A DNA stretch of 64,000 nucleotides from IMG/VR virus record IMGVR_UViG_3300020055_000005, positions 87,190 to 151,189 of that record. One strand, given 5' to 3'. Positions within the stretch are counted from its first letter, which is position 1, and each line of letters opens with the position of its first letter. This document shows positions 1 through 64,000 of the stretch, in pieces. A program made the position numbers and the translations under genes. Origin of the DNA: a virus. The notes beneath the pieces were generated by a model. That model was not told the DNA's origin, did no database searches, and was given only the letters and a program-made list of their open reading frames with translations.

Positions 1-279
1 TGCGAATGCATTTGCAATGTCACGTTGGAGTAAACGGTCTTCTCTGACTTCATTGGAAAATTCTATTCGGAGGACTCGTCTGTCGAATGATGCAAAGATG
101 AGGTGATCAGGTTGTGACACTCCACGTTGCACTAGTGTTAACAGATTACAGTCAGAAGGTTTCGGTGACCAGTACTTAGATCGTCTGTGTCGTTCTTCTT
201 CCCATACGTTGGTGATGATACCATCTTTCGCAGTTACGATAGAAGTATCGTGTGATGTATTGATCGCTAATATGTCCAT
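1..279 (-). CDS. Carbamoyltransferase (NodU/CmcH family), N-terminal part, runs off the window edge
   Basis: Manual translation MDILAINTSHDTSIVTAKDGIITNVWEEERHRRSKY matches the HD...EEER N-terminal signature. Confidence 0.8.
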   Translation of the reverse strand, partial: MDILAINTSHDTSIVTAKDGIITNVWEEERHRRSKYWSPKPSDCNLLTLVQRGVSQPDHLIFASFDRRVLRIEFSNEVREDRLLQRDIANAFA

Positions 280-312
280 AATATACCTTGTTGTCTTTTT
301 ATATAGTGTTCA

Positions 313-483
313 CTATTTTTTGTCGAGTGAATAAAACTTTATAAGTTTTTCTGAAGTGGTGATGCCGTCGTCGATGAACATATTGATAATGTCTTTCTTA
401 CCTTGACTCCAACCTGCTACCCAACTTCCTCCTGCACATGCAAGAATGAACACTATGTGTAATAAAATCATACTGTCGCTCAT
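313..483 (-). CDS. Small membrane protein (56 aa, below ORF-track cutoff)
   Basis: MSDSMILLHIVFILACAGGSW...; ATGA overlap with upstream stop. Confidence 0.6.
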   Translation of the reverse strand: MSDSMILLHIVFILACAGGSWVAGWSQGKKDIINMFIDDGITTSEKLIKFYSLDKK

Positions 484-743
484 ATACCTGACTCCCAGTC
501 TATATCGTCGTCGTCTACTCTTCTACGTTTACTTCTTGCAGTGAAGTAATCCTCTAAGTAGGGTTGCATAAATTCGTTGTAAGCATACTTAAAACTTACA
601 ACAGTGATTCCTATCATGGTTGTCCAAAAGATTGCCATGACAAAGAATTGTAAGAACACCAGTGGTGCCCAAAATAAATTAATTAGCCATTCGATCATAA
701 TCATCACCTTTTGCAAAGAACAGTCGTCTCTCGACATGTTCAA
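480..743 (-). CDS. Hypothetical membrane protein (true start probably near 698)
   Basis: Hydrophobic segment, acidic tail, tight gene packing. Confidence 0.6.
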   Translation of the reverse strand: MNMSRDDCSLQKVMIMIEWLINLFWAPLVFLQFFVMAIFWTTMIGITVVSFKYAYNEFMQPYLEDYFTARSKRRRVDDDDIDWESGI

Positions 744-879
744 TCACATCTTTTTCTTTATACCATAGACCTGAAAAGAGTTCGTTGTGATCTTCCCATT
801 CTACGATGTACCTTCGGTACCCAAACGGTCTCTCTGTGTAAATGACACAGTCACCGTAGTTCTGTAATACCATTCTCAT
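679..879 (-). CDS. Hypothetical protein
   Basis: ATG 5 nt after late-promoter-like TCTAAATA. Confidence 0.65.
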   Translation of the reverse strand: MRMVLQNYGDCVIYTERPFGYRRYIVEWEDHNELFSGLWYKEKDVIEHVERRLFFAKGDDYDRMAN

Positions 880-892
880 ATTTATATTTAGA

Positions 893-1213
893 CTAGACTA
901 ATAGTATCTTTTCTGCTAATGTGCGAATCAGAAACAGTAGTCCAACTCCGTTCAACAAGATCAATGCACGATCTTGCCATAATATACTCACCCATAACCA
1001 TAGTGTAATCCCCACTAAGGATAGGTATAAGTCCAACATGCTATACTCAGGTATACCACGTAGGGACATTGCACCCAGTACGAAAAAACTTGCAACCCAT
1101 TTCACGTACCAGTCAAGAGTGTACTTAGGTGTTGCACTCTTAAAGATACGTTTGGATTTTAGTTTTCCAATCTGTTCTTTCTGTTCATCAGTGAACTGTA
1201 ATTTTGACACCAT
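893..1213 (-). CDS. Small multi-pass membrane protein
   Basis: Three hydrophobic helices; GGAG Shine-Dalgarno (SD). Confidence 0.7.
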   Translation of the reverse strand: MVSKLQFTDEQKEQIGKLKSKRIFKSATPKYTLDWYVKWVASFFVLGAMSLRGIPEYSMLDLYLSLVGITLWLWVSILWQDRALILLNGVGLLFLIRTLAEKILLV

Positions 1214-2364
1214 TAAATCTCCGTGTCTAGGTTGTCAGGGTTCAGGTATTTGTTACCTTTGAACTTGACAGGTTTGTTCATAGGATACAACTCATCATAC
1301 GCCCATACCGCTGGAAGTGCAGAGTGTAAATGAATCGTCGGTAATGCACCTCTCTTCTTTGCATTGACCACACGTCCAGTGTTGTTCATAAAACCTTTCT
1401 TCACTCGCATGAATTTTTCAAATGCAGTAGAGAGTTGGTGTTCCCAATCTTTTCTTTTCTCTTTCGCAGTGGAACCACCTACGGTACCACAGTATAGTAA
1501 TATATTCACCGTGTCGACATCTTCCCAACCAATCTTGTTGAAGTCTAACTCCGCCACCATGTTAAAGATTTTCATTTCTGAAGTTGCAGCTGCAAGTATC
1601 CATTTGGTATGTCGACCATCAGGGTCGATACCCATCAGTTCCCATATCTTGGATTTACTCGCACCACTAGGAAAGTGTCTGACTCCATTGTCATCACCGA
1701 TCTTGTCTTTGACCACATAGTCCACCACCTGTGCAATCTGAGCATCCGTAAACACTCCATTGACATCAATCTCTTGCATTTCTGCAGTGACGTAAGTACT
1801 GATCTGATCTTCGTCGTAAGGTTGGCCTAACGTAGAGAAGTGACCTTCGGTCTTGGTGATCATTCCCACCTTGACATCTTCTAGAGTCGCATCCCCACTT
1901 TGTTTCTTGTAGAGGTTGTAGATGAGTCCCAGTGAAACACGAATGTCGTTGAGTTTTGCTTCAGAAGGTTCGTTTTGAATCTCGAACACTTCGAAGATAC
2001 ATTCTTCGACGAAGTCTTCATCCAGTTTACCAACACGTGTGACACCATCTAGTAGATAATAGGTATCGGTCTCCACCACATACAAAACGATAGGGGGAAC
2101 CTCACCAAAGGAAAAACCATTCTTATCGATGTCTTTCCATATTGCGTTTTTCTTTTTATTAACCCCAGTCCGTGCAAGTTGATTAAAAAAATCATCACGA
2201 ACTATCGCATCAAGTTTAATGACACGTGGGTCTATGAGTTTGATTGCATGTTTGGGATAATCTTTGAAGACGTTAGGGTATGCACCTACTCTTCGGATTT
2301 TTTCTTTATATTCTGCAAACAATTCATCTGATATGGTTGCTTGCTTATGAGTATATAATATCAT
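1213..2364 (-). CDS. ParB/Srx-like N-terminal domain protein
   Basis: PPIVL...YYLLDGVTR resembles the ParB-N box (DGxxR); AAGGAG SD before ATG at 2364. Confidence 0.5.
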   Translation of the reverse strand: MILYTHKQATISDELFAEYKEKIRRVGAYPNVFKDYPKHAIKLIDPRVIKLDAIVRDDFFNQLARTGVNKKKNAIWKDIDKNGFSFGEVPPIVLYVVETDTYYLLDGVTRVGKLDEDFVEECIFEVFEIQNEPSEAKLNDIRVSLGLIYNLYKKQSGDATLEDVKVGMITKTEGHFSTLGQPYDEDQISTYVTAEMQEIDVNGVFTDAQIAQVVDYVVKDKIGDDNGVRHFPSGASKSKIWELMGIDPDGRHTKWILAAATSEMKIFNMVAELDFNKIGWEDVDTVNILLYCGTVGGSTAKEKRKDWEHQLSTAFEKFMRVKKGFMNNTGRVVNAKKRGALPTIHLHSALPAVWAYDELYPMNKPVKFKGNKYLNPDNLDTEI

Positions 2365-2400
2365 ATTGTTCTTCTCCTTTAGAGTCACTTCAGACTCTGA

Positions 2401-2433
2401 TGTAACTAAATTTAGTTACAAATTGTAACTAAA
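2401..2433. promoter_or_regulatory. Palindromic operator array (three TGTAACTAAA half-sites in alternating orientation)
   Basis: TGTAACTAAATTTAGTTACA is a perfect 20-bp palindrome overlapping TTTAGTTACAA-A-TTGTAACTAAA. Confidence 0.65.
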
Positions 2434-2475
2434 AATATTATAAAAAAACTGCAGTCAACTTTGGACTACAGTACC

Positions 2476-2504
2476 ATTATAGTATACACCTCTACGTTTG
2501 TAAA
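2476..2504 (-). promoter_or_regulatory. Sigma70-type promoter
   Basis: TTTACA-17-TATAAT. Confidence 0.7.
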
Positions 2505-2511
2505 GGGGGTT

Positions 2512-2670
2512 TTATAAAGTAGACAAATAAATCATCAGGTCATTCCATACATTCGGCACCATAGTATACACTACGAGAATAAGGAATATTAAGCCCACCG
2601 TACAAAGGTTCAGTATAAACCATACTATACTTAGGAGATTTTTTAACCCTGTCCATGCAAAATTAATCAT
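2512..2670 (-). CDS. Small membrane protein (52 aa)
   Basis: Manual translation MINFAWTGLKNLLSIVWFILNLCTVGLIFLILVVY... Confidence 0.5.
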   Translation of the reverse strand: MINFAWTGLKNLLSIVWFILNLCTVGLIFLILVVYTMVPNVWNDLMIYLSTL

Positions 2671-2884
2671 AAGTGTCAACCTTTACGTCTAGGTTATCAA
2701 AGATCACAGGAACATCAATATATTCACAGTGAGTATTGTCTTCCGTACACACTAGAATGTTTGTTCTTGCTTCACACCCACGATTATCACATTCGAATTT
2801 AATGGGGTCACGTTCAAAGTCAACCACAACACACCCATGTAAAAAAGGTAGTGTAACACAAAATACCCCAAAAAAATTTTTCAT
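2663..2884 (-). CDS. Small Cys-rich putative lipoprotein
   Basis: Signal-like N-terminus ending LHGC. Confidence 0.5.
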   Translation of the reverse strand: MKNFFGVFCVTLPFLHGCVVVDFERDPIKFECDNRGCEARTNILVCTEDNTHCEYIDVPVIFDNLDVKVDTYD

Positions 2885-2979
2885 AACACCTGTCCTAAGG
2901 TTATTAAAGTCGTTAACCCACCCAACGTAGAGACAAAGTCCCAGTCGAAGAGTCCGTGTTCAGTTAAAAATTTCATCAT
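2881..2979 (-). CDS. Small hydrophobic peptide (leaderless start)
   Basis: ATG 6 nt after TTGACA-18-TATACT promoter at 2986-3015. Confidence 0.5.
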   Translation of the reverse strand: MMKFLTEHGLFDWDFVSTLGGLTTLITLGQVL

Positions 2980-3581
2980 GGTTATAGTATATGAAAAAGT
3001 GAACAGCATTGTCAATAGGGGTTGGTATATAGAAATAAAAGGAATATGGATATAATTAATACCCAAAAAATAATTTTTCGCAGTGGTCTCATAATCTCCT
3101 CAGAAATATTCACTAGGGGTCTTTAGTCGTTTCTCAAACACTCTAGGAGTCCCATACGACTGTTCTAAGAGCATTTAGGGGGGGTACCCTTGTCTCAGGT
3201 CACCTCAGTCATCATCATCACGCTGGCGCAATTCTACGACATGTCCCTCTTTGTTCAGTGCAGACCCCAACTTAGAGGCCTCCATGAGAGACAGTGGTGT
3301 GTCATTGCGTTGTTCCAGTGGTGATTTCACTGTGCGATCTAACCCTATGACCTTACGATCTATAGAAAATACATCAAACATTCGCATACAACTTATCCTT
3401 CCATTTATCAGTCCTCTGAAACCCTTATTGGCAAAGGGTTTGGGGGTCTCTCTCATCCCCCCATGGTGATTGTCGGCATCACAGCCCCAGCGCCGTCACA
3501 TTATTCATAACGAATACAAGAGCCTTCACTGGTCACTCTTATAACTCTATTATACCATATAAGCATGGTATATACAAGGGG

Positions 3582-3743
3582 AAAACCCACCAGTCAGAAA
3601 GATTGCGACTCTTTTTTAGGACTACCAGTGGTATTAAACCCTCATATTGGTACTCTCGTCTAACAGTGGAGTCACTCCCTAGGTCAATATCATGGGGTCA
3701 GAACCCAATTCGATGACCGCCAGAAGACGATTTCCCATCATTC
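3582..3743 (-). ncRNA. Candidate structured non-coding RNA
   Basis: Consensus promoter TTGACA-18-TATAAT (3750-3779) followed by GC-richer stem-loops and no long ORF. Confidence 0.45.
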
Positions 3744-3789
3744 AAGTACATTATACACAAAAATGCACCCCTTTGTCAAGCCTTATACC

Positions 3790-4017
3790 CTAGTGAAAGG
3801 GTCTAGAAACACCATTCACCACTAGAGAATCAATAAACATGTTGCCTCTAGGGTCTATAAAACCGTTACATACGCATATAGCACAGACCATATCCCATGA
3901 AGTGTTCATAGTGTCAGGGTTTTTATCTAATGCTAACTGCATTTGTTTACTATTAAAAGGTATATCAACAGGGGTATCTGTTGCAATATGTGTACCAGTA
4001 ATACCGTTAATAATCAT
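3790..4017 (-). CDS. Hypothetical early protein
   Basis: AGGAG SD, TTGACA-18-TACTAT promoter upstream. Confidence 0.7.
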   Translation of the reverse strand: MIINGITGTHIATDTPVDIPFNSKQMQLALDKNPDTMNTSWDMVCAICVCNGFIDPRGNMFIDSLVVNGVSRPFH

Positions 4018-4360
4018 AATACTTCTCCTATAGTACCTATAGTAACAAATGTTTAGGGGTATTGTCAAGCCCTCATATACGCAAATCACGCTGACACCCC
4101 ACCTCTGAGACCCTCTGTTTATAGGGGTTTCCGAGACCCTCCGAAAGTGCTTGACTCCTAATTAGAAATCGTGTTTGCCTCTCCGAACAACACCACCAAA
4201 ACCCAAAATAATCCACTTTCTCCCACCATGCTTAAATACGAATATATTTCACACTTTCACACACTTTGTCACACTAATATATTCACTCGCACCATGATCA
4301 CCATAAAAATATATTAAAACCCCCTTACATCAACCACTTAGTGTATGATATAATACACTT

Positions 4361-4546
4361 ATGAAGTATTATGAAAGAATTATCCAATATCTCAGAGATA
4401 ATCCTTATATCGCATGTATGATATTTCTTACATTCGTTCTGATATTGGTTAAATACCTTCTTACAGGTTGTGTTATTGTATGCATAGAACCTTCCATCTA
4501 CATAGACCCTATTGATGTGTCTGAGGATATAGAACGTGTCGCCTAA
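4361..4546 (+). CDS. Small membrane protein
   Basis: TATAAT 6 nt before ATG; hydrophobic helix. Confidence 0.6.
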   Translation: MKYYERIIQYLRDNPYIACMIFLTFVLILVKYLLTGCVIVCIEPSIYIDPIDVSEDIERVA

Positions 4547-4766
4547 AACAAGAAAGATACACCAAGAAACCTTTACTACAGTCTTTACAGGCTTATTGAT
4601 TAATTATCCATTGAATCTAATGGGGTTATGGTTGTGTATTGATTATTGGGGTATGTCTGACCCCTTTTGGATAGGTACGACGATTACTGCGTATATGACT
4701 ATAGTTGCATACACAAGGGTTTTTCTAATACGGCGTCATTTTTATAACAGACATACCTCTCAGTAA
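4536..4766 (+). CDS. Small two-helix membrane protein
   Basis: Two TM segments; coupled to previous ORF. Confidence 0.65.
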   Translation: MSPKTRKIHQETFTTVFTGLLINYPLNLMGLWLCIDYWGMSDPFWIGTTITAYMTIVAYTRVFLIRRHFYNRHTSQ

Positions 4767-5391
4767 ACCTCTCGTTTCTTTGCATAAAATACGGTTTAGT
4801 CATAACATCGACTGCCATTGATATCCGTGGCGTTTGGTATATATTGGTTTTGACTTCGTGTTCGTGTTCCTGTCCGACGATGGTGAGTGTCCCTACTTCG
4901 TTTGGTGTGTACCCTCCTGCGGCGTAGTAGTGTGTACCAGTCCGTGTGTCACCTTGAATGAATATATTACATGCATAGAGGTGGTTTGGAGGTTGATAGG
5001 TATGTGCATGTTTGTTAAGGTTCTCTCCTTGACGGAGTATATTAGTCCAACACTGAAATAGATAACACTTCCAAGTGTTAAATTCAGGTAACTCTGCGAG
5101 GCGTTGTGGTATATTCAAAAACGACACTTTAGGATGATTGAACCAGTTATATACGGTGTGTTGTTTAGTTAACCCTTCGTAAGGTTTCTGGCTATCGTTG
5201 GGTATATTCAGAATGCGTTCTTCTTCCTCTATGATAATACGTGCAAGTGTGTTGCATTCTTCGAGAGTGAGAAAGTTCTTATATTCTTTATAGTAAAAGG
5301 GGTCTAGTGTTAGACCCCCATTATCGTGGAAAATTAATGTCTTGTTATCGTTATTCCACAGTGAGTGTATGTTTTGTTTTACAATACCCAC
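4699..5391 (-). CDS. 2OG-Fe(II) oxygenase-like protein
   Basis: WTN...HAH...HEV...RIS double-stranded beta-helix pattern. Confidence 0.7.
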   Translation of the reverse strand: MGIVKQNIHSLWNNDNKTLIFHDNGGLTLDPFYYKEYKNFLTLEECNTLARIIIEEEERILNIPNDSQKPYEGLTKQHTVYNWFNHPKVSFLNIPQRLAELPEFNTWKCYLFQCWTNILRQGENLNKHAHTYQPPNHLYACNIFIQGDTRTGTHYYAAGGYTPNEVGTLTIVGQEHEHEVKTNIYQTPRISMAVDVMTKPYFMQRNERFTERYVCYKNDAVLEKPLCMQL

Positions 5392-6260
5392 AGGTGGAGA
5401 TACCTATCTGCAAATGGGTCGATGTTGTCTTCCCCTCTGTCTAGGTATAGAATAGACGTTTGTTTGGTGATATCACGATATTCATGATCGAATTCGATAT
5501 ATTTTGCTTCAGGTTCACCACCCATTCCTCTCCATAGGTTTTGGTCTTCTTCATAGAGAGGTCTGATCTTTTCTTCAAAATGGGCGTTGACTGCACGATT
5601 CTTAGTCTCATCATTGACGTAATAACCACCGACAGCACCCAATGGTACTGGTAAGACGTACCCTTCGAATTCGTTCTCATAGAACTCACCCAGTGTTTGG
5701 TATTTCTCTTGATACCCTGCAGGGTCTGTCATGAATTTACGATAGAGGTCACGTGTGTCACCTGCGACAAAACCAAAGTAACAATCTGAATACTTAGGTG
5801 CATTCTCTTCTACGGCCCACCAGTTAGGTGCAAGGTGTAGGAATGCAAGGTTCTCATCTTCGATACGATCACGGTCTTCACGTGAGAATTTAACATTTGT
5901 CTCACTGGTAGTCCCTCTATCAGGAATACCATCGAAACAGAACCCTTGAGTTAAGTCTCTTGCAATACAGTTTGCATCAAAATACATAGTCTTGGTACCT
6001 GTACCAAAGTAGTCATCGTAATTGTGCAATTCAATTGCATGAAAGTTGGGATTGGTAATCTCTTCATTACCTAGATACGGAACCACACGAATACCTTCGT
6101 CGAGTCCAGTCTTATCATCAGTGAGTACGTTCAATCGACAGAATTGAAATCCATCAGAACGTGTCACTCGCATTCTATCTAATGATAGTTTAAAACGATT
6201 GATATCTTCAGAGGTCACTCCATTATCTTTCGTCTTTACACATACTAATTCAATAGCCAT
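5379..6260 (-). CDS. Putative GT-A glycosyltransferase-like protein
   Basis: VCVK...LTDDKTGLD...MYFDAN pattern of phage GT-A enzymes (degenerate DxD). Confidence 0.5.
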   Translation of the reverse strand: MAIELVCVKTKDNGVTSEDINRFKLSLDRMRVTRSDGFQFCRLNVLTDDKTGLDEGIRVVPYLGNEEITNPNFHAIELHNYDDYFGTGTKTMYFDANCIARDLTQGFCFDGIPDRGTTSETNVKFSREDRDRIEDENLAFLHLAPNWWAVEENAPKYSDCYFGFVAGDTRDLYRKFMTDPAGYQEKYQTLGEFYENEFEGYVLPVPLGAVGGYYVNDETKNRAVNAHFEEKIRPLYEEDQNLWRGMGGEPEAKYIEFDHEYRDITKQTSILYLDRGEDNIDPFADRYLHLWVL

Positions 6261-6357
6261 TTATTAATTCTCCATTATGAATATTTGTTATTATCATCGT
6301 TGTAATACTTATATATGACAACCATGACACCTATTAATAATAAACCTTCAACCACAT

Positions 6358-6702
6358 TCACCGTCTCATCCTCGCAAGGTCTTTTGCATATTGTGAACCA
6401 CCATTCTCTTCTGCAAAGACTGGAACAAGATTAGACTTATGCATTGTTGCAATACCCAGTAACTTACGTTCACCTGTATATTGCATGGGTTCCACACGTG
6501 GTGTGAGACACCCTGTTGCATTAGTTTTGAGTGAAGGAATCTCTTCTTTCACCTCTCGCATCACTTGATCATAAATCTTTTGTTGAGTTGCGATTAGTTC
6601 ATTATATTTAGTACGTTTTGACTTCTTAGTAAATGCACGTGTTTTACGTCTTTTACCATGAGGCCCATAACGAATACTATTACTTAGATTTAAATAACCC
6701 AT
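6358..6702 (-). CDS. Conserved T4-like phage hypothetical protein
   Basis: GIATMHKSNLVPVF motif; leaderless promoter at 6709-6737. Confidence 0.7.
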   Translation of the reverse strand: MGYLNLSNSIRYGPHGKRRKTRAFTKKSKRTKYNELIATQQKIYDQVMREVKEEIPSLKTNATGCLTPRVEPMQYTGERKLLGIATMHKSNLVPVFAEENGGSQYAKDLARMRR

Positions 6703-6709
6703 AAGGTTA

Positions 6710-6916
6710 TTATACTAAATCTAGGTCAGTTTGTAAAGGGTTTTTCTTACGCAATTTAACACACCCATCGACCAATTCAACTTGTAGGTCTTGGTGGTTC
6801 TCTAGTCCTAACTCATTTAGAGACAGGTCAGACTCAAACGTAATACCATCATCTGATACCGTGAATGTCCAATTTTGAAATACAACGTCTCTAACGTTTC
6901 CTTTAAATACAGACAC
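6710..6916 (-). CDS. Hypothetical protein
   Basis: ORF fills the gap between coupled genes. Confidence 0.55.
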   Translation of the reverse strand: MSVFKGNVRDVVFQNWTFTVSDDGITFESDLSLNELGLENHQDLQVELVDGCVKLRKKNPLQTDLDLV

Positions 6917-7257
6917 TAGAAGTGTTCCTCCGCTTCAGTCCATGGTAGAATAGGTTTATGATACCCATCCTTTACAAAGATACCATCGATCATGGTTCCA
7001 GTACGATCTTTGATATCATCGTATGCAGTTTGCATACATTCCTGTAGTGTCAGATTATTACGTTCCATAATGTTGGTTAACACTACAATACAATCACCGA
7101 TATCATCCCTGATATCGTTACCTTTGCATACATTATCACTGAGTTCACCAACCTCCTGAATCAGTTTGCATACTTGGTCTTTATCGTTTGCACCTTCGAT
7201 AAGATTTCTGTCGTGGTGCCATTGTCGAATCTTTACATCTAGTTCTCGTACATTCAT
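6916..7257 (-). CDS. MazG-like nucleotide pyrophosphohydrolase
   Basis: KLIQEVGEL...DDIGD...AYDDIKDR. Confidence 0.85.
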   Translation of the reverse strand: MNVRELDVKIRQWHHDRNLIEGANDKDQVCKLIQEVGELSDNVCKGNDIRDDIGDCIVVLTNIMERNNLTLQECMQTAYDDIKDRTGTMIDGIFVKDGYHKPILPWTEAEEHF

Positions 7258-7281
7258 GACTTTCTCCTGTTAGTTAGTCAC

Positions 7282-7371
7282 TGGCGGAGAGGGAGGGATT
7301 CGAACCCTCGATACGTTCTCACGTATGCTGGTTTTCAAGACCAGTGCATTCAACCGCTCTGCCACCTCTCC
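7282..7371 (-). tRNA. tRNA-Ser (TGA)
   Basis: Cloverleaf with long variable arm, anticodon loop CT-TGA-AA, TTCGAAT, encoded CCA. Confidence 0.97.
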
Positions 7372-7375
7372 GAAA

Positions 7376-7840
7376 TTATTGTTCATGTATAATGGTATAT
7401 GCATCCCCACTATCAAAATAGTTTTTGACAAGACCGATCTTCTGCCACCCATTACGTATGGCTGCCTTCCATACACCTATGTTTTCTTCTTGTATATGTG
7501 CGTAATTCAATGGGTACCTGTCATTGACAAATGACACTATGGTGTCAGTTCCCTCATGTCTATGTGGTTTTTCTACGCACAAGTCCATATAGTACCAACC
7601 TATCTCTCCTTGTAAGTCAAGTGGAAAATAGTCTTGTTCAGTGATAGTACGTATCAATCCGACTGCATATCCTACAACCTTTTCATCGTGTATCAACACC
7701 CATGAGTCATGTAGATTGTTAAGTACAAATGCCCACTTGTATTCATCCCACAAGTATTCGTCTGATTGTATGCCATTCTGATGTTGTATTCTTAGACAAT
7801 CATCCTTGTCTTCTATCTTTGCGTTTCTTATACTATACAT
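7376..7840 (-). CDS. GNAT acetyltransferase (RimI-like)
   Basis: VVGY...LCVEKPHRHEG...N...GWQKIG...YF. Confidence 0.75.
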   Translation of the reverse strand: MYSIRNAKIEDKDDCLRIQHQNGIQSDEYLWDEYKWAFVLNNLHDSWVLIHDEKVVGYAVGLIRTITEQDYFPLDLQGEIGWYYMDLCVEKPHRHEGTDTIVSFVNDRYPLNYAHIQEENIGVWKAAIRNGWQKIGLVKNYFDSGDAYTIIHEQ

Positions 7841-7849
7841 ATCACCTCA

Positions 7850-7925
7850 TGGTGGAGCTGGAGGGAATCGAACCCACGACCTCCTGAATGCAAATCAGGC
7901 GCTCTCCCAACTGAGCTACAGCCCC
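7850..7925 (-). tRNA. tRNA-Ala (TGC)
   Basis: GGGGCTG acceptor stem with G3:U70, anticodon TGC, CCA. Confidence 0.97.
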
Positions 7926-8629
7926 AAATCAAAGTCATCTTTCCATAACCATTCCACAAATTTACGTGTCTCTATATCTAGGTCAAACTTAGGTATATTG
8001 AAATCAAGTTGTAATGCTTTACTCGCATCTTCATTAGTCCACCATCTGTCTCGAAAGTCAACTTTAAGATCACCAGTGAGAGACACTATAGTGTCAGTGA
8101 CATCCTCTAACTTGATAATACGAGATATCTGTTCACCCTCATGCATAATCCATTCTGCTTGGGGCAATGTTAAGAGATTGGTATATAATGCATGAAACTC
8201 ATGTGGTTTCAATTGTCCTCTAAACTTAGGGACTCCTTTTATATCCATATCTAAGTTCATCATCACTGGTATGAACCTCATAACAGACACAAATCTATCG
8301 TATGGATTACGTGTAACAGTGAATACGTCTATATCGTGATCTGCAATCCACTCCTTGAGTGTAGGGAACACTTTAAATGCCTGTTCAAGTGTTAGATGTG
8401 CATAGTCATCGATAGGTAAATTCGGATGATCAAGTATGGATTGATAATAAGGATTCTGTTTTATCCTTTCATCTGCATACGTTGGTAAAAAGTGATGTGG
8501 ATTCCGTATTTCTACCTTACCACTATATGCTTCACGAATATATGATCGAATGAAGGTACCTGCAGTCTTTGGTATATGCATGAATAATCCAAAGAACTTA
8601 CGTGACTCGACATCTTGTAATGCATACAT
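7916..8629 (-). CDS. Sulfotransferase family 2-like protein
   Basis: HIPKTAGT and RNPYDRFVS PAPS-binding motifs. Confidence 0.85.
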   Translation of the reverse strand: MYALQDVESRKFFGLFMHIPKTAGTFIRSYIREAYSGKVEIRNPHHFLPTYADERIKQNPYYQSILDHPNLPIDDYAHLTLEQAFKVFPTLKEWIADHDIDVFTVTRNPYDRFVSVMRFIPVMMNLDMDIKGVPKFRGQLKPHEFHALYTNLLTLPQAEWIMHEGEQISRIIKLEDVTDTIVSLTGDLKVDFRDRWWTNEDASKALQLDFNIPKFDLDIETRKFVEWLWKDDFDLGL

Positions 8630-8814
8630 TATTTTACCTTCTTCTTGAACTTCCTTTTCTTATCTCTTTCTATGTGCCAGTCGTGACTACAATATGCATC
8701 GCAAAATACGTGTAGTCCACTATCATCATTCCAATATTTAACTTTCGTCAGATCGATTAATGTCTGACACTGACTGCATTTCTGCGTATTGTTCTGATTC
8801 ATCATCAGCTCCAT
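8629..8814 (-). CDS. Small zinc-finger protein
   Basis: CxxC...CxxxC. Confidence 0.6.
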   Translation of the reverse strand: MELMMNQNNTQKCSQCQTLIDLTKVKYWNDDSGLHVFCDAYCSHDWHIERDKKRKFKKKVK

Positions 8815-9427
8815 CTATTGATTCGATTGTTGTTTCGTGATATCTACCAAACCATATTGCTAACACCCATCTTTCTCCTTTGTATATGGGTTCAACACTA
8901 TGCCATCTTTCAGTAGAATTATTAAATGTCACCATAGTACCTAGTCTAGGTTGTATAAGATGTCCTTCGACATTTAATCTACCTCCTTCATATTCATCGT
9001 TAAGGAAAAATATTGCAGTTGCAGTATCATTACCATCTGCAACGTCTTTATGCCACTGGAACATTGCATCTTCTTTGTATCTAATGATCTGTGCATAGTT
9101 GACACCATCGTAATCTTCGTTCTTAGGTAAGTATGGTGTTACAATCTCCATACATTCATCAAATGGTTGTTCATCAGGATGCAACACTGTGAACTCTTTA
9201 AAGTCAGATTCGTATTTCCATGTAGAGTCCATTGCACGTTCATTCTTAGCAGCGACTTTACCACCAATACCATCTACATTCTCCCATATATCTTCAAAGG
9301 GTAATGCAAGGTGGTGACCAATAATTTTGTCACAGTCTCTTCGATCTAATAGTTGATCACCAACCATCAAAAAGTTTGGTGACCTATCAAAGTTATTCTG
9401 TTTCTTGAGTATGTGTAAGTTAGCCAT
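8738..9427 (-). CDS. 2OG-Fe(II) oxygenase (prolyl-hydroxylase-like)
   Basis: HKD...LNDEYEGG...HSV...RW. Confidence 0.88.
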   Translation of the reverse strand: MANLHILKKQNNFDRSPNFLMVGDQLLDRRDCDKIIGHHLALPFEDIWENVDGIGGKVAAKNERAMDSTWKYESDFKEFTVLHPDEQPFDECMEIVTPYLPKNEDYDGVNYAQIIRYKEDAMFQWHKDVADGNDTATAIFFLNDEYEGGRLNVEGHLIQPRLGTMVTFNNSTERWHSVEPIYKGERWVLAIWFGRYHETTIESIDGADDESEQYAEMQSVSDINRSDES

Positions 9428-10110
9428 TATAGTGTTGGATGAAAGAATCGCACATAAGAGTATCTCCATGTGTCTTTGTATTTACTGTAGTCGTTTATGT
9501 ATGCACCATGCAATCTATTGCCTGGGAATATAACACATCGATTGAACTTTGCAGGTATGATGTGGTCAATGGTAAACAGTTCTTCTACTGGATACAATAG
9601 ATTCTGATGTTCTGCATTCCATATCCACTCCCCACCATATACTGCAGTACCACCATCTTCGATCTTATCTAGATACACTATCAGATTAAGTGTCGACATA
9701 TCGTCTGCAGTCGCTAACTCACTATCTGTATGTGGGTAGTGTTGATACTTGTTATCAGTTACTGCAAGTGGTTGAAAACAATTTATCTCTATGTTATCAT
9801 TACAATGATAGTTCGCTTTGTTCCAGTATCGTCTACAGATTTGTTTCATAGTTTCAATACTGTTTTCATATAAACGTGTAGGATGACCTACAAAATCTAC
9901 AACACGACAATCATTATAATCAATACCATTACGACTATCACGTTCACTGTTATATTTCCACATGGGTACAGGACGTGTCGATAAGTGTTCATGTATGTCC
10001 TCTGCATTTGCAAAGAAGTTATCGATGGTTACAACCTGAGTCTTCTCATCAAATGTTGGTTCTAAGTGTGGACTTAATTTCCACAGTTCTTCTGTAATAT
10101 ATGGTTTCAT
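9427..10110 (-). CDS. 2OG-Fe(II) oxygenase-like protein
   Basis: PHTD...VYL...GGT...FNRCVIF...LHG...R. Confidence 0.8.
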   Translation of the reverse strand: MKPYITEELWKLSPHLEPTFDEKTQVVTIDNFFANAEDIHEHLSTRPVPMWKYNSERDSRNGIDYNDCRVVDFVGHPTRLYENSIETMKQICRRYWNKANYHCNDNIEINCFQPLAVTDNKYQHYPHTDSELATADDMSTLNLIVYLDKIEDGGTAVYGGEWIWNAEHQNLLYPVEELFTIDHIIPAKFNRCVIFPGNRLHGAYINDYSKYKDTWRYSYVRFFHPTL

Positions 10111-10868
10111 TTGGGTAAAAAGTCGTATGAGAGTGGTGTACCATTCTCTCTGCACTCGTTTAAGTCTTGTGCATTTCTATGATCTAAATTAAATGATATT
10201 GATATTCGTTCATAATCATCAGGTGCATCATCATCTGCCAGACCAACACCATGTAGTAAGTGTGAAGGCCACAACAGGAATTCTCCATCACGTGGGAACA
10301 GTCTCATTTCTGATTGTACACCTGTAGTACCCCAAAACTCACAATCTTCATATCCATCTAGTGTAATGTTTCCTTGTTCTGCACGTGTACCAAAGTCTGC
10401 ACTAATTGATGGACTAAAGAATTTAATTGGTTGTTTACCCTCTGCAAGAGGATAGTAGGTACCTGACACTAATGCATTGACATGGTTATGTGTATCATGC
10501 CAGTGTTTCTTAGTGTATCTATTGACCCATGCAAACAGATGTATGTCTTGTCTGTTTAAGTCTCTAACTGTCATGTTATATTGAGTGGTAATGAACTCAA
10601 TGTATGAGTCCTTTAAGACATTAGAGAAGTCATTCCACCATGACCACTGTTTTTGTTTGTCTCTAATATCTTGTATGAAATAGGTAGTGTAATTGTTACA
10701 TGTGTTCTCTTCTCGTTCCTCTACCTCTTTGACAATATCACGTACATCGTCACAAACTTGTTTAGTGTCCAAAGGCATGAATCCTCTGAACATGGTAGTA
10801 GGGAACAATCTGAGTATCTCACCCCTTGCAGGTGAGTACTGTTGTTCTTTAGTCTGATTTGGTCTCAT
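10107..10868 (-). CDS. 2OG-Fe(II) oxygenase-like protein
   Basis: WVN...HNH...SGTYY...WPSHLLHGV...RISISFN. Confidence 0.85.
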   Translation of the reverse strand: MRPNQTKEQQYSPARGEILRLFPTTMFRGFMPLDTKQVCDDVRDIVKEVEEREENTCNNYTTYFIQDIRDKQKQWSWWNDFSNVLKDSYIEFITTQYNMTVRDLNRQDIHLFAWVNRYTKKHWHDTHNHVNALVSGTYYPLAEGKQPIKFFSPSISADFGTRAEQGNITLDGYEDCEFWGTTGVQSEMRLFPRDGEFLLWPSHLLHGVGLADDDAPDDYERISISFNLDHRNAQDLNECRENGTPLSYDFLPK

Positions 10869-11364
10869 TCTTTTTCACTTCCACACCAATACCTTCTTGT
10901 CCATCAGGTAGTGTTACATTACGATAATATACGATGACTTCTCCTAGTTCTCTGATGTATCTGCGAATCTCTTGCATGTTTGCAGACATCATTTCGTAGT
11001 CACCTATTGTGGTTGCAACAAATACTACGTCACCACCATTTAGTTTCTTCATGTCATCTAAGAACCTGTCTAAGTATGTATAACCCTCAGGCCACTCAGG
11101 ATATTCTCTGTCTTCAGGTAGACATGTCTTAGGTCTCTTCATAGACCCATCATCCTGTAATCTCTTGATACATGGATTAGCAATAATTGCTTCTGATACC
11201 ACATACCATTTTGGAGTTTGTAGATTAATGTCTCTTGGTAGTGTAGGTTGAATTATATCAATCTGTACAGGTTTTGTTACTATTTCAACTTGTTTAGTTC
11301 CAAGTAGTGAACACCCACTAATCGCTATTAGTAGTGTCGAGAGCGCTAATGTTTTTGCTATCAT
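10849..11364 (-). CDS. Putative outer-membrane spanin lipoprotein
   Basis: Lipobox ISGC, Pro-rich, overlaps the upstream i-spanin-like gene. Confidence 0.6.
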   Translation of the reverse strand: MIAKTLALSTLLIAISGCSLLGTKQVEIVTKPVQIDIIQPTLPRDINLQTPKWYVVSEAIIANPCIKRLQDDGSMKRPKTCLPEDREYPEWPEGYTYLDRFLDDMKKLNGGDVVFVATTIGDYEMMSANMQEIRRYIRELGEVIVYYRNVTLPDGQEGIGVEVKKNETKSD

Positions 11365-11698
11365 TCTCTATATCCTCAAATACTGCCTTGGTACCATTAT
11401 TTACTCTTGTTTCAATCAGGCCTGGTTTTACCAATGCAAGTTTATCTAAATTATGTTTTCGAAAGATTTCCAAATACTGGTCTTTCTCTGCCTCGATTCG
11501 TGCATTTGCACGTTGTAAGTTCTGTAGGGATACTCCTTGTTTCTCATACGATTCTTTCATCGCATTAAAGGCTGCCTTTTGTTCTTCTACTGCGAATTCC
11601 AACTTGACGTTGTTTGCTGTTAACGTTTGATTTTCATTCCATAGGTACCAAGACCCCAGTCCTAGTACAAGAATGATTCCAATGAATAATTGGTTCAT
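11318..11698 (-). CDS. Putative inner-membrane spanin
   Basis: N-terminal TM, coiled coil, KPGLIE motif. Confidence 0.65.
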   Translation of the reverse strand: MNQLFIGIILVLGLGSWYLWNENQTLTANNVKLEFAVEEQKAAFNAMKESYEKQGVSLQNLQRANARIEAEKDQYLEIFRKHNLDKLALVKPGLIETRVNNGTKAVFEDIENDSKNISALDTTNSD

Positions 11699-11937
11699 AA
11701 CTCTTCTCCATATTCATAGTCTTCTATGATATAATTCAGTCCTGCAGAACTTCTATACTCTACGATCTTACCTTCCTCAGTTCTGAACTTTAGATGTTTT
11801 TCTTTCTGCACTAATACCTTTTTAGTGACGTATGTACGATCATCAGAATCACCCCACTCTTTATTGAATGATACTGTGACCTTATATCGTGTGGTAAATA
11901 GGGACTTCACCCATAACCAAAATTTTTTCATATTCAC
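11695..11937 (-). CDS. Hypothetical protein
   Basis: GAGGTG SD. Confidence 0.7.
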   Translation of the reverse strand: MNMKKFWLWVKSLFTTRYKVTVSFNKEWGDSDDRTYVTKKVLVQKEKHLKFRTEEGKIVEYRSSAGLNYIIEDYEYGEEL

Positions 11938-11946
11938 CTCATGTGC

Positions 11947-11972
11947 GAAAAGACAGGATTAAGTCCTGTCTT
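11947..11972 (-). terminator. Intrinsic terminator
   Basis: AAGACAGGA/TCCTGTCTT stem followed by T-tract. Confidence 0.55.
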
Positions 11973-12032
11973 ATTATATATGGTTCTAAAATGAGAAACG
12001 GTAATGCAGGGGGCTACTCTTCCTGCTCGTTC

Positions 12033-12545
12033 CTAGGTACCACTCTTACCGTTTCTCAAACCTTTTAGTATATTTATAGTCTTTTCTGCACTCTCATGGA
12101 TGATTCCGATACCACCTGCATCTTCCCATGCTTTGATGTTCTTTGGTCTATCATCAATAAGGACACTACCTTTCTCTGCAAATGCAGCTTTTTGACTACC
12201 ACTGTAAGTACAAGTCACAACCACTGTAGGGTCGATATACTTTCTTACCCACTTGTTCTTATCATACACTACTAACTCTCTGTTCACTTTACCAGCAGCA
12301 GTTAGTATCTCCCAAGGAACACCAGTGTGTTTGATGTATCCTATGAGGTCTGCATAATCGACCATTGGAGGTAATAGTCCAAATAGTCTTTTGTTAGTTA
12401 ATTCTTCTTTCCTGAGGTCATACTCAGAATGACCAGCGTCATCACTGGTTAATGGTTTACCCAACATTTCACTGCATCCTGCAAGGAAATCGGCAACCAC
12501 TCCGTCCATATCGACGAAGATTCTTTTCACTACTTTATTTTCCAT
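12033..12545 (-). CDS. HAD 5'(3')-deoxyribonucleotidase-like protein
   Basis: DMDGVVADF, ILTA, K, LIDD motifs; leaderless start. Confidence 0.85.
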   Translation of the reverse strand: MENKVVKRIFVDMDGVVADFLAGCSEMLGKPLTSDDAGHSEYDLRKEELTNKRLFGLLPPMVDYADLIGYIKHTGVPWEILTAAGKVNRELVVYDKNKWVRKYIDPTVVVTCTYSGSQKAAFAEKGSVLIDDRPKNIKAWEDAGGIGIIHESAEKTINILKGLRNGKSGT

Positions 12546-12594
12546 ACTGTTAGTATAGTGCATTTTGGGTAGCTTTGTCAAGCTTTTTTAACAC

Positions 12595-13020
12595 TTATTT
12601 TACCCAAAACATGTCGTGAATTAACTCCTCTTTTTTGTATGCTTCCAGTTCCCATGGTTGTCGTGAGTATGGTTTATGCACCACATTGTGGGCTTTCCAG
12701 TTACGACATGTAGGTGATAATTCACCCTTCAGAAACTGTTTTGCATGAATTAATTCATGTGCAAGTGTCAACATCATCTGATCAAGTGTCAAATTACCCT
12801 TGAATATCTCAATCTCTACGTTGTGTTTATCACCTAAACAGTAACCATAGACATCACCATCTAATCCTTTCTTAAATGAGATATCAATGACTACATTTCG
12901 ACGTAATCGTGGCATAAAATAATGCAACACGTTACGTACATACTTCGTTATACGTTTCTTGTCTCGGATTTGTCCGTGGAAATCAACATGGATATTGTCA
13001 AAGTATATCTTCTTCGTCAT
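12595..13020 (-). CDS. Zinc metallopeptidase-like protein
   Basis: AHELIH...PWELEA. Confidence 0.75.
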   Translation of the reverse strand: MTKKIYFDNIHVDFHGQIRDKKRITKYVRNVLHYFMPRLRRNVVIDISFKKGLDGDVYGYCLGDKHNVEIEIFKGNLTLDQMMLTLAHELIHAKQFLKGELSPTCRNWKAHNVVHKPYSRQPWELEAYKKEELIHDMFWVK

Positions 13021-13192
13021 GTTCTAATTCACTTTCCTCTTCGTCATCGTAAATAACTTCACCACATAATGGACAGAATTCAACAGGAGGTAACTCCTCC
13101 TCATATTCATGATTTGTAGTGTCTAATTTAATTTTCAGTTCCATATCTAGATCACAATGATCGCAATACAGTTGTATGTTCTTAGTCGTCAT
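12998..13192 (-). CDS. Small zinc-ribbon protein
   Basis: CDHC...CPLCG. Confidence 0.7.
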   Translation of the reverse strand: MTTKNIQLYCDHCDLDMELKIKLDTTNHEYEEELPPVEFCPLCGEVIYDDEEESELEHDEEDIL

Positions 13193-13451
13193 AATTGGGT
13201 ACGTAATCGTCTCTCGCTAGTCCAGTCTTGACAATGATTTTATCCCATAGAGATTCAAATGATTTCTTTTGACCATCTAATACTGCATAGGGAAGTGGAT
13301 GTTTTGCATCTGACTCAGAGAAGTCTAATCCTGCAGTATATACCCTTACCTCTTGAAACTCCCTATCGATCATTCGAAATAGATGCACCCATCTAGCACA
13401 GATCACGTCTTGTTTGTCTTTAGAGGGTAAGTATAACTTATATGTACGCAC
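13182..13451 (-). CDS. Hypothetical protein
   Basis: ORF in operon context. Confidence 0.6.
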   Translation of the reverse strand: MRTYKLYLPSKDKQDVICARWVHLFRMIDREFQEVRVYTAGLDFSESDAKHPLPYAVLDGQKKSFESLWDKIIVKTGLARDDYVPNYDD

Positions 13452-13481
13452 AATGTCAAGCTCTTTTATTTTCGTTTAAAA

Positions 13482-13724
13482 TCAGATGGTTATGTCACCA
13501 ATCTGACTGTCTGACCACTCTTTGAGCTCAGTATAACCCCCAATATTGACCTCATCTACCCTAATTTGGGGAAATGTACGTGCAGTTGGGAAGGTTTCAA
13601 ACAACTCTTCAGTGGTAAAATCTGTACCTAAGGACAGGTACGAATATGCATATCCTTTCTGTTCGCATAATGCTTTTGCTTTGTCACAAAAAGGACACTG
13701 TGGTTTTCCGTATATTTCTATCAT
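13482..13724 (-). CDS. nrdC: Glutaredoxin (T4 NrdC-like)
   Basis: CPFC, TFPQI, IGGY. Confidence 0.92.
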   Translation of the reverse strand: MIEIYGKPQCPFCDKAKALCEQKGYAYSYLSLGTDFTTEELFETFPTARTFPQIRVDEVNIGGYTELKEWSDSQIGDITI

Positions 13725-13933
13725 AGTTTTATTGCCAGTAATATGAAAATACCCATCAAGATTAGATTAGTTGTTGCAATCAGAATACCTAAAATGGTGT
13801 GATACCAAATCCATCTAGTCTTGTAAGCATTTTCGATTGTTAATTCATCAGGGTCAGGAGATTTCTCTGCAACCTTTCGTATTGCATCATCCTCTTCCTT
13901 AGACCCCCATAATATTTCGTGCCATTTTCTCAT
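13721..13933 (-). CDS. Small membrane protein
   Basis: C-terminal TM; 4-nt overlaps on both sides. Confidence 0.7.
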   Translation of the reverse strand: MRKWHEILWGSKEEDDAIRKVAEKSPDPDELTIENAYKTRWIWYHTILGILIATTNLILMGIFILLAIKL

Positions 13934-15027
13934 AATTTAAAGTCTGCAAAAGTGTCATCTGACACATCTTGTTTAATACCACCAATCACATAAGATTCAA
14001 TCTCTGTCTCTTGTGGTGCATTCTGTAGTCCTCTACTGTTGAACCAGTGTTTAGTCCATGGTAAAGGGTTATTTGTTGAAGAGATATCATAGATAGGATT
14101 TAGTCCTATTGCACGTAATCTCTTATTACAAATATATTCTATATATTGATTCAACAAAGGCACACTTAGTCCAATCATAGAACCATTCTTAAATAAGAAC
14201 TCAGCCCATTCCTTTTCTTGACTGACTGCATTCTCATATAATTCGTAAACTTCTTTCTCACAATCCTTCATGACCTTGTTCATGAGTTTATCGTTCTCAT
14301 GGTTCTTGTAACACTTCAGAATGTGTTGTGACACTGCAAGGTGTTGTGATTCGTCTCTTGCAATGAAAGATATAATCTTTGCACTACCTTCCATCAGTTT
14401 CAGTTCTCCGAATCCAAATGAACATGCAAAAGAGACGAAGAATCGTATACCTTCTAGGATATTAACTGAGATAAGTGCAAGGTATAATGCCTTATATAAG
14501 TCATAGTCATCGACCTTGAGTCCTAGTAACCTTCTTCGTCCCAATGCAATAAACTCGTCGTACTTTTCTGTTACCATTTCTGCACGTTTTACAATTGCAG
14601 GTTCATCTAAGATAGTGTCAAAGATGTCACTAGGGTCTGCATATACATTCTTAATAATATGTGTATATGATCTACTATGGATTGTCTCCATGAAGTCCCA
14701 TGTGATAATGCAAGACTCTAGTTCAGGTAAGGACACAAAGGGTAAAAATGCTATGGAGGGCGCCCTTCCCTGAACAGAATCAAGAAGTGTTTGATATCTC
14801 AGGTTTGATGTAAAAATATGTTTTTGTGCATCATTCAGAGTTGCGTAATCAGACCTGTCTTTTTGTAATGACACTTCTTCAGGTCTCCAAAAGAAACCTA
14901 ATTGTGTTTGTGTTAGTTTATCAAATATAGGGTATTTGAACTCATCAAATCTTTGAGTGTTCAAAGGTTCACCAAAGAATATCTTTTGTTTGGTGAAGTC
15001 TACATTCTTTTTGTTAAAAACTGTCAT
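13930..15027 (-). CDS. nrdB: Class Ia ribonucleotide reductase beta subunit
   Basis: FFWRPEE, ETIHSRSY, EGIRF, DESQH. Confidence 0.97.
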   Translation of the reverse strand: MTVFNKKNVDFTKQKIFFGEPLNTQRFDEFKYPIFDKLTQTQLGFFWRPEEVSLQKDRSDYATLNDAQKHIFTSNLRYQTLLDSVQGRAPSIAFLPFVSLPELESCIITWDFMETIHSRSYTHIIKNVYADPSDIFDTILDEPAIVKRAEMVTEKYDEFIALGRRRLLGLKVDDYDLYKALYLALISVNILEGIRFFVSFACSFGFGELKLMEGSAKIISFIARDESQHLAVSQHILKCYKNHENDKLMNKVMKDCEKEVYELYENAVSQEKEWAEFLFKNGSMIGLSVPLLNQYIEYICNKRLRAIGLNPIYDISSTNNPLPWTKHWFNSRGLQNAPQETEIESYVIGGIKQDVSDDTFADFKL

Positions 15028-15187
15028 ATCCTAAGTCCTTGTACTTCTTCGCAAGTTTTTCTGCTCTTTCTTTTGTTTCTCTTCTAAAACTTACTTCTTG
15101 TCCGTTATAAAATTCAGTGATAGTGTAACGTCTAGAATTCTCATTTGGAATAATAGACACTTGATGGCCTTCGCATTCAAAAATCAT
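15014..15187 (-). CDS. Hypothetical 57-aa protein (not in ORF track)
   Basis: AAGGAG SD, MIFECEGHQVSII...; fills the gap. Confidence 0.65.
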   Translation of the reverse strand: MIFECEGHQVSIIPNENSRRYTITEFYNGQEVSFRRETKERAEKLAKKYKDLGYDSF

Positions 15188-16167
15188 TTCTTCTCCTTCG
15201 GTTCAAATTGCACAAGATGGTCATAGTTATTACAGTAATCACCTTTCTTTCCTTTGGTATCTCTATATAATCCATTATCCCACCATTTAATAAAATCTAT
15301 GAATTTCTTTCTTCTATCTGCAGACTCATCGATGTTTGTCTCATATCTGTTCTTTCTACCATCGTATTCTAACACGATGTGCTCACCAGCAATCTTGTCT
15401 TCAGGCATATACGTTGCACCATCTATCATTCCTATTTTAGAATGTTGATGAAAGAAATGCACAAAGATGTGATAACTATAATCACCTAGTAATCTATCTC
15501 TCCAGTGTGGTATGTTAGGGCCTTGATATAATAATATATCACCAACTTCTAGTTCAACACACTTTGCACCGTTTTCAATTCTCTTACGTGGACTGACACC
15601 CTGTGTTATTTCAACTAATTTTTTGTTATCTTCGAAGTCAATATAGTCCTGATCATTCTGTACCCATATCTTCCATGGTTTACCATCATCAGTATGATAG
15701 TCTAAACAAAGTGTCGCACTGATTTCACATGAAGGTCTATCAGTATGTGAAGTTAATATTGCACCTCTGTCATACTTACGTGTGTAAGAGTAAGTTTCTT
15801 TTAGGTTCATGTCTATAACATCAGTCAACCTATCTCTGATATATCTGTGTAATGCAACTGCCCATGGTGTGCAGTAACCACCCTTAGATTTGTTTATCGC
15901 ATCATCAGGTGTCATGTGAGTGATATCTTTTTCTTCACGATACATGATTGCACTGTCCCAATTCTCATTCTGTTCGACAGTTTTCCATGCATCAAGTGTC
16001 ATGTTGATAATTTCTTTAGGGATAAAATTACGTAAAACTACGTATCTGTCTTTCCACAATGCCCATGTCTCAGGAGTTGTTTTACCTGATACTTTTTTAC
16101 CACCCTTTTCATTTCCATAGGGATGATGTATATAATTTACTGTTCGCTTTTCAAATGGTATAGTCAT
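15184..16167 (-). CDS. 2OG-Fe(II) oxygenase-like protein
   Basis: HTDRPSCEISATL...GDILLYQG...HWR. Confidence 0.82.
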   Translation of the reverse strand: MTIPFEKRTVNYIHHPYGNEKGGKKVSGKTTPETWALWKDRYVVLRNFIPKEIINMTLDAWKTVEQNENWDSAIMYREEKDITHMTPDDAINKSKGGYCTPWAVALHRYIRDRLTDVIDMNLKETYSYTRKYDRGAILTSHTDRPSCEISATLCLDYHTDDGKPWKIWVQNDQDYIDFEDNKKLVEITQGVSPRKRIENGAKCVELEVGDILLYQGPNIPHWRDRLLGDYSYHIFVHFFHQHSKIGMIDGATYMPEDKIAGEHIVLEYDGRKNRYETNIDESADRRKKFIDFIKWWDNGLYRDTKGKKGDYCNNYDHLVQFEPKEKK

Positions 16168-16176
16168 TACTTTATC

Positions 16177-18489
16177 CTATATTGCACATGCCTCGCAGTC
16201 TTCCTCATCTTCTTGGTAATTACTCATTACGTTAGCTGCATCATCTACTGCACTTGGTAGTTCTTCTAATACATCTTCTTTCTTACCATCCATAGTATTC
16301 TGATAGTAAGAAGTTTTCCATCCGTACTTATATGTAGTCAATAAGTCACGTGCCATAACTGAAATAGGTACTTCACCGTTCTCATAGTTCTCAGGATTGT
16401 ATGACCAATTACCTGAGATTGCTTGATCAAAGAACTTCTGCATCACTGCAACCACATTGATATATCCTGTATTGTCTTTCATATCCCATAGTAGTGTATA
16501 TGCAGACTTCAGGTGTGAGTACTGAGGTACGATTTGTTTCAGTGTACCCTTCTTACTCTTCTTGACACTTAGATAGTCTCTAGGTGGTTCAATACCGTTT
16601 GTTGCGTTACAAACAACACTAGAACTCTCTGAAGGCATCTGTGCAGTCAGTGTAGAGTGTCTTAATCCAAACTCTTTGATATCTTTTCTGAGTCCTTTCC
16701 AGTCCATGTATAAGTTGTTAGGTGTAATCTCATCAACATCTTTCTTATATGTGTCGATAGGTAAAACACCATCTGCATATTTTGTTCTGTCAAAATACTC
16801 ACATGCACCTTTTTCTTTTGCAACCGTGTTGGACGATTTTAACAGATAATACTGGAACTTCTCTGTAAGTTCATGCACCAAAGACCATGCACCTTCATCA
16901 CTGTACTTGAGTTTGTTCTTTGCAAGATAGTGTGCAAGACCAATGTATCCAATACCTAATGATCTACGTGCAAGTGTTGACCTCTTTGCGGCTTCGACTG
17001 GATAGTTCTGATAGTCGATTAACTCCTCCAGTCCTCTTACTGCAAGGTCACATAGGTTTTCAAGTTCATCCTCCTTGATAAGTCCTACATTAACTGCAGA
17101 CAATATACACAGTGCGATCTCCCCCTCACCATCGATATGTTCGATTGGGTCTGTGGGGAGTGTAATTTCTTGACATAGGTTACTCATGTTTACTTTGTCT
17201 TTAAAACTACTGTGAGAATTACTGTGATCTATGTTCATGATATAGATTCTGCCAGTCTCTGCACGTTCTTTTAATAAATCAGTAATTAATTCTCTCGCAC
17301 TAATCTTAGTTTTAGGTATGGACGTTGCACGTTCATACTTCTCATAGAGTTCATCGAACTCAGGTGTACCAAATGCATCATATAAGCCAGGCACATCATG
17401 TGGAGAGAATAGTGTTATTTCTCCATTTGAAAGGAAACGTTTATAGAAGAGTTCGGATAACTGTATCGAGTAGTCCAACTTCCTAACTCTGTTGTCTTCA
17501 GTACCTTTGTTATTTTTAAGGACAATAATGTCTTCGATTTCTTGGTGCCAGATTGGGAAATGGACTGTTGCACTTCCACCTCTGACTCCGTTTTGGGTAC
17601 AACATCTAACTGTTGATTCGAATTTTTTGAGAAAGGGAATAACTCCAGTATGTTGGACTTCACCACCTCTGATTCTTGCACCCAATCCTCTGATTCTTCC
17701 TGCGTTGATTCCGATACCTGCACGTTGAGCAACGTATCTTCCGATAGCCATGTCTGAACTGAAGATTGACCCCAAGGTATCATCGGAGTCAACGAGGACA
17801 CAACTTGCAAACTGTCTGAGTGGAGTTCTAACTCCTGACATGATTGGTGTTGGTATGTTAATTTTGAAAGTTGATATGGCATCATAGTATCGTTTAATGT
17901 ATTCAAGTCTATTCTCCTTGTATTCTTTGAATAGTGTCATTGCAATTAAAATGTACATGAACTGTGGTGTTTCATATACAGTACTTGTTGATCTGTCCTG
18001 AACCAAATACTTATCAACTACCTGTTGCAATCCTGCATAAGTGTAATCTAAGTCTCTACCATGTTTGATGTATTTGTTCAGTGTTTCAAATTCTTCATCT
18101 GAATAATGGTTTAGTATGTCATCATCATACACACCATGTTCTATATTTCTTTCTACAATCTCTTTGAGTGATGGATAGATTTCTGAGTCTTTCCATTTAG
18201 TATTGAACACCTGTTTCTGAACTGCAAACAATAGTAGTCTAGATGCAACAAATTGATAGTTTGGTGATTCTAACGAAATCAGATCACTTGCACTCTTGAC
18301 AAGTATCTTTTGGATTTCTTTAGTGGTGATGCCATCATAAAACTGTAACCCACTATTCATTTCAACCAATGACTCTGATACACCTGTAATACCTCTACAG
18401 GCCTTCTCTACCATTTTGTGGATTTTATCTAAATTGATTTCTACTTTTGAACCGTCAGACTTGACTACCTTGATGTCCGTGTTACTCAT
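16177..18489 (-). CDS. nrdA: Class Ia ribonucleotide reductase alpha subunit
   Basis: ATP cone, SNLCQEI, C-terminal CxxC. Confidence 0.97.
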   Translation of the reverse strand: MSNTDIKVVKSDGSKVEINLDKIHKMVEKACRGITGVSESLVEMNSGLQFYDGITTKEIQKILVKSASDLISLESPNYQFVASRLLLFAVQKQVFNTKWKDSEIYPSLKEIVERNIEHGVYDDDILNHYSDEEFETLNKYIKHGRDLDYTYAGLQQVVDKYLVQDRSTSTVYETPQFMYILIAMTLFKEYKENRLEYIKRYYDAISTFKINIPTPIMSGVRTPLRQFASCVLVDSDDTLGSIFSSDMAIGRYVAQRAGIGINAGRIRGLGARIRGGEVQHTGVIPFLKKFESTVRCCTQNGVRGGSATVHFPIWHQEIEDIIVLKNNKGTEDNRVRKLDYSIQLSELFYKRFLSNGEITLFSPHDVPGLYDAFGTPEFDELYEKYERATSIPKTKISARELITDLLKERAETGRIYIMNIDHSNSHSSFKDKVNMSNLCQEITLPTDPIEHIDGEGEIALCILSAVNVGLIKEDELENLCDLAVRGLEELIDYQNYPVEAAKRSTLARRSLGIGYIGLAHYLAKNKLKYSDEGAWSLVHELTEKFQYYLLKSSNTVAKEKGACEYFDRTKYADGVLPIDTYKKDVDEITPNNLYMDWKGLRKDIKEFGLRHSTLTAQMPSESSSVVCNATNGIEPPRDYLSVKKSKKGTLKQIVPQYSHLKSAYTLLWDMKDNTGYINVVAVMQKFFDQAISGNWSYNPENYENGEVPISVMARDLLTTYKYGWKTSYYQNTMDGKKEDVLEELPSAVDDAANVMSNYQEDEEDCEACAI

Positions 18490-19523
18490 ATTTTCTTGTA
18501 CTCCGTTAGTTTTAATTTTGCAGAGAGACCATTGTATGTACAAGAGTTAATAATGTCTACTACTTTATCTACTGTTAGTCCACTCATAATCATATCATTT
18601 ATATCTTTTAATTCTCCTACTCGTTTATCATCCCAAATGCACACGTTCCATCCGTCATCGATTACACCATCTATTTTCTTGATGATTTCTTCGTTTCTAG
18701 GTTCGTTGTCGTAGATAAGTATTGCATTCTCTTTTAAATTCTTATCAATCTTTTTAAAATCACTACCACCTACTGCAATACTGTTTGGTAGGAATAAACT
18801 ATCTATTGGCCCCTCTGTGACATAGATAGTATTTGATTTGTCCACATTATTCAGGTTATAGATGAGTGGAACGTCATCTATGAATCGCATGGTAAGGTAA
18901 CGTAATGGTGAGTCATTTATTGCACGTCCACTTACACCTAACAATTCCCCATCATCATTGATGAATGGGATGACAACTCTAGGGTCATTACCCAAGACTC
19001 TGTCTTTATATTTGAGAGACAGATGTGAGAGTGATTGTGCATTTTGGACGAACCATAATGATCTTATCGCATCATCAGGAATTAGACGTTGTTGAAGATA
19101 CTCTCTTGCAACAATTTTATCCCATGCACCGTGACACACTGCTTTCAATGTCTCTTCAGTTTTATATAGTGATTCTTGACGGTCAACCTTGGGTTTGAAT
19201 TTGAATGCACTTGAGGGAGGCATACGTTGAGGTTGTCGTCTCCCCTTACCACTTTCTTTCAACCATTCCTTCACATATTCTTTGTGAATCACAGGAAAGT
19301 TTTCCTTTATAAAATTAACTGATGATGTGGATTTACCACAATTGTGACATTTATAGATGTACGACTGGTCTACAGCAAAGTGATAACCACGTGCCTTGAA
19401 TGTGTTTTTAGATGAATCACCACAGTATGGACATCTGTGGTTTAATGTGTTCTCATTTACCCATTTAGCCCTGTCCAGTGAGGACATGACCATATTGAGA
19501 TATTTTCTCTCTAACCATAGCAT
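18486..19523 (-). CDS. gp61: DNA primase
   Basis: RCPYCGDS...CHNC zinc finger; EGPIDSLF and DINDM TOPRIM motifs. Confidence 0.95.
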   Translation of the reverse strand: MLWLERKYLNMVMSSLDRAKWVNENTLNHRCPYCGDSSKNTFKARGYHFAVDQSYIYKCHNCGKSTSSVNFIKENFPVIHKEYVKEWLKESGKGRRQPQRMPPSSAFKFKPKVDRQESLYKTEETLKAVCHGAWDKIVAREYLQQRLIPDDAIRSLWFVQNAQSLSHLSLKYKDRVLGNDPRVVIPFINDDGELLGVSGRAINDSPLRYLTMRFIDDVPLIYNLNNVDKSNTIYVTEGPIDSLFLPNSIAVGGSDFKKIDKNLKENAILIYDNEPRNEEIIKKIDGVIDDGWNVCIWDDKRVGELKDINDMIMSGLTVDKVVDIINSCTYNGLSAKLKLTEYKKI

Positions 19524-19570
19524 GTATCTATTATACTATGGTTTTGAGAGAAAATCTAGTGGGTTTTTAA

Positions 19571-19786
19571 CTATTCTGCATCGATCAATGCTTGGATTTC
19601 TGCAACCTGTTCGCCATGTGTGACCATTGAAGCATCATATGCAACCTTTTGAGGGTCATCTGCTTCCATGTCTGCATAACCAGTAGGTTGAGGTGGTAAT
19701 CCTGCGCCATTGAACCATGCAAGTCTTCCTGCCAAGTCATCCATGCCTGGAATTGTTGGGGTATCGTATCCTTCAGGTGCTGCCAT
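19571..19786 (-). CDS. Hypothetical late protein
   Basis: TATAAATA at 19820-19827, AGGAG SD. Confidence 0.7.
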   Translation of the reverse strand: MAAPEGYDTPTIPGMDDLAGRLAWFNGAGLPPQPTGYADMEADDPQKVAYDASMVTHGEQVAEIQALIDAE

Positions 19787-19842
19787 GATTGTGTTCTCCT
19801 AGTTTGAATTGTACTACATTATTTATAAAATTACAACCTTGT

Positions 19843-20307
19843 TTAGACAATAATTGCTACTGTTCCTGCAATGATTACTGCACAAACAATTGCACCTATA
19901 AAGATTGCAATACCATCTAGTACGTTTTTTCTAAATTCTGCCTTTGCACGTGCTCGAATGAGTCTTTGTTCTCTTATCTTTCTTCTTTCTATCATCATGT
20001 CTTCATAGAAATCAGACTGACCAGTGTAGATAAGATACTCTCTAAGTTCTTTCTCCATTTGTGCAATTTTGTATTTTGCAGATGTAACTTGAAGTGCCTG
20101 TGCTTCGACACTTTTACCTGAAAACATCTTTCCAAATACTGATGGATTTTTTGCGTATTGATTTGCCTCTGCTATATTTTCTTTTGCATCAAACCATCGA
20201 CCAAAGAACTCCGCCACGTCTTGAGCCTCTCGACCCATCTCCATACCTTTTTTGATTGCATTATAAGCAGAGGATGCCATACTCATCGCAACTGCGACTT
20301 CGACCAT
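19843..20307 (-). CDS. Hypothetical membrane-anchored protein
   Basis: C-terminal TM, GAGGA SD. Confidence 0.7.
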   Translation of the reverse strand: MVEVAVAMSMASSAYNAIKKGMEMGREAQDVAEFFGRWFDAKENIAEANQYAKNPSVFGKMFSGKSVEAQALQVTSAKYKIAQMEKELREYLIYTGQSDFYEDMMIERRKIREQRLIRARAKAEFRKNVLDGIAIFIGAIVCAVIIAGTVAIIV

Positions 20308-20330
20308 GGTTAAGTTCCTCTTCTGATACT

Positions 20331-21503
20331 TTATTTATCTTTAGAGAGGTCTTTAACCCTGTTTTTTGGTACCTGTATTACGTATCTATTTTCGACTACT
20401 TTAGGTTTCTCATCTTCGATTTTACGTGCAATGAGTCCTGCAGAAGTAATCAATAGTAACACTGCAAGTGGGTCAAACACAAAGATAAGTGCAAAAATGA
20501 CCCATCTAATAGCGTTGTCAAGATACTTGACAGAGTCATCTTGACCGTAAATAACCTCTGCAATGTACTTTATAGGGCCTACTTCACGTTCAAAACCGAG
20601 TATTTCCTGTTCAAATACAAATCTTTCGTTCTTATACTCCTGTATAGTGTCAAGAAGTGTATCTATATCTGCATTGTATTCATTGGTCTTAACTATCTTC
20701 TCATCTAGATCACCAGTGGATAGGTTCTGCAGTCTGTTGATTTCTGCATTCGCAGAATTAATGGTGGATTGTGCCTGTTCTCTATATTTGTCTATATTTC
20801 CTTGTTGAACGGTTATATCTGCTCTTATACGGTCTCTCTGCTCCTTCTGAGATGCATATAACTCTTCTGCTTGTGCAACATAATCGATTACCTGAACCTC
20901 ATCATTGAATAACCCTTCATTCAAAGTAATCGTTTCGGTTCCTTTACTTCTTAAATCATTGACACTATCATCTAATGATTTAAGTTCTGCACGTAGACTA
21001 TCTATTTGTCCTTGTGCATAATCAATATCACCTTGAACTCTATCCCACGCACCATCTCGTATTTCTATCTGTGCGTTTACAGAATCTGTTACATCGACAC
21101 TATTAGTGTCAAGTGCAGTAATTCTTTGTTCTACTAAATCTATCTGATTTTCTGTTCTTTCAATCAGTCCGTCGATACGTTGTATCTCTGAGTTTGCAGT
21201 TGCAGTTGCATAAGATGTGTCTGATGATGCCTTTGCAAGATATCCAAAGATTCCAAGTGATGTGATTAACATGAGTACTACTACACTAAGTGTCAAATAG
21301 TACTTCATATAGTTTAGTTTTTCCCAAAAGAGATGGAGATAAGTTGCAGTAACTATCTTACCAAACTCTAATGCACCTGCCATTATAACAACTCCCATGT
21401 ACGCACCTGCAAATATAGTTGCAAGTCCCAACACTGAGAAGTAGGCTGCAATACCAGCAATGCCCAACGATGTAAATAATGCAAGATAATTCAAAAATTT
21501 CAT
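20331..21503 (-). CDS. Membrane protein with long coiled coil
   Basis: Three N-terminal TMs, heptads, EVGPIKY...VFDPLA C-terminal TM. Confidence 0.75.
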   Translation of the reverse strand: MKFLNYLALFTSLGIAGIAAYFSVLGLATIFAGAYMGVVIMAGALEFGKIVTATYLHLFWEKLNYMKYYLTLSVVVLMLITSLGIFGYLAKASSDTSYATATANSEIQRIDGLIERTENQIDLVEQRITALDTNSVDVTDSVNAQIEIRDGAWDRVQGDIDYAQGQIDSLRAELKSLDDSVNDLRSKGTETITLNEGLFNDEVQVIDYVAQAEELYASQKEQRDRIRADITVQQGNIDKYREQAQSTINSANAEINRLQNLSTGDLDEKIVKTNEYNADIDTLLDTIQEYKNERFVFEQEILGFEREVGPIKYIAEVIYGQDDSVKYLDNAIRWVIFALIFVFDPLAVLLLITSAGLIARKIEDEKPKVVENRYVIQVPKNRVKDLSKDK

Positions 21504-21506
21504 AAT

Positions 21507-22268
21507 TTATCTAAGTCTTGTCAACACATCATATAATTTTTTTCTTTTCTTAGGTTTCCAATGTGCAACGTCACTACCTGTTCCTGCGACTGCACTTCCT
21601 GTTGCGTTGACTGGTGCATCCTCCATCATATCAAACTTCAGATACTTCATCAGTTTGTTTGCGAGGTCATGTCCTGCTTCTATATCAGATGGGAAGTGTA
21701 CTCCCATTCTAACTCTACCCATTGCAGACTTGATTGCACCTTCAAATAATCCATTCTTATGTTCAGGGTAGATTGTTGCATAATAGTTTGCAACTAATTT
21801 TGGTTGCACTGTATGTCCTGATGGATACGATGGAGTCTTTGCAGTCTCCGTTTTATATCTATCGAAAGGGATATTAAGTGCTTCTGCGATTTGATATGGT
21901 CTTGGTCTATTAAACATGTTCTTGTAGTGTTTAATGATTGGTTTTGCCTGTTGACCAAGATATACCAGTCGTTCTTCATCATAATACAGTTCGTTCTCCT
22001 CCATATATTCTTGTATGTAATAGTATGGATTTTCATCTGTGTTGACGTATTCTAATTCATGTTCTTTAGTCATGGAATCTCTCATCTTTTTGACTTCTTC
22101 GAGTTCCATACGTGTTTGTTTAGAATCGTTCTTATCAGGTGTCGGAAGTGTAATGTCTTTCCAGTCACCTGAGAATGCTTCAATCTTTTTATATTTGGGT
22201 TTCTTTAATTCGTCTTTTGGTGCGAATCCCATCAGATTGATGGTTTGAATTGTCTCAATATACATCAT
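21507..22268 (-). CDS. PAP2-superfamily phosphatase
   Basis: KxxxxRPRP, YPSGH, RxxxGVHFPSD. Confidence 0.88.
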   Translation of the reverse strand: MMYIETIQTINLMGFAPKDELKKPKYKKIEAFSGDWKDITLPTPDKNDSKQTRMELEEVKKMRDSMTKEHELEYVNTDENPYYYIQEYMEENELYYDEERLVYLGQQAKPIIKHYKNMFNRPRPYQIAEALNIPFDRYKTETAKTPSYPSGHTVQPKLVANYYATIYPEHKNGLFEGAIKSAMGRVRMGVHFPSDIEAGHDLANKLMKYLKFDMMEDAPVNATGSAVAGTGSDVAHWKPKKRKKLYDVLTRLR

Positions 22269-22857
22269 CTGCAGTTACCAGTATTCTTTTACCTTCACAT
22301 ACAGCTGCGTATACTTTTATACCGTAAAACTGTGAGTGTAGGTTGTTTACAAATAGTTCCGATTTTGCTTCGAAGACATTTTCAAAAGGGTAATTCACTT
22401 GTGTTGTATGTCTTCTTAATCTATACTTACCACGTTCAAGATCATCAATGTTTGCAAGTTCTTCTGCAATCATTTCTGCATTGATGATACCTTCTTCCTT
22501 CAACCATTTGTAGTATTCTTCTTCTAGTCTCTCTAATTGATCATCATCTAACTCTTGGTTCTCTTTCAACAATGCAAGTGCAACAGCGTATGATGCAAAT
22601 TGTGTTTTACCAAACGGAACCTTTTCGATAATTTTCTTTAGATTAAAGACGAGTCTATGTAGAGGTGTAAGTGATGCCTTTTCCTCTGCAGTTTTAGGGT
22701 TATTCTCGACTTTTTGATTTGACCCTTCAACAGATTTTAGTTTAATTCTGTTACCCTTATCATCAATAAACCCAAATTTATATGCGGCTTGTTTGGTAAA
22801 AGGTGTAGTCAACATCTTTAAAATACGAAAGACTATTAATGTATCTACTACTCTCAT
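22255..22857 (-). CDS. Conserved T4-like hypothetical protein
   Basis: FRILKMLTTPF...AYKFGFID...HRLVFNLK; late promoter. Confidence 0.75.
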   Translation of the reverse strand: MRVVDTLIVFRILKMLTTPFTKQAAYKFGFIDDKGNRIKLKSVEGSNQKVENNPKTAEEKASLTPLHRLVFNLKKIIEKVPFGKTQFASYAVALALLKENQELDDDQLERLEEEYYKWLKEEGIINAEMIAEELANIDDLERGKYRLRRHTTQVNYPFENVFEAKSELFVNNLHSQFYGIKVYAAVCEGKRILVTADDVY

Positions 22858-22882
22858 ACTACTATTTAGGTGTTTTGAACGG

Positions 22883-22958
<76 letters not shown>

Positions 22959-22959
<1 letters not shown>

Positions 22960-23330
22960 TAAAGTTCCCTTAACCTACTAATTAATTTCTGATCTAGTGG
23001 GATATTGCTTTTGAAATCTTCATCGACTAGTTCTAGATATATCAACATAGTCTTAATGGATGACCAGTATGTGTCTTCTTTTATTTTGAATTCTAACATT
23101 CTCATGCATGGTTCAAAACCAAACACATTGAAAAGTGTTATAATGTGGTTCAACATCAAACGTTCACGAACCTCACCATACTCATGATGACGATACAGAA
23201 GTCTTTTGAGGTATCGGAAACGTCTCAGGTCTTCTTGAAAATCTTCAATGTCCTCACATTGAGGGTCATCGTAGTATTTTAATGCGAATGCCTGAAAGTT
23301 TTTAGATGTGAGTTTATCAAATAATCCCAT
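22959..23330 (-). CDS. Conserved T4-like hypothetical protein
   Basis: YDDPQC...DLRRFRYLKRL...NHII. Confidence 0.75.
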
Positions 23331-23351
23331 AATATAAAGTATTTAGAATGT

Positions 23352-23373
23352 AAAAAGGGGACTCAAAGTCCCC
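23352..23373 (-). terminator. Intrinsic terminator
   Basis: GGGGAC-TTTGA-GTCCCC-TTTTT. Confidence 0.75.
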
Positions 23374-23378
23374 AAATG

Positions 23379-23819
23379 TTACACTAATGAACCGTAGACT
23401 TTGAAAGAACCGTTGTCTAGTTGTTCATATTTGAATTTTACATCGATGACTTTTTCTTCTTTTTCAATTTCATCGATGGGCGTATCGACTGACTTACCGA
23501 CGATCTCACCAAATTGTGAGAATGATACTACCATCTCACCTGACCCTGCGAAGTCTTCTTCTGCGACTTCATTTCTTGGGTCGTCTGAAGGATGTACAAC
23601 TCTGTTGATACCAACTTGTGCAAGTTTAGATTCCACTTGACCTACAGCGGCCTTTGGGTTTAGGAATTCTGATACTGCAGTGTGTCCTAAAATTGCGTTG
23701 ATTCTTTGTTTGACATCTTCGTCTGTTACTTCGTAAGGAACTTTCTCAGATGAAAGTCCTGAACCAAAGAAAGTTGATGGTCTGTAAAGTTCTGTTACAA
23801 ATTCTCTAAAATTTTTCAT
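23379..23819 (-). CDS. Putative internal head protein
   Basis: N-terminus MKNFREFVTE resembles the T4 capsid-targeting sequence. Confidence 0.6.
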   Translation of the reverse strand: MKNFREFVTELYRPSTFFGSGLSSEKVPYEVTDEDVKQRINAILGHTAVSEFLNPKAAVGQVESKLAQVGINRVVHPSDDPRNEVAEEDFAGSGEMVVSFSQFGEIVGKSVDTPIDEIEKEEKVIDVKFKYEQLDNGSFKVYGSLV

Positions 23820-23827
23820 AATACGTC

Positions 23828-24091
23828 CTATGCGTTTGTTGCTACTGGAGTTCCAAAAACAGTTGCACTATCTGAAAAAACTTCATCAGTTGGGTCTTTG
23901 TGTAAGTCGATTGATTGACCTGCACCTATATGAATATCCCCAATTAATACGTTTGCAGATGTCTCTACTGACACTATGTGAAATGCAGTGTCACTATTGT
24001 ATAATCTAACAACTGTTGATGAACCGAAGTTACTACCGTTAGTTGAACCAACTTGTAGTGCTTCATGTCCTGCCAATAACTTATATTTCAT
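23828..24091 (-). CDS. Small beta-rich putative virion protein
   Basis: Late cluster, composition. Confidence 0.55.
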   Translation of the reverse strand: MKYKLLAGHEALQVGSTNGSNFGSSTVVRLYNSDTAFHIVSVETSANVLIGDIHIGAGQSIDLHKDPTDEVFSDSATVFGTPVATNA

Positions 24092-24101
24092 AATTTATCT
24101 C

Positions 24102-24386
24102 TTAACTGTCAGCGAGTACTGTATCGTCGTCAACGTCAGGTGTGTTTACATCTGAATCGTCATCGAAATCAGCAACGTCTGCTCCCATTGAACCTGATGA
24201 CATTGCAACCAATGTCTCCCATTGAGTTCTAGAACCTACTACTTTTCTTAACTGCCAACCTTCTGACTTAACACCAGCGTTTGCACCAACTTCAGCGTTG
24301 TCTGCACCGTATGTGTTAGCCTTATCTGCAGTATTAAGATACTTAGGTTTTGATGCCTCGTCGTCTAATAATCCCCAAAGTGCCAT
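24102..24386 (-). CDS. Putative virion protein (MALWG-type)
   Basis: MALWG...GW...ETLVAM motif of T4-like virion proteins. Confidence 0.6.
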   Translation of the reverse strand: MALWGLLDDEASKPKYLNTADKANTYGADNAEVGANAGVKSEGWQLRKVVGSRTQWETLVAMSSGSMGADVADFDDDSDVNTPDVDDDTVLADS

Positions 24387-24399
24387 ATCTTTCTCCTAA

Positions 24400-24981
24400 T
24401 TAAATTTTGTTTGCGACCTTCAAAATTGCGTTGAAAGTCTTTTTGAAAGAATTTTTATCTTTCTGTAATAACTGTATATATTTAGTACGAATGGGAGCCT
24501 TAACCTTCATTAATGTGTCATAAACTTTGACTGCATCATCTCTTTTGACCTTGTTTTTCTTATTGTCATTTGTAGAGATTTCACCATCTTTTGTAAGGTC
24601 TTTAAAGTTACCCAATTGTACCATTACGTTTTTGTCTGCCCATGCTTGTGACCCACTTGCGTTGTCATCTAGTGCTTGGATAGCTCTTTGGACGACATCG
24701 TCATCCTGTGCTTCGGAGTATTTACCCCCTGCCATATTTGCGATTTTGTCTAGTCTCTTTCTAAGGTCTGCTTCGTTCTTAGATTGTGAAACTGCACGTG
24801 CAACTTTCTTGTTACCTGCATCAGACATCATTCCAAAATCACCGATCTTCTCCATGATCTTGTTGACTTTCTTCGCTTCTACTTTTGCATAACCTAACTT
24901 CTTCAATTTCTCTTTGAAGAGTTTAGTCCTTGCATCTGTGGTAAGTACTTTCTCTAATTGTTTTTCAACACTCTCAGACAT
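24400..24981 (-). CDS. Lys-rich putative internal head protein
   Basis: Late cluster; Glu-preceded module boundaries. Confidence 0.5.
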   Translation of the reverse strand: MSESVEKQLEKVLTTDARTKLFKEKLKKLGYAKVEAKKVNKIMEKIGDFGMMSDAGNKKVARAVSQSKNEADLRKRLDKIANMAGGKYSEAQDDDVVQRAIQALDDNASGSQAWADKNVMVQLGNFKDLTKDGEISTNDNKKNKVKRDDAVKVYDTLMKVKAPIRTKYIQLLQKDKNSFKKTFNAILKVANKI

Positions 24982-26231
24982 TACCTACTTACCTTGTATT
25001 TTGTTAACACTGTTGCCATATCACCCCATGCAAGTGTAGCGTCTTTACCACCACGACTATAGAATGTAAACTTAGTCTTGTTTCTAGGGTCATCCTTTGC
25101 AACCATGTTGATTTTATCAACATTGTATTTGTTACTGCGAGTAATACTCTTTACGAGTAAATCCATTTTGTGTCCCTTCTTCATTGAAGAATCGAACTCT
25201 ACTGAAACGGTATTACCCTTTTTAATCTTTTCGAATTCCTTTCTAGGGACTGCAATCTCTTGTAAGTCCTGTTCAGGTAATTCCTGTTTAGGTGCATACT
25301 TTTGTCCTTGTTCCCACATCTTTCTGTATGAGTCCATGACTGATTCGTTTTTAGGTTTTTCACCTTTCTCTTTCTTTGCAATTGCTATAGCAGCCTGTTG
25401 TGCAGGTGATACTGCTTCTTCGACTTCTTCAAACTGAATACCTAATCTCTTTTCGTGTTTCTTCATTAGGTCTTTGACAGTCATGTTTTTGTTTTTTGGA
25501 TATGCAAAATCATCAGCAAGTTCATCATCTGATAGATATTTTAAATCTAACTGTTTGAAAAACTTTTTACCCTCAGGTGAACCTACTTTAGTGCTTGGTT
25601 TTATACTCTTGACAAGTTTTCGCATTCCTGCAATTGCTTTCTTTTGAACTGAAGGATTGTCATCAAAGATACCAATTGCCATTGTTCCTTCTTCTAGTTC
25701 TTCTCTTTTCATAGATTTCTCTATGGTCTGTTTAGTTTGAAGTTTACCAATCATTGACAAGATTGTATCTCTTGCTTTAAGAACCTGTTCGTAATCGTAA
25801 TTGTGTTTTGTGTTTTTGAGTTCTTTGTCACCCATGTTTGCAATCTTCTGATAAGACACTAAGACCTTTTGCATGTCTTTAGAGACTTTTCTCATTGCAT
25901 TGATTTCTTTATCAGTGACTTCATCAAGTTGTGTTTCTTCTACTTGATTTCTTAGGGATACTGATTTACCCTTTAACAGTGATTGTGCTTTCTTTCTGTC
26001 GTGGAACAAGAAACTGTATGTCTTACCTTTGTCATCTTTTACTTGATAACCTTTTGAAGACATCTTAGTAATCTTTCCGAATCTTTTGTCACCGTTTTTT
26101 GGTTCATAGAAGTCTAACTCTAGACCAACTCTTGCAGAGTTTTTAGTTTCTGTACCCATTCCTTTACGGGCAAGAGTTCTATAGTTCTCTTCTAATCTAG
26201 CGGATTCTTTTAAGGATTGAAAGAGGTTCAT
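24981..26231 (-). CDS. Modular Lys/Glu-rich putative internal head polyprotein
   Basis: Modules separated by LEE/LDE/VEE/LQE linkers. Confidence 0.55.
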   Translation of the reverse strand: MNLFQSLKESARLEENYRTLARKGMGTETKNSARVGLELDFYEPKNGDKRFGKITKMSSKGYQVKDDKGKTYSFLFHDRKKAQSLLKGKSVSLRNQVEETQLDEVTDKEINAMRKVSKDMQKVLVSYQKIANMGDKELKNTKHNYDYEQVLKARDTILSMIGKLQTKQTIEKSMKREELEEGTMAIGIFDDNPSVQKKAIAGMRKLVKSIKPSTKVGSPEGKKFFKQLDLKYLSDDELADDFAYPKNKNMTVKDLMKKHEKRLGIQFEEVEEAVSPAQQAAIAIAKKEKGEKPKNESVMDSYRKMWEQGQKYAPKQELPEQDLQEIAVPRKEFEKIKKGNTVSVEFDSSMKKGHKMDLLVKSITRSNKYNVDKINMVAKDDPRNKTKFTFYSRGGKDATLAWGDMATVLTKYKVSR

Positions 26232-26587
26232 TACTTATCCTCTGATTCTTTCTCGTCTTCGTCCTCTTTCTCGTCTTCATCGTGATGAGCTTCAGACATT
26301 TCTTTGACCATCTCTTCTACTTCTTGCACTTGGTATTTTTTACCTGCACATGTGAATTCTTTATCCCCATTGTCTTTTGCGGCCTGAAGTGCTTTAGTAA
26401 ATGCATTACCTTCGTCCTTCATTGCCTTCTTGATTGCATCACGTCTTTTTCCTAGATATTCGTCTGAAGAATCTACGTCTCCATCATTATCTACGTCTGC
26501 ATCTCTTTTACCAACAGGGTCTAATTTTTTACCCTCTAAGATTGCACGTGCATCTTGAAGTAGTGACTTAGTTAGTTCGTCGATCAT
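26231..26587 (-). CDS. Putative internal head protein with DxDxDG motif
   Basis: LDPVGKRDADVDNDGDVDSSDEYL. Confidence 0.6.
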   Translation of the reverse strand: MIDELTKSLLQDARAILEGKKLDPVGKRDADVDNDGDVDSSDEYLGKRRDAIKKAMKDEGNAFTKALQAAKDNGDKEFTCAGKKYQVQEVEEMVKEMSEAHHDEDEKEDEDEKESEDK

Positions 26588-27105
26588 TGTTTTAACTCCC
26601 CTTTCTCAAAGTAATTGAATAACTGTTCTTTACCAGTTTCGTTCAGTTGGAGTTGCTTAGCAAGACGACCCAACATATTTTTTTCTGTGAGTTTTTCTAC
26701 AGTCTTCTCTACTGAAAGTTTTTCTTCTTGGACTTCTACTTCTTCCATAGAAGGTAGTTCACCCATTTTAGCGGCCATTCTTTTAAATCCTTTAGGATTT
26801 TGTTTCTGCATTGATTGGAGAACTTTTAGACTTGTCATATTCATAAGATTTGCAATACCATCAATTTCTTTCTTATCTTTAGTTTTAAAGAGTTTACTGA
26901 TTGCATCACCAGTTCCTACAATTTTCTCATCTAATTCTAAATTGTCTTCAACAATCTCGTCTTCTCCAAAGAATGTTGCAAGTTCCTCATCGATTTGATC
27001 ACTAAGAATCTCGTCTGCGCTCTTCTCCACTGAACCTTCTTTCAGTTGTACGTGGTTACGAACTTGCTCAAGTTTTTCTTTCCAGTTTTCTGACTTATAA
27101 CTCAT
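26584..27105 (-). CDS. Putative internal head protein
   Basis: TATAAATA upstream; Glu-rich linkers. Confidence 0.55.
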   Translation of the reverse strand: MSYKSENWKEKLEQVRNHVQLKEGSVEKSADEILSDQIDEELATFFGEDEIVEDNLELDEKIVGTGDAISKLFKTKDKKEIDGIANLMNMTSLKVLQSMQKQNPKGFKRMAAKMGELPSMEEVEVQEEKLSVEKTVEKLTEKNMLGRLAKQLQLNETGKEQLFNYFEKGELKQ

Positions 27106-27116
27106 AGTAGTATTAT

Positions 27117-27401
27117 TTATATATTCTCTATTCTTATTACGAGGTTTCCCTCACCTTTTATCAACCTATGGTACTGCATCTTGGGAATGTAGTACTCTTT
27201 ACCCATCTCTAAATCGATGGGTAATGCATCATCGTGTTGTATCTTCCATTCTGACCCACTTAACACGTGGACTTTCCTAGACGTAGTGTCACGATGCCAC
27301 ACCAAATCATCTAGTTCAACAGACTCGTCGAATGTACGCAAGACATATCTACGTCCTGTACCCTGTTGTTCTTGGATTTCTTCTTTGTAGGGGTTAGTCA
27401 T
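27117..27401 (-). CDS. Small cupin-like protein
   Basis: WHRD...YHRLIKG. Confidence 0.55.
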   Translation of the reverse strand: MTNPYKEEIQEQQGTGRRYVLRTFDESVELDDLVWHRDTTSRKVHVLSGSEWKIQHDDALPIDLEMGKEYYIPKMQYHRLIKGEGNLVIRIENI

Positions 27402-27657
27402 CTATTTCAGGATAAAAGTTATCTGTTTTTTGATTATATCCGTAATATCCCACTGCGTTTGGATTGGGAACTGCATCGAAAATTCCATCGACATAGTTCT
27501 CTGCACATGATTCTGCATAACTTTCAGAATGATCATGAACTTCTCTGATCTCTTGGATTTCTCCTTTCAGAAATAGATCAACTTCAAATCCTTTCTCAGT
27601 GTATCTTACGACAGCCTTTCTATCGTCTCTCCAATATTCATGTATCACTTGACTCAT
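27394..27657 (-). CDS. Hypothetical protein
   Basis: GGAG SD; HSESYAESCAENY. Confidence 0.7.
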   Translation of the reverse strand: MSQVIHEYWRDDRKAVVRYTEKGFEVDLFLKGEIQEIREVHDHSESYAESCAENYVDGIFDAVPNPNAVGYYGYNQKTDNFYPEIDD

Positions 27658-27684
27658 ATTAACTCCGTTTCTAATATATATGGT

Positions 27685-28224
27685 TTACCAAAAAAAGTTT
27701 CCACCACCACTCAAACCTAACTGTTTTGCATAGTATGGAAGTCTACATGCCCAATAGGATGCTGTTGTTTTGTCGTTTGCAGTTGAACATTGATGACGAG
27801 CTGCAAATGATTTACGTGCCTTTGGGTCATCTATCTTAACTTTTAATCCTGTAGTGTCACCCCATGACACTTTCTTGATGTTTTTTGTTTTGGGGTCTCT
27901 GACATAAACATAGTATTTCTTAGAACCACCTTTCTTAGGTTTGTTTAATTCAGGTTCTTCCTCTTCTACTATGTTCATCATAGGACAGTCTAGGGGTACC
28001 AACTCACCCTCATAGACTTCGTAATCACCTAGATCAGTTTCTAGGATGTGTTTGTCGACTTCTGTAAGTCTGTATTTTTGTTCATGAACAAGTCTTTTCA
28101 CTTCCTTTATAGTTTCAAAATACATCAATGACCCCAGTCTAAATGGGTTGTCAATGAAGTTAGTTTTAGATTCCTGAAGGTCATTGATGACTTGATCAAG
28201 AGCTTGTTCTTTTAGTGTTTTCAT
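27685..28224 (-). CDS. Conserved phage protein (RKSFAARHxC...YWAC family)
   Basis: Motif common in large marine phages. Confidence 0.7.
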   Translation of the reverse strand: MKTLKEQALDQVINDLQESKTNFIDNPFRLGSLMYFETIKEVKRLVHEQKYRLTEVDKHILETDLGDYEVYEGELVPLDCPMMNIVEEEEPELNKPKKGGSKKYYVYVRDPKTKNIKKVSWGDTTGLKVKIDDPKARKSFAARHQCSTANDKTTASYWACRLPYYAKQLGLSGGGNFFW

Positions 28225-28856
28225 TATGCTAAATCTTGGTCGTGGTTTAGATTACCTTTTTTCTTTTTGACAATAAATGCGTTGACCCTTGCATGTCCCC
28301 ACTGCTGTGGTGTAGTGCCTGGTCTATGACCACCTTTCCAAGCTGCGACACCTCTATCATACACTTTCTTTAGTGTTGCAACTGAGATACCACTTTTCTT
28401 TGACTTGTCTGCAAATGAATCTTCTTCAAGTGTCTCTTCGTTTGCAAGTCTGAGTGCATGTTGAACTTTTGGATGATCTCCAAGACCTTTCTTCATCTTT
28501 TCAATCTTCTTATATGCACCAGTCATGTTACCACTCATTTTCTTTGCGATGTCTTGTGCCTTTTTGATAAGATTAGAGGGGAATGATGCCTCCAAAAGTT
28601 CTTCATCAATAAGACCTTCGATATCATCTAAGTCTTCTTTGATCTCTGTGACTTGGAATTCTTCGTTATAAGGGAAACCTTTGAGAGGATTTTGGAACAC
28701 TTGACTGAAGTGTTTCTTTTTATTATTCTTCAGTTCTTTTTGTGCCTCTTCGATATACTCTTCAATAGTTTGCCCAGGCGTATCGTCTTGATATGCATTT
28801 CTTATTTCGTCTGTACCCACTTCGTGTACACCGTTGTCTGTTTTATTACCTGACAT
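28224..28856 (-). CDS. Modular putative internal head protein
   Basis: C-terminal VYDRGVAAW...QQWGHARVNAF module after LEE. Confidence 0.65.
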   Translation of the reverse strand: MSGNKTDNGVHEVGTDEIRNAYQDDTPGQTIEEYIEEAQKELKNNKKKHFSQVFQNPLKGFPYNEEFQVTEIKEDLDDIEGLIDEELLEASFPSNLIKKAQDIAKKMSGNMTGAYKKIEKMKKGLGDHPKVQHALRLANEETLEEDSFADKSKKSGISVATLKKVYDRGVAAWKGGHRPGTTPQQWGHARVNAFIVKKKKGNLNHDQDLA

Positions 28857-29263
28857 TATAATTCTCCTACTCTTGATTGAAAGTCTTCCCATGAAGTTGA
28901 CTCTGCAACTATAGACTTTAAATGTGATTCTAAGATGACTGGTTCTCCGTTGTATGATAAAACATTATTCTCTGTTGAGATAGAACCTGATGCAGTGTGA
29001 ATGGTAGTATCTGACAAATACATGTCTCGAAATTTATATTCAGCACTACCTAAGTCATATGCATCGTTTGTATCAGGTATCAAATGACCTGTTACTGTTC
29101 CTGATAATGTTACAGGTAGACCATTTCCACCTGCAGTAGTACCATCAGACACTTTAAGTGTACCTGTTGAAGGGTCATAGAATATTTCACCTTCTTTGGG
29201 GTTAAAAGTTGCAGGGTCTGTTCCACCTAGTTTTTCTGCGACTATTTTATACGTTGTTGCCAT
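28856..29263 (-). CDS. Short fibre-like protein
   Basis: GEIFYD...LKVSDG and LIPDTNDAYDLGS fibre motifs. Confidence 0.65.
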   Translation of the reverse strand: MATTYKIVAEKLGGTDPATFNPKEGEIFYDPSTGTLKVSDGTTAGGNGLPVTLSGTVTGHLIPDTNDAYDLGSAEYKFRDMYLSDTTIHTASGSISTENNVLSYNGEPVILESHLKSIVAESTSWEDFQSRVGEL

Positions 29264-29265
29264 CT

Positions 29266-30186
29266 TTATTTACCGTCCTTCTTATCCAAATATGCTGCAA
29301 TCGCCATTTGTCTTATTTTTTTATCAGACTTTCCCTTAAATTGTGGTGCATCTGATTTCCTAAAATCTTTTACGTAGTCTCCTGCATCTGCATCAGGCCC
29401 TAATTCCATCTTCAAAAAGAGTTTACCTTTCTGTTGCATCTTACTTGATGCTTTTGCACCAATCATTGAACCCAAACGATTCAACATTGCAAGACCCTTT
29501 TCGTTATTCTTTCTATAGAGACTACCGAATTGTTTCTTAAATTCACTAACCATTGCATTTAGAATTGCATCTACATCTGCAACTAGTTTACCTTCCTGTA
29601 CTTCTTCACTCATAACCAGTGTAGATAATTGGTTAACTACTGTCGTTAACATTGGTGAAGGTATTGTGGATAAAACTCTAAGTTGGTCTTTTGTTAGACC
29701 TTTAATCTTTTTTAATTTTTTGAGAACTTTTTCATTTGCCTCTAACTGCACTTCTTTTCTTTGTTTTTCTCTTTCCTTCTCTGCATCTACACTTGCCTTT
29801 GCAGTGTCACTTTGTCTGTCTTGTCTACTCTTGAGTGCTTCAAGTTCTCTTTCGTGTCTTGCTTTGAGTTTTTCCATGTCATCTGCATGTTTCGCTTTTA
29901 AATCAGACACTGCATCTTCACCAAACATCTTCTTATATTGTTTAGTGTATTGTGATGGTTTAGTCTTTGCAGTCTTATCGCCTGGCGCAGGTTTGTACGC
30001 AGATGCATCATCGTCATCTTTTTTACTATTCTTTGCAAAATGAGCTGCACGATCATCTTTAGTTGACTTTGACATTTCGTCACCGTCAGCATCTTTTGCA
30101 TAGTATCTTTTAGGTTGAGAACCTTCTTTGTCCTCAATGTCTTTGTCCTGTGCAGTCTTAATCTTTTCTCTTAATTGATTTAACAT
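29266..30186 (-). CDS. Modular putative internal head protein
   Basis: YKPAPGDK..KTKPS and DFRKSDAPQFKGKS modules. Confidence 0.6.
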   Translation of the reverse strand: MLNQLREKIKTAQDKDIEDKEGSQPKRYYAKDADGDEMSKSTKDDRAAHFAKNSKKDDDDASAYKPAPGDKTAKTKPSQYTKQYKKMFGEDAVSDLKAKHADDMEKLKARHERELEALKSRQDRQSDTAKASVDAEKEREKQRKEVQLEANEKVLKKLKKIKGLTKDQLRVLSTIPSPMLTTVVNQLSTLVMSEEVQEGKLVADVDAILNAMVSEFKKQFGSLYRKNNEKGLAMLNRLGSMIGAKASSKMQQKGKLFLKMELGPDADAGDYVKDFRKSDAPQFKGKSDKKIRQMAIAAYLDKKDGK

Positions 30187-30192
30187 ACTAAC

Positions 30193-31494
30193 CTACTTCT
30201 TTTTTGCATCTAACTCTGCCTGTTTCCATTCAAGTGCTTTCTTGTTTGCAGGGAATGAACTTGACCATCCCATCATCTTACCATACAATGCATTAACCTT
30301 TTTCTTTAAAGCTGCATGATCATCATCATTTACAATCTCTATAAAGTTTTTACCAAATAACTTTTTAAACCCATTAACGTTCTTTTGTGATGCATTCCAA
30401 TCTTTCTCTACAACTTCCTTTGGAAGTTTTCTTGCACGTTCATCATTTCTTGCCTGTGCAAACTCTAATGAAGTGTTAACGAATACCATTTTGTATTCGT
30501 AACCTGCATTGTCTAATAACTTCTTATAGTTTTTAATCTTGGATGCCTTTGCACCTGTAGTGTCAAATATCATTCCGAGTCTACCTCTGATATACGCACT
30601 CATGTTTTTTGCAGTAATCTCTTTTGCACGTGCTCTGATTGGGTCTCTAAGTTCTGCATCCATGTTTCTCAAGTCAAGACCAAGTCCTGCCTTTTTCAGA
30701 CCAGTCTCAAATGCCTTGTCAGTGTTTACAATCTTCAATCCTAATGCAGTCAATCCTAGTTCACTAACAACTGTTGATTTACCTGAACCAGGCCCACCCA
30801 TCAAGAACACTGCCTTGAAGATGCCTGGGTCATACACACCCTCTTGTATTAAGTCTTCTACCATGTATTTTGGTGCAGAGTATAAGTCTTCTGTTAGACC
30901 CATTCCCTTACGTATTGCTTTATATAATTTCTGTGCATGACGTTTACCAGTAGAAGGAACCCCATCTTTGAATGAGTCGAAGTCACCCTTCTCTGCGAAT
31001 GCTCTCATTTTAGATGCACTCATTCCTGATACATCGTCGGCGTCAGGGTCACGATCACCTGCAGATATAACTTGAATCTCATCAAATTTATAGAAACCGT
31101 GACGACCTTTCACCGAATTATACTTGTTAATGATAGTGTCAAACTCTCTAATTCTATCTGAACCTACGACCATTCTAATCTTAGTGTAACCTTTATCGTG
31201 TAAGAATGTTAGGATTTGAAAAATCTGTTTTACATCTGCATCGACAACATTTACCTTCTTACCAAAGAATGCACGTAAAAATTTAATTTTATCTTTGTGC
31301 GATAAAGGATTCTTAATCTTATCGTTTGAATGTGATGAAAACAATAATGCATCACCATATCCTTTTGCAACTTTGTTTAACTTATCAACTAATTTTTCGT
31401 GACCGTTTGTAGGAGGATTAAATCGACCAAAGGTGAACACTGCACCTTTTCCTTTTGCCTCTGATAACCACGATGTAAATGTTTTATTTGGCAT
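30193..31494 (-). CDS. HIGH-type (cytidyltransferase-like) nucleotidyltransferase fused to a P-loop kinase
   Basis: FGRFNPPTNGH, GSDR, SASKMR; GGPGSGKS, FDTTG, RNDERAR. Confidence 0.85.
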   Translation of the reverse strand: MPNKTFTSWLSEAKGKGAVFTFGRFNPPTNGHEKLVDKLNKVAKGYGDALLFSSHSNDKIKNPLSHKDKIKFLRAFFGKKVNVVDADVKQIFQILTFLHDKGYTKIRMVVGSDRIREFDTIINKYNSVKGRHGFYKFDEIQVISAGDRDPDADDVSGMSASKMRAFAEKGDFDSFKDGVPSTGKRHAQKLYKAIRKGMGLTEDLYSAPKYMVEDLIQEGVYDPGIFKAVFLMGGPGSGKSTVVSELGLTALGLKIVNTDKAFETGLKKAGLGLDLRNMDAELRDPIRARAKEITAKNMSAYIRGRLGMIFDTTGAKASKIKNYKKLLDNAGYEYKMVFVNTSLEFAQARNDERARKLPKEVVEKDWNASQKNVNGFKKLFGKNFIEIVNDDDHAALKKKVNALYGKMMGWSSSFPANKKALEWKQAELDAKKK

Positions 31495-31852
31495 TTTTCT
31501 TAGTCTTCTCCTGTTCCTTCTTTCTAATCATTGGTAAGAGTTTCTTTGCAAGTTTCTTAATTGCACCTTTTTTCTTGTCTAATTTTTTCTCTAATGCAGC
31601 CTTTCCACTCATACCCAAATCATTCTTATCTTTATCTTGTAAGAGTTTCTTTGCGACCATTCCACGTGCCTGTTTCTCTGCACGTTTCATAAGTTTCTTA
31701 GGGTCAAGAACCTTTTTCTTCATCGCCTTTTTACGTTTTGCGAGAATCTTATGTTTGTTCTTTTGGAATGCTTTCTTTTTCTTCAGACGAGTTGCCATTG
31801 AGTCTGCTTCTTGCATCTCATCTAAGTAATTTTTGAAACTTTTTAATTCCAT
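31484..31852 (-). CDS. Highly basic putative internal head protein
   Basis: MELKSFKNYLDE N-terminus; late promoter. Confidence 0.6.
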   Translation of the reverse strand: MELKSFKNYLDEMQEADSMATRLKKKKAFQKNKHKILAKRKKAMKKKVLDPKKLMKRAEKQARGMVAKKLLQDKDKNDLGMSGKAALEKKLDKKKGAIKKLAKKLLPMIRKKEQEKTKKNAK

Positions 31853-31856
31853 TATA

Positions 31857-33065
31857 CTATTTATCCCAATTTTTAGCAGCATTAAAATTATTCTGACTGA
31901 ATTCCATTCGGTCTACTAACTTAACTGCCTTACCTTCATGGTCAATTGCAACATATCCTTCAGGATTAACTGCTTTGAATCCTGTTGAGGTCTTAACAAA
32001 TGTACCTATACTTTTAACTTTATTCAAACCATCTACGATTAATTGTTTTGCAACAACCATCAATTCTTGAAACTTGGTTAGTGCTTCGATCATTTTCTTT
32101 AATGCACGTAACTCATTGTAGAGTTGTTCACCAATCTCTCTCTTAATTGCCTTAGTCTTTTCTTGTTTTACTTTACCAACTACCTTCACTCTCCAATAAT
32201 TTTCGAAGTGTTTTAAATAACCGTTGTAGTTTGGTTTGAATTTACCTTGACGTATCTGTGCGTTACAATAGGTTTTATAGGTTGCACCTGGCCCCTTCTT
32301 TTCTATTGTTTGTTGTATTTCTTTGAACTTCTTTAAGTCCTTTCTTTTGATATTGTGGAATTGTTTACCCACTGCAGTCAAATAGTTTGATAGTTTAAGT
32401 GTCTCAGTTGCAGTAAGTGTCGCATTGCCTGATACATCTTTATAGGATGCATCATCCATCCATACGTCTTTAGATGCACCCAGTTTTGATATGTTTGCAC
32501 CGAATGATGCAGATAAGTCCTCGATAGTTCCACCTGTATAGGTAGTGTGAAATACAATACCAAGTTTTGCATTAGCGATTTGTTTACCTAGTTCTGATTT
32601 TGTTTGAACACGATACACTATAGTGTTAGGCCCAAACTGAATATAGGATTCGAAGTCGTCCTTGACCATCTGTTTGTCTTCGTCAGTGAACATTAGATCA
32701 CCCTGAAGTATCTCGTTACCCCATGACAGTCCTGAAAGATACTTAAAACATGTAAGGAACTTCTTTTCTAAGTCTCCTGATATCTCAGATGCATCTTTGA
32801 TTTCTTGTTCTGAAGTGTAAAATAAGGGGGTTTGATTGAATAATGATTTCTTTGCAACAAAGAAACGACCATCTTCAGGATGTTTCCCACAAAAGATTGC
32901 AGGAGCACCATCCCATTTGACTGTCATATTGACACCCTTTTTGGTGTTTCCCTTCATCATGTCACGAAGACCACGAAGGAAGTTTATAGATGCACGCCCA
33001 CCATCAATACCATTGTTGATGATCTCGTCTTCTATGTGTTCTAAATGTAGATTCTTGACTGCCAT
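31857..33065 (-). CDS. ATP-dependent ligase-like nucleotidyltransferase
   Basis: KWDG (motif I), QGD (III), EGYV (IV), VKLV (V). Confidence 0.6.
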   Translation of the reverse strand: MAVKNLHLEHIEDEIINNGIDGGRASINFLRGLRDMMKGNTKKGVNMTVKWDGAPAIFCGKHPEDGRFFVAKKSLFNQTPLFYTSEQEIKDASEISGDLEKKFLTCFKYLSGLSWGNEILQGDLMFTDEDKQMVKDDFESYIQFGPNTIVYRVQTKSELGKQIANAKLGIVFHTTYTGGTIEDLSASFGANISKLGASKDVWMDDASYKDVSGNATLTATETLKLSNYLTAVGKQFHNIKRKDLKKFKEIQQTIEKKGPGATYKTYCNAQIRQGKFKPNYNGYLKHFENYWRVKVVGKVKQEKTKAIKREIGEQLYNELRALKKMIEALTKFQELMVVAKQLIVDGLNKVKSIGTFVKTSTGFKAVNPEGYVAIDHEGKAVKLVDRMEFSQNNFNAAKNWDK

Positions 33066-33124
33066 AATAGTAGTATATCACAATTTCCTGTGTAATACTA
33101 CTATTTATGGTTATTTATTTTTTG

Positions 33125-33493
33125 TTAAGCGCCAGCGTCAACTACACCAGTGTCAATATTGTTCTGAAGATTATCTCTATCAGAAATATATTCGTCTCTT
33201 TGTGTGGTCATTGCAGTGATTTTTTCAGCAGTAACAGCAGACCAATCAGCACCTTGATTTGCATCATTCCATTCATTCCATGCATTAAAGTTTGCAAGTT
33301 CGTCTCCTGTTGACGATGATGATGCAGAAGGATTTGCAGTTCTCCATGCAGCCCAAAAACCATCACGACCATTTACTGTTGCAGTGTAACCTCTAACTGT
33401 GTACTCTTGATTTGTACCACTCAACCAAGCGATAACTGTATTAGTGTCATCTATTCTTGTTTGCAGTGATGCTATTTCGTCTACCCATGCCAT
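33125..33493 (-). CDS. Hypothetical late protein
   Basis: CCTAAATA promoter, GGAG SD. Confidence 0.7.
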   Translation of the reverse strand: MAWVDEIASLQTRIDDTNTVIAWLSGTNQEYTVRGYTATVNGRDGFWAAWRTANPSASSSSTGDELANFNAWNEWNDANQGADWSAVTAEKITAMTTQRDEYISDRDNLQNNIDTGVVDAGA

Positions 33494-33529
33494 GGTTTAT
33501 TCTCCGTGAAAGTGTTATAACACTACTAT

Positions 33530-33703
33530 TTAGGATTTCTGCAGGTGCGATTGGGATAGTTTATCTTCGATTCGAACAATCTTATTGGATGTTTTGTTAA
33601 TAAGAACCTTATCTCCGTCCTTTTTCGCTTGACGAAGTGCCTTTTTTAACTCAATCTTCTGTTGCAGAAGACCAATAACGTCCTGTGATTTCAATGTTTT
33701 CAT
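33530..33703 (-). CDS. Small basic coiled-coil protein (57 aa)
   Basis: MKTLKSQDVIGLLQQKIELKK...; TATAAATA upstream. Confidence 0.65.
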   Translation of the reverse strand: MKTLKSQDVIGLLQQKIELKKALRQAKKDGDKVLINKTSNKIVRIEDKLSQSHLQKS

Positions 33704-33875
33704 ACCTATTATATTATTTATATAAAATAATATGGCTTATCAATCTTGGTAGGCTATTCTTTTAACTGACTAACTTAGCTTCTCCCTTATTCGTGTGATC
33801 AAGACAACCTTTGAGAAGTACCATCTTTTATTATACTATAAAAAACCCCTCAGGACAAGGGGATTTTGAAAAAAG

Positions 33876-33949
33876 GAGGGTAGGGCAGTAGGGTTTACAT
33901 ACTCCGAGCATCCGATTGAGACCCCATATTACTACAGGGTCATACCCTC
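33876..33949 (-). ncRNA. Candidate 74-nt structured RNA downstream of tRNA-Asp
   Basis: GAGGGTA/TACCCTC closing stem, inner GTAGTA/TACTGC, then T-tract. Confidence 0.5.
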
Positions 33950-33954
33950 AAAAT

Positions 33955-34030
33955 TGGCGATTCCAAGGGGACTCGAACCCCTAATACTACCGTGACAGGG
34001 TAGCGTGTTAACCAATTACACCATGGAACC
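33955..34030 (-). tRNA. tRNA-Asp (GTC)
   Basis: Cloverleaf, anticodon GTC, CCA. Confidence 0.96.
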
Positions 34031-34036
34031 GTGTAC

Positions 34037-34117
34037 TTAAACTTTTTTAAGAGATAGTAAACACCAAACTAACAGTGCAACTGTCAATGATAGAAAATAC
34101 ATTGATAGTAAACCCAT
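34037..34117 (-). CDS. 26-aa hydrophobic peptide
   Basis: GAGGAGG SD; MGLLSMYFLSLTVALLVWCLLSLKKV. Confidence 0.55.
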   Translation of the reverse strand: MGLLSMYFLSLTVALLVWCLLSLKKV

Positions 34118-34141
34118 TCTATGTTCCTCCTCTATTTAAAG

Positions 34142-34216
34142 TGGTACCCTGTAGGAGAATCGAACTCCTGTTGCATGGATGAAAACCATGTGTCCTAACC
34201 ACTAGACGAACAGGGC
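34142..34216 (-). tRNA. tRNA-Glu (TTC)
   Basis: Cloverleaf, anticodon TTC, CCA. Confidence 0.96.
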
Positions 34217-34225
34217 TTAAAAAAA

Positions 34226-34460
34226 GCGAGGGGGGATTCGCACACATCAATCATGTATAAACTTGTGGATTTTGTGATACTTGAATCCTTGTCCCTTCGC
34301 CGAGTCTTTCGACCCTAAAAAAGTCGAATCCTCTCGTCATTCAATACTCTTCAGCAGTGTTGAGAGGATTCTAGACCGTAACCTTCGTACTTCACCATCG
34401 TCATTAGTTCTTGTACCCAGTTTACTGGAGAGGTTGACGATTCCTCGGTGTTACTGGTCT
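34226..34460 (-). ncRNA. Candidate cluster of structured RNAs upstream of tRNA-Glu
   Basis: Four successive stem-loop domains, no minus-strand ORF. Confidence 0.5.
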
Positions 34461-34906
34461 TAAAAATCTCCTTCTGCAACTTGCACTACAGTGGTTCCTC
34501 TTTTTCTCCACATGTCGACAACTTTATTTCTGTCATCAAACACTAAGTCAATAGTACCACCCATTTCTTCAAATGTGTCTGCAAGGTCAGACTTAAACTC
34601 TTCATCAGGTCTGTAGTCACCATCAGGTCTTAAAAATAATCCTTTGTGACCATCCCCAACCCATTCTGAAATCTGTTTTTCAGTAATCTCTCTTTCAGAC
34701 TCATTTCTTGCAGAGAAGAATGCAACATGATCTCCCTGTGCAATGAATCTCTTTGCGACATCAACAACCCACTGCATAGGTGTGTCGTTTACAGTTTCTG
34801 CTCTGAAAGACTTCCAATCTGCAGGTTTCTGTTCCACAAAATGTCTTCTGTGTTCAACGTCAGCGATTGTTCCGTCAATGTCAAAGATTACATTCCTAAT
34901 TTTCAT
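34460..34906 (-). CDS. HAD phosphatase (T4 PseT 3'-phosphatase-like)
   Basis: DIDGT, SAR, RPDGDYRPD..K, FDDR..VVDMWR. Confidence 0.88.
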   Translation of the reverse strand: MKIRNVIFDIDGTIADVEHRRHFVEQKPADWKSFRAETVNDTPMQWVVDVAKRFIAQGDHVAFFSARNESEREITEKQISEWVGDGHKGLFLRPDGDYRPDEEFKSDLADTFEEMGGTIDLVFDDRNKVVDMWRKRGTTVVQVAEGDF

Positions 34907-34938
34907 ACTACTATTATATGAAAAAGTGACCCCCATTG

Positions 34939-35067
34939 TCAAGCAATATTTACTCTTTTTTGGAGAACTTCTATCTCCTTTTTTTGACGATCATTGGGTT
35001 CCTTTACCTTTAGAAGTCTTTCCAAGGCACCCTTTCTTCTGTTTTGTACGTTCTTTTTTCTAATCAT
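34939..35067 (-). CDS. Small basic protein (42 aa)
   Basis: [18 protein letters not shown]...; ATGA overlap with gp41 stop. Confidence 0.55.
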   Translation of the reverse strand: MIRKKNVQNRRKGALERLLKVKEPNDRQKKEIEVLQKRVNIA

Positions 35068-36446
35068 ATTTTAAAGTCCGAAAATTTATCTTTACCCCTA
35101 TCGAACACTGGAGTGTCATCATTCTCCACTGCAGATTCAATAAGTTCCTCTTGTGCTTCCTGTTCACAATCATACAACTTCATTCTACTTCTATCAATAC
35201 CGATTACAAATCTCTTGAAAATTGTAGGGTCGTTGTATCTGTTCTTCAATTGTTTCACTACTAACTGATCTAGTTCTTCTAGTTCATCACTGGTAATCAA
35301 TGCGAACATCAAATCTGCAGTTGCAGGTAGACCAAATGATTCTGAAGTGTCTTCAAGTCCAATATCAGTTGAACCATAACCACTACGTGTAGTCTGTGTT
35401 GCACTCACTATTGGTACATCATACTCCACTGCAAGTCCTCTGAGTTCCTCTGCAATACTCTTGACCAAAGTGTAAGAGTTTGCACCTGAACCAGGCCTGA
35501 TTCTATGTGATGCACAAATGTTTAGATAATCAATAAAGATGATATCAGGTTGAAAGTCTTTCTTGATATCTAACTCCTGCATCAAATGTCTGAAGTGACC
35601 TACGTGTGCAGATGCAGTTGGATATTCTTTGACAATCAGTTTACCTTTAGTCTTCTCTCTGAGTTTCTCAATCTTCTTATCATACAACTTCTTGTTCATG
35701 TCAGGAAGTTCTTTCATAGGAACGTTCATGATGTTTGCATCAATACGTTCTGCGATTCTCTCTTCTGACATTTCAAGTGTAATGTATAATACATTCTTGT
35801 TCATCATTAAACAGGATGCAGCCTGATGACACATGAACAATGATTTACCAACACCAGTACCTGCAAGAACAATGTTAAGTGTCTTGTTTGGTAGACCACC
35901 TTTGGTTATCTTGTTGAAGTATTCCAAGTCAAATGGAATCTTTTCTTCTTCTGTGTTATAGAATTCAAATCTTGCATCTGCATCTTCTAAGACATCGTGT
36001 CCAATGTGAGTATCAAAAGACACGGAAAGTGCATCCTTCAATAGTTCAGGTATTTCACCAGTAGACCGTTGTGATGTTTTATCAAGGACGTTGATACTAT
36101 CCATCACTGCAATGTATATTGCACGATCTTTACACCATGATTCAGTTTCAGTTACTAACCAATCCTGTGGTGTTTCTTCTTTGTTCCTTCCGATTTTCTC
36201 TACAATAGATTTTGTGTTCTTGACAACGGAATCGTTCAGATTCGTATTGTTGTCAAGATTAATGAGAAGTGCTTCTGTTGTAGGATTTTTAGTATACTTG
36301 TCAAAGTAACTTCTTACTTCTTCAAATATTACCTTCTCTTCAGGGTCTGTGAAATAGTCTGATCTAATGAAAGGAATACACTTCCGTGCAAACTCTTCAC
36401 TCTGAATCAGATTCTTCAGTATTGTCTGTTCTAGTCGTGTTTCCAT
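35064..36446 (-). CDS. gp41: Replicative DNA helicase
   Basis: [28 protein letters not shown]. Confidence 0.97.
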
Positions 36447-37449
36447 ATTTAAAGTAATCTTGTACCACTGTTTCTATTTGTTCCATCACCTCATCAGTGA
36501 AGTATTTTTCAGGGTTGTTATTAATTGTCTTACCAAATTCTGTTTTACCATTTGGTAGTTCAACTCTTGTTGAAGACTTTTTGAAGATACCACTTGCAAG
36601 TGCAAGGTCTAGTAGACCATAGTATCTATCAAGTCCTTTGTCGTATGTCAATCTAACATCTACGACTCTGTTCTCAACAGTCAACCTACTCTTTGCATTC
36701 TTACAATGAATGATATTACCAATGACTTCCGTTCCTTCTTTCTCTTTCTTCTTTGAAAGATAGACAATGGAAGAGGCTGCATATTTGAGACCTGAACCAC
36801 CACCCATTTCTTTCTGAGGGAACATAGAACCAATCACATCATAAGTGTGGTTAGTTACAATCATTGGAACTCCTGCTCGTCCTAGTTTAAGAGTTAAGAC
36901 TCTGAATGCACCTTTTACAATCTGTGCTCTCGTCATGTCTCTTGTCTCTTTACCATCTGCAGTGTCTTCGATTTCTTTGGTTGTTGATAACATACCAAGT
37001 GAATCAAGAACGAACATCATAGGTGGACGTTTGTCTTCAGGGGTTTCGATATACTTATCAAGAATATTAATGGACTGTGTCCTAAATTCTTGTACGGTTA
37101 CGACTGGAACAATCACCACTCTATTTGCATCAATACCTCTGTCTTCAATCATTTCTTTACTGATTGCAGATTCTGATTCAAAGTAGATTACGGCCGCCTC
37201 AGGATGGTCTTCCAAGAATTGTTTTACCATTCCTAGTGCGAAAAAAGTTTTACCAGTTGCAGATTCACCTGCGATTGCAGTGATCTTGTTCTTGGGTAGT
37301 CCACCATAAAGTGAACCACTGAGTAATGCATTAAAGATGTATGACCCACTATCTATGAATGAATCAACATCACCAGCGGAAACACCATCTGCGACGATGG
37401 ATGCATATTCGTTCCCACTCGATTTAACTAAGTCTTTAATAAACGACAT
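36397..37449 (-). CDS. uvsX: RecA-like recombinase
   Basis: [20 protein letters not shown]. Confidence 0.96.
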
Positions 37450-37488
37450 AACACTTCTCCATAATGTTTAATAACATTATACGTTAGT

Positions 37489-37671
37489 TTATGTGTTTTG
37501 TGAAGGGGTTTTTTTTAATTCTTTTGAAATTTCTGATAATTTAACTTCGCACTTGACGTGTTCTTCCATCATAGTACGTAACACTCTTATTTGCATTTCC
37601 ATGTGGGCGACAAAACCCATAATCACTAGGATAGAACCTAAGTAAAAACAATCTAAGAGATCAAGTGTCAT
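37489..37671 (-). CDS. Small membrane protein
   Basis: N-terminal TM. Confidence 0.6.
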   Translation of the reverse strand: MTLDLLDCFYLGSILVIMGFVAHMEMQIRVLRTMMEEHVKCEVKLSEISKELKKTPSQNT

Positions 37672-38108
37672 AGTTCTACTTCACCTGATTCAGTTAATAT
37701 ATCCCTATTTTTTAGATGTTCTGCTTCGATCTCTTCTTTGTTTCCACCACCATAATCGACTGCATGATGATCATCAATCATTTGTTGATTGACATTTATT
37801 TCTGTTTCGAATTGAGGATGACCCTCATTGTTATGAATGTAAATCTCTCCAAGGATTCTACCAAACTTACCTTTATCGTGTGAGATAAGAGAAATTCTTT
37901 CACCACTTTCTAGAAGTTTCTTTAAGTGTTTCTTTGATGCTTTTCCAAATTTCTTTTCAACCAAGTCTCTTGTTCTAGATTCAGGCGTGTCGATACCCAT
38001 GAGCCTAACTCTTTGTTTGCGATAGGTCATGCCGAATCCTAGATCGATGTCCACGTCTATAGTGTCACCATCCACTACTTTTATAACTGATACATTATAC
38101 TGATACAT
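37668..38108 (-). CDS. Thermonuclease (SNase-like)
   Basis: VVDGDT, RLMGIDTPES, KFGRILG. Confidence 0.9.
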   Translation of the reverse strand: MYQYNVSVIKVVDGDTIDVDIDLGFGMTYRKQRVRLMGIDTPESRTRDLVEKKFGKASKKHLKKLLESGERISLISHDKGKFGRILGEIYIHNNEGHPQFETEINVNQQMIDDHHAVDYGGGNKEEIEAEHLKNRDILTESGEVEL

Positions 38109-38128
38109 TTTTTATTTCTCTCATAAAG

Positions 38129-38153
38129 TTAAGGGGAACTCAGTCCCCCTTAA
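38129..38153 (-). terminator. Stem-loop / terminator
   Basis: TTAAGGGG...CCCCTTAA inverted repeat. Confidence 0.55.
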
Positions 38154-38231
38154 CAGTTCTACATTTCTGTGGGAACTCTGAACAGTAGAGCATCATTGCC
38201 TCTAGCAACATTGCTGTTGGAATGACTTCTT

Positions 38232-38504
38232 CTACTTTTTTTCAGGCGTCTCCTGTAGTTCATCGGTTTGTCTGTCAACCTCATCTGCAACAGTGTCTAC
38301 TACACCTATTACAGTTTCAGTTGCGAGAGTACCGACTGATACTACATCGTCTGCTACTGCTGTTGCAACGGTTCTTGTTCCTTTTACTGCACCGTCAACA
38401 ACACCAGTTGTAAATTCTTTACCACCTTCAATTACACTACCAACTGTAGCGCATGATGGAAGTAATACCACAGAAAATAGTAACATATACATTACTATTT
38501 TCAT
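38232..38504 (-). CDS. Small lipoprotein; probable -1 frameshift extension to 38140
   Basis: Lipobox-like LPSC, amphipathic G/V/T repeats; A_AAA_AAG directly before TAG. Confidence 0.7.
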   Translation of the reverse strand: MKIVMYMLLFSVVLLPSCATVGSVIEGGKEFTTGVVDGAVKGTRTVATAVADDVVSVGTLATETVIGVVDTVADEVDRQTDELQETPEKK

Positions 38505-38567
38505 AATTATCTCCAAATTTGGATAAATCTGTTACACCTCCAACTGAGAGTGTAACCCCACATTTAT

Positions 38568-38843
38568 TTATGTAAGATAACAACCTGAAGACTTTAGTTT
38601 GAGGTCAATCTCGTTATGCACCTCGTATGGGTATGGTACTGGTTCTATAGATAGATTTTCTGCAGCTATCATTAGGTCTTCTAATCTGAGTCTTTCTTTG
38701 ACGTATGTAATAATAATCACTATTGCACCTATAAATGCGAATATGTGTAACATTTCATTTGGAAACATAATCGTAAGTCCAATAATATGTGCAACCAGCA
38801 CACTATACACATAAAACTTTATACTAATCAGTAGGTGCCACAT
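38568..38843 (-). CDS. Membrane protein
   Basis: Two TMs. Confidence 0.6.
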   Translation of the reverse strand: MWHLLISIKFYVYSVLVAHIIGLTIMFPNEMLHIFAFIGAIVIIITYVKERLRLEDLMIAAENLSIEPVPYPYEVHNEIDLKLKSSGCYLT

Positions 38844-38991
38844 TCAACAACAAATCCTTAAACTCATTCGTGTGCCAATAACTATCTAATGTGATATCAA
38901 CTACTAGTGCAATCAATACCATTGTTAAGATAATCCCCAAATATAAATTGACGAATGCATTAATTTTCATCCATCGTATCAAGTGTTTCAT
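38824..38991 (-). CDS. Small membrane protein (55 aa)
   Basis: MKHLIRWMKINAFVNLYLGIILTMVLIALVV... Confidence 0.6.
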   Translation of the reverse strand: MKHLIRWMKINAFVNLYLGIILTMVLIALVVDITLDSYWHTNEFKDLLLNVAPTD

Positions 38992-39218
38992 TTTCTATTC
39001 CTAATAAATTCTAATTCTTTTTCCCAATTCCTTTTGTTAGTTTCTGCCTCACCACTACCGTGTTGTGCAAGAATTACTCGTCCACCGTCCATGTCAATAC
39101 GAATAGAATCTGTACTGACTATCTCACCATATCTTCCAATAAAAACACCTGTCAATTCACCCTTAGTATCTTCAGGATGAAGACCATTTATTAATTCAAC
39201 TAACTCTTCTTTTCTCAT
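38988..39218 (-). CDS. Hypothetical protein
   Basis: Coupled to gp43 stop. Confidence 0.7.
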   Translation of the reverse strand: MRKEELVELINGLHPEDTKGELTGVFIGRYGEIVSTDSIRIDMDGGRVILAQHGSGEAETNKRNWEKELEFIRNRK

Positions 39219-41731
39219 CCAAAAAATGAATCTAATGATGCAACTGGTTCTACGTTCCAGTTGATCAGGTTAACAACTGCCTTCAGTGGTTCCACAAAGG
39301 CCTTATCAAATTGTAAATCGTGATCAACGAATCTGTGTAAATCAAACTCACGTGGAAGTGTTCCAGTGAATGAGATTACATTTTCATTGATGGGATTCGG
39401 TAGTGTCAGATATGTAAACATAATCTTCTCACCATTCTTAATCATTTCATATCGCATGTTTAACTCCTTCTTCTTGAGAAGGTGGTTGTATAACAAAGAA
39501 CCTCTAACGTGAATCGGTGTACCCTTAGAATAGATGTTAGTACTGTCTGCATACTGAATCAGGTTTTTACATCCACGTGGGAATGCAACGTCCTCTACAG
39601 GTAGGTTCCTGAAGTCCTTACGTGCAGTCTCTACGAATTCCCATAGTTCTTGTTCGTTACCCTGCATGACAACCTTGAATGCATCTTCAAGTTTCTTACG
39701 AATCCACATTGGTGTTGAAGACTTTGCAGTTTCAATACCCATCATTTTAAGTTTGGGTTCTGCGAGTCTGACACCTTCGTTATCATGTACGTTTAGTATG
39801 TACCGTTTCTTTGCAGTCCAAATACCTCTGTCTGCAATTACCTCACGTCCCATCTGCATCTTTTGTTGGAATGCATTAGTGTAATCTGCGAGGTCTTGGT
39901 AACCATTTGCAATGACATCTTCTAGTTGACTTTCTGCCTTAGTGAGGAAGTCAATGATCTTTTCTTTAGGTGTATCTTCAGGGAAGATTTGTTTAACCAT
40001 GTCATCCATGGTGATGTATACTGAGTCAGTGTCAATTGCAATCACATAGTCTTTGTTGTCAGTCTTTAACACTTCGTTGAGATACTTGTTGATTGTTTTC
40101 TCAGCCCACTGGATGGACAACTGACCACTAAGTGTAATCGCCTCTGCGAGATCAATAGAGAAGAATGCGAAGTATTGATTTGCGAGAGCACCATAAGCAG
40201 AGTTCAGTGCAATCTTACGAACCTGTTGATTGTTGTATGCACGTTTGATAAGAACATCAAGTTCCTTTCTGCGTTTAGTATCTTTGCAAACTTCACGTTC
40301 CTTCTGATACTCAATCATTCTCTTCTTCCACATCCTACGTTCATCGTAAAACTTTTCCATGAGTTCAGGAAGGAATCCTTGTTTGTCACGTTTGAACATG
40401 ACTCCGTTAGGTGTGACACTTAAATCTTGTTGTTTGGTGTAGGATAGATCACACTCTTTGTCCAACATTCGTTTGACATTAACATCTTGTCGATTACCAG
40501 TCACCATCTTCTCAGGTGAAATGTTGTATTGCATAATCAAGTGTGGATACAATGAGTTCAAGTCAAAAGACATAACCCAGTTGTGACCACCAACTAGTGG
40601 TTCCTTGACGTATGCACCTTGAATCGCATGTGTCTTATCATTACCACTCTTCAGTCTTTGAGGTGGTGTCTGAATGTTTTGATCTTTAAGGAAGTTGTAG
40701 ATGATGGTTTCCCAATACTTCACCATACCAAAGACATCAATGTAGTTACACTTCGCATTGTAGGCCATGGTTTGTGTTAGTTCTAGGAATCCTAGTTTGT
40801 CATCTAGGTCTTCAACAAGTGTAACGTCTTTGAGATTATACTCTAGGAACTTTGCATAGTCCTGTCGGTAAAGTGTATGAAGTGAACCATACTCTGAGTA
40901 ATCAATCTTACCTGTACCCAATTCAACCTGTGCGATTGCTTCTAGTTTGTAGGATGGTTGGTTGACGAATGTATGTTTACGATAGAGTTCAAGATAGTCA
41001 AGAACATTAACACCATATAAAGTGTAGACCATGTTCTTCTGATAACCTTGCGAGGTGAACTCTCTGACATCAGACATGTTCCATGGAGAAAGTTTCTTGT
41101 GTTCTCCCTCACCAAAGAGTCTGTCGATACGATTACAAAGATATGTGATATCGAAACTGTTTACGTTCCATCCTGTAACAACGTCGAACCATTCACTTCT
41201 CCAATACTTGAGGAATTCAGTAAGTAGGAATGCTTCGTTTTTACAGTTGTGATAAACGATGTCTGTTCTATTGTGTTCCCAAGGCCCGATACCAAAGACG
41301 TGTGCATCTTTACCGAATGGTTTGATGGTGATTGCATTGACTTTCTCAGTTGCAAGTGTTGGGTCAGGGAATCCATCTTCACACTCACACTCAATATCAA
41401 GTGTTGCAGTTTTAATTAGTTTAGGATTGTATTCAATGTCACCCTGAAACTTATCTGCGATGTAAGTGTAAACGTATCTGTCGTATCCATGGATTTGGAA
41501 TCCTTCGACACCTGAATACTTTTCTCTGAACTTTCTTGCACCACCCATAGAGTTGAGTTCAACAACTTCAAGTGGTCGACCATCTAATGCACGATAAGGT
41601 GTCTCACCTTTCTTGGATGGAATGAAATGTTTTGGACGATAGTTAATGGTAACCTTTTTCTTTTGGTTACCCTGATAACCTATGACAAGAATCTTGTCAC
41701 GTGTTCGTGTTACATTTGTGTAGAAATCCAT
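39215..41731 (-). CDS. gp43: Family B DNA polymerase
   Basis: DIEC exonuclease, SFDLNSLYP, KIALNSAYG, DTDS, KKRY. Confidence 0.98.
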   Translation of the reverse strand: MDFYTNVTRTRDKILVIGYQGNQKKKVTINYRPKHFIPSKKGETPYRALDGRPLEVVELNSMGGARKFREKYSGVEGFQIHGYDRYVYTYIADKFQGDIEYNPKLIKTATLDIECECEDGFPDPTLATEKVNAITIKPFGKDAHVFGIGPWEHNRTDIVYHNCKNEAFLLTEFLKYWRSEWFDVVTGWNVNSFDITYLCNRIDRLFGEGEHKKLSPWNMSDVREFTSQGYQKNMVYTLYGVNVLDYLELYRKHTFVNQPSYKLEAIAQVELGTGKIDYSEYGSLHTLYRQDYAKFLEYNLKDVTLVEDLDDKLGFLELTQTMAYNAKCNYIDVFGMVKYWETIIYNFLKDQNIQTPPQRLKSGNDKTHAIQGAYVKEPLVGGHNWVMSFDLNSLYPHLIMQYNISPEKMVTGNRQDVNVKRMLDKECDLSYTKQQDLSVTPNGVMFKRDKQGFLPELMEKFYDERRMWKKRMIEYQKEREVCKDTKRRKELDVLIKRAYNNQQVRKIALNSAYGALANQYFAFFSIDLAEAITLSGQLSIQWAEKTINKYLNEVLKTDNKDYVIAIDTDSVYITMDDMVKQIFPEDTPKEKIIDFLTKAESQLEDVIANGYQDLADYTNAFQQKMQMGREVIADRGIWTAKKRYILNVHDNEGVRLAEPKLKMMGIETAKSSTPMWIRKKLEDAFKVVMQGNEQELWEFVETARKDFRNLPVEDVAFPRGCKNLIQYADSTNIYSKGTPIHVRGSLLYNHLLKKKELNMRYEMIKNGEKIMFTYLTLPNPINENVISFTGTLPREFDLHRFVDHDLQFDKAFVEPLKAVVNLINWNVEPVASLDSFFG

Positions 41732-41754
41732 ACTGTAATGATACTACAGTAGGT

Positions 41755-41994
41755 CTATTCTGTCAAGGTAGTTCTGTCTGTATAATCGGAAAAATGTTTC
41801 TTCACCACATCTTTGATGTCTTCATAATGTGCGATAGATTCCATTTCTTTTTGGACGGTTTCAATGTGGTCACCGTGTTCTGCGACACCCACTGAATTTT
41901 TACAATGAACTAAAACATTAGTTCTGTGTTTTGCGATTTGGCCATCTGCATGTGCGATGACACTTGCGAGAATTTCACTTGTCATATCTTTCAT
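41755..41994 (-). CDS. Hypothetical protein
   Basis: GAGGA SD; NSVGVAEH motif. Confidence 0.7.
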   Translation of the reverse strand: MKDMTSEILASVIAHADGQIAKHRTNVLVHCKNSVGVAEHGDHIETVQKEMESIAHYEDIKDVVKKHFSDYTDRTTLTE

Positions 41995-41995
41995 A

Positions 41996-42283
41996 TTATT
42001 TTCCTCTTTGTCCCCTGATATTATTTCCAGTGGAGATTTTATAGTTTTGTTCAAGTTGGGGTTTCGCATCGAATACATTCAATATTTGATTTTTTGAAAA
42101 TACAAATGTGTATTCTTTTGCAAATGGTAAGTAATCACCTAAATCTACTTCCATTTTACCTTCTGCGACTTGGACAAGACATTGTTTAACATCTGTTAAC
42201 TGTACGTCTCCATTCCATAACTTTTTATAGAATCCGATTACAACTTCACCTGTTGCGAGTCTTAAACATTTTACTTTAGACAT
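41996..42283 (-). CDS. Small Sm-like-fold phage protein
   Basis: LRLATGEVVIG...YLPFA. Confidence 0.55.
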   Translation of the reverse strand: MSKVKCLRLATGEVVIGFYKKLWNGDVQLTDVKQCLVQVAEGKMEVDLGDYLPFAKEYTFVFSKNQILNVFDAKPQLEQNYKISTGNNIRGQRGK

Positions 42284-42722
42284 TCTCTAACCTTGACATT
42301 AATCTCTCTGCACGATTGGTTACTTGTTGATACCACTTTGAATCTCTTCCTTCAACTGCGGCTGTTTTCCAATCACCCTCAAGAATTGCACCATGCATTT
42401 TCTTGAATTTGGATAGTCTAGTTCTACCCATATTGAACATCATATTAACCAAGATTTGCTGGACTTCGTCAGGTAGGTTGTCAAATGTCCCATCTTCGTA
42501 TAGAGCGTCACACTCTCTGATGGCAATATTAAGGTCGTTCTCGAAACACTCTTTAACTCTTTCTTCTGAGACTGGTGTTCCAACTGGTTGACCATGTTCC
42601 TCGTCAGATTCGAGGACAAGATGACCGACTCCAAAGGTGGGATAGCCGAGGTGGTCATGATAGATTTCATATACGACTCCTTCGTCAATTTTTAGTTGTT
42701 CAAATACTGCTTCTCTATTCAC
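42276..42722 (-). CDS. T4-type lysozyme (GH24)
   Basis: DEG...YHDHLGYPTFGVGH, NMMFNMG, SKWYQQV..RA; GTG start with GGAG SD. Confidence 0.92.
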   Translation of the reverse strand: MNREAVFEQLKIDEGVVYEIYHDHLGYPTFGVGHLVLESDEEHGQPVGTPVSEERVKECFENDLNIAIRECDALYEDGTFDNLPDEVQQILVNMMFNMGRTRLSKFKKMHGAILEGDWKTAAVEGRDSKWYQQVTNRAERLMSRLENV

Positions 42723-42912
42723 CTTCTTCTCCTGTATTAAGTTCTTCACCTTGACGAATCTCTTCATTAAGGAGTGCAACCAACTCAGCATCTTTTGTAT
42801 TCTGCTCAGTTTCGTTGTCATATTCTTTTACGTCACGAAAGATGACATGCGTAGTCCCATCAGGATACGTCAGTGTCAGTTCTTTCAGTATCATTCTTCC
42901 TGTTTCTGCCAT
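42715..42912 (-). CDS. Hypothetical protein
   Basis: AAGGA SD. Confidence 0.55.
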   Translation of the reverse strand: MAETGRMILKELTLTYPDGTTHVIFRDVKEYDNETEQNTKDAELVALLNEEIRQGEELNTGEEGE

Positions 42913-43195
42913 TTTTTTCCTTCTCAAATCCTTCTTGTTCATCAATTAAGTGTACAAGAATATTACCCATTACTGTTTGTAAATCTGTATCAGTATTTAG
43001 TTCTTCTAAAGACCTACCCTTTGGGTCATTTTCAGGTAATCTTCGAATGAATCTTTCGAAACTTAATTTAACTTCATCTTCAAAGAATTGTATTTTACCA
43101 TACTGATATACACAACCTTTGAACTCACCCTCCATGATTTCAATAGCTGCCATTTCTTCGTTTTCGTTTTCAACTATTCTAAATGTTTCACTCAT
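42860..43195 (-). CDS. Hypothetical protein
   Basis: GEFKGCVYQYGKI motif common in T4-like phages. Confidence 0.7.
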   Translation of the reverse strand: MSETFRIVENENEEMAAIEIMEGEFKGCVYQYGKIQFFEDEVKLSFERFIRRLPENDPKGRSLEELNTDTDLQTVMGNILVHLIDEQEGFEKEKNGRNRKNDTERTDTDVS

Positions 43196-43196
43196 A

Positions 43197-44585
43197 TTAA
43201 AAAAAGTTTTCTAGTGTACTAACTTTTACACTTTCAAATAAATCTACTGATGGTGACTTACTGAAACACCATACATTTTCCATGTAAAGTTTATCCATAA
43301 ACTCTTCCATCTGTTCTTTATCAAAGTTTCCATCTTCGTCTTTGAATACTGCTTTACCTTGTGGTCTTTGCATGATTCTCATTCCCAGTTGTCCTAAGAA
43401 ATTTGGTAATAACATTTGTACGAGTTCATCACCTGACCTGTATCTTTTACCTTTGACTTTGGGGTCAAGAATGTTTACAAGTAGAACACCTGTATCACTC
43501 AATGCATCAAAAGATTTTTGTGACACTGGTAGATAAAAGTCGTCTCTCCACTTGTCATATTCATTAAACTTTGACCATGATTGATCTTCTTCATGTTCTC
43601 CACCCTTGTTGTACTCTTCCGTTGAAAAGTATGGTGGTGATGTGAATGCACAATCAATAGGTGGTAGTGTATGATATGGTAAGTCTTCTGCACCACATCG
43701 ATATATCTCTACTTTCTTAGAACCAATACATGAGAAATAATTATCCTGTTCTATGATGTCAGGTTCTTTACCTGTAAGTATCTTTTCATATTCGATACAC
43801 TGTATTTTATATCTAGTGAATGTATATGGGTTAGGGTCACAACCAATGTAGTGTGATGCATTCGATGTATAGAACCCACATAATCTATCACCCCATCCAC
43901 ATGAAGTGTCAAGAACTGTTTGTGCATTAGTCATTGCATAGATAGTTCTTGCAACGTTTGGTTTAAATTGTGTTGCGATGTATGTTCCTAATCTAAATGC
44001 AGAGATATAACTCTTCTCATCTAGTTTACCACCAATAAGTTTTTCTTCTTCAGTACCATCAACACTTTTAACTATGGTCTTCTTAACCTCATTGATACCT
44101 CTCCATATAGGGCCTAGACACCTCCATATTTCTTTTGCAGTACCATTTGTCCATACATCTATTGGTGCTTTGAAACCATAACTTCCACAGTTAAGTCTCA
44201 AGTCTTGGTGAAAATAATTTGATGCATCATTGTATTGTGATGGTGCATCGATAAAACCCAATCCATACTCTTGGAAGTTGTAAGAGTAATCATCATATTT
44301 CTCTAACACTTCTTTCTGCAAATCTTTAAATGCAGTCATTATGGAAAATGGGTCTGAGTCACGAAGTTTCAGAAAAGTAGTTCTCATCTTTTCTTCAGAG
44401 ATTTTCTTTAATGGAAACTCAGGACGTTCTTTCGCAATAAACTCTGCGAGAGTTTCACGAAATAAATCTTTTCCGTATTCCTCAGTTACACGTTCAAAAG
44501 TGGGGTTATCCAAGATAGGTAACCCCACTGAATTTGAATGTTCCCTAAGAACTTGGTATAAGTTATCTGATGTTTGCAAGGACAT
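43197..44585 (-). CDS. Amino-type DNA methyltransferase (N6-A/N4-C)
   Basis: LDTSCGWG SAM motif, FTSPPY catalytic motif. Confidence 0.85.
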   Translation of the reverse strand: MSLQTSDNLYQVLREHSNSVGLPILDNPTFERVTEEYGKDLFRETLAEFIAKERPEFPLKKISEEKMRTTFLKLRDSDPFSIMTAFKDLQKEVLEKYDDYSYNFQEYGLGFIDAPSQYNDASNYFHQDLRLNCGSYGFKAPIDVWTNGTAKEIWRCLGPIWRGINEVKKTIVKSVDGTEEEKLIGGKLDEKSYISAFRLGTYIATQFKPNVARTIYAMTNAQTVLDTSCGWGDRLCGFYTSNASHYIGCDPNPYTFTRYKIQCIEYEKILTGKEPDIIEQDNYFSCIGSKKVEIYRCGAEDLPYHTLPPIDCAFTSPPYFSTEEYNKGGEHEEDQSWSKFNEYDKWRDDFYLPVSQKSFDALSDTGVLLVNILDPKVKGKRYRSGDELVQMLLPNFLGQLGMRIMQRPQGKAVFKDEDGNFDKEQMEEFMDKLYMENVWCFSKSPSVDLFESVKVSTLENFF

Positions 44586-45072
44586 TTTCAGGTGTTGAAA
44601 CCTCATAAGGGTCTGTTGCACAATTATCTTCGCAACCTTCCTCAATGAAACTTTGAATAACTTTACCGTCTTCGATTACAACTGCATATCTCCATGATCT
44701 TGCACCGAATCCTAAGTTCTCCTTTTTAACAAGTGAACCAAACAAAGATGAGAACTCTGCATTACCATCAGGTAGTGCGATGAGATTTTCAACTTGTAAT
44801 TCTTTGAACCATGCATTCATAGTAAATGTATCATTTACTGATAGACAATAGATTGCATCAATCCCTTTATCAAAGAATTGATCTGCAAGTTTATCAAAGC
44901 CTGGAACTTGATTGTTTGAACAAGTAGGGGTAAATGCGCCTGGCAAACCAAACAACACTACTTTCTTACCTGCAAAAAGTTCACCTGTACTCAGGGTTGT
45001 CCAATCCCCATCAACTCTGGCAGGGAATGTAACGTCAGGTACTGGAGTACCATATTCAATATTAAAGTTCAT
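44563..45072 (-). CDS. Peroxiredoxin (Prx5 type)
   Basis: LPGAFTPTCS, SVND, DGN, RSWRY. Confidence 0.95.
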   Translation of the reverse strand: MNFNIEYGTPVPDVTFPARVDGDWTTLSTGELFAGKKVVLFGLPGAFTPTCSNNQVPGFDKLADQFFDKGIDAIYCLSVNDTFTMNAWFKELQVENLIALPDGNAEFSSLFGSLVKKENLGFGARSWRYAVVIEDGKVIQSFIEEGCEDNCATDPYEVSTPENVLANIR

Positions 45073-45142
45073 AATATATTTCTCCTATAGGAATACAACC
45101 TCCATTATAACATAGAGGTTGTATATATGTATAGGGGGTTTT

Positions 45143-45562
45143 TTAAGAGATTTTGATTGAAACTGGTTTCTTCTCTTCAGGAATCACCCTCTCAAGTGCA
45201 ACACTCAAGATACCATTCTTTAAAGATGCACCTGACACTACAATTTCATCTGATAGTGTAAATGTTCTTTTGAATGATCTAGATGCAAGACCTTTATGAA
45301 TAAAGTCTTGTTCATCTTTTGATTCCACCTTACCTTCGATAGTAAGAATCTCTGCCTCTTTTGAGATTGAGATTTCTTTCTTATCAAATCCTGCAACTGC
45401 AAGTTCCACACGATAATGTTCATCATCGTCTTTCACAATGTTGTAAGGGGGGTAAGAAATATTAGATGGGACTGTTGAAGCCTTTTCTAAAAGTTGAAGA
45501 GTTCTGTCGAACCCAATTGCGAATGGGAATGATCTCCCATAGATATCGTCAAAGATAGTCAT
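45143..45562 (-). CDS. Small heat-shock protein (Hsp20, IbpA-like)
   Basis: IGFDR, YPPYNI, LAVAGF, NGIL. Confidence 0.95.
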   Translation of the reverse strand: MTIFDDIYGRSFPFAIGFDRTLQLLEKASTVPSNISYPPYNIVKDDDEHYRVELAVAGFDKKEISISKEAEILTIEGKVESKDEQDFIHKGLASRSFKRTFTLSDEIVVSGASLKNGILSVALERVIPEEKKPVSIKIS

Positions 45563-45568
45563 TTGTTT

Positions 45569-45585
45569 CTCCTTTAATAAGCAAG
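45569..45585 (-). promoter_or_regulatory. ROSE-like RNA thermometer hairpin
   Basis: CUUGCU opposite SD AAGGAG directly before the sHSP start. Confidence 0.7.
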
Positions 45586-45744
45586 TTTAAATAAAATACC
45601 TAACCTCTTTTGAGCATTAGGGCGTATGTTCTCTTTGCAACCGAGCTTCGAAAAGCTCTTTTGAAGTCACAAAGAGATCATACTAAGTTGTATGATCTCA
45701 TTATATAAAATAATAAATCATACTAAAACTCTCAAATCTGTGTG

Positions 45745-45845
45745 GTAGTAGGATTGTTTATCTTACGAAGAACTCTCCCTTACCTTTCCATCAAGAGGTG
45801 ACTTCCGTAGTAGGATTGTTTATCTTACGAAGAACTCTCCCTTAC
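45745..45845. repeat. Two identical 39-bp direct repeats separated by a 23-bp spacer
   Basis: GTAGTAGGATTGTTTATCTTACGAAGAACTCTCCCTTAC at 45745-45783 and 45807-45845. Confidence 0.95.
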
Positions 45846-45931
45846 TTCAGTCGATGTTCAGAGTGGTATCCAGTAAACTGGTCACTCTTCTATAATGCAG
45901 TCTAAATTAATAAAAAAATAAACTGCATTTT

Positions 45932-45949
45932 TATTTATACATTATAACA
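45932..45949 (-). promoter_or_regulatory. Tandem extended -10 and T4 late promoter
   Basis: TGT-TATAAT followed by TATAAATA. Confidence 0.65.
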
Positions 45950-46057
45950 CACTTTTTTGTGAAAAAAAAGGTATTTTTTTTAATGTTAGAAATTTATTAC
46001 AAATCTTATGGAACCGATTTCGTTTCATAAACTTATCAAATTTTTTGAATAACCTCT

Positions 46058-46354
46058 TCATGCTATCCTCTCAACTAAATCTGAAAATCTACAGGTTTTA
46101 AAACCGTAGGTGCTATACACTTTGTAGGTATTTTTTATGACGTTGCGATTCTCAAAAGATTTCTTTCCTCTGAGACAGTCAGGTGTGAGTATTTGGCCTT
46201 CGTAAAATGACCCATCATGAAGTTCAAATTCTATAACGTTATCTTTATAGAAAATAACTTGTTTCACTTCGGACTTCTTTAGTGTTTTGTCTTCGTCTGC
46301 TGTTGCTGGAAGTCCGAGAAGTAGCAAGGCAGACACTAATGCATATCTTAGCAT
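46058..46354 (-). CDS. Small secreted protein
   Basis: Signal peptide ending ATA; AGGAG SD. Confidence 0.7.
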   Translation of the reverse strand: MLRYALVSALLLLGLPATADEDKTLKKSEVKQVIFYKDNVIEFELHDGSFYEGQILTPDCLRGKKSFENRNVIKNTYKVYSTYGFKTCRFSDLVERIA

Positions 46355-46447
46355 ATCTATCTCCTATTGTTGTTGTTACTTTCTGCGACATGGTCTTTTT
46401 CGTTTCCTACTTGACTCATTTCTGTCACATAATTGTAACATTAGTAT

Positions 46448-46657
46448 TTAGTCGTTTTGTATGCTAAGGATTGTATCTATTTGAATATCGTGGTATGATG
46501 AAGTGTCACAATCCCATACTATAATCTTGTCTGAATCTGTTTGAAATTTTCTAGGGATAGTGCATCTTCTTTTATGCACCTTATCGGATGTAAGAGATTG
46601 GTACTCTACAACTTTCTCTTGTTTGTATAACTCTTTAAATACTTGCTGGAATGTCAT
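46448..46657 (-). CDS. Hypothetical protein
   Basis: Operon context. Confidence 0.6.
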   Translation of the reverse strand: MTFQQVFKELYKQEKVVEYQSLTSDKVHKRRCTIPRKFQTDSDKIIVWDCDTSSYHDIQIDTILSIQND

Positions 46658-46874
46658 CTGTCTTTTCTTTAAACACGATGTTTGCAATTCCTAGTTTATT
46701 ACGTCTCACTATTTCATTCTTAACTTTCTGTCTTAACTTAGGAACTACAGGTTTGTTATAAGCTTCCATTAGTTCTTGGTTAGACTTAGTCTTCATGTAC
46801 TCATGTACAATAGAAACTTTCTTTGTAGCACGATCTATTTGTTTTGAAGTTTTTCCAAATTTCACTGGCATCAT
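46635..46874 (-). CDS. Hypothetical basic protein
   Basis: GGAG SD, late-type promoter. Confidence 0.7.
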   Translation of the reverse strand: MMPVKFGKTSKQIDRATKKVSIVHEYMKTKSNQELMEAYNKPVVPKLRQKVKNEIVRRNKLGIANIVFKEKTDDIPASI

Positions 46875-46901
46875 TCTCTCCGTTATTATTATTATTTTTA
46901 T

Positions 46902-47534
46902 TTATCTCTTATTACAAGTACCTTTTACTCTATCAAGAACTTGCATGTTATTATGGACAACCATTGAAGTTAAAAGTATTGGTGCATACAAGTCTTCGTT
47001 TGTAATAGTCACTGCTTCGTGAATTGCACTATAAGAAGGAATAAGAATTACACTCTTTAAAAATAACATTTCACCTAATGTTGGTATACGAGGCAAAAGT
47101 GGATTCAATTCATAAACACAATCATATTGCATACCTTTAGATGTTGACCAAACATCTGCAAGTTGTAATGCAACAAACACTGCCCATACCTCTATATCTG
47201 CTGGTTCTCTAAACTGTATATATGGTAACTTTTTCGGATTTTCCCTTAACAAGGATTCTATCGACTTCTGTAAATGCTGTTGATGGACATAATCTATAAG
47301 TTCTTTCCGATAACAACACTCGTACCCCATCATAATTTCTTGTTTGACCTTCGAGTCTAGCTCCCAAGTTGACGGCATCTCCAATGACGGAATAGTCAAA
47401 TCTAAGTTCTGACCCCATGTTTCCAACGATGCACTCACCTGTAGAGATGCCGATACCGACATCAATAGAAGGAAGACCTTCAACTTCAAGTTCCTTAATA
47501 AGTTCATCCGCCTTAACCGAAATTTCTTGGGCAC
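46902..47534 (-). CDS. Membrane protein, start uncertain (overlaps cyclase gene)
   Basis: LQLADVWST...ELNPLL...K...N hydrophobic domain in the non-overlapped part. Confidence 0.6.
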   Translation of the reverse strand: MPKKFRLRRMNLLRNLKLKVFLLLMSVSASLQVSASLETWGQNLDLTIPSLEMPSTWELDSKVKQEIMMGYECCYRKELIDYVHQQHLQKSIESLLRENPKKLPYIQFREPADIEVWAVFVALQLADVWSTSKGMQYDCVYELNPLLPRIPTLGEMLFLKSVILIPSYSAIHEAVTITNEDLYAPILLTSMVVHNNMQVLDRVKGTCNKR

Positions 47535-49050
47535 TTTTTACTGCCATCTCTGCGTGATCTTCACAGTCCAAGGGAGCATTCCAAAATGCCATGATACAAT
47601 CGCCCATGTATTTGTCGATGGTTCCTCCATTCGACAATATTATTTTTGTCATGGTATCAAGGTATTTATTAATTAACATAACTAACCCTTCAGGGTCATC
47701 ATTATTCTTATAGTGTTCTGATATTGGAGTGAACCCACAGATATCCATAAAGAGGAATGTCATTTCTTTTCTCTGACCACCTAACACTAGCATGTCAGGA
47801 TTATCCTGTAGTTGTTTGACCATCTCAGGAGATAAATACTTTTGGAACTGTTTTCTAATCTGTTCCTTGAGTTGAAATGTCACATAGTATTTGTTATATG
47901 ATGCATGTCCAAAAACAATCAAGGAGGCGATTGATGAGTAGAAAGTATCGAAAAGAACGAGACTTGAAGACCACAAATAGAAACCCCCACCCACCTGAAA
48001 TCCTACAACACCTAGACTCCCTAGAGCCGCAAAAGTTGTGGGAAGTTTGTAGACCATTACCAACACTAATATCAGAACTATCAGAAGAAGAACAACTTCT
48101 AGAAATTCAAGATAGTAGGATTGTTGTATTTGAGCTTCTTGCAAGACGGTTTGGAGGATTGAGGCTTGAACTTCGTGGGGATACATTGTACCCACTGGAG
48201 TTGAAACTGGATTATTCAGACCTTCCGCTGTCAGACCCCAAATCAGAATCTTATTCTGTACATCACTAGAAGGTAAATCTACTGCAGATATTCTTTCGAA
48301 ATCATGCCAATAGGAAATCATAATATCTCCTGTTGGTGTGGTTTCGATAGGAGGTTGTCTCCCCATTCTAATCCATTCTATACCGACTTCCTGTGTAACT
48401 CTTGTTTGATAATTGGGCTGATCATAAAATGCACGTAGTGTCTCTAACACTATAGATGGATATATCTGATCATTTGCAGTAACGATTAGTGGTGCAGAAC
48501 GAACTGTTCCGTCAAAGTTTGGTGTTCCTGCGAATGGTGGTGTTGCAGTTGTTACTCCTACACCATAAGTGTTATCCTGTAAGATAGGAAGTGGTGCAAC
48601 GATTCCTGTAAAGTTCCATACACTATCTTTGATATCTCCACCCCCAAATATAGAAGTGTTAACAAAAGGTGCAGAACCTTTTTGTATTTGTGCAGATGGA
48701 GCTGCAGATAGAATTGTCAACCGATTGATTAATCCTTCGGCGAACATCTCATCTTCGCTGGCGTCTCGGTCAGGTTTACTGAATAATTGTGTAAATACGT
48801 GAGTGTTAGTGTAATGAGTGTCTAAGAGGATATCCCTGTAGATACTACGTTTGATTGGATACTGTCCATACACTTCAAGTGTCTTTTCATCAATATCTAC
48901 TAAAACAATATTCTCCGTCGCCAGGCGTTCTTGAGTCTGATGTAAGAAGTCGAACCATGACCACTGGATATTTTCAACAACGTATGGTGACCAAACCTTC
49001 AGTCCGACCAATAGTGAAATGGTCACTAAGACTGTTTTCCAACTATACAT
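47209..49050 (-). CDS. CHASE2-domain class III adenylate cyclase
   Basis: IVLVDIDE and DGTVR (CHASE2), three TMs, FMDICGFT, DKYMGD, GDAVNLGARLE; Lys/Asp ATP-specifying residues. Confidence 0.93.
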   Translation of the reverse strand: MYSWKTVLVTISLLVGLKVWSPYVVENIQWSWFDFLHQTQERLATENIVLVDIDEKTLEVYGQYPIKRSIYRDILLDTHYTNTHVFTQLFSKPDRDASEDEMFAEGLINRLTILSAAPSAQIQKGSAPFVNTSIFGGGDIKDSVWNFTGIVAPLPILQDNTYGVGVTTATPPFAGTPNFDGTVRSAPLIVTANDQIYPSIVLETLRAFYDQPNYQTRVTQEVGIEWIRMGRQPPIETTPTGDIMISYWHDFERISAVDLPSSDVQNKILIWGLTAEGLNNPVSTPVGTMYPHEVQASILQTVLQEAQIQQSYYLEFLEVVLLLIVLILVLVMVYKLPTTFAALGSLGVVGFQVGGGFYLWSSSLVLFDTFYSSIASLIVFGHASYNKYYVTFQLKEQIRKQFQKYLSPEMVKQLQDNPDMLVLGGQRKEMTFLFMDICGFTPISEHYKNNDDPEGLVMLINKYLDTMTKIILSNGGTIDKYMGDCIMAFWNAPLDCEDHAEMAVKSAQEISVKADELIKELEVEGLPSIDVGIGISTGECIVGNMGSELRFDYSVIGDAVNLGARLEGQTRNYDGVRVLLSERTYRLCPSTAFTEVDRILVKGKSEKVTIYTV

Positions 49051-49307
49051 TATGAAAATTTCTTTTGAATATATTTAAAAATTGCGTAGATTGATAATCC
49101 GTAAAATGCAAGTACGGACATTGGTATACCGATATATGCAAGTTCCCATGGTGATAAAAATAAAATCTCCCATGCAAAGTTTGATGCAGCTTCCACATCA
49201 CCCATTGCTTCAGGCATTGCAATATCATTCTCTACAAATAGGTCTAAAATCTCATCGTATTCTTCTTCGGTGAGACATTCATAAAACTCAGGAGGACACT
49301 CTGTCAT
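49050..49307 (-). CDS. Small membrane protein
   Basis: C-terminal TM; coupled to cyclase start. Confidence 0.7.
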   Translation of the reverse strand: MTECPPEFYECLTEEEYDEILDLFVENDIAMPEAMGDVEAASNFAWEILFLSPWELAYIGIPMSVLAFYGLSIYAIFKYIQKKFS

Positions 49308-50138
49308 TTAGTTTCCCTGAGTTACATTTACAGTGCATCCACCTACGGTGTGACATGTTTGTGTTAATGAATATGTTTGATTAGTGTCACCTGTTTGAGT
49401 CAGAGTTAAATCCGTCCCATAGGTTCCACCTAGTGTTATGGTTGCAGTATGAGCTCCAGTCTTTTTCTGAACAACATGTACTTCATTGTTATCGTTATTG
49501 ATTGTTCCTGTGAGTGTCTTGTTTCCGTTCTGCAATTGTTTTGAGAAGACATCGTTGTAGTCACCATAAATGTTCCAAGTCATGGAATGAGTTATACTAC
49601 TTGAATCTTGTTTCTGACTTCCTTTAAAGTCATTGTAGTCACCATGAATATCTAATCTTACAAAGTTCCCACCAGGCTCTGTTCCATCATAATCCCAAGT
49701 AGGTGTAAGTGAGTTATTAAGTTCATACCCTTGACCAAAGACAACTTGATTGTAATTACCTTGAATGTGGAATTGGAAATCATTGTCATTACATGTTGCA
49801 AAGGAACATCTTTGTCTGATTTCTATATCGTTGTCTTGTCCGTCTAAGTCTCCACCCCAATTATAACCTGAACCCCATGCATCAGTATATCCAATGTACA
49901 TGTTGTTACCTTTTTGAGCTAACTTTATAGTGTTGTCTTGATGATCAAAAGAAAAGAGAACTGTATTTGCAAAACCTTGTTGTGTTACATCTAAATCTAA
50001 ATTATCACCACTATTAACTTGTCTGATATCTATTGAGTTATCGTCTGCGTGGACGACACCAATAAAAAGGATGAATGGCGCCCAAGGCGCCACCCAGTAC
50101 TTGTAAAATAAACGTTTTATTTTATTTAAAAAATCCAT
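49308..50138 (-). CDS. Secreted curlin-like beta-solenoid protein
   Basis: Signal ending VHA; repeated (Q/H/Y)-G-x-x-N units. Confidence 0.75.
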   Translation of the reverse strand: MDFLNKIKRLFYKYWVAPWAPFILFIGVVHADDNSIDIRQVNSGDNLDLDVTQQGFANTVLFSFDHQDNTIKLAQKGNNMYIGYTDAWGSGYNWGGDLDGQDNDIEIRQRCSFATCNDNDFQFHIQGNYNQVVFGQGYELNNSLTPTWDYDGTEPGGNFVRLDIHGDYNDFKGSQKQDSSSITHSMTWNIYGDYNDVFSKQLQNGNKTLTGTINNDNNEVHVVQKKTGAHTATITLGGTYGTDLTLTQTGDTNQTYSLTQTCHTVGGCTVNVTQGN

Positions 50139-50272
50139 GCTAATAATAATCCCAAAACTAGACCTTTTGTGAATGAAATCCACATTGCATGGTACTCTGT
50201 AATTCCAAGTGATTGAATCCACTTGTAACTCCAGTTCTCATGCCAGTCAAGAAGTTTTCTTAAATTATCCAT
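50126..50272 (-). CDS. Small membrane protein (48 aa)
   Basis: AGGAG SD; MDNLRKLLDWHE...WISFTKGLVLGLLLAWIF. Confidence 0.65.
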   Translation of the reverse strand: MDNLRKLLDWHENWSYKWIQSLGITEYHAMWISFTKGLVLGLLLAWIF

Positions 50273-50298
50273 ATAAGTCTCCTAAGTTCCTTTACTAT

Positions 50299-51444
50299 TT
50301 AGTTAGTTTGATTTATAAAAATCTCGATTGCTGGGTCTCCGTTACCGAATTCGATAACACCCTGATAGCCTTCGACATACGTATCTATAAATCCTGAATT
50401 CCCATTCTGTATGATTATCTCAATAACACCGTTTACATTACGATAAAAATATAAGTCTCCGTCTTGTACAAAGACATTGTATTGTGAATCTTTATTGAAT
50501 CCCATAACTGCACCTTTAAGTGTAACAGTTCCACCACCTGAGTCTGCCTGCACATCTTTCAGTGCGACTGTTGTTCTTGTTAACTCTTCTACTACATCTA
50601 ATAGGTCAGTAAGGAAATCAACATCTAATAAATCTATGTCTAATTCTGAAAACTCTAAATCTTCTTTAGTGTCTTCTAATGCATCTTGTTCTAATTCATT
50701 AAACTCAAGGAAATCTACATCTAGTATTCCTTGATCTTGGTCTTGGTCATCTGCAACTTGGTCTTCAATTGCTTGTTTGATTTCTGTAGGTGGATTGACG
50801 ATAAACATATTGTCAATCAATGCAGGTGTGATACCATTTATAACTACAGATGATGTTGGTGGACTATCCAAAGACGATACCATAGTTGCTTGATACGCCT
50901 CATTGAGTGTCACTTCTCCACCTAAGTTTGACACTACTATTTCACCTGATGCATCTCCGTTTGCATCTGGCAAAAGTATAACGAGTGACCTTCCGATCTC
51001 ATCAATACTCGTTGTAAAATCTGTTCCGTTGATTGCGATTTGTGCCGTAGGTGTTGACACATTGATATTTTTCTTTCTGATTTTTTGACCTGTACCTGAT
51101 GCAAATCGAGCTGTACCTTGCACCATTCTGATTGACATTTTGGATAGGTCAGGGTTTGGGTCATAATATGCTTCATCGATATAGACCCTAGTCTGTTCAG
51201 TCATATCAATAAACTCGTTATCCAGTAGAACTATTTTCATTCTACCATTACCAGTTCTTGCCTCATCATAGAGGATGACATCACTACCGACTGAATGTGG
51301 ATATGACTCTGTACCACGTAGGAGTTCACCCACTCCTGTTGATTCTACAATGTCACCAATGGGGTCATTTGCATGAACCCCACTGATAAACAACAAACTA
51401 AGAATCGTTAGCTGAGTCTTTCTGATTAATTTGAATGATCGCAT
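50299..51444 (-). CDS. Secreted FecR-domain protein
   Basis: D..RTG...M..GTARF..G...TPTAQIAINGTDF; start approximate. Confidence 0.85.
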   Translation of the reverse strand: MRSFKLIRKTQLTILSLLFISGVHANDPIGDIVESTGVGELLRGTESYPHSVGSDVILYDEARTGNGRMKIVLLDNEFIDMTEQTRVYIDEAYYDPNPDLSKMSIRMVQGTARFASGTGQKIRKKNINVSTPTAQIAINGTDFTTSIDEIGRSLVILLPDANGDASGEIVVSNLGGEVTLNEAYQATMVSSLDSPPTSSVVINGITPALIDNMFIVNPPTEIKQAIEDQVADDQDQDQGILDVDFLEFNELEQDALEDTKEDLEFSELDIDLLDVDFLTDLLDVVEELTRTTVALKDVQADSGGGTVTLKGAVMGFNKDSQYNVFVQDGDLYFYRNVNGVIEIIIQNGNSGFIDTYVEGYQGVIEFGNGDPAIEIFINQTN

Positions 51445-52138
51445 TGTCACTCGTAATGTCAAGTGTTAAGATTGATGTAGGTGATGAACAACCTGATGCA
51501 CCTGAAGGACAGGTACCTGTTAATTGGTTAATATCTACATCTGCACTATCCCCATCAAGTGTAAAAGTAAGTGATGAGTCACTTGCATCATTTTGTAAAG
51601 TATTAATATTGTTTGAGGAACCAGTGACATCAAAATTCCATGTCAGGTTGTCTGCCTCCCAATCAATATCAAAAACATTCGAACTACCGATCAATATTAG
51701 ATCGGCGTCTAAAGATTCTGCGCTAGTAACATAACCTTGGTCGATATCAAAAGTATTAGAACTTCCAGTTACGTCAAAATTAATGTTAGAGCTATCTGCA
51801 CTGCCGAGATAACCGATGTTCCAATCTATTGAGTTAGAATCTCCAGTGAAGTCCAACTTATAGTATGAACTATCTGCAACAACTGGCCCGAATAGGACGT
51901 TGTTGTTGCCTGTAAAATCTAAATCAAACTCTAATGTTGCACCTGTGATACTCATTGTACTTGATACTGAACCTGAGGAACCATTGTCCCCACCGATTTT
52001 GTTACCAAAACCAACTTGGTCAATATAAAGTTTCAAAGTGTCACCAGTTTGAGTGATCTTAATTTCGTTATCATCAGTGGCTTGTGCGAAAACGAATCCA
52101 GTCGACATTAATAAAATTAAACTAATTAGTTTCTTCAT
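51398..52138 (-). CDS. Secreted curlin-like beta-solenoid protein
   Basis: Signal peptide; repeated x-G-x-x-N units. Confidence 0.75.
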   Translation of the reverse strand: MKKLISLILLMSTGFVFAQATDDNEIKITQTGDTLKLYIDQVGFGNKIGGDNGSSGSVSSTMSITGATLEFDLDFTGNNNVLFGPVVADSSYYKLDFTGDSNSIDWNIGYLGSADSSNINFDVTGSSNTFDIDQGYVTSAESLDADLILIGSSNVFDIDWEADNLTWNFDVTGSSNNINTLQNDASDSSLTFTLDGDSADVDINQLTGTCPSGASGCSSPTSILTLDITSDNAIIQINQKDSANDS

Positions 52139-53033
52139 TTTCGTTATACCCTTTTATTTTCCAAAAACCCCTATGGTGTCCTTGGTAGATTAATTCCAAC
52201 ACTGCAGCCTCAATCGCTGTTCGTGTTGCGTAAGTCACTGATTCATTATTACCCACACCGTCTTCAATCTCTATAAGTTGGGTTCCTTGTTCGACGAATC
52301 TAAAAACATCGCCTCCTGAACCGTAACTCAAAAGAGTTTTCCGAGTTTGTACATTTAGTAAAACTTCTCCAGTGAGAACACTTACTGCTCTCATAGAAAT
52401 TGTGACAACATCTTGTCGATACTGTCTCGAATAACCAATGCCGAGGGTTCTTGCGCCTGTTCCCCCAGTTTTAATATTGGTATCATAGCCAATTATACCA
52501 CCCTCTATTATCATTCCTGCGAACAATAGAGGTTGAATTCCTTTAGGGTCATCCCCTGTTGCAGATGCATACTCCTGTCTTGCAGAACGTATGATCTGTC
52601 TCTCTCTTATTAATGCATCAATTCCATTTCTTTCTACAACACGAAACCATGTTCCGTCTCCTGCAGTTTTTAATGCATCGATAACCATCTCTACTCCACC
52701 TTGTGTTACGGCAGTTGAGAATGATGCAATGTTATCAACAGACTTTCTTTGTCCTGTTTTGTCTAAAAAATTATAGACAGTTACAATTGGTCTCTCTTCT
52801 GCAGGTGGTAGTTTTAAAAGTTCCAAGTAGGAAGGTAACCTAACTACCTGTGGACTTTCTACGCAAATGTATCTACGTGTAACCTGTTTTGCAACACCTG
52901 TAACTACGTCTTTACCAAACCCTTCATCGAACCTACCTGTTTCATAGGCACAGTCTGCTGGGTTATCAGACCACTTTGGGACTGATGCACATCCACTTAT
53001 AAGAAGTGTTAATGCAAGTAAATACTTAACCAT
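52122..53033 (-). CDS. csgG: Curli secretion pore lipoprotein CsgG
   Basis: Lipobox ISGC, VYNFLDKTGQRK, STAVTQG, ERQIIR, EGGIIGYD. Confidence 0.93.
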   Translation of the reverse strand: MVKYLLALTLLISGCASVPKWSDNPADCAYETGRFDEGFGKDVVTGVAKQVTRRYICVESPQVVRLPSYLELLKLPPAEERPIVTVYNFLDKTGQRKSVDNIASFSTAVTQGGVEMVIDALKTAGDGTWFRVVERNGIDALIRERQIIRSARQEYASATGDDPKGIQPLLFAGMIIEGGIIGYDTNIKTGGTGARTLGIGYSRQYRQDVVTISMRAVSVLTGEVLLNVQTRKTLLSYGSGGDVFRFVEQGTQLIEIEDGVGNNESVTYATRTAIEAAVLELIYQGHHRGFWKIKGYNENEETN

Positions 53034-53535
53034 CTCCACCACCAGTGTCAGGGTCTTGTCCAAAGTTTCCTGTTCCTACTGGTATCTCAATGACTGTTGT
53101 TGTTCCTTCGGTATCGATAATAGTCATTTTGATAACATCAGTTCCGTCTGCGTTAGTTATTACCTCCCATGTAATAACACTTCCTTCAAGCGTAAATGAC
53201 CCAAAGTTTGATGCAGTATCATTACTAAACATTGATTCAACTAACTGTTTAGATAGCTGTGCGTAAATTCTCGATTCTAAATTTCTGATAAATTTTGCAA
53301 GCGTGGTATTGTCCGCTTCTCTTTCTGCGGCCTTCCTTGCCGCCTCCAAGGCATCCTCTATTTGTTTCTTCCTTGAGAACTCTTGGTTCTCAATAGTCAA
53401 ATAATGGGCACCTGTACCGACCCCACTAAAGCTGGGGTTCTTAAATCCAAATTTAATTTCGTCTGCATAAACGTTTTGTGCATGTAAGAACAAAACGAAT
53501 ATAATTGCACTACTTACTAATACTTTTTTTAACAT
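53026..53535 (-). CDS. csgF: Curli assembly factor CsgF
   Basis: Signal peptide then FKNPSFSG, resembling the CsgF pore-binding N-terminus; adjacent to csgG. Confidence 0.8.
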   Translation of the reverse strand: MLKKVLVSSAIIFVLFLHAQNVYADEIKFGFKNPSFSGVGTGAHYLTIENQEFSRKKQIEDALEAARKAAEREADNTTLAKFIRNLESRIYAQLSKQLVESMFSNDTASNFGSFTLEGSVITWEVITNADGTDVIKMTIIDTEGTTTVIEIPVGTGNFGQDPDTGGGDG

Positions 53536-53812
53536 TCTTTTTCACCCCTTTCAATAGGGCGTCCTCTTCTATTTTCTCTTTCATTCTGTATTCTAAGACT
53601 ACGTTAACTTTTTGTTGAAGTCTAATCATGTCTTGATCTAACATCCTAGTTTGATCAATAACACGTATCAATGCAATGTGCATCTTTTCAATTTCAGGTT
53701 CTATTCTTTCAGAGATAAACTTCCAAATGAAGAAGATAAAATACCCCATACCAACACTCATGACAACAGGAAAACCGTAATCTTTAATTAGGTTTGCTAT
53801 ATCTAAATCCAT
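53510..53812 (-). CDS. Small membrane/coiled-coil protein
   Basis: DYGFP TM helix, RMLDQDMIRL. Confidence 0.7.
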   Translation of the reverse strand: MDLDIANLIKDYGFPVVMSVGMGYFIFFIWKFISERIEPEIEKMHIALIRVIDQTRMLDQDMIRLQQKVNVVLEYRMKEKIEEDALLKGVKKNVKKSISK

Positions 53813-53834
53813 TGTCCGTGTGTCCTATGCGCTA

Positions 53835-54128
53835 TTAGTCTCTCCTCACGTCGAGTTTACCGTCTTCTATGAAGTTTTCTGATCGTGAGATTCTATCGAT
53901 ATCAGGTCTCAATTCTAATGCAGATGAGACTAACATGTCTATCTTAATCATTTCGTTTGACATTGTTCTTGCTCGGTTCTCTAAACTTTCACAGAACATG
54001 GTAAGCGTTTTTATATCGTCTACTATACCTTCAAGGATTTGTTTGAGTACGATAAAAATGAAGACACCCATCACAATTGCCATTGCGATAGGAGTTCCCA
54101 CGTCAGTTATCAAGTCAAACATTTCCAT
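53835..54128 (-). CDS. Small membrane/coiled-coil protein, paralogue of neighbour
   Basis: DVGTP TM helix, RTMSNEMIKID. Confidence 0.7.
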   Translation of the reverse strand: MEMFDLITDVGTPIAMAIVMGVFIFIVLKQILEGIVDDIKTLTMFCESLENRARTMSNEMIKIDMLVSSALELRPDIDRISRSENFIEDGKLDVRRD

Positions 54129-54179
54129 ACGATTATTTATGGAAATAGACTGTTTGCCTGTCAATAAAATGACAGCTTA

Positions 54180-55046
54180 TCAGAAATTTGAAATGAGGTC
54201 TACGAACCTTTTTTCGGAGTTTGAGTTACCCACTTCTTCTGCAATAACAGGGAAGTCATACGGCCCAAAGTTCTCATAGGTGAGAGAGATTGTAGGTGCG
54301 GCTGCATTGATTGCCATATCTGCCCTATGTTGAGGGTCACCATATCTTACACCATCAACTTTAACCCAACAATTTGCATAGTAAGGAACTCTGTTTTTTG
54401 CGTAAGACATGATAGTTCCTTGGGTATCGTTTGGCATATACCCTGCACCAACAGTAAATGTAGGTGTCTCATCTCTAGTATGTGCAAGTCCTAATTGATG
54501 ACCTATCTCATGTGCAAAAATATATTCAGTTGAAGTGTCTTGGTCAGGGTCAATGGTTGCGATATCATTCTTAGAATAACATGCAGTCATCCCTGCAGTC
54601 ATACCTTCACCTTTCCATGGCCACCCTGCACCACAAACTTCCCAGTCCTGAGTGTTATCAAGCATGACATGAACCATATCTGCCTCATACTTATCAACCA
54701 ACCATGCCTTTTCATAGAATGGTGAGTACTGATGCCAGTCTTCTAAGTCATATGCGAGTTCGATATTACCCAACTCATCATAAGTGTTTTCAATATCTAC
54801 AGGTTCTACAAATGCAGCTTCCATGTGGATTTGGATTCCATTCAATGCGAAGATTTCATTTAGTTGACGAATGTAACCGAACACTCTACGACTATCCATT
54901 CTATCATCAACATATACACCCAGTCGAATTACGTTCATACCAGGCCTGTATACCATTTCGAAATCAGAGTAATTGGTTTCCATACCAATACAGTTTTCAT
55001 AATTGACTACATCACATTCGATGTAATCTGCTTCAATATAGTCCAT
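54180..55046 (-). CDS. Metzincin (M12B-like) zinc protease
   Basis: HEIGHQLGLAH and Met-turn TIMSY. Confidence 0.85.
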   Translation of the reverse strand: MDYIEADYIECDVVNYENCIGMETNYSDFEMVYRPGMNVIRLGVYVDDRMDSRRVFGYIRQLNEIFALNGIQIHMEAAFVEPVDIENTYDELGNIELAYDLEDWHQYSPFYEKAWLVDKYEADMVHVMLDNTQDWEVCGAGWPWKGEGMTAGMTACYSKNDIATIDPDQDTSTEYIFAHEIGHQLGLAHTRDETPTFTVGAGYMPNDTQGTIMSYAKNRVPYYANCWVKVDGVRYGDPQHRADMAINAAAPTISLTYENFGPYDFPVIAEEVGNSNSEKRFVDLISNF

Positions 55047-55062
55047 AACGACTCCATAATAT

Positions 55063-55084
55063 AAAGGGGGTCTTTCGACCCCTA
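55063..55084 (-). terminator. Intrinsic terminator
   Basis: GGGGTC-GAAA-GACCCC-CTTT. Confidence 0.6.
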
Positions 55085-55088
55085 TAGT

Positions 55089-55484
55089 TTAAGAAGGACA
55101 AACAGACCCATCTTCAGATGCATCAAAGGTCTCATCACCACAACCATAACTTCCATCATTGTTAGTATCACAATGACGAACCCATGTTTGCATAGCAAAG
55201 GTGAATCCCTCTGACCATGGTACGTATGCTTTACACCATTCATGACTACCTGCCGTCATACCATCAGTTGGTTGTGGCACGTAATCTCTTGAAGTGTGTT
55301 CTCTTCTTAATGTAAAATGAACGCTGCCATTACTATAGTTCTTTTGATTAAAAACTTTGGTAGTGGAAACATAAATTTTTTCACCTTCGGACAAGGTGTA
55401 GGTTGAACCATCATCATAATTGATAACCGTCTCTGATACTGCTACGAGGGGAAACAACATGATGAGTGCTAGTACTGCTCTCAT
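55089..55484 (-). CDS. Secreted Cys-containing protein with DxNxDG loop
   Basis: Signal peptide; CDTNNDG. Confidence 0.7.
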   Translation of the reverse strand: MRAVLALIMLFPLVAVSETVINYDDGSTYTLSEGEKIYVSTTKVFNQKNYSNGSVHFTLRREHTSRDYVPQPTDGMTAGSHEWCKAYVPWSEGFTFAMQTWVRHCDTNNDGSYGCGDETFDASEDGSVCPS

Positions 55485-55533
55485 AACATATTCCTCTTGT
55501 TGCGTAGGTCTTTCCCTACAGTCTTATATATGT

Positions 55534-55559
55534 AAAAAAGGGGACGGAGTGTCCCCTTT
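55534..55559 (-). terminator. Intrinsic terminator
   Basis: GGGGAC...GTCCCC-TTTTTT. Confidence 0.75.
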
Positions 55560-55580
55560 AGTGTTAAGTTTTGTTAGTAC

Positions 55581-55862
55581 TTATTTCAACTGACTGTGAA
55601 TTTCGTTGATTACAGCAGCCTTAGTACCTGACTTTTTAACTTTCAGGTTCTTCTTATCTGCAAATTCAATCAGTTGATTTTTTGTCAACTTCTTGAGCTC
55701 TGCTTTAGAAGTGATACCATTGTTATTTGCATCTGCATTAACAACTGGTTTAGTAGGTGCTGGAGTTGAAGGTGTAGAAGAGGACTTCTCCTTCTCTTCC
55801 TTCACAACGAAATATACGAGTCCGATCACAATAAGACCAATCACTACGTATGAAAATTCCAT
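55581..55862 (-). CDS. Membrane-anchored protein with EF-hand-like loop and SAP/Rho-N-like tail
   Basis: TM, DANNNGITSKAEL, LTKNQL...TKAAVI. Confidence 0.65.
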   Translation of the reverse strand: MEFSYVVIGLIVIGLVYFVVKEEKEKSSSTPSTPAPTKPVVNADANNNGITSKAELKKLTKNQLIEFADKKNLKVKKSGTKAAVINEIHSQLK

Positions 55863-55885
55863 AATATACTCCTAACGTTAGTTTA

Positions 55886-56092
55886 TTACTTATCCAATAA
55901 TGGATTTTTGTCCTTAGCTTTACCTATTGCTAGTGCTAAGACCTCTAAGTATTTATACACCTTTGCCCAGACCTTATCGTCCTGAGGTGTTGGTGTAAGT
56001 GATACTATAACTGAACAAATTGAGATTACCACTGGGATGATCATCAATAAGTTCCAAATACCCATAATAAAGTCTATAATTCCTGAGAACAT
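55886..56092 (-). CDS. Small holin-like membrane protein
   Basis: TM, TPTPQDD motif. Confidence 0.55.
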   Translation of the reverse strand: MFSGIIDFIMGIWNLLMIIPVVISICSVIVSLTPTPQDDKVWAKVYKYLEVLALAIGKAKDKNPLLDK

Positions 56093-56125
56093 AGGTTTAC
56101 CTCCAAATTATTTTTGCAAGTATAT

Positions 56126-56536
56126 TTAGGTATTTGAGTTACCAATTGAGTATTTAGTAGTGAGTTTCCACTGTGATTTTTCCTTGAAAGGTATCACTTT
56201 TATCTGAGATAAAGGTGCTTTCGGTTCCTCAATCAATGAGGGATTCACCACACTCAATAGGTTCCATTGTTTCAATAAATCTACTATAGTGTTACGTCTC
56301 GCAACATCTGATTCATCGAAGTTAGTTGGTTTCCCATCTAACTGAAACAATTCCTTAAAATGTACTATGTAATACTTACCTCTTTTGTGTAAAATATGAC
56401 ACGATTGAAATAATTCTTGTTCCTTTCTTGATGCAACACCTATTCGTGAAAGTGTCTCACGAATCTTTAAAAAATCGTCTTTATGTGGAAATGTGATTTC
56501 GACTAAGTCTTTTGTTATTTGATCTAATTCATCCAT
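56126..56536 (-). CDS. regA: Translational repressor RegA
   Basis: DFLKIRETLSRIGVAS, QSCHILHKRG, HFKELF. Confidence 0.97.
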   Translation of the reverse strand: MDELDQITKDLVEITFPHKDDFLKIRETLSRIGVASRKEQELFQSCHILHKRGKYYIVHFKELFQLDGKPTNFDESDVARRNTIVDLLKQWNLLSVVNPSLIEEPKAPLSQIKVIPFKEKSQWKLTTKYSIGNSNT

Positions 56537-56927
56537 TATCTGAACCACCTTTGTTCATTCTTTTTCTCAATTCACGTAATTGTTTATCAGATAGTAGATT
56601 GACATAATCTTTGGCTTCTTTTGTTGATATCTGATAATACTCTTTTACGGTATCGATTTTCTTACTAATGTAGGGTTTCTCCCACTTGGAAAATCTATTA
56701 CGTTTTCTCAAAGTATTTAGGAAAAACAGGTACTGAAGACGGTTGTCCAAACCGTGATGACAGTTCATTTCATTAGTAAGTAAGATTGAATCTTGGTGGT
56801 AAGATAAGGCCTTATTTGCAAGAAATGGTTGATATGATTTCTCTTCAACTTCATCTACCATGATATCTTTCTTGGTAGATGAAACTGATTTTACGAAATC
56901 AAATGGATTGGTTTTGGTATTAGGCAT
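56529..56927 (-). CDS. gp62: Clamp loader small subunit
   Basis: Y.PF..N..LS...D...NEMN; synteny. Confidence 0.93.
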   Translation of the reverse strand: MPNTKTNPFDFVKSVSSTKKDIMVDEVEEKSYQPFLANKALSYHQDSILLTNEMNCHHGLDNRLQYLFFLNTLRKRNRFSKWEKPYISKKIDTVKEYYQISTKEAKDYVNLLSDKQLRELRKRMNKGGSDNG

Positions 56928-57222
56928 TCATTAAACGTTGTTCAGGACTTGGTTGAACTTTTCTTGTATATGCATCAATCAATGCATCACCTTTTAGTTC
57001 TTCACCAAAGTATACAACACTGCCATCTGATAGTGTACGTTTAACTAGACCACTGTTGTATTGGATATCTGTGACCATTTTACCATCTTCAGTATCCTGA
57101 GGTCTAGTGTCATACCACATTGAATTTAAACTGTGGATATGCAGTGCAGTGAAAGACGTTGCCCATACTTCTGCTTCTAAAAGTAGTCTTTGTCTCTCAA
57201 CTTGATCTTCATATTGTGTCAT
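56920..57222 (-). CDS. Hypothetical protein inserted between gp44 and gp62
   Basis: AAGGAG SD. Confidence 0.7.
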   Translation of the reverse strand: MTQYEDQVERQRLLLEAEVWATSFTALHIHSLNSMWYDTRPQDTEDGKMVTDIQYNSGLVKRTLSDGSVVYFGEELKGDALIDAYTRKVQPSPEQRLMNA

Positions 57223-57224
57223 AA

Positions 57225-58169
57225 TTACTCCTTAAATTTACACTCCGACATAATCTCAGTCAAACATGCGACAAAGTTTATCTCAGAGTCCATAGCAAAT
57301 GCAGACTTGTATTGATAGTCTGCGATCAACAAGACTGCAGCTGGTATAGATTGTGGTTCCAATGACACTTCAAGTGCATTGAAAAGTTTTCTATACAGAG
57401 TGTTGAAGTCGTTGTCAGAATTTTGACCAACCCACTTTCTCATTCCACTCCAATTCTTGTCTTTAATCATATTAATTAATGGGGTAAGTTTTTCCTCATT
57501 AAGTGTCGATAACAATCCAGTATCGATTTCACCACTAACACCATAACGTTGTACTTCATTGATGCAACGTCTAAAGTCAGGGAAGAATTTGAGTATCAGT
57601 TCTACTAAAACCTTTTCATCAAACTTGATACTCTCTGCATCACAAATCTCTTTGAGTCTTCCAAGGAATTGTCCTGCAAGTGTTTGTTTATCTGTAGGTG
57701 TAAGTGTAAAGTCAATGACCGTTGTTCTTGAATGTAGTGGTGGAATAATCCTGTTCTTGTAGTTACAGGTGAATATGAATCTACAGTTAGAAGAGAACTC
57801 TTCGATAAAGTTTCTCAATGCAGGTTGCACTGAATCTGCAGAAATGTAATCTGCCTCATCTAGTATTACAACCTTAGAACCACCACCAAGTGATACTGTA
57901 GATGCAAAGTTTTTGATTTTAGTTCTGAGTGTATCAATCAATCGTCCTTCGTCGGAACCATTGATAACAATGTAGTCTGCACCTAGTTCATTACATAGTG
58001 CCTTCGCAACTGTAGTCTTACCCACACCTGCAGAACCACATAACATGAGGTTAGGTACCTCACCTTGTTTTACAAACTCTTTGAAAGTGTCTTTAAGTCT
58101 TTGAGGAAGTATTGTGTCCTCAATGTTCTGAGGACGATACTTTTCTACGTATAAAAATTCTGTAGTCAT
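57225..58169 (-). CDS. gp44: Clamp loader large subunit
   Basis: EKYRP, GVGKTT, DEAD, PDFRR. Confidence 0.97.
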   Translation of the reverse strand: MTTEFLYVEKYRPQNIEDTILPQRLKDTFKEFVKQGEVPNLMLCGSAGVGKTTVAKALCNELGADYIVINGSDEGRLIDTLRTKIKNFASTVSLGGGSKVVILDEADYISADSVQPALRNFIEEFSSNCRFIFTCNYKNRIIPPLHSRTTVIDFTLTPTDKQTLAGQFLGRLKEICDAESIKFDEKVLVELILKFFPDFRRCINEVQRYGVSGEIDTGLLSTLNEEKLTPLINMIKDKNWSGMRKWVGQNSDNDFNTLYRKLFNALEVSLEPQSIPAAVLLIADYQYKSAFAMDSEINFVACLTEIMSECKFKE

Positions 58170-58283
58170 AGGTGTAAACCCCCCACCGAGTTTACAGTGC
58201 TACCCACCCTTGAAGGATGATGAGATTGGATAGCTCCCGTAAGGTTTGCAGAGACTGGCACAATCCTTACAACATTATTTAGA

Positions 58284-58952
58284 TTAAACATTGTATTTTG
58301 AATCAGGTTCCAGTGCAATAAAATACTCTAAGTCAACATCTTTGTTCTTGAAGTTTGAAATACCCTTCGAAGAAACAAACACCTCATAGTTACCATCCAG
58401 TACTTTAAGGTTTTCAATTTTGAAATTCATGGTGTACTTAACACCATTTCCTTCACCTACAATCCTTGAGAATGTATTTGAAGTTGGATTCTTTTTATCT
58501 TTGACAGTAAATGTCACCTTGGTACCATCAGACTCTAACACTAGGTCATTGACACCTAAGACACTTGATGCCTTTTGTAACTCACCCAGTAGTGTCGATG
58601 ACACATCAACTTTGATTTCTGCATCAGGCATTGTGATCATCTTCTCAGGTGATACAACCATACCTTCACTTGCATAGAAGTAAGACATAGTTGAGTTATT
58701 GTCTGCAACAGTCAAACTTGCATCACCAAACTGAAAGTCAGGGTCTTCTAATAAAGAAGTTGCACCTAGAAACTCAGGTAAGTTATAGATACTAAAATCC
58801 TTAGGAAAGGATTCATTCACTGTCGCAACTGCAAGTATATTTTTCATGTTAGAAATGGTCTGCAGTTTTGAACCAGTTCCAACTTTAATACCACTGTTAA
58901 TAGTGGAAAAGTTTTTGAGGATATCCCTCGTATTATTACTAATCTTCATCAC
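58284..58952 (-). CDS. gp45: Sliding clamp
   Basis: LKNFSTIN, IYNLPEFL, YFIALE. Confidence 0.95.
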   Translation of the reverse strand: MMKISNNTRDILKNFSTINSGIKVGTGSKLQTISNMKNILAVATVNESFPKDFSIYNLPEFLGATSLLEDPDFQFGDASLTVADNNSTMSYFYASEGMVVSPEKMITMPDAEIKVDVSSTLLGELQKASSVLGVNDLVLESDGTKVTFTVKDKKNPTSNTFSRIVGEGNGVKYTMNFKIENLKVLDGNYEVFVSSKGISNFKNKDVDLEYFIALEPDSKYNV

Positions 58953-59236
58953 GATTTAGTCTCCTTATCATGCACATATAACATAAACAAAGCGTAGTGC
59001 AATACCTTCAGGATATCTGCTCTATTCTTCCCATCTTTTTTTCCGTATCGTTGTGCATATTTTAATATATTTCCGATACAAAAACCTTCACCATGTCCTG
59101 AGTCAATAATAAACTCAGTACTTTGGTACTTGTTCAAACTGTAATGTTGGTCGTAAGTCTTATCAATGTACTGAGAGAACTCCTTTAAGAGTTCTCCCTC
59201 ATTGTACTTGTAGTCGATTTTATTTTTCCCAAACAT
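58949..59236 (-). CDS. DUF3310-like phage protein
   Basis: HY...GFCIGNILKYAQRYGKK...D..K..HY. Confidence 0.8.
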   Translation of the reverse strand: MFGKNKIDYKYNEGELLKEFSQYIDKTYDQHYSLNKYQSTEFIIDSGHGEGFCIGNILKYAQRYGKKDGKNRADILKVLHYALFMLYVHDKETKS

Positions 59237-59237
59237 C

Positions 59238-60497
59238 TTAACCATTATACTCTGAAGAGTCTGATTCGTCAATAGGATTTTCTGAATCGTCTAGATTGAC
59301 CCCTGCATCAATCTTGGTGTAGAGGTCAAGGACTGCATTCCTAGTTTCTTCATCGAACCTAGAGATACACATTTGAATGGACTTGAGTTTGTCACCAAAC
59401 ATTCTGAATGCATTCACGATGTGAACCAACCTTCTAGTGGTGATGACATCATCAATCGCACCTTCGTAGAAGGTCTTTCTGATAACGTCTGCCCAGTCGA
59501 CAAGTTTCTCAACGAATTCTTGGTCAACCGAACCAGTCAATTCCATTTCCTTTGCAAGGATTTTTCTCTCAGTAGTCACTGGAGGATATTCTTGTTGCAT
59601 GGTAATTGCGAATCTCTCTAACATCGCCTCGTTCATGATTTGAGTTCCAATGAACTTTCCATCTTCTGAACCTTGACCTTTAGTGTTCGCAGTCGCAAGA
59701 ATAGTGAACCCTTCTGCAGGTGTCACCCACTCACCAGTTTTCTTGATGAGGTATCCTTTACCTTCAAGAACTGATTGTAAACACATCAACTTGTTAGAAC
59801 CCAAATCAACTTCATCTAAGAGAAGGACAGCACCTTTCCTCATCGCTTTGATCACAGGGCCTTCCCTGTAAACAATGTTACCGTTGACTAGAGTGTGACC
59901 ACCCATCAAATCATCCTCATCAGTTTCGATGGTGATGTTGACCCTGTAGAGTTCTCTCTTCAGTTGGGCACATACTTGTTCGATCATCAATGTTTTACCA
60001 TTACCTGAAAGACCAGTTACGAAAACTGGAAAGAAGATTTTGGAACTAATGATGTTTTTGACATCTTTGAAGTGTCCAAAAGGAACATAGTTCGACATCT
60101 TCTCAGGAATGATTTTGACATTGGGGTCAATCATATTCACTGACTCAGTTGCAGCCGCAACAGGCATGTTTGACACATTCTGTTGTGCAGGAACTGACAC
60201 TGGAACAGGAGCAGGTTTTGGAGCAACTGGAGCAACAACCGCTTCAGAGACCGAAGTCACTGGAGTCAGAATTGGTTGCAGGTTGAAAACCGAACCCTGT
60301 TTAAAGTTATACCTAGTATGTTTCACCCAGTAGGGGAAATGTCCTAGATTTTCGAAATCCTCTTTGGTAAAAGAGGTTTGGTTAGGATACTTCTTTTGAA
60401 GAGCATCCAAGAACTCCTTCCTATCAGGAGTGAAGTGGAAAGGTTTGCCGTCGATATTTATCGACTCAGACCTATCGTAAGAACGTTTATTCGCCAT
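59238..60497 (-). CDS. cobS: MoxR-type AAA+ ATPase (phage CobS-like)
   Basis: GLSGNGKT, LLLDEVD, ATANTKG, TRRL. Confidence 0.9.
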   Translation of the reverse strand: MANKRSYDRSESINIDGKPFHFTPDRKEFLDALQKKYPNQTSFTKEDFENLGHFPYWVKHTRYNFKQGSVFNLQPILTPVTSVSEAVVAPVAPKPAPVPVSVPAQQNVSNMPVAAATESVNMIDPNVKIIPEKMSNYVPFGHFKDVKNIISSKIFFPVFVTGLSGNGKTLMIEQVCAQLKRELYRVNITIETDEDDLMGGHTLVNGNIVYREGPVIKAMRKGAVLLLDEVDLGSNKLMCLQSVLEGKGYLIKKTGEWVTPAEGFTILATANTKGQGSEDGKFIGTQIMNEAMLERFAITMQQEYPPVTTERKILAKEMELTGSVDQEFVEKLVDWADVIRKTFYEGAIDDVITTRRLVHIVNAFRMFGDKLKSIQMCISRFDEETRNAVLDLYTKIDAGVNLDDSENPIDESDSSEYNG

Positions 60498-60578
60498 AAT
60501 TTTGTCTCCTATCAATTAACGTTTTATTTCTCATCATGTGTATATGCTAACAAAAAGTGAGGGGCATTGTCAAGCACT

Positions 60579-60860
60579 TTATTCAATAATTCTCAAAATT
60601 CTACCAACATCCTTCTCTATGGATACCATTCCACCCTCTTTTTTAGAGTAGGTTTCCATTGCACCATTGTTTACCCAAAATCTGAATGCCTTACACTCGA
60701 CACCCTCAGTTTTACACTTCTCGATATTTGGACACTCAAACTTCATGCATGGGGATGGCCCCACATCCATGATCGCATCTGCAAGTTTACTCATTGCATT
60801 AGAGGTGTTCATTGTACCAAAGTAATATTCTTGGTCAATTTGTATAGCGTCTCTAGCCAT
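60579..60860 (-). CDS. Small Cys-rich protein
   Basis: AAGGAG SD; four Cys. Confidence 0.65.
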   Translation of the reverse strand: MARDAIQIDQEYYFGTMNTSNAMSKLADAIMDVGPSPCMKFECPNIEKCKTEGVECKAFRFWVNNGAMETYSKKEGGMVSIEKDVGRILRIIE

Positions 60861-61029
60861 TTTCAAACTCCTTAGTCCATTCTTGAAACACGTGAAGTGC
60901 TTCACCTTTACTTAACCCAAAAGTTTCTTGAAGAAACTTAGGGGCACCAAACATATTCATCTGACCTGTTTCACGTATCTGATTCAGGACTTCAAAATAT
61001 TCACTCGCATCATAATTATCATACATCAT
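60853..61029 (-). CDS. Small helical protein (58 aa, not in ORF track)
   Basis: ...LNQIRETGQMNMFGAPKFL...; AAGGAG SD. Confidence 0.7.
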   Translation of the reverse strand: MMYDNYDASEYFEVLNQIRETGQMNMFGAPKFLQETFGLSKGEALHVFQEWTKEFENG

Positions 61030-63428
61030 GCAATCTCCTTTATAAATTCTGTGGTCAAGAATCTAGAAGTTGATTTTGACTTCTGATTCTTTTTGAACTT
61101 CGCAAGGATTGAAGTCTTCTTCGCACCAATCAATTCATCATCTAATTCGTCAGTACCCTGAGTACCCAATGCACTGGTTGAAGTGATGAAGAGTTTGTTG
61201 TATCCTTTCACCTTGTAAACTTTACCGTTCTTTCTAATCTCCAACCAATCGTCTTCATGTCTCCAAGAACCAGTGGCACAAGAAAGAACATTCATTGCAT
61301 CACCCTTGTTTCCACAAACAAAGTAACCAGTAACAGTGACACCAGTAGTATCTGAAATCCACTCTAAGAGGTTCTGAGTTGTATCGAATGAATCAGAACC
61401 ATAGTCCTTTGTGACACTATAAGTGTAAACTTTACCGTTATAAGGGTCAACCAACTGTCTTGTTTTTTTGCACCTCCATGAACTAGTGTCATCCATGTTT
61501 TCCATTTGTTCATTGATGTCACTAACCTCAGCATCTTTTTTGTAATAGAGGTCACCACTGTGAGAGTAACCATCAGTAATAATTGTGAGAATTGACTTCT
61601 CAATATTATACTGTTTGTTGAACTCAGGAAGAAGTTTTCTCAAGTAACCTATACATTGGTCAAGTGGAGTACCACCCAAGTTGTATGCATTAGGACAAGA
61701 GTAAGGAAGGTCAAGATACCCACCTGCATGTTCATGAACTGGTGAGAACCACTCATTGAAATCTGCAACATGTTTCTCATAGTTCCTCCAAGAGAAACTT
61801 CTAGTGAAGTGATCATTGAACAATGCACCCATTACAGTCAATGCAAGTTTATGATCTTTACTAGACATTTCATTGGATAACACTTCGATTAACTTAGGAT
61901 AGTTTCTGAAAATGTTACCTTCTTCTTTGTCCATGTAACCTGCATACACATCAGAGAACAGATACACTCTGAAGGGAATCTGAACTTTTTTACAGAACTC
62001 AGAAAGAATAAGTGTTTGTTCGATCAAGTCTTTGACTTCCCTTGAAATAGAACCTGACCAGTCAAGTAACACAGTGATACCATGGTTCTTACCATCAGGA
62101 AGATAGACTGCTCTTTTGAAAACATCATCTACGATCTGATACTTCGCAAGTCTATTCATGTCTAACTTACCAGTCTTACCAGTAAATGCATGGACACTTC
62201 TTTGTGCAGTTTGTCTCATGTCAAATTCTTTTGCCATGTGAGAGACAATGGTTTTGTTTTTATCAACCAGTTTCTTACCACTATGTTCTGCAAGTTTTTG
62301 AGAAAGAACTCTATCACTTCTAGAATATTCTTCTTTAGGATAGAAGAACTTGTTGAAATCTTCGATGACCTTTTTGTATGGGACAACCATGTCATCATTC
62401 TTCATGTTTGCGAATGCTTCTTTTAAAGAGAACTGAGAAATGACTTGATTCTCTTCTGAAAGAAACTGGTCTTCGTTGTTGTGAGCCGCATGTTCAGTCA
62501 GTGATTCTCTTGCACCATCTTCATCATCATACCCTTCACCACCTTCTCTACCAGTTTGGTTTTTAGTACCAGTGTCTTTGATTTGATCTTTAGGATTTTC
62601 TTCAGGAGTTGCATCAGATTCTGAAGTCTCAGTGTCTTCGTCTAAGTCTTCAACATCAGGAAGACTATCACCAGCAGAATCAGAAGTTCCTACCTCTTCT
62701 TCATCTTCTGATTCATCATCACCTGAACCACTATCAGAAGACTCATCACCTGAAGTGTCATCACCACCAAAGTCGTTGAAGTCATCTTCATCATCTTCGA
62801 ATTCATCTTCTGAAACATCATACTGATAAGAAGGAACGATTGATTCGTCATTCTCATCCCTAGTCTCGTTTTCTTTAGACCACTCGTAAATTTCGTTTGC
62901 AACTTCTACAACATCTTCCCAAGTCTTACAACCGTAAGCTTTATCAAGGAAGACTTGTTCTTCGTCAGTTAGTTTGATGTTGACCCTAGAACCAACTTTA
63001 GTAATCAAATTGATTTTGTCAATCAGTGAAAGTCCTTGAAGGTCTCTACCTTTAAGACCAAAGAAGTCCATTTCCATCAACTCATTATATGCAGAGTAGA
63101 AAGACTTCCTCAAACCTTGGAATTTGTTTTTAATATCTGACTCAATCCTCACGTCTTCGATAACGTTGAGGTAACCTTTTAGAGTCCTGTTTTCTTTAAG
63201 AGTGGAGTGTAATCCCTCGTATGGTGTATTCAATGCATGACCCACCTCATGACCCATGAACAAGTCATAGAGTTCAGGTGAGATATCTTCTTTGAAGATA
63301 GGACAAGCAAGTATCCTATTCTTAACATCAAAGTATGCAGTAGGGATTTTCTTGTGAACAACTGTAATGTCCTCTTGGGACATCAGTTTCGCAAGGGTAT
63401 CTTTTTGGTTTCTTAATTTCTCAGTCAT
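61026..63428 (-). CDS. CobT-like protein: HExxH domain, acidic linker, VWA domain
   Basis: HEVGH, EDVRIE, DWSGS, GGTPL, ITDG. Confidence 0.88.
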   Translation of the reverse strand: MTEKLRNQKDTLAKLMSQEDITVVHKKIPTAYFDVKNRILACPIFKEDISPELYDLFMGHEVGHALNTPYEGLHSTLKENRTLKGYLNVIEDVRIESDIKNKFQGLRKSFYSAYNELMEMDFFGLKGRDLQGLSLIDKINLITKVGSRVNIKLTDEEQVFLDKAYGCKTWEDVVEVANEIYEWSKENETRDENDESIVPSYQYDVSEDEFEDDEDDFNDFGGDDTSGDESSDSGSGDDESEDEEEVGTSDSAGDSLPDVEDLDEDTETSESDATPEENPKDQIKDTGTKNQTGREGGEGYDDEDGARESLTEHAAHNNEDQFLSEENQVISQFSLKEAFANMKNDDMVVPYKKVIEDFNKFFYPKEEYSRSDRVLSQKLAEHSGKKLVDKNKTIVSHMAKEFDMRQTAQRSVHAFTGKTGKLDMNRLAKYQIVDDVFKRAVYLPDGKNHGITVLLDWSGSISREVKDLIEQTLILSEFCKKVQIPFRVYLFSDVYAGYMDKEEGNIFRNYPKLIEVLSNEMSSKDHKLALTVMGALFNDHFTRSFSWRNYEKHVADFNEWFSPVHEHAGGYLDLPYSCPNAYNLGGTPLDQCIGYLRKLLPEFNKQYNIEKSILTIITDGYSHSGDLYYKKDAEVSDINEQMENMDDTSSWRCKKTRQLVDPYNGKVYTYSVTKDYGSDSFDTTQNLLEWISDTTGVTVTGYFVCGNKGDAMNVLSCATGSWRHEDDWLEIRKNGKVYKVKGYNKLFITSTSALGTQGTDELDDELIGAKKTSILAKFKKNQKSKSTSRFLTTEFIKEIA

Positions 63429-63460
63429 GTGTATATGCTATCAAAAAGTAGGGGGTATTG

Positions 63461-63655
63461 TCAAGCCCTACGTAACTCTATGAATTTCCTATAACTTTTA
63501 GAAAACAATTTGGATGGTTTCTTGAAGATTATCTCTTCTTTAGTACCAGTTTTGATGTATCCGACAAGGTGACCCTTCTCGTTTACCATGTAGGTGTGGT
63601 TAGGGGTATCCCCATCCCACTTCGTGATTTCTTTAAGATATTTGATCTTACCCAT
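63461..63655 (-). CDS. Hypothetical early protein
   Basis: PNHTY...FSKSYRKF. Confidence 0.7.
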   Translation of the reverse strand: MGKIKYLKEITKWDGDTPNHTYMVNEKGHLVGYIKTGTKEEIIFKKPSKLFSKSYRKFIELRRA

Positions 63656-63869
63656 GAGGACAACCAGCATCTACTACATCGTCCCACATTTGATCGATCA
63701 GAACTTCTCTTGCAAAGTCTATGATGTTGCAACCATGAGTTGACCCATCAAATTTTGCGACTTTTGAAATGTTTGCACCTTTTAGTGCCATGACTACATC
63801 TTTATCAGCCATGTCTGCGACATCTGATATGATGTTATCGATTATCGAATCGTTAACCCAATGTGACAT
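63648..63869 (-). CDS. Hypothetical early protein
   Basis: AAGGAG SD; TTGACA-18-TATACT promoter upstream. Confidence 0.75.
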   Translation of the reverse strand: MSHWVNDSIIDNIISDVADMADKDVVMALKGANISKVAKFDGSTHGCNIIDFAREVLIDQMWDDVVDAGCPHG

Positions 63870-64000
63870 AATTTACTCCTTATTTCTTATTTGATAGTAT
63901 AGTATACTAAAAAATGAGGAGCATTGTCAAGCGTTACATACGGAGTGTTACGTGGTCTCTATCTAGGTCTTTTGATGCTTGATCTATCATCATTTTATTG

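Follow-up and report, generated by a model that had tools for sequence, protein, structure and literature searches.

A conserved −1 frameshift signal predicted to yield two isoforms of an envelope lipoprotein in uncultured marine T4-like phages

A lipoprotein gene with a predicted programmed frameshift

We propose that a lipoprotein gene of an uncultured, marine, T4-like phage very probably harbors a conserved and canonical programmed −1 ribosomal frameshift, which would direct the synthesis of two isoforms of the protein. The gene lies in a DNA stretch of 64,000 nucleotides (hereafter, the window), which is part of a 151-kb IMG/VR virus record. The phage is present in salt-marsh samples (runs X1–X20). 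The DNA polymerase of this phage has its nearest cultured counterparts in cyanomyoviruses, with 48% identity only.

The zero-frame lipoprotein gene, corresponding to the short isoform, occupies positions 38232–38504 of the minus strand (ATG at 38504, 90 codons plus TAG, from the ORF list and its translation), and its 3′ end reads CCT GAA AAA AAG TAG. The preliminary description of this DNA had placed a slippery A_AAA_AAG directly before the stop, and a direct reading of the sequence confirmed it: the heptamer spans 38235–38241 (minus strand) in the X_XXY_YYZ register and is immediately followed on its 3′ side by the TAG codon (38232–38234, minus strand). The −1 extension and its stop cover 38140–38235 (minus strand), with 31 codons at 38143–38235 and the TGA at 38140–38142. 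As had also been claimed, this frame ends inside a terminator-like stem-loop found in the window (38134–38149, minus strand), the TGA being located in the loop. The precursor of the long isoform would thus have 121 codons, versus 90 for the short one.

In the proposed mechanism, the majority of the ribosomes would reach the TAG codon and produce the 90-codon precursor. A fraction of them, paused by a hairpin located 8 nt downstream, would slip back by one base on A_AAA_AAG and read 31 more codons, thereby adding an amphipathic helix ending with a Y-C-x6-C motif. The window carries five phage tRNA genes, for Ser (7282–7371), Ala (7850–7925), Thr (22883–22959), Asp (33955–34030) and Glu (34142–34216); since none of them is a Lys tRNA gene, the tRNA acting at the slip site must be that of the host.

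Lipoprotein features and database searches

The protein had been described as a lipoprotein, and its N-terminus bears this out. The hydrophobic signal sequence (38451–38504, minus strand) ends with a lipobox, the Cys18 residue of which, the presumed site of lipid attachment, is invariant in 17 diverse homologues; it is followed by A-[ST]-[VI]-G and mostly preceded, at position −1, by G, A or S. We infer from these features that the protein is cleaved and lipidated at Cys18. In E. coli, an alanine at position +2 leads to sorting to the outer membrane, and the alanine found at this position points to the same destination here.

The short and fused forms (the latter being described below) had no significant match in Pfam, NCBIfam and PHROGs, nor did the lipoprotein have any in PADLOC, the PDB sequence profiles and the ESM Atlas. 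Similarly, no relative was found in cultured phages by tblastn with three family members, or in a scan of the GTDB species genomes, and we found no report in the literature of a frameshift in this lipoprotein gene family. Gene callers miss the recoding site, so that the long isoform is absent from protein databases. An AlphaFold model of the fused form (mean pLDDT of 48; about 70 for the tail helix) was too poor for a fold search.

Conservation of the slip site and of the downstream hairpin

In the A+T-rich DNA of the window, A_AAA_AAG occurs 32 times, versus 26 ± 5 in shuffled sequences. The heptamer by itself is therefore not above chance, whereas its conservation together with the −1 frame exceeds chance. 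The preliminary description had called for a check of the homologues for both elements, and they proved to be widely kept. The scan of IMG/VR identified 74 related loci, representing 46 distinct sequences, and the protein search identified 63 homologous proteins. An in-frame X_XXY_YYZ site placed 0–1 codon before the stop, together with a −1 ORF of 31–50 codons, is present in 43 of the 46 distinct IMG/VR sequences, and also in further metagenome groups that were added from the contigs behind distant representatives and through a search with the extension itself. These extra groups, the extensions of which have 40–67 codons, contribute the C_CCA_AAA and G_GGA_AAC heptamers. In total, the related loci number about 90 and can be sorted into at least 13 sequence groups, with identities to the window protein going down to about 45%, and their −1 extensions span 31–67 codons.

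Across these groups (at least 13), four heptamer types occur, all in register: A_AAA_AAG, G_GGA_AAG (in three groups), C_CCA_AAA and G_GGA_AAC. The stop codon is located 0 or 3 nt 3′ of the heptamer in all 13 groups, 11 of which have AAG as the A-site codon. According to the tree of the zero-frame proteins, there were at least two to three switches of heptamer type, always to a slippery one. Members with the frameshift are found on either side of the root and those lacking it form two nested sets, which suggests that the frameshift has an old origin and was subsequently lost, within the limits of a midpoint-rooted tree of a short protein with moderate branch support. The extension is dispensable in some phages, since it is absent from distant homologues (L073–L076, L094, L095 and L097).

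The preliminary description had also claimed a hairpin 8 nt downstream of the heptamer. The spacing was correct: the core of the hairpin predicted by folding (38192–38226, minus strand; the outer pairs may reach 38185–38235) starts 8 nt 3′ of the heptamer. The CAACA/UGUUG register proposed for its stem did not stand, for comparison with the sister group favors AGCA/UGCU flanked by CC/GG. Indeed, between the window's group and its sister group (A and B), the inner stem displays a C-G to U-A double change, and 91% of the cells are paired across nine distinct A/B sequences, which together favor the register given by the folding program. Two more changes in the stem between these groups are one-sided and involve G-U, so that the covariation support amounts to one double change. 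The 57 nt starting from the heptamer fold with −14.2 kcal/mol (z = −2.58), a value matched by 4 of 200 shuffled sequences. The hairpin of the window is moderately stable (−11 to −14 kcal/mol) and ranks in the best 9.7% of the local 45-nt segments.

Every group possesses a predicted hairpin 5–8 nt 3′ of the heptamer, in which a pyrimidine-rich 5′ arm usually pairs with a purine-rich 3′ arm, and the hairpin sequences are unrelated between groups. For 9 of 11 representatives, the hairpin belongs to the best 0.5–10% of the segments of the same locus; that of group G is unremarkable as compared to its local segments. As for an upstream stimulatory element, the AGGAG sequence lying 7 nt 5′ of the window heptamer was considered and rejected, because the relatives do not keep it.

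These features bear on whether the ribosome or RNA polymerase would slip at the heptamer. RNA polymerase might slip on the run of seven A and add one A to some transcripts, which would yield the same long protein, and such a run is indeed found in groups A–D, G and H. We regard this explanation as very unlikely, for the following reasons. First, efficient polymerase slippage requires about nine A/T, and five groups with G_GGA_AAG, C_CCA_AAA or G_GGA_AAC have the same layout with runs of 3–4 bases only, which are too short for polymerase slippage to explain them. Second, both the X_XXY_YYZ register and the hairpin at 5–8 nt, which are ribosomal signals, are conserved. Third, the contigs from RNA libraries carry seven A, although such contigs hide minor variants. 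Hence, we attribute the slippage to the ribosome, as judged from these signals; polymerase slippage could be a contributor on the run of seven A.

The extension as a coding sequence

The two-cysteine tail that had been ascribed to the longer form turned out to be the best-conserved part of the extension. In the window, the alignment of the extension peptides places the Y-C-x6-C motif at 38161–38187 (minus strand), after an amphipathic helix. The Y, C, P and C residues are invariant in 12 extension peptides from seven groups. Across groups, the extension ends with an amphipathic helix followed by [Y/F]C-x5-6-C, a motif also present in the groups found later, with one distant group having F-C-x5-C. 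The first 10–25 residues of the extension are wholly different between groups; each group having its own hairpin sequence there, this first part is not conserved as a protein.

The substitution pattern is that of a protein read in the −1 frame. Within groups A and B, the window's two closest, the pN/pS of the extension is 0.26 in the −1 frame versus 0.76 and 1.33 in the other frames, and the numbers of variable columns at codon positions 3, 1 and 2 are 16, 5 and 5, respectively. For the helix-plus-cysteine block of 14 representatives, the pN/pS is 0.45 in the −1 frame versus 1.02 and 1.53, the synonymous sites being near saturation in this cross-group comparison. These values indicate that, of the three frames of the extension, only the −1 frame is under purifying selection.

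It is highly improbable that this stretch is not joined to the lipoprotein and is either a separate tiny ORF or conserved as RNA only. The RNA hairpins do overlap the region, and ATG codons occur at positions 9, 14 and 15 of the extension in the window's group. No start codon is conserved among groups, however: the extension of group C has no ATG, GTG or TTG anywhere, and that of group F has a single start-type codon, 3 codons before the cysteine motif. Furthermore, the protein-like substitution pattern is restricted to the −1 frame, the peptide motifs are kept in spite of the divergence of the nucleotide sequence, and there is a natural in-frame fusion. In the window and in most groups, a TGA codon of the −1 frame stands immediately 5′ of the heptamer.

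This fusion (protein P0060) occurs in locus L077 (159–569), where the body and the tail are in a single frame. Its near-identical sibling L078 (437–811) differs from it by a clean 29-nt deletion with identical flanks. The deletion removed the heptamer, the stop and the 5′ arm of the hairpin from L077, thereby placing the tail in frame. As it comes from one 1.2-kb metagenome contig with a coverage of about 1.3, we consider this fusion to be supportive of the predicted frameshift rather than decisive. When the tail of P0060 was used to look for other fused forms, the only match was P0060 itself. Another candidate fusion (P0094, in locus L088) was discounted, as it lies in a long-read contig with several indels in the same gene. 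In this 252-kb contig, the lipoprotein gene (L088:560–1100) is broken by these indels, and the apparent fusions in such assemblies are unreliable. A protein of 3831 residues (P0082) was likewise discarded as a relative, because its profile match looks compositional.

The mature short form has no cysteine besides the lipid-attachment one, and the long form gains exactly two. Hence, a disulfide loop would be expected in the long form. In the oxidising periplasm, the tail would form this small loop either within one chain or between chains, and our best guess is that it acts as an optional interaction module of the envelope protein.

Independent assemblies of the site

An assembly error at the heptamer had been put forward as what could undo the frameshift, and the search for an eight-A run was negative in all assemblies. 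Contigs from the RNA libraries of two samples, as well as an independent DNA contig, are identical to the window over 38156–38487, with seven A at the site, and more than 80 independent short-read assemblies agree on the run length, none of them having eight A. An assembly indel is thus excluded. More generally, and despite the fact that homopolymer runs are prone to indels, as in the long-read contig L088, it is hardly conceivable that an indel in the A run hides a continuous ORF, or that a recent frameshift mutation left a dead tail, since besides these concordant assemblies non-homopolymer heptamers occur elsewhere in the family and purifying selection acts on the tail across lineages, with synonymous divergence being saturated. 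The RNA contigs end near 38156, which is uninformative as to the 3′ end of the transcript because a DNA contig ends there too.

Gene neighborhood and expression

In the window, the lipoprotein gene is preceded by two genes of small membrane proteins on the same (minus) strand, one of 91 residues with two predicted membrane segments (38568–38843) and one of 55 residues with one predicted membrane segment (38824–38991). In groups A, B, D2, F, G and H, the lipoprotein gene is immediately preceded by a gene of the two-segment type, and the 55-residue protein is 56–100% identical in relatives with unrelated contexts. This recurrence in otherwise unrelated contexts suggests that the three genes form an envelope cassette. 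In L065, L071, L080, L089, L059 and L095, the lipoprotein gene comes after those of a highly conserved single-pass protein of 43–57 residues (N-terminus MKHMI[KR]W) and of a variable two-pass protein. In the window, the lipoprotein gene is directly followed by a staphylococcal-nuclease-like gene (37668–38108, minus strand), also located between gp43 and uvsX.

In other lineages, the cassette or the lipoprotein gene is found inside a curli-like locus, where the neighbors are curlin-repeat proteins, a FecR-like protein and a CHASE2 cyclase, or else CsgF and CsgG just downstream. The window phage also has a curli-like locus, at about 47209–54164 on the minus strand, approximately 9–16 kb from the lipoprotein gene. 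It comprises, all on that strand, two small membrane proteins (53835–54164 and 53510–53812), CsgF (53026–53535), the CsgG lipoprotein (52122–53063), two curlin-repeat proteins (51398–52138 and 49308–50222), a 387-residue protein (50299–51462) that is placed like the FecR-type gene of the relatives, a likeness of position only, and a CHASE2 cyclase-type protein (47209–49050), so named by likeness to the relatives scanned. CsgG was found in all five long related contigs tested, within 2–12 kb. The lipoprotein itself did not match the family profiles of CsgC, CsgE, CsgF, CsgG and curlin, and its link to the locus is one of neighborhood only.

From these neighborhoods, our best guess is that the lipoprotein is an envelope protein acting with the two small membrane proteins encoded upstream and/or with the CsgG/CsgF module of the phage. 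It is a rather unlikely, though more specific, proposal that the frameshifted lipoprotein is an accessory subunit of a phage CsgG/CsgF outer-membrane pore, the slip site setting the share of subunits with the disulfide-looped tail; were it true, the tail might serve, for example, as a gate or a tether timing the opening of the pore or lysis. At L074:3267–3752, L074:3952–4371 and L076:2397–2783, two distant homologues lacking the frameshift (L074 and L076) stand beside lysis genes, i.e., a GTA-type holin with three transmembrane segments and an M15 peptidase, which hints at a lysis-related role for the family.

The gene had been presented as late, a claim that found no backing in its surroundings: it lies between gp43 and uvsX, with no TATAAATA within about 7 kb upstream and no T4 late promoter near it. 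A sigma-70-like site at 38506–38535 was rejected on two grounds: the overlap of its −10 element with the ribosome-binding site, and a frequency of such sites no higher than in shuffled sequences. In three metatranscriptome assemblies, the summed contig depth was 9–118 over 38170–38511 versus 0–4 over the neighboring genes; a DNA run was roughly flat over the same region, at about 10. The RNA peak may be due to a stable transcript or to a promoter located in the 63 nt that separate the gene from its upstream neighbor, contig depth being a poor measure.

Comparison with known systems

Phage curli operons with CsgG and CsgF are known from pelagimyophages and from the methylophage Melnitz, where their role is unexplained (PMC7029224, PMC9004378); neither article mentions the lipoprotein or a frameshift. 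The window phage has CsgG as well, and the locus includes or adjoins the lipoprotein gene in several lineages. Curlin repeats, i.e., candidate fibre subunits, were reported as missing in these two articles and are present in the locus of the window. The link between the lipoprotein and this locus offers a concrete way into the role of this phage module.

With respect to the outer membrane, the Rz/Rz1 spanins resemble the present system in that they include a small phage outer-membrane lipoprotein, periplasmic cysteines and a second reading frame. Unlike the predicted long isoform, Rz1 is translated from a start codon of its own with no frameshift, and there is no sequence similarity. The possibility of an Rz1-like o-spanin was rejected, as no i-spanin with a membrane anchor and a long periplasmic coiled coil is adjacent: the 91-residue neighbor combines two predicted membrane segments with a tail of about 44 residues, and the 55-residue protein combines a single segment with a tail of about 24 residues.

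With respect to recoding, the predicted site shares with the tau/gamma site of E. coli dnaX the A_AAA_AAG heptamer, a lysine AAG codon in the A site, a downstream hairpin (at about 6 nt in dnaX) and isoforms with a common N-terminal part. The proteins are unrelated and, unlike here, the shifted frame of dnaX ends early, which makes the frameshift product the shorter of the two isoforms; a stimulatory Shine-Dalgarno-like element also lies upstream in dnaX, whereas the AGGAG of the window is not conserved. In T7, gene 10A/10B similarly combines a −1 shift near the stop with a short C-terminal extension on a fraction of the molecules, but it encodes a structural capsid protein without a signal peptide and uses a different slip site.

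The annotated phage frameshifts are almost all those of tail chaperones (PMC10885494), with capsid proteins accounting for others. For their own tail chaperones, T4-like phages are believed to dispense with frameshifting (Vladimirov et al. 2022, as cited in PMC10885494). Like lambda G/GT, three groups of the present family use G_GGA_AAG, and slippage at the end of the gene would add a C-terminal domain to a minority of the chains; as in G/GT and its analogues, diverged phages retain the arrangement in spite of sequence drift. Unlike G/GT, the present gene has a downstream hairpin and would encode an exported lipoprotein, not a tail protein, either between gp43 and uvsX or in a curli-like locus. 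A tail assembly chaperone was in fact rejected, as the gene does not lie between major tail and tape-measure genes, its neighbors being those of the DNA polymerase, the nuclease and UvsX.

The family includes four types of heptamer, over ten distinct hairpins and one fused form, and constitutes a natural comparison set for studying the upkeep of slip sites. The mechanism is a classical one, and what is new is the setting of this well-supported recoding site, namely an exported envelope protein of abundant marine T4-like phages.

Follow-up and report, generated by a model that had tools for sequence, protein, structure and literature searches.

Two 39-nt direct repeats, 100% identical (positions 45745-45783 and 45807-45845), stand on either side of a 23-nt spacer (45784-45806) upstream of a small heat-shock gene in a marine T4-like phage. 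Is this layout a CRISPR-like guide mini-array that borrows its effector, as a sequence-only reading of the DNA had proposed, or is it part of the leader of the gene itself? The coordinates of the repeats, and the imperfect hairpin that the same reading had drawn on the minus strand, were confirmed in the present analysis, and the identity of the locus was then sought in the alignment of its relatives, in covariation and in searches of viral and cellular genomes. All positions given below are those of the window, that is, the whole stretch of DNA analysed, which comprises the final 64 kb of an IMG/VR virus record of 151 kb; related loci are referred to by L numbers.

The phage record and the surroundings of hsp20

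The record is T4-like and carries a family-B DNA polymerase 48% identical to the enzymes of cyanomyoviruses. A curli-like cluster at 47209-53535 of the window encodes CsgG, a curlin-repeat protein and a FecR-domain protein. Partial, CsgG-centred curli-like operons have been described in pelagimyophages (PMC7029224). A CHASE2 adenylate/guanylate cyclase gene adjoins the cluster of the window on the same strand, and no mention of such a cyclase was found in that publication. The Rfam scan of the window also located five tRNA genes (Ser-TGA, Ala-TGC, Thr-TGT, Asp-GTC and Glu-TTC) at 7282-7371, 7850-7925, 22883-22959, 33955-34030 and 34142-34216, all of them on the minus strand.

The gene downstream of the repeats, hsp20 (45143-45562, minus strand), encodes an IbpA-like small heat-shock protein of 139 aa (Pfam HSP20, E = 4.7e-18) that shares 44% identity with Escherichia coli IbpA and keeps the equivalent of its Arg93 as R95. 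On the other side of the repeats, a very basic ORF of 39 aa (45942-46061, minus strand) ends within the hsp20 promoter region and overlaps the stop of a 98-aa ORF (46058-46354, minus strand), whose product has a hydrophobic N-terminus resembling a signal peptide. Both ORFs are conserved upstream of hsp20 in relatives (e.g. L005, L007, L191 and L197). A sub-threshold Rfam match to GP20-b (46125-46181, minus strand; 15 bits, E = 2.8) falls inside the 98-aa ORF and is probably due to chance.

The repeats are hairpins of a covarying RNA domain

The degenerate form of the repeat had two matches in the 64-kb window, compared to 0.00 expected from shuffles. G-U pairs and a GNRA loop are available to the repeats on the minus strand only, and the functional strand is therefore taken to be the sense strand of hsp20; the repeat pair is sited between promoter-like sites and the hsp20 ATG (45562). 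Read on this strand, the repeats are the hairpins R1 (45807-45845; fold and covariance-model alignment) and R2 (45745-45783, of the same sequence; covariance-model alignment) of a twin-hairpin RNA domain of ~124 nt, which occupies 45729-45852. Its first half, domain 1 (45800-45852, minus strand), consists of a helix P1 (45849-45852 with 45800-45803) carrying R1, as defined by covariation and independent folds. The second, domain 2 (45729-45797, minus strand), consists of a helix P2 (45791-45797 with 45729-45735) carrying R2, as defined by covariation, folds and alignment, and a single-stranded CCACACARA is conserved 3' of R2.

Each R hairpin is an imperfect structure of 39 nt with a GUAA tetraloop closed by a C-G pair and a variable middle stem. 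Its lower part contains a 2x2 RA/AA internal loop and, at the base, a UAAGGG / CCUACUA stem interrupted by a bulged A and an AC bulge. A covariance model of the hairpin, constructed from six units, recovered 16 distinct units, among which five pairs displayed compensatory changes and the full-length units were free of indels. Across the R units no change was seen in the tetraloop and its closing pair, in the basal motif or in the length of 39 nt, and it was the middle stem that varied.

With a second covariance model, covering the entire twin domain, nine distinct variants were aligned. Both outer helices were 100% paired in this alignment, with compensatory changes at four of the four pairs of P1 and at five of the seven pairs of P2. 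Overall, 88.8% of alignment cells could pair, as opposed to 34-50% in slid-partner controls, and variants that were folded independently assumed the same two-domain shape with differing P1 and P2 sequences. The folding energy of the twin region, or of the repeats alone, was close to that of shuffled sequences (z = -0.6), which means that the structure is supported by covariation and not by energy; the energy of the whole hsp20 leader, with its multiple hairpins, was unusual (z = -7.0).

When the window and ten variant loci were scanned against Rfam 15, by gathering thresholds as well as by E-values, only tRNAs and chance matches were returned and none to the domain, and no description of a twin-hairpin motif of this kind was found in a literature search. 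The domain thus appears to be a conserved, covarying RNA motif that has not been described before. Its fixed length of 39 nt per hairpin fits a reciprocal arrangement, presumed here from tetraloop-receptor rules, in which the GUAA loop of either hairpin docks into G-C pairs of its partner, roughly one helical turn away. Two familiar elements were considered for the R hairpin and dismissed: a k-turn, for which the 3-nt bulge adjoining the G-A/A-A loop is missing, and a RegB-type cleavage site, whose GGAG is not conserved.

The spacer is structural and conserved

According to the alignment of relatives and the covariation of its helix strands, the stretch between the repeats (45784-45806, minus strand) is made up of the GGA of an internal loop, the 3' strand of P1, a 2-nt linker, the 5' strand of P2 and a conserved loop, UGGAAAG. 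The guide mini-array, or an RNA anti-CRISPR, would be loaded into a host or otherwise novel effector or would mimic a host repeat. In its favour it has a formal layout only, namely a 39-nt repeat, a 23-nt spacer and a 39-nt repeat behind promoters, with the minimum of two repeats. Against it stands a spacer composed of strands of the covarying P1 and P2, which is identical to that of the window in L004 (0/23 changes) and differs from it at 1/23 positions in L168 and at 2/23 in L083, that is, in phages whose hsp20 coding sequences are only 69-75% identical. An exact scan of IMG/VR with the spacer retrieved only the same locus in near-identical phages and no protospacer; no match was present in GenBank phages, nor anywhere else in the window at up to three mismatches. 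With an invariant spacer and no protospacer, the guide-array idea fails the test that the sequence-only reading had itself set for it.

The absence of cas genes that the sequence-only reading had stated holds for Cas1, Cas6 and Cas12/TnpB, the families searched across the 151-kb record. No host array came to light either: the exact degenerate repeat pattern had a single match among 185,579 species genomes, located in an archaeal coding sequence and not in an array, which is by our estimate about the number expected by chance, so that the anti-CRISPR variant lacks a repeat to imitate in this set. In addition, the phage resembles pelagimyophages, whose SAR11 hosts are poor in defence systems (PMC7029224), the host assignment being putative. 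The two copies also diverge with compensatory changes, as a hairpin does, unlike a repeat defined by an effector. We put the probability of a guide array or anti-CRISPR RNA at next to nil.

The perfect identity of the two repeats around a unique spacer, initially taken to speak against a simple tandem duplication, is no argument for a guide array once relatives are compared. R1 and R2 differ at up to ~11/39 positions in L172, with compensatory changes among relatives, and given this divergence the identity seen in the window reflects a duplication or conversion limited to the hairpin.

Two further suggestions of the initial reading fared no better. A ToxI-like antitoxin decoy is contradicted by repeats that are split by a structural spacer, and the gene downstream is hsp20 and not one of the ToxN type. 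A sponge for CsrA/RsmA had been proposed on account of four ANGGA motifs; GGA motifs do exist in the window copy, however the only conserved one of them, AAGGG, is base-paired in the hairpin stem. The ACGGA motif is not conserved, the GGA that follows R1 becomes UGA, AAA or UAC in relatives, and AUGGA is retained only in the window-type and L172 variants, where it is placed in an internal loop. Likewise, L178 and L185 have another sequence in place of the UGGAAAG loop, and no GGA occupies a hairpin loop. With its motifs either paired or not conserved, the sponge is disfavoured and appears very improbable.

Architecture of the hsp20 leader

The repeats had been described as following a dual promoter and two hairpins. 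Of this description, an extended -10 promoter-like site, TGTTATAAT (45941-45949, minus strand), and a T4-type late promoter-like box, TATAAATA (45932-45939, minus strand), could be recovered, both by consensus only, together with the hairpins H1 and H2; the sigma-70 promoter was not called by a sigma-70 scan, owing to the poor -35 of the TGTTATAAT site. The latter nevertheless aligns with the TATAAT of hsp20 promoters in relatives, and the late box recurs at the corresponding position of many related hsp20 leaders.

The 5'-terminal hairpin H1 (~45894-45929, minus strand; minimum-free-energy fold) has a GCAGU / ACUGC stem and an AU-rich loop, and its stem is also found with different loops in L172, L183, L168 and L185. 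A leader peptide in H1 was considered and rejected, the short ATG-started frames not being conserved between variants. The adjacent hairpin H2 (~45860-45888, minus strand; fold) varies among relatives, and the region upstream of the twin domain as a whole shows only 42-61% identity between variants.

Downstream of the twin domain, the leader continues with a further domain (45623-45728, minus strand; fold and alignment of relatives) that holds a long-range UUUUAGUAUGA ... CAUACG helix, an extra hairpin, in which a compensatory change was seen in L083, and a UUCG-capped hairpin. It is followed by hairpin H7 (45599-45621, minus strand), present in nearly every related hsp20 leader read, with a stem that covaries among relatives (CCUAA/UUAGG, GUAAU/AUUAC, GUAGA/UCUAC and others). 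The last element is a ROSE-like Shine-Dalgarno hairpin (45569-45585, minus strand; predicted fold), in which UUGCU (45580-45584) is opposite AGGAG (45569-45573) with a bulged G, in line with the definition of ROSE-like thermometers by an imperfect pairing of U(U/C)GCU with the Shine-Dalgarno sequence (PMC3669281). Its predicted shape, two 3-bp stems separated by the bulged G and capped by a 4-nt loop, matches that of the E. coli ibpA hairpin. In computed folds, which are predictions only, the inner stem of the isolated hairpin was lost between 10 and 20 °C.

The promoter or promoters, an H7-type hairpin and the UUGCU/AGGAG hairpin together make up a basal leader that was seen with nearly every related hsp20 read, including the isolates HTVC008M, Mosig and Melnitz, in which the H7 hairpin is present and no R hairpin is found. 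Versions of this basal leader with a late box were observed in the window (45569-45621), in L249, L250 and L251, and in nearly all hsp20 loci read. Between the promoters and the basal unit, optional leader modules differ from phage to phage, and the twin domain is one of them. Another optional module consists of two mutually pairing copies of a 16-nt UUCAAAAGAGCUCGG-like motif with palindromic cores; it was observed at L087 (2390-2470), L013, L017, L105 and L200, and in a reduced form in the window at 45640-45665. The two copies in L087 read GAGCAC and GUGCUC, which constitutes a compensatory pair.

Distribution and probable exchange of the domain

Relatives were collected by repeat-pattern scans of IMG/VR and JGI metagenomes and by hsp20-guided retrieval of loci. 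The domain was identified in 16 contigs, always upstream of hsp20 and on its sense strand, and this includes matches that were obtained from the sequence pattern alone. Covariance-model searches of ~0.8 Mb of loci, of the 151-kb record and of four further contigs detected no copies elsewhere, and blastn of the 501-nt leader against GenBank phages gave no match. Three metagenome matches (L166, L170 and L171) that shared a 20-mer and not its flanks were taken as chance, as was the single archaeal match mentioned above, which comes from the coding sequence of a MAG (L176) and reaches 13 bits.

Nine of the 120 distinct Hsp20 proteins for which the available upstream sequence was long enough had the domain in their leader. 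Its distribution on the Hsp20 tree is patchy, requiring at least five changes of state, four of which are forced by well-supported branches. For each carrier the closest relatives in hsp20, at 76-85% protein identity in the case of the window and 84% in that of L083, are without the domain, which is consequently dispensable for the control of hsp20. The carriers L083 and L168, on the other hand, are more distant from the window in their Hsp20 proteins (61% and 68% identity, respectively).

Despite this distance, the domains of the window, L083 and L168 are 95-97% identical, compared to 69-75% for the hsp20 coding sequences. As the middle stem varies freely in other lineages, this level of identity points to a recent exchange of leader cassettes between phages, and not to absolute constraint.

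The composition of the domain is also variable. The number of R copies ranges from one (L180) to three (L177 and L183), and an unrelated hairpin takes the place of R2 in L177 and L180. Extra truncated R-like hairpins with a UCGUAAG apex were observed in the downstream domain of L177 (1386-1427) and as the 5'-terminal hairpin of L183 (1157-1196). The twin domain of L172 (202-348 on Ga0209503_10000191) looks recombinant: its R1 belongs to the L177 type, whereas its R2 matches that of the window at 38/39 positions and is enclosed by a wholly different P2. A mobile element was considered as a vehicle and rejected: no terminal inverted repeats or target-site duplication were seen in the alignments, and internal modules vary, for which reasons modular recombination is the better description.

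Candidate functions of the twin domain

The domain would be transcribed within the ~370-nt 5' leader of the hsp20 mRNA, as an optional and exchangeable module inserted between the promoters and the shared basal leader, whose ibpA/ROSE-like hairpin is predicted to occlude the Shine-Dalgarno sequence in part. We consider it probable that the twin domain is an accessory, cis-acting module of this leader, which would influence the translation or stability of the hsp20 mRNA. Direct occlusion of the Shine-Dalgarno sequence is impossible at a distance of more than 150 nt. Docking of a protein, judged from the sequence comparisons, is a serious possibility, which we rate somewhat short of even. It is supported by the confinement of the domain to hsp20 leaders, by its invariant loop, bulges and length and by its tolerance of changes in position and copy number; the occurrence of one to three copies, the replaceable R2 and the extra partial copy in L177 fit a docking site that is tolerant of position. 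Recognition by the protein would centre on two sequence-specific parts of the hairpin, the GUAA loop closed by C-G and the bulged UAAGGG / CCUACUA region at the base.

The most attractive ligand would be an oligomeric IbpA-like Hsp20, through which autogenous feedback would be added to the thermosensing Shine-Dalgarno hairpin. In E. coli, IbpA binds its own structured 5' UTR and represses its own translation, with Arg93 being essential (PMC10474464), and it is by this analogy that the phage Hsp20 is tentatively proposed as the docked protein. A conserved arginine at this position is common to most small heat-shock proteins and hence constitutes permissive evidence only for binding by Hsp20. 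Put in terms of the hairpin, and again with considerable reserve, R may serve a stress-sensing protein, likeliest the IbpA-like Hsp20 of the phage itself, as an RNA operator that is recognised by its sequence. Hsp20 oligomers would then nucleate on the twin or multiple hairpins of the leader as long as aggregated clients are lacking, and they would be released under proteotoxic stress during infection. A variant of this model would have the cassette itself released, to titrate a host factor.

The leader exchange deduced from the 95-97% identity of domains next to 69-75% identical coding sequences suits a selfish or trans-acting module equally well. A domain cut out of an abundant early/late leader transcript could act as a decoy or sponge for an RNA-binding protein or nuclease of host or phage, with a role in anti-defence or host takeover, and the hsp20 leader would be a mere landing site, its conserved flanks permitting recombination. 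Such a trans-acting RNA would agree with the patchy distribution (at least four to five gains or losses on the Hsp20 tree), with the near-identity of the domain in otherwise diverged phages, with the mixture of R1 and R2 types in L172, with the change in hairpin number from one to three, and with a domain that close relatives and the isolates HTVC008M, Mosig and Melnitz can dispense with. However, no copy was found outside hsp20 leaders in the loci searched, and no terminator or promoter of its own was found around the domain; both the trans-acting role and the view of the leader as a landing site strike us as unlikely.

The tandem aptamers regulating hsp20 that figured among the early suggestions survive in so far as the hsp20 leader does contain tandem structured elements, while an aptamer for a small molecule is less likely than a protein-docking or structural module. 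Tandem-hairpin architectures are known from the guanidine-II and NAD+-I riboswitches, and two similar hairpins with invariant loop and bulge nucleotides, followed closely by GUAUGAU / AUCAUAC segments capable of alternative pairings, could in principle bind a small molecule or ion cooperatively and tie hsp20 expression to a stress metabolite. Nevertheless, there is no adjacent expression platform: the Shine-Dalgarno sequence follows only after two other domains, at a distance of more than 150 nt, and no terminator was found. The single hairpin of L180 and the third hairpin of other phages are equally at odds with a twin-hairpin riboswitch, hsp20 is not a metabolic gene, and none of the Rfam riboswitches matched, all of which makes this explanation distinctly improbable.

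Somewhat different is the proposition that the domain has no protein ligand other than nucleases and provides RNase III-type processing sites, or a scaffold for the folding or stability of the thermosensing leader. A P helix and its R hairpin stack to about two helical turns with internal loops, and the RNase III sites of phage T7 are likewise of about two helical turns with internal loops. The 5'-terminal hairpin of the leader is also conserved, and the 5' hairpins of ROSE elements offer a precedent, as leaders of this class have 2-4 hairpins of which the 5' members aid folding or stability (PMC3669281). A scaffold, however, needs neither an invariant GUAA loop and basal motif nor an exact length of 39 nt amid stems that covary freely, and we find a purely RNA-based role quite unlikely.

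Significance and relation to known systems

Few auxiliary genes are as widespread among marine T4-like phages as those for small heat-shock proteins, and we know of no account of how phages control them. The shared ibpA/ROSE-like Shine-Dalgarno hairpin suggests that viruses of the most abundant bacteria in the ocean tune translation to temperature or stress, and some lineages have gained on top of it a conserved, covarying twin-hairpin module without a match among curated RNA families. With its fixed length, its variable copy number and the invariant nucleotides of its loop and bulges, this module is a clean candidate for a new unit of RNA-protein recognition. If the operator reading were true, the hairpin would give small heat-shock proteins their first defined RNA operator, also the first in a virus, in the form of a recombining cassette that marine phages swap among hsp20 leaders. 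A false lead is removed at the same time, as there is no cas-less guide array at this locus.

The likeness to phage CRISPR mini-arrays and RNA anti-CRISPRs extends to a repeat-spacer-repeat unit in a phage in which the cas genes searched for were not found. In contrast to these systems, the spacer is invariant and structural here, and no protospacer, host repeat or gene for Cas1, Cas6 or Cas12/TnpB was found. The guanidine-II (mini-ykkC) riboswitch and the HK022 put antiterminator RNA each comprise two similar adjacent stem-loops with conserved loop nucleotides just downstream of promoters. The twin domain differs from both in the loops, sizes and sequences of its hairpins and in tolerating one or three copies, and it has no Rfam match, terminator or adjacent expression platform. 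The RNase III processing hairpins of phage T7 are reiterated, irregular structures in untranslated regions of phage mRNAs; the domain bears no sequence similarity to them, and RNase III sites are not known to have an invariant GNRA loop.

Most closely comparable are the leaders of cellular ibpA genes. The ROSE-like 5' UTRs of ibpA in E. coli and Pseudomonas share with the phage leader a multi-hairpin organisation upstream of an IbpA-type gene and a 3'-proximal hairpin of the same predicted shape, with U(U/C)GCU facing the Shine-Dalgarno sequence and a bulged G. Rfam ROSE models, however, did not match the window leader (E up to 10) or ten variant loci (E up to 1), the phage leader is 3-6 times longer, and its twin GUAA-loop domain is without counterpart in described ROSE elements. 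With the IbpA autoregulation described by Miwa, Cheng and Taguchi (PMC10474464), the locus has in common a structured leader and an IbpA-like protein with an equivalent of Arg93, in a marine phage instead of a gamma-proteobacterial chromosome; no defined operator hairpin of IbpA is known with which the R hairpins could be compared. The twin-hairpin domain is, in sum, a new accessory variant within the known class of structured small-heat-shock leaders.
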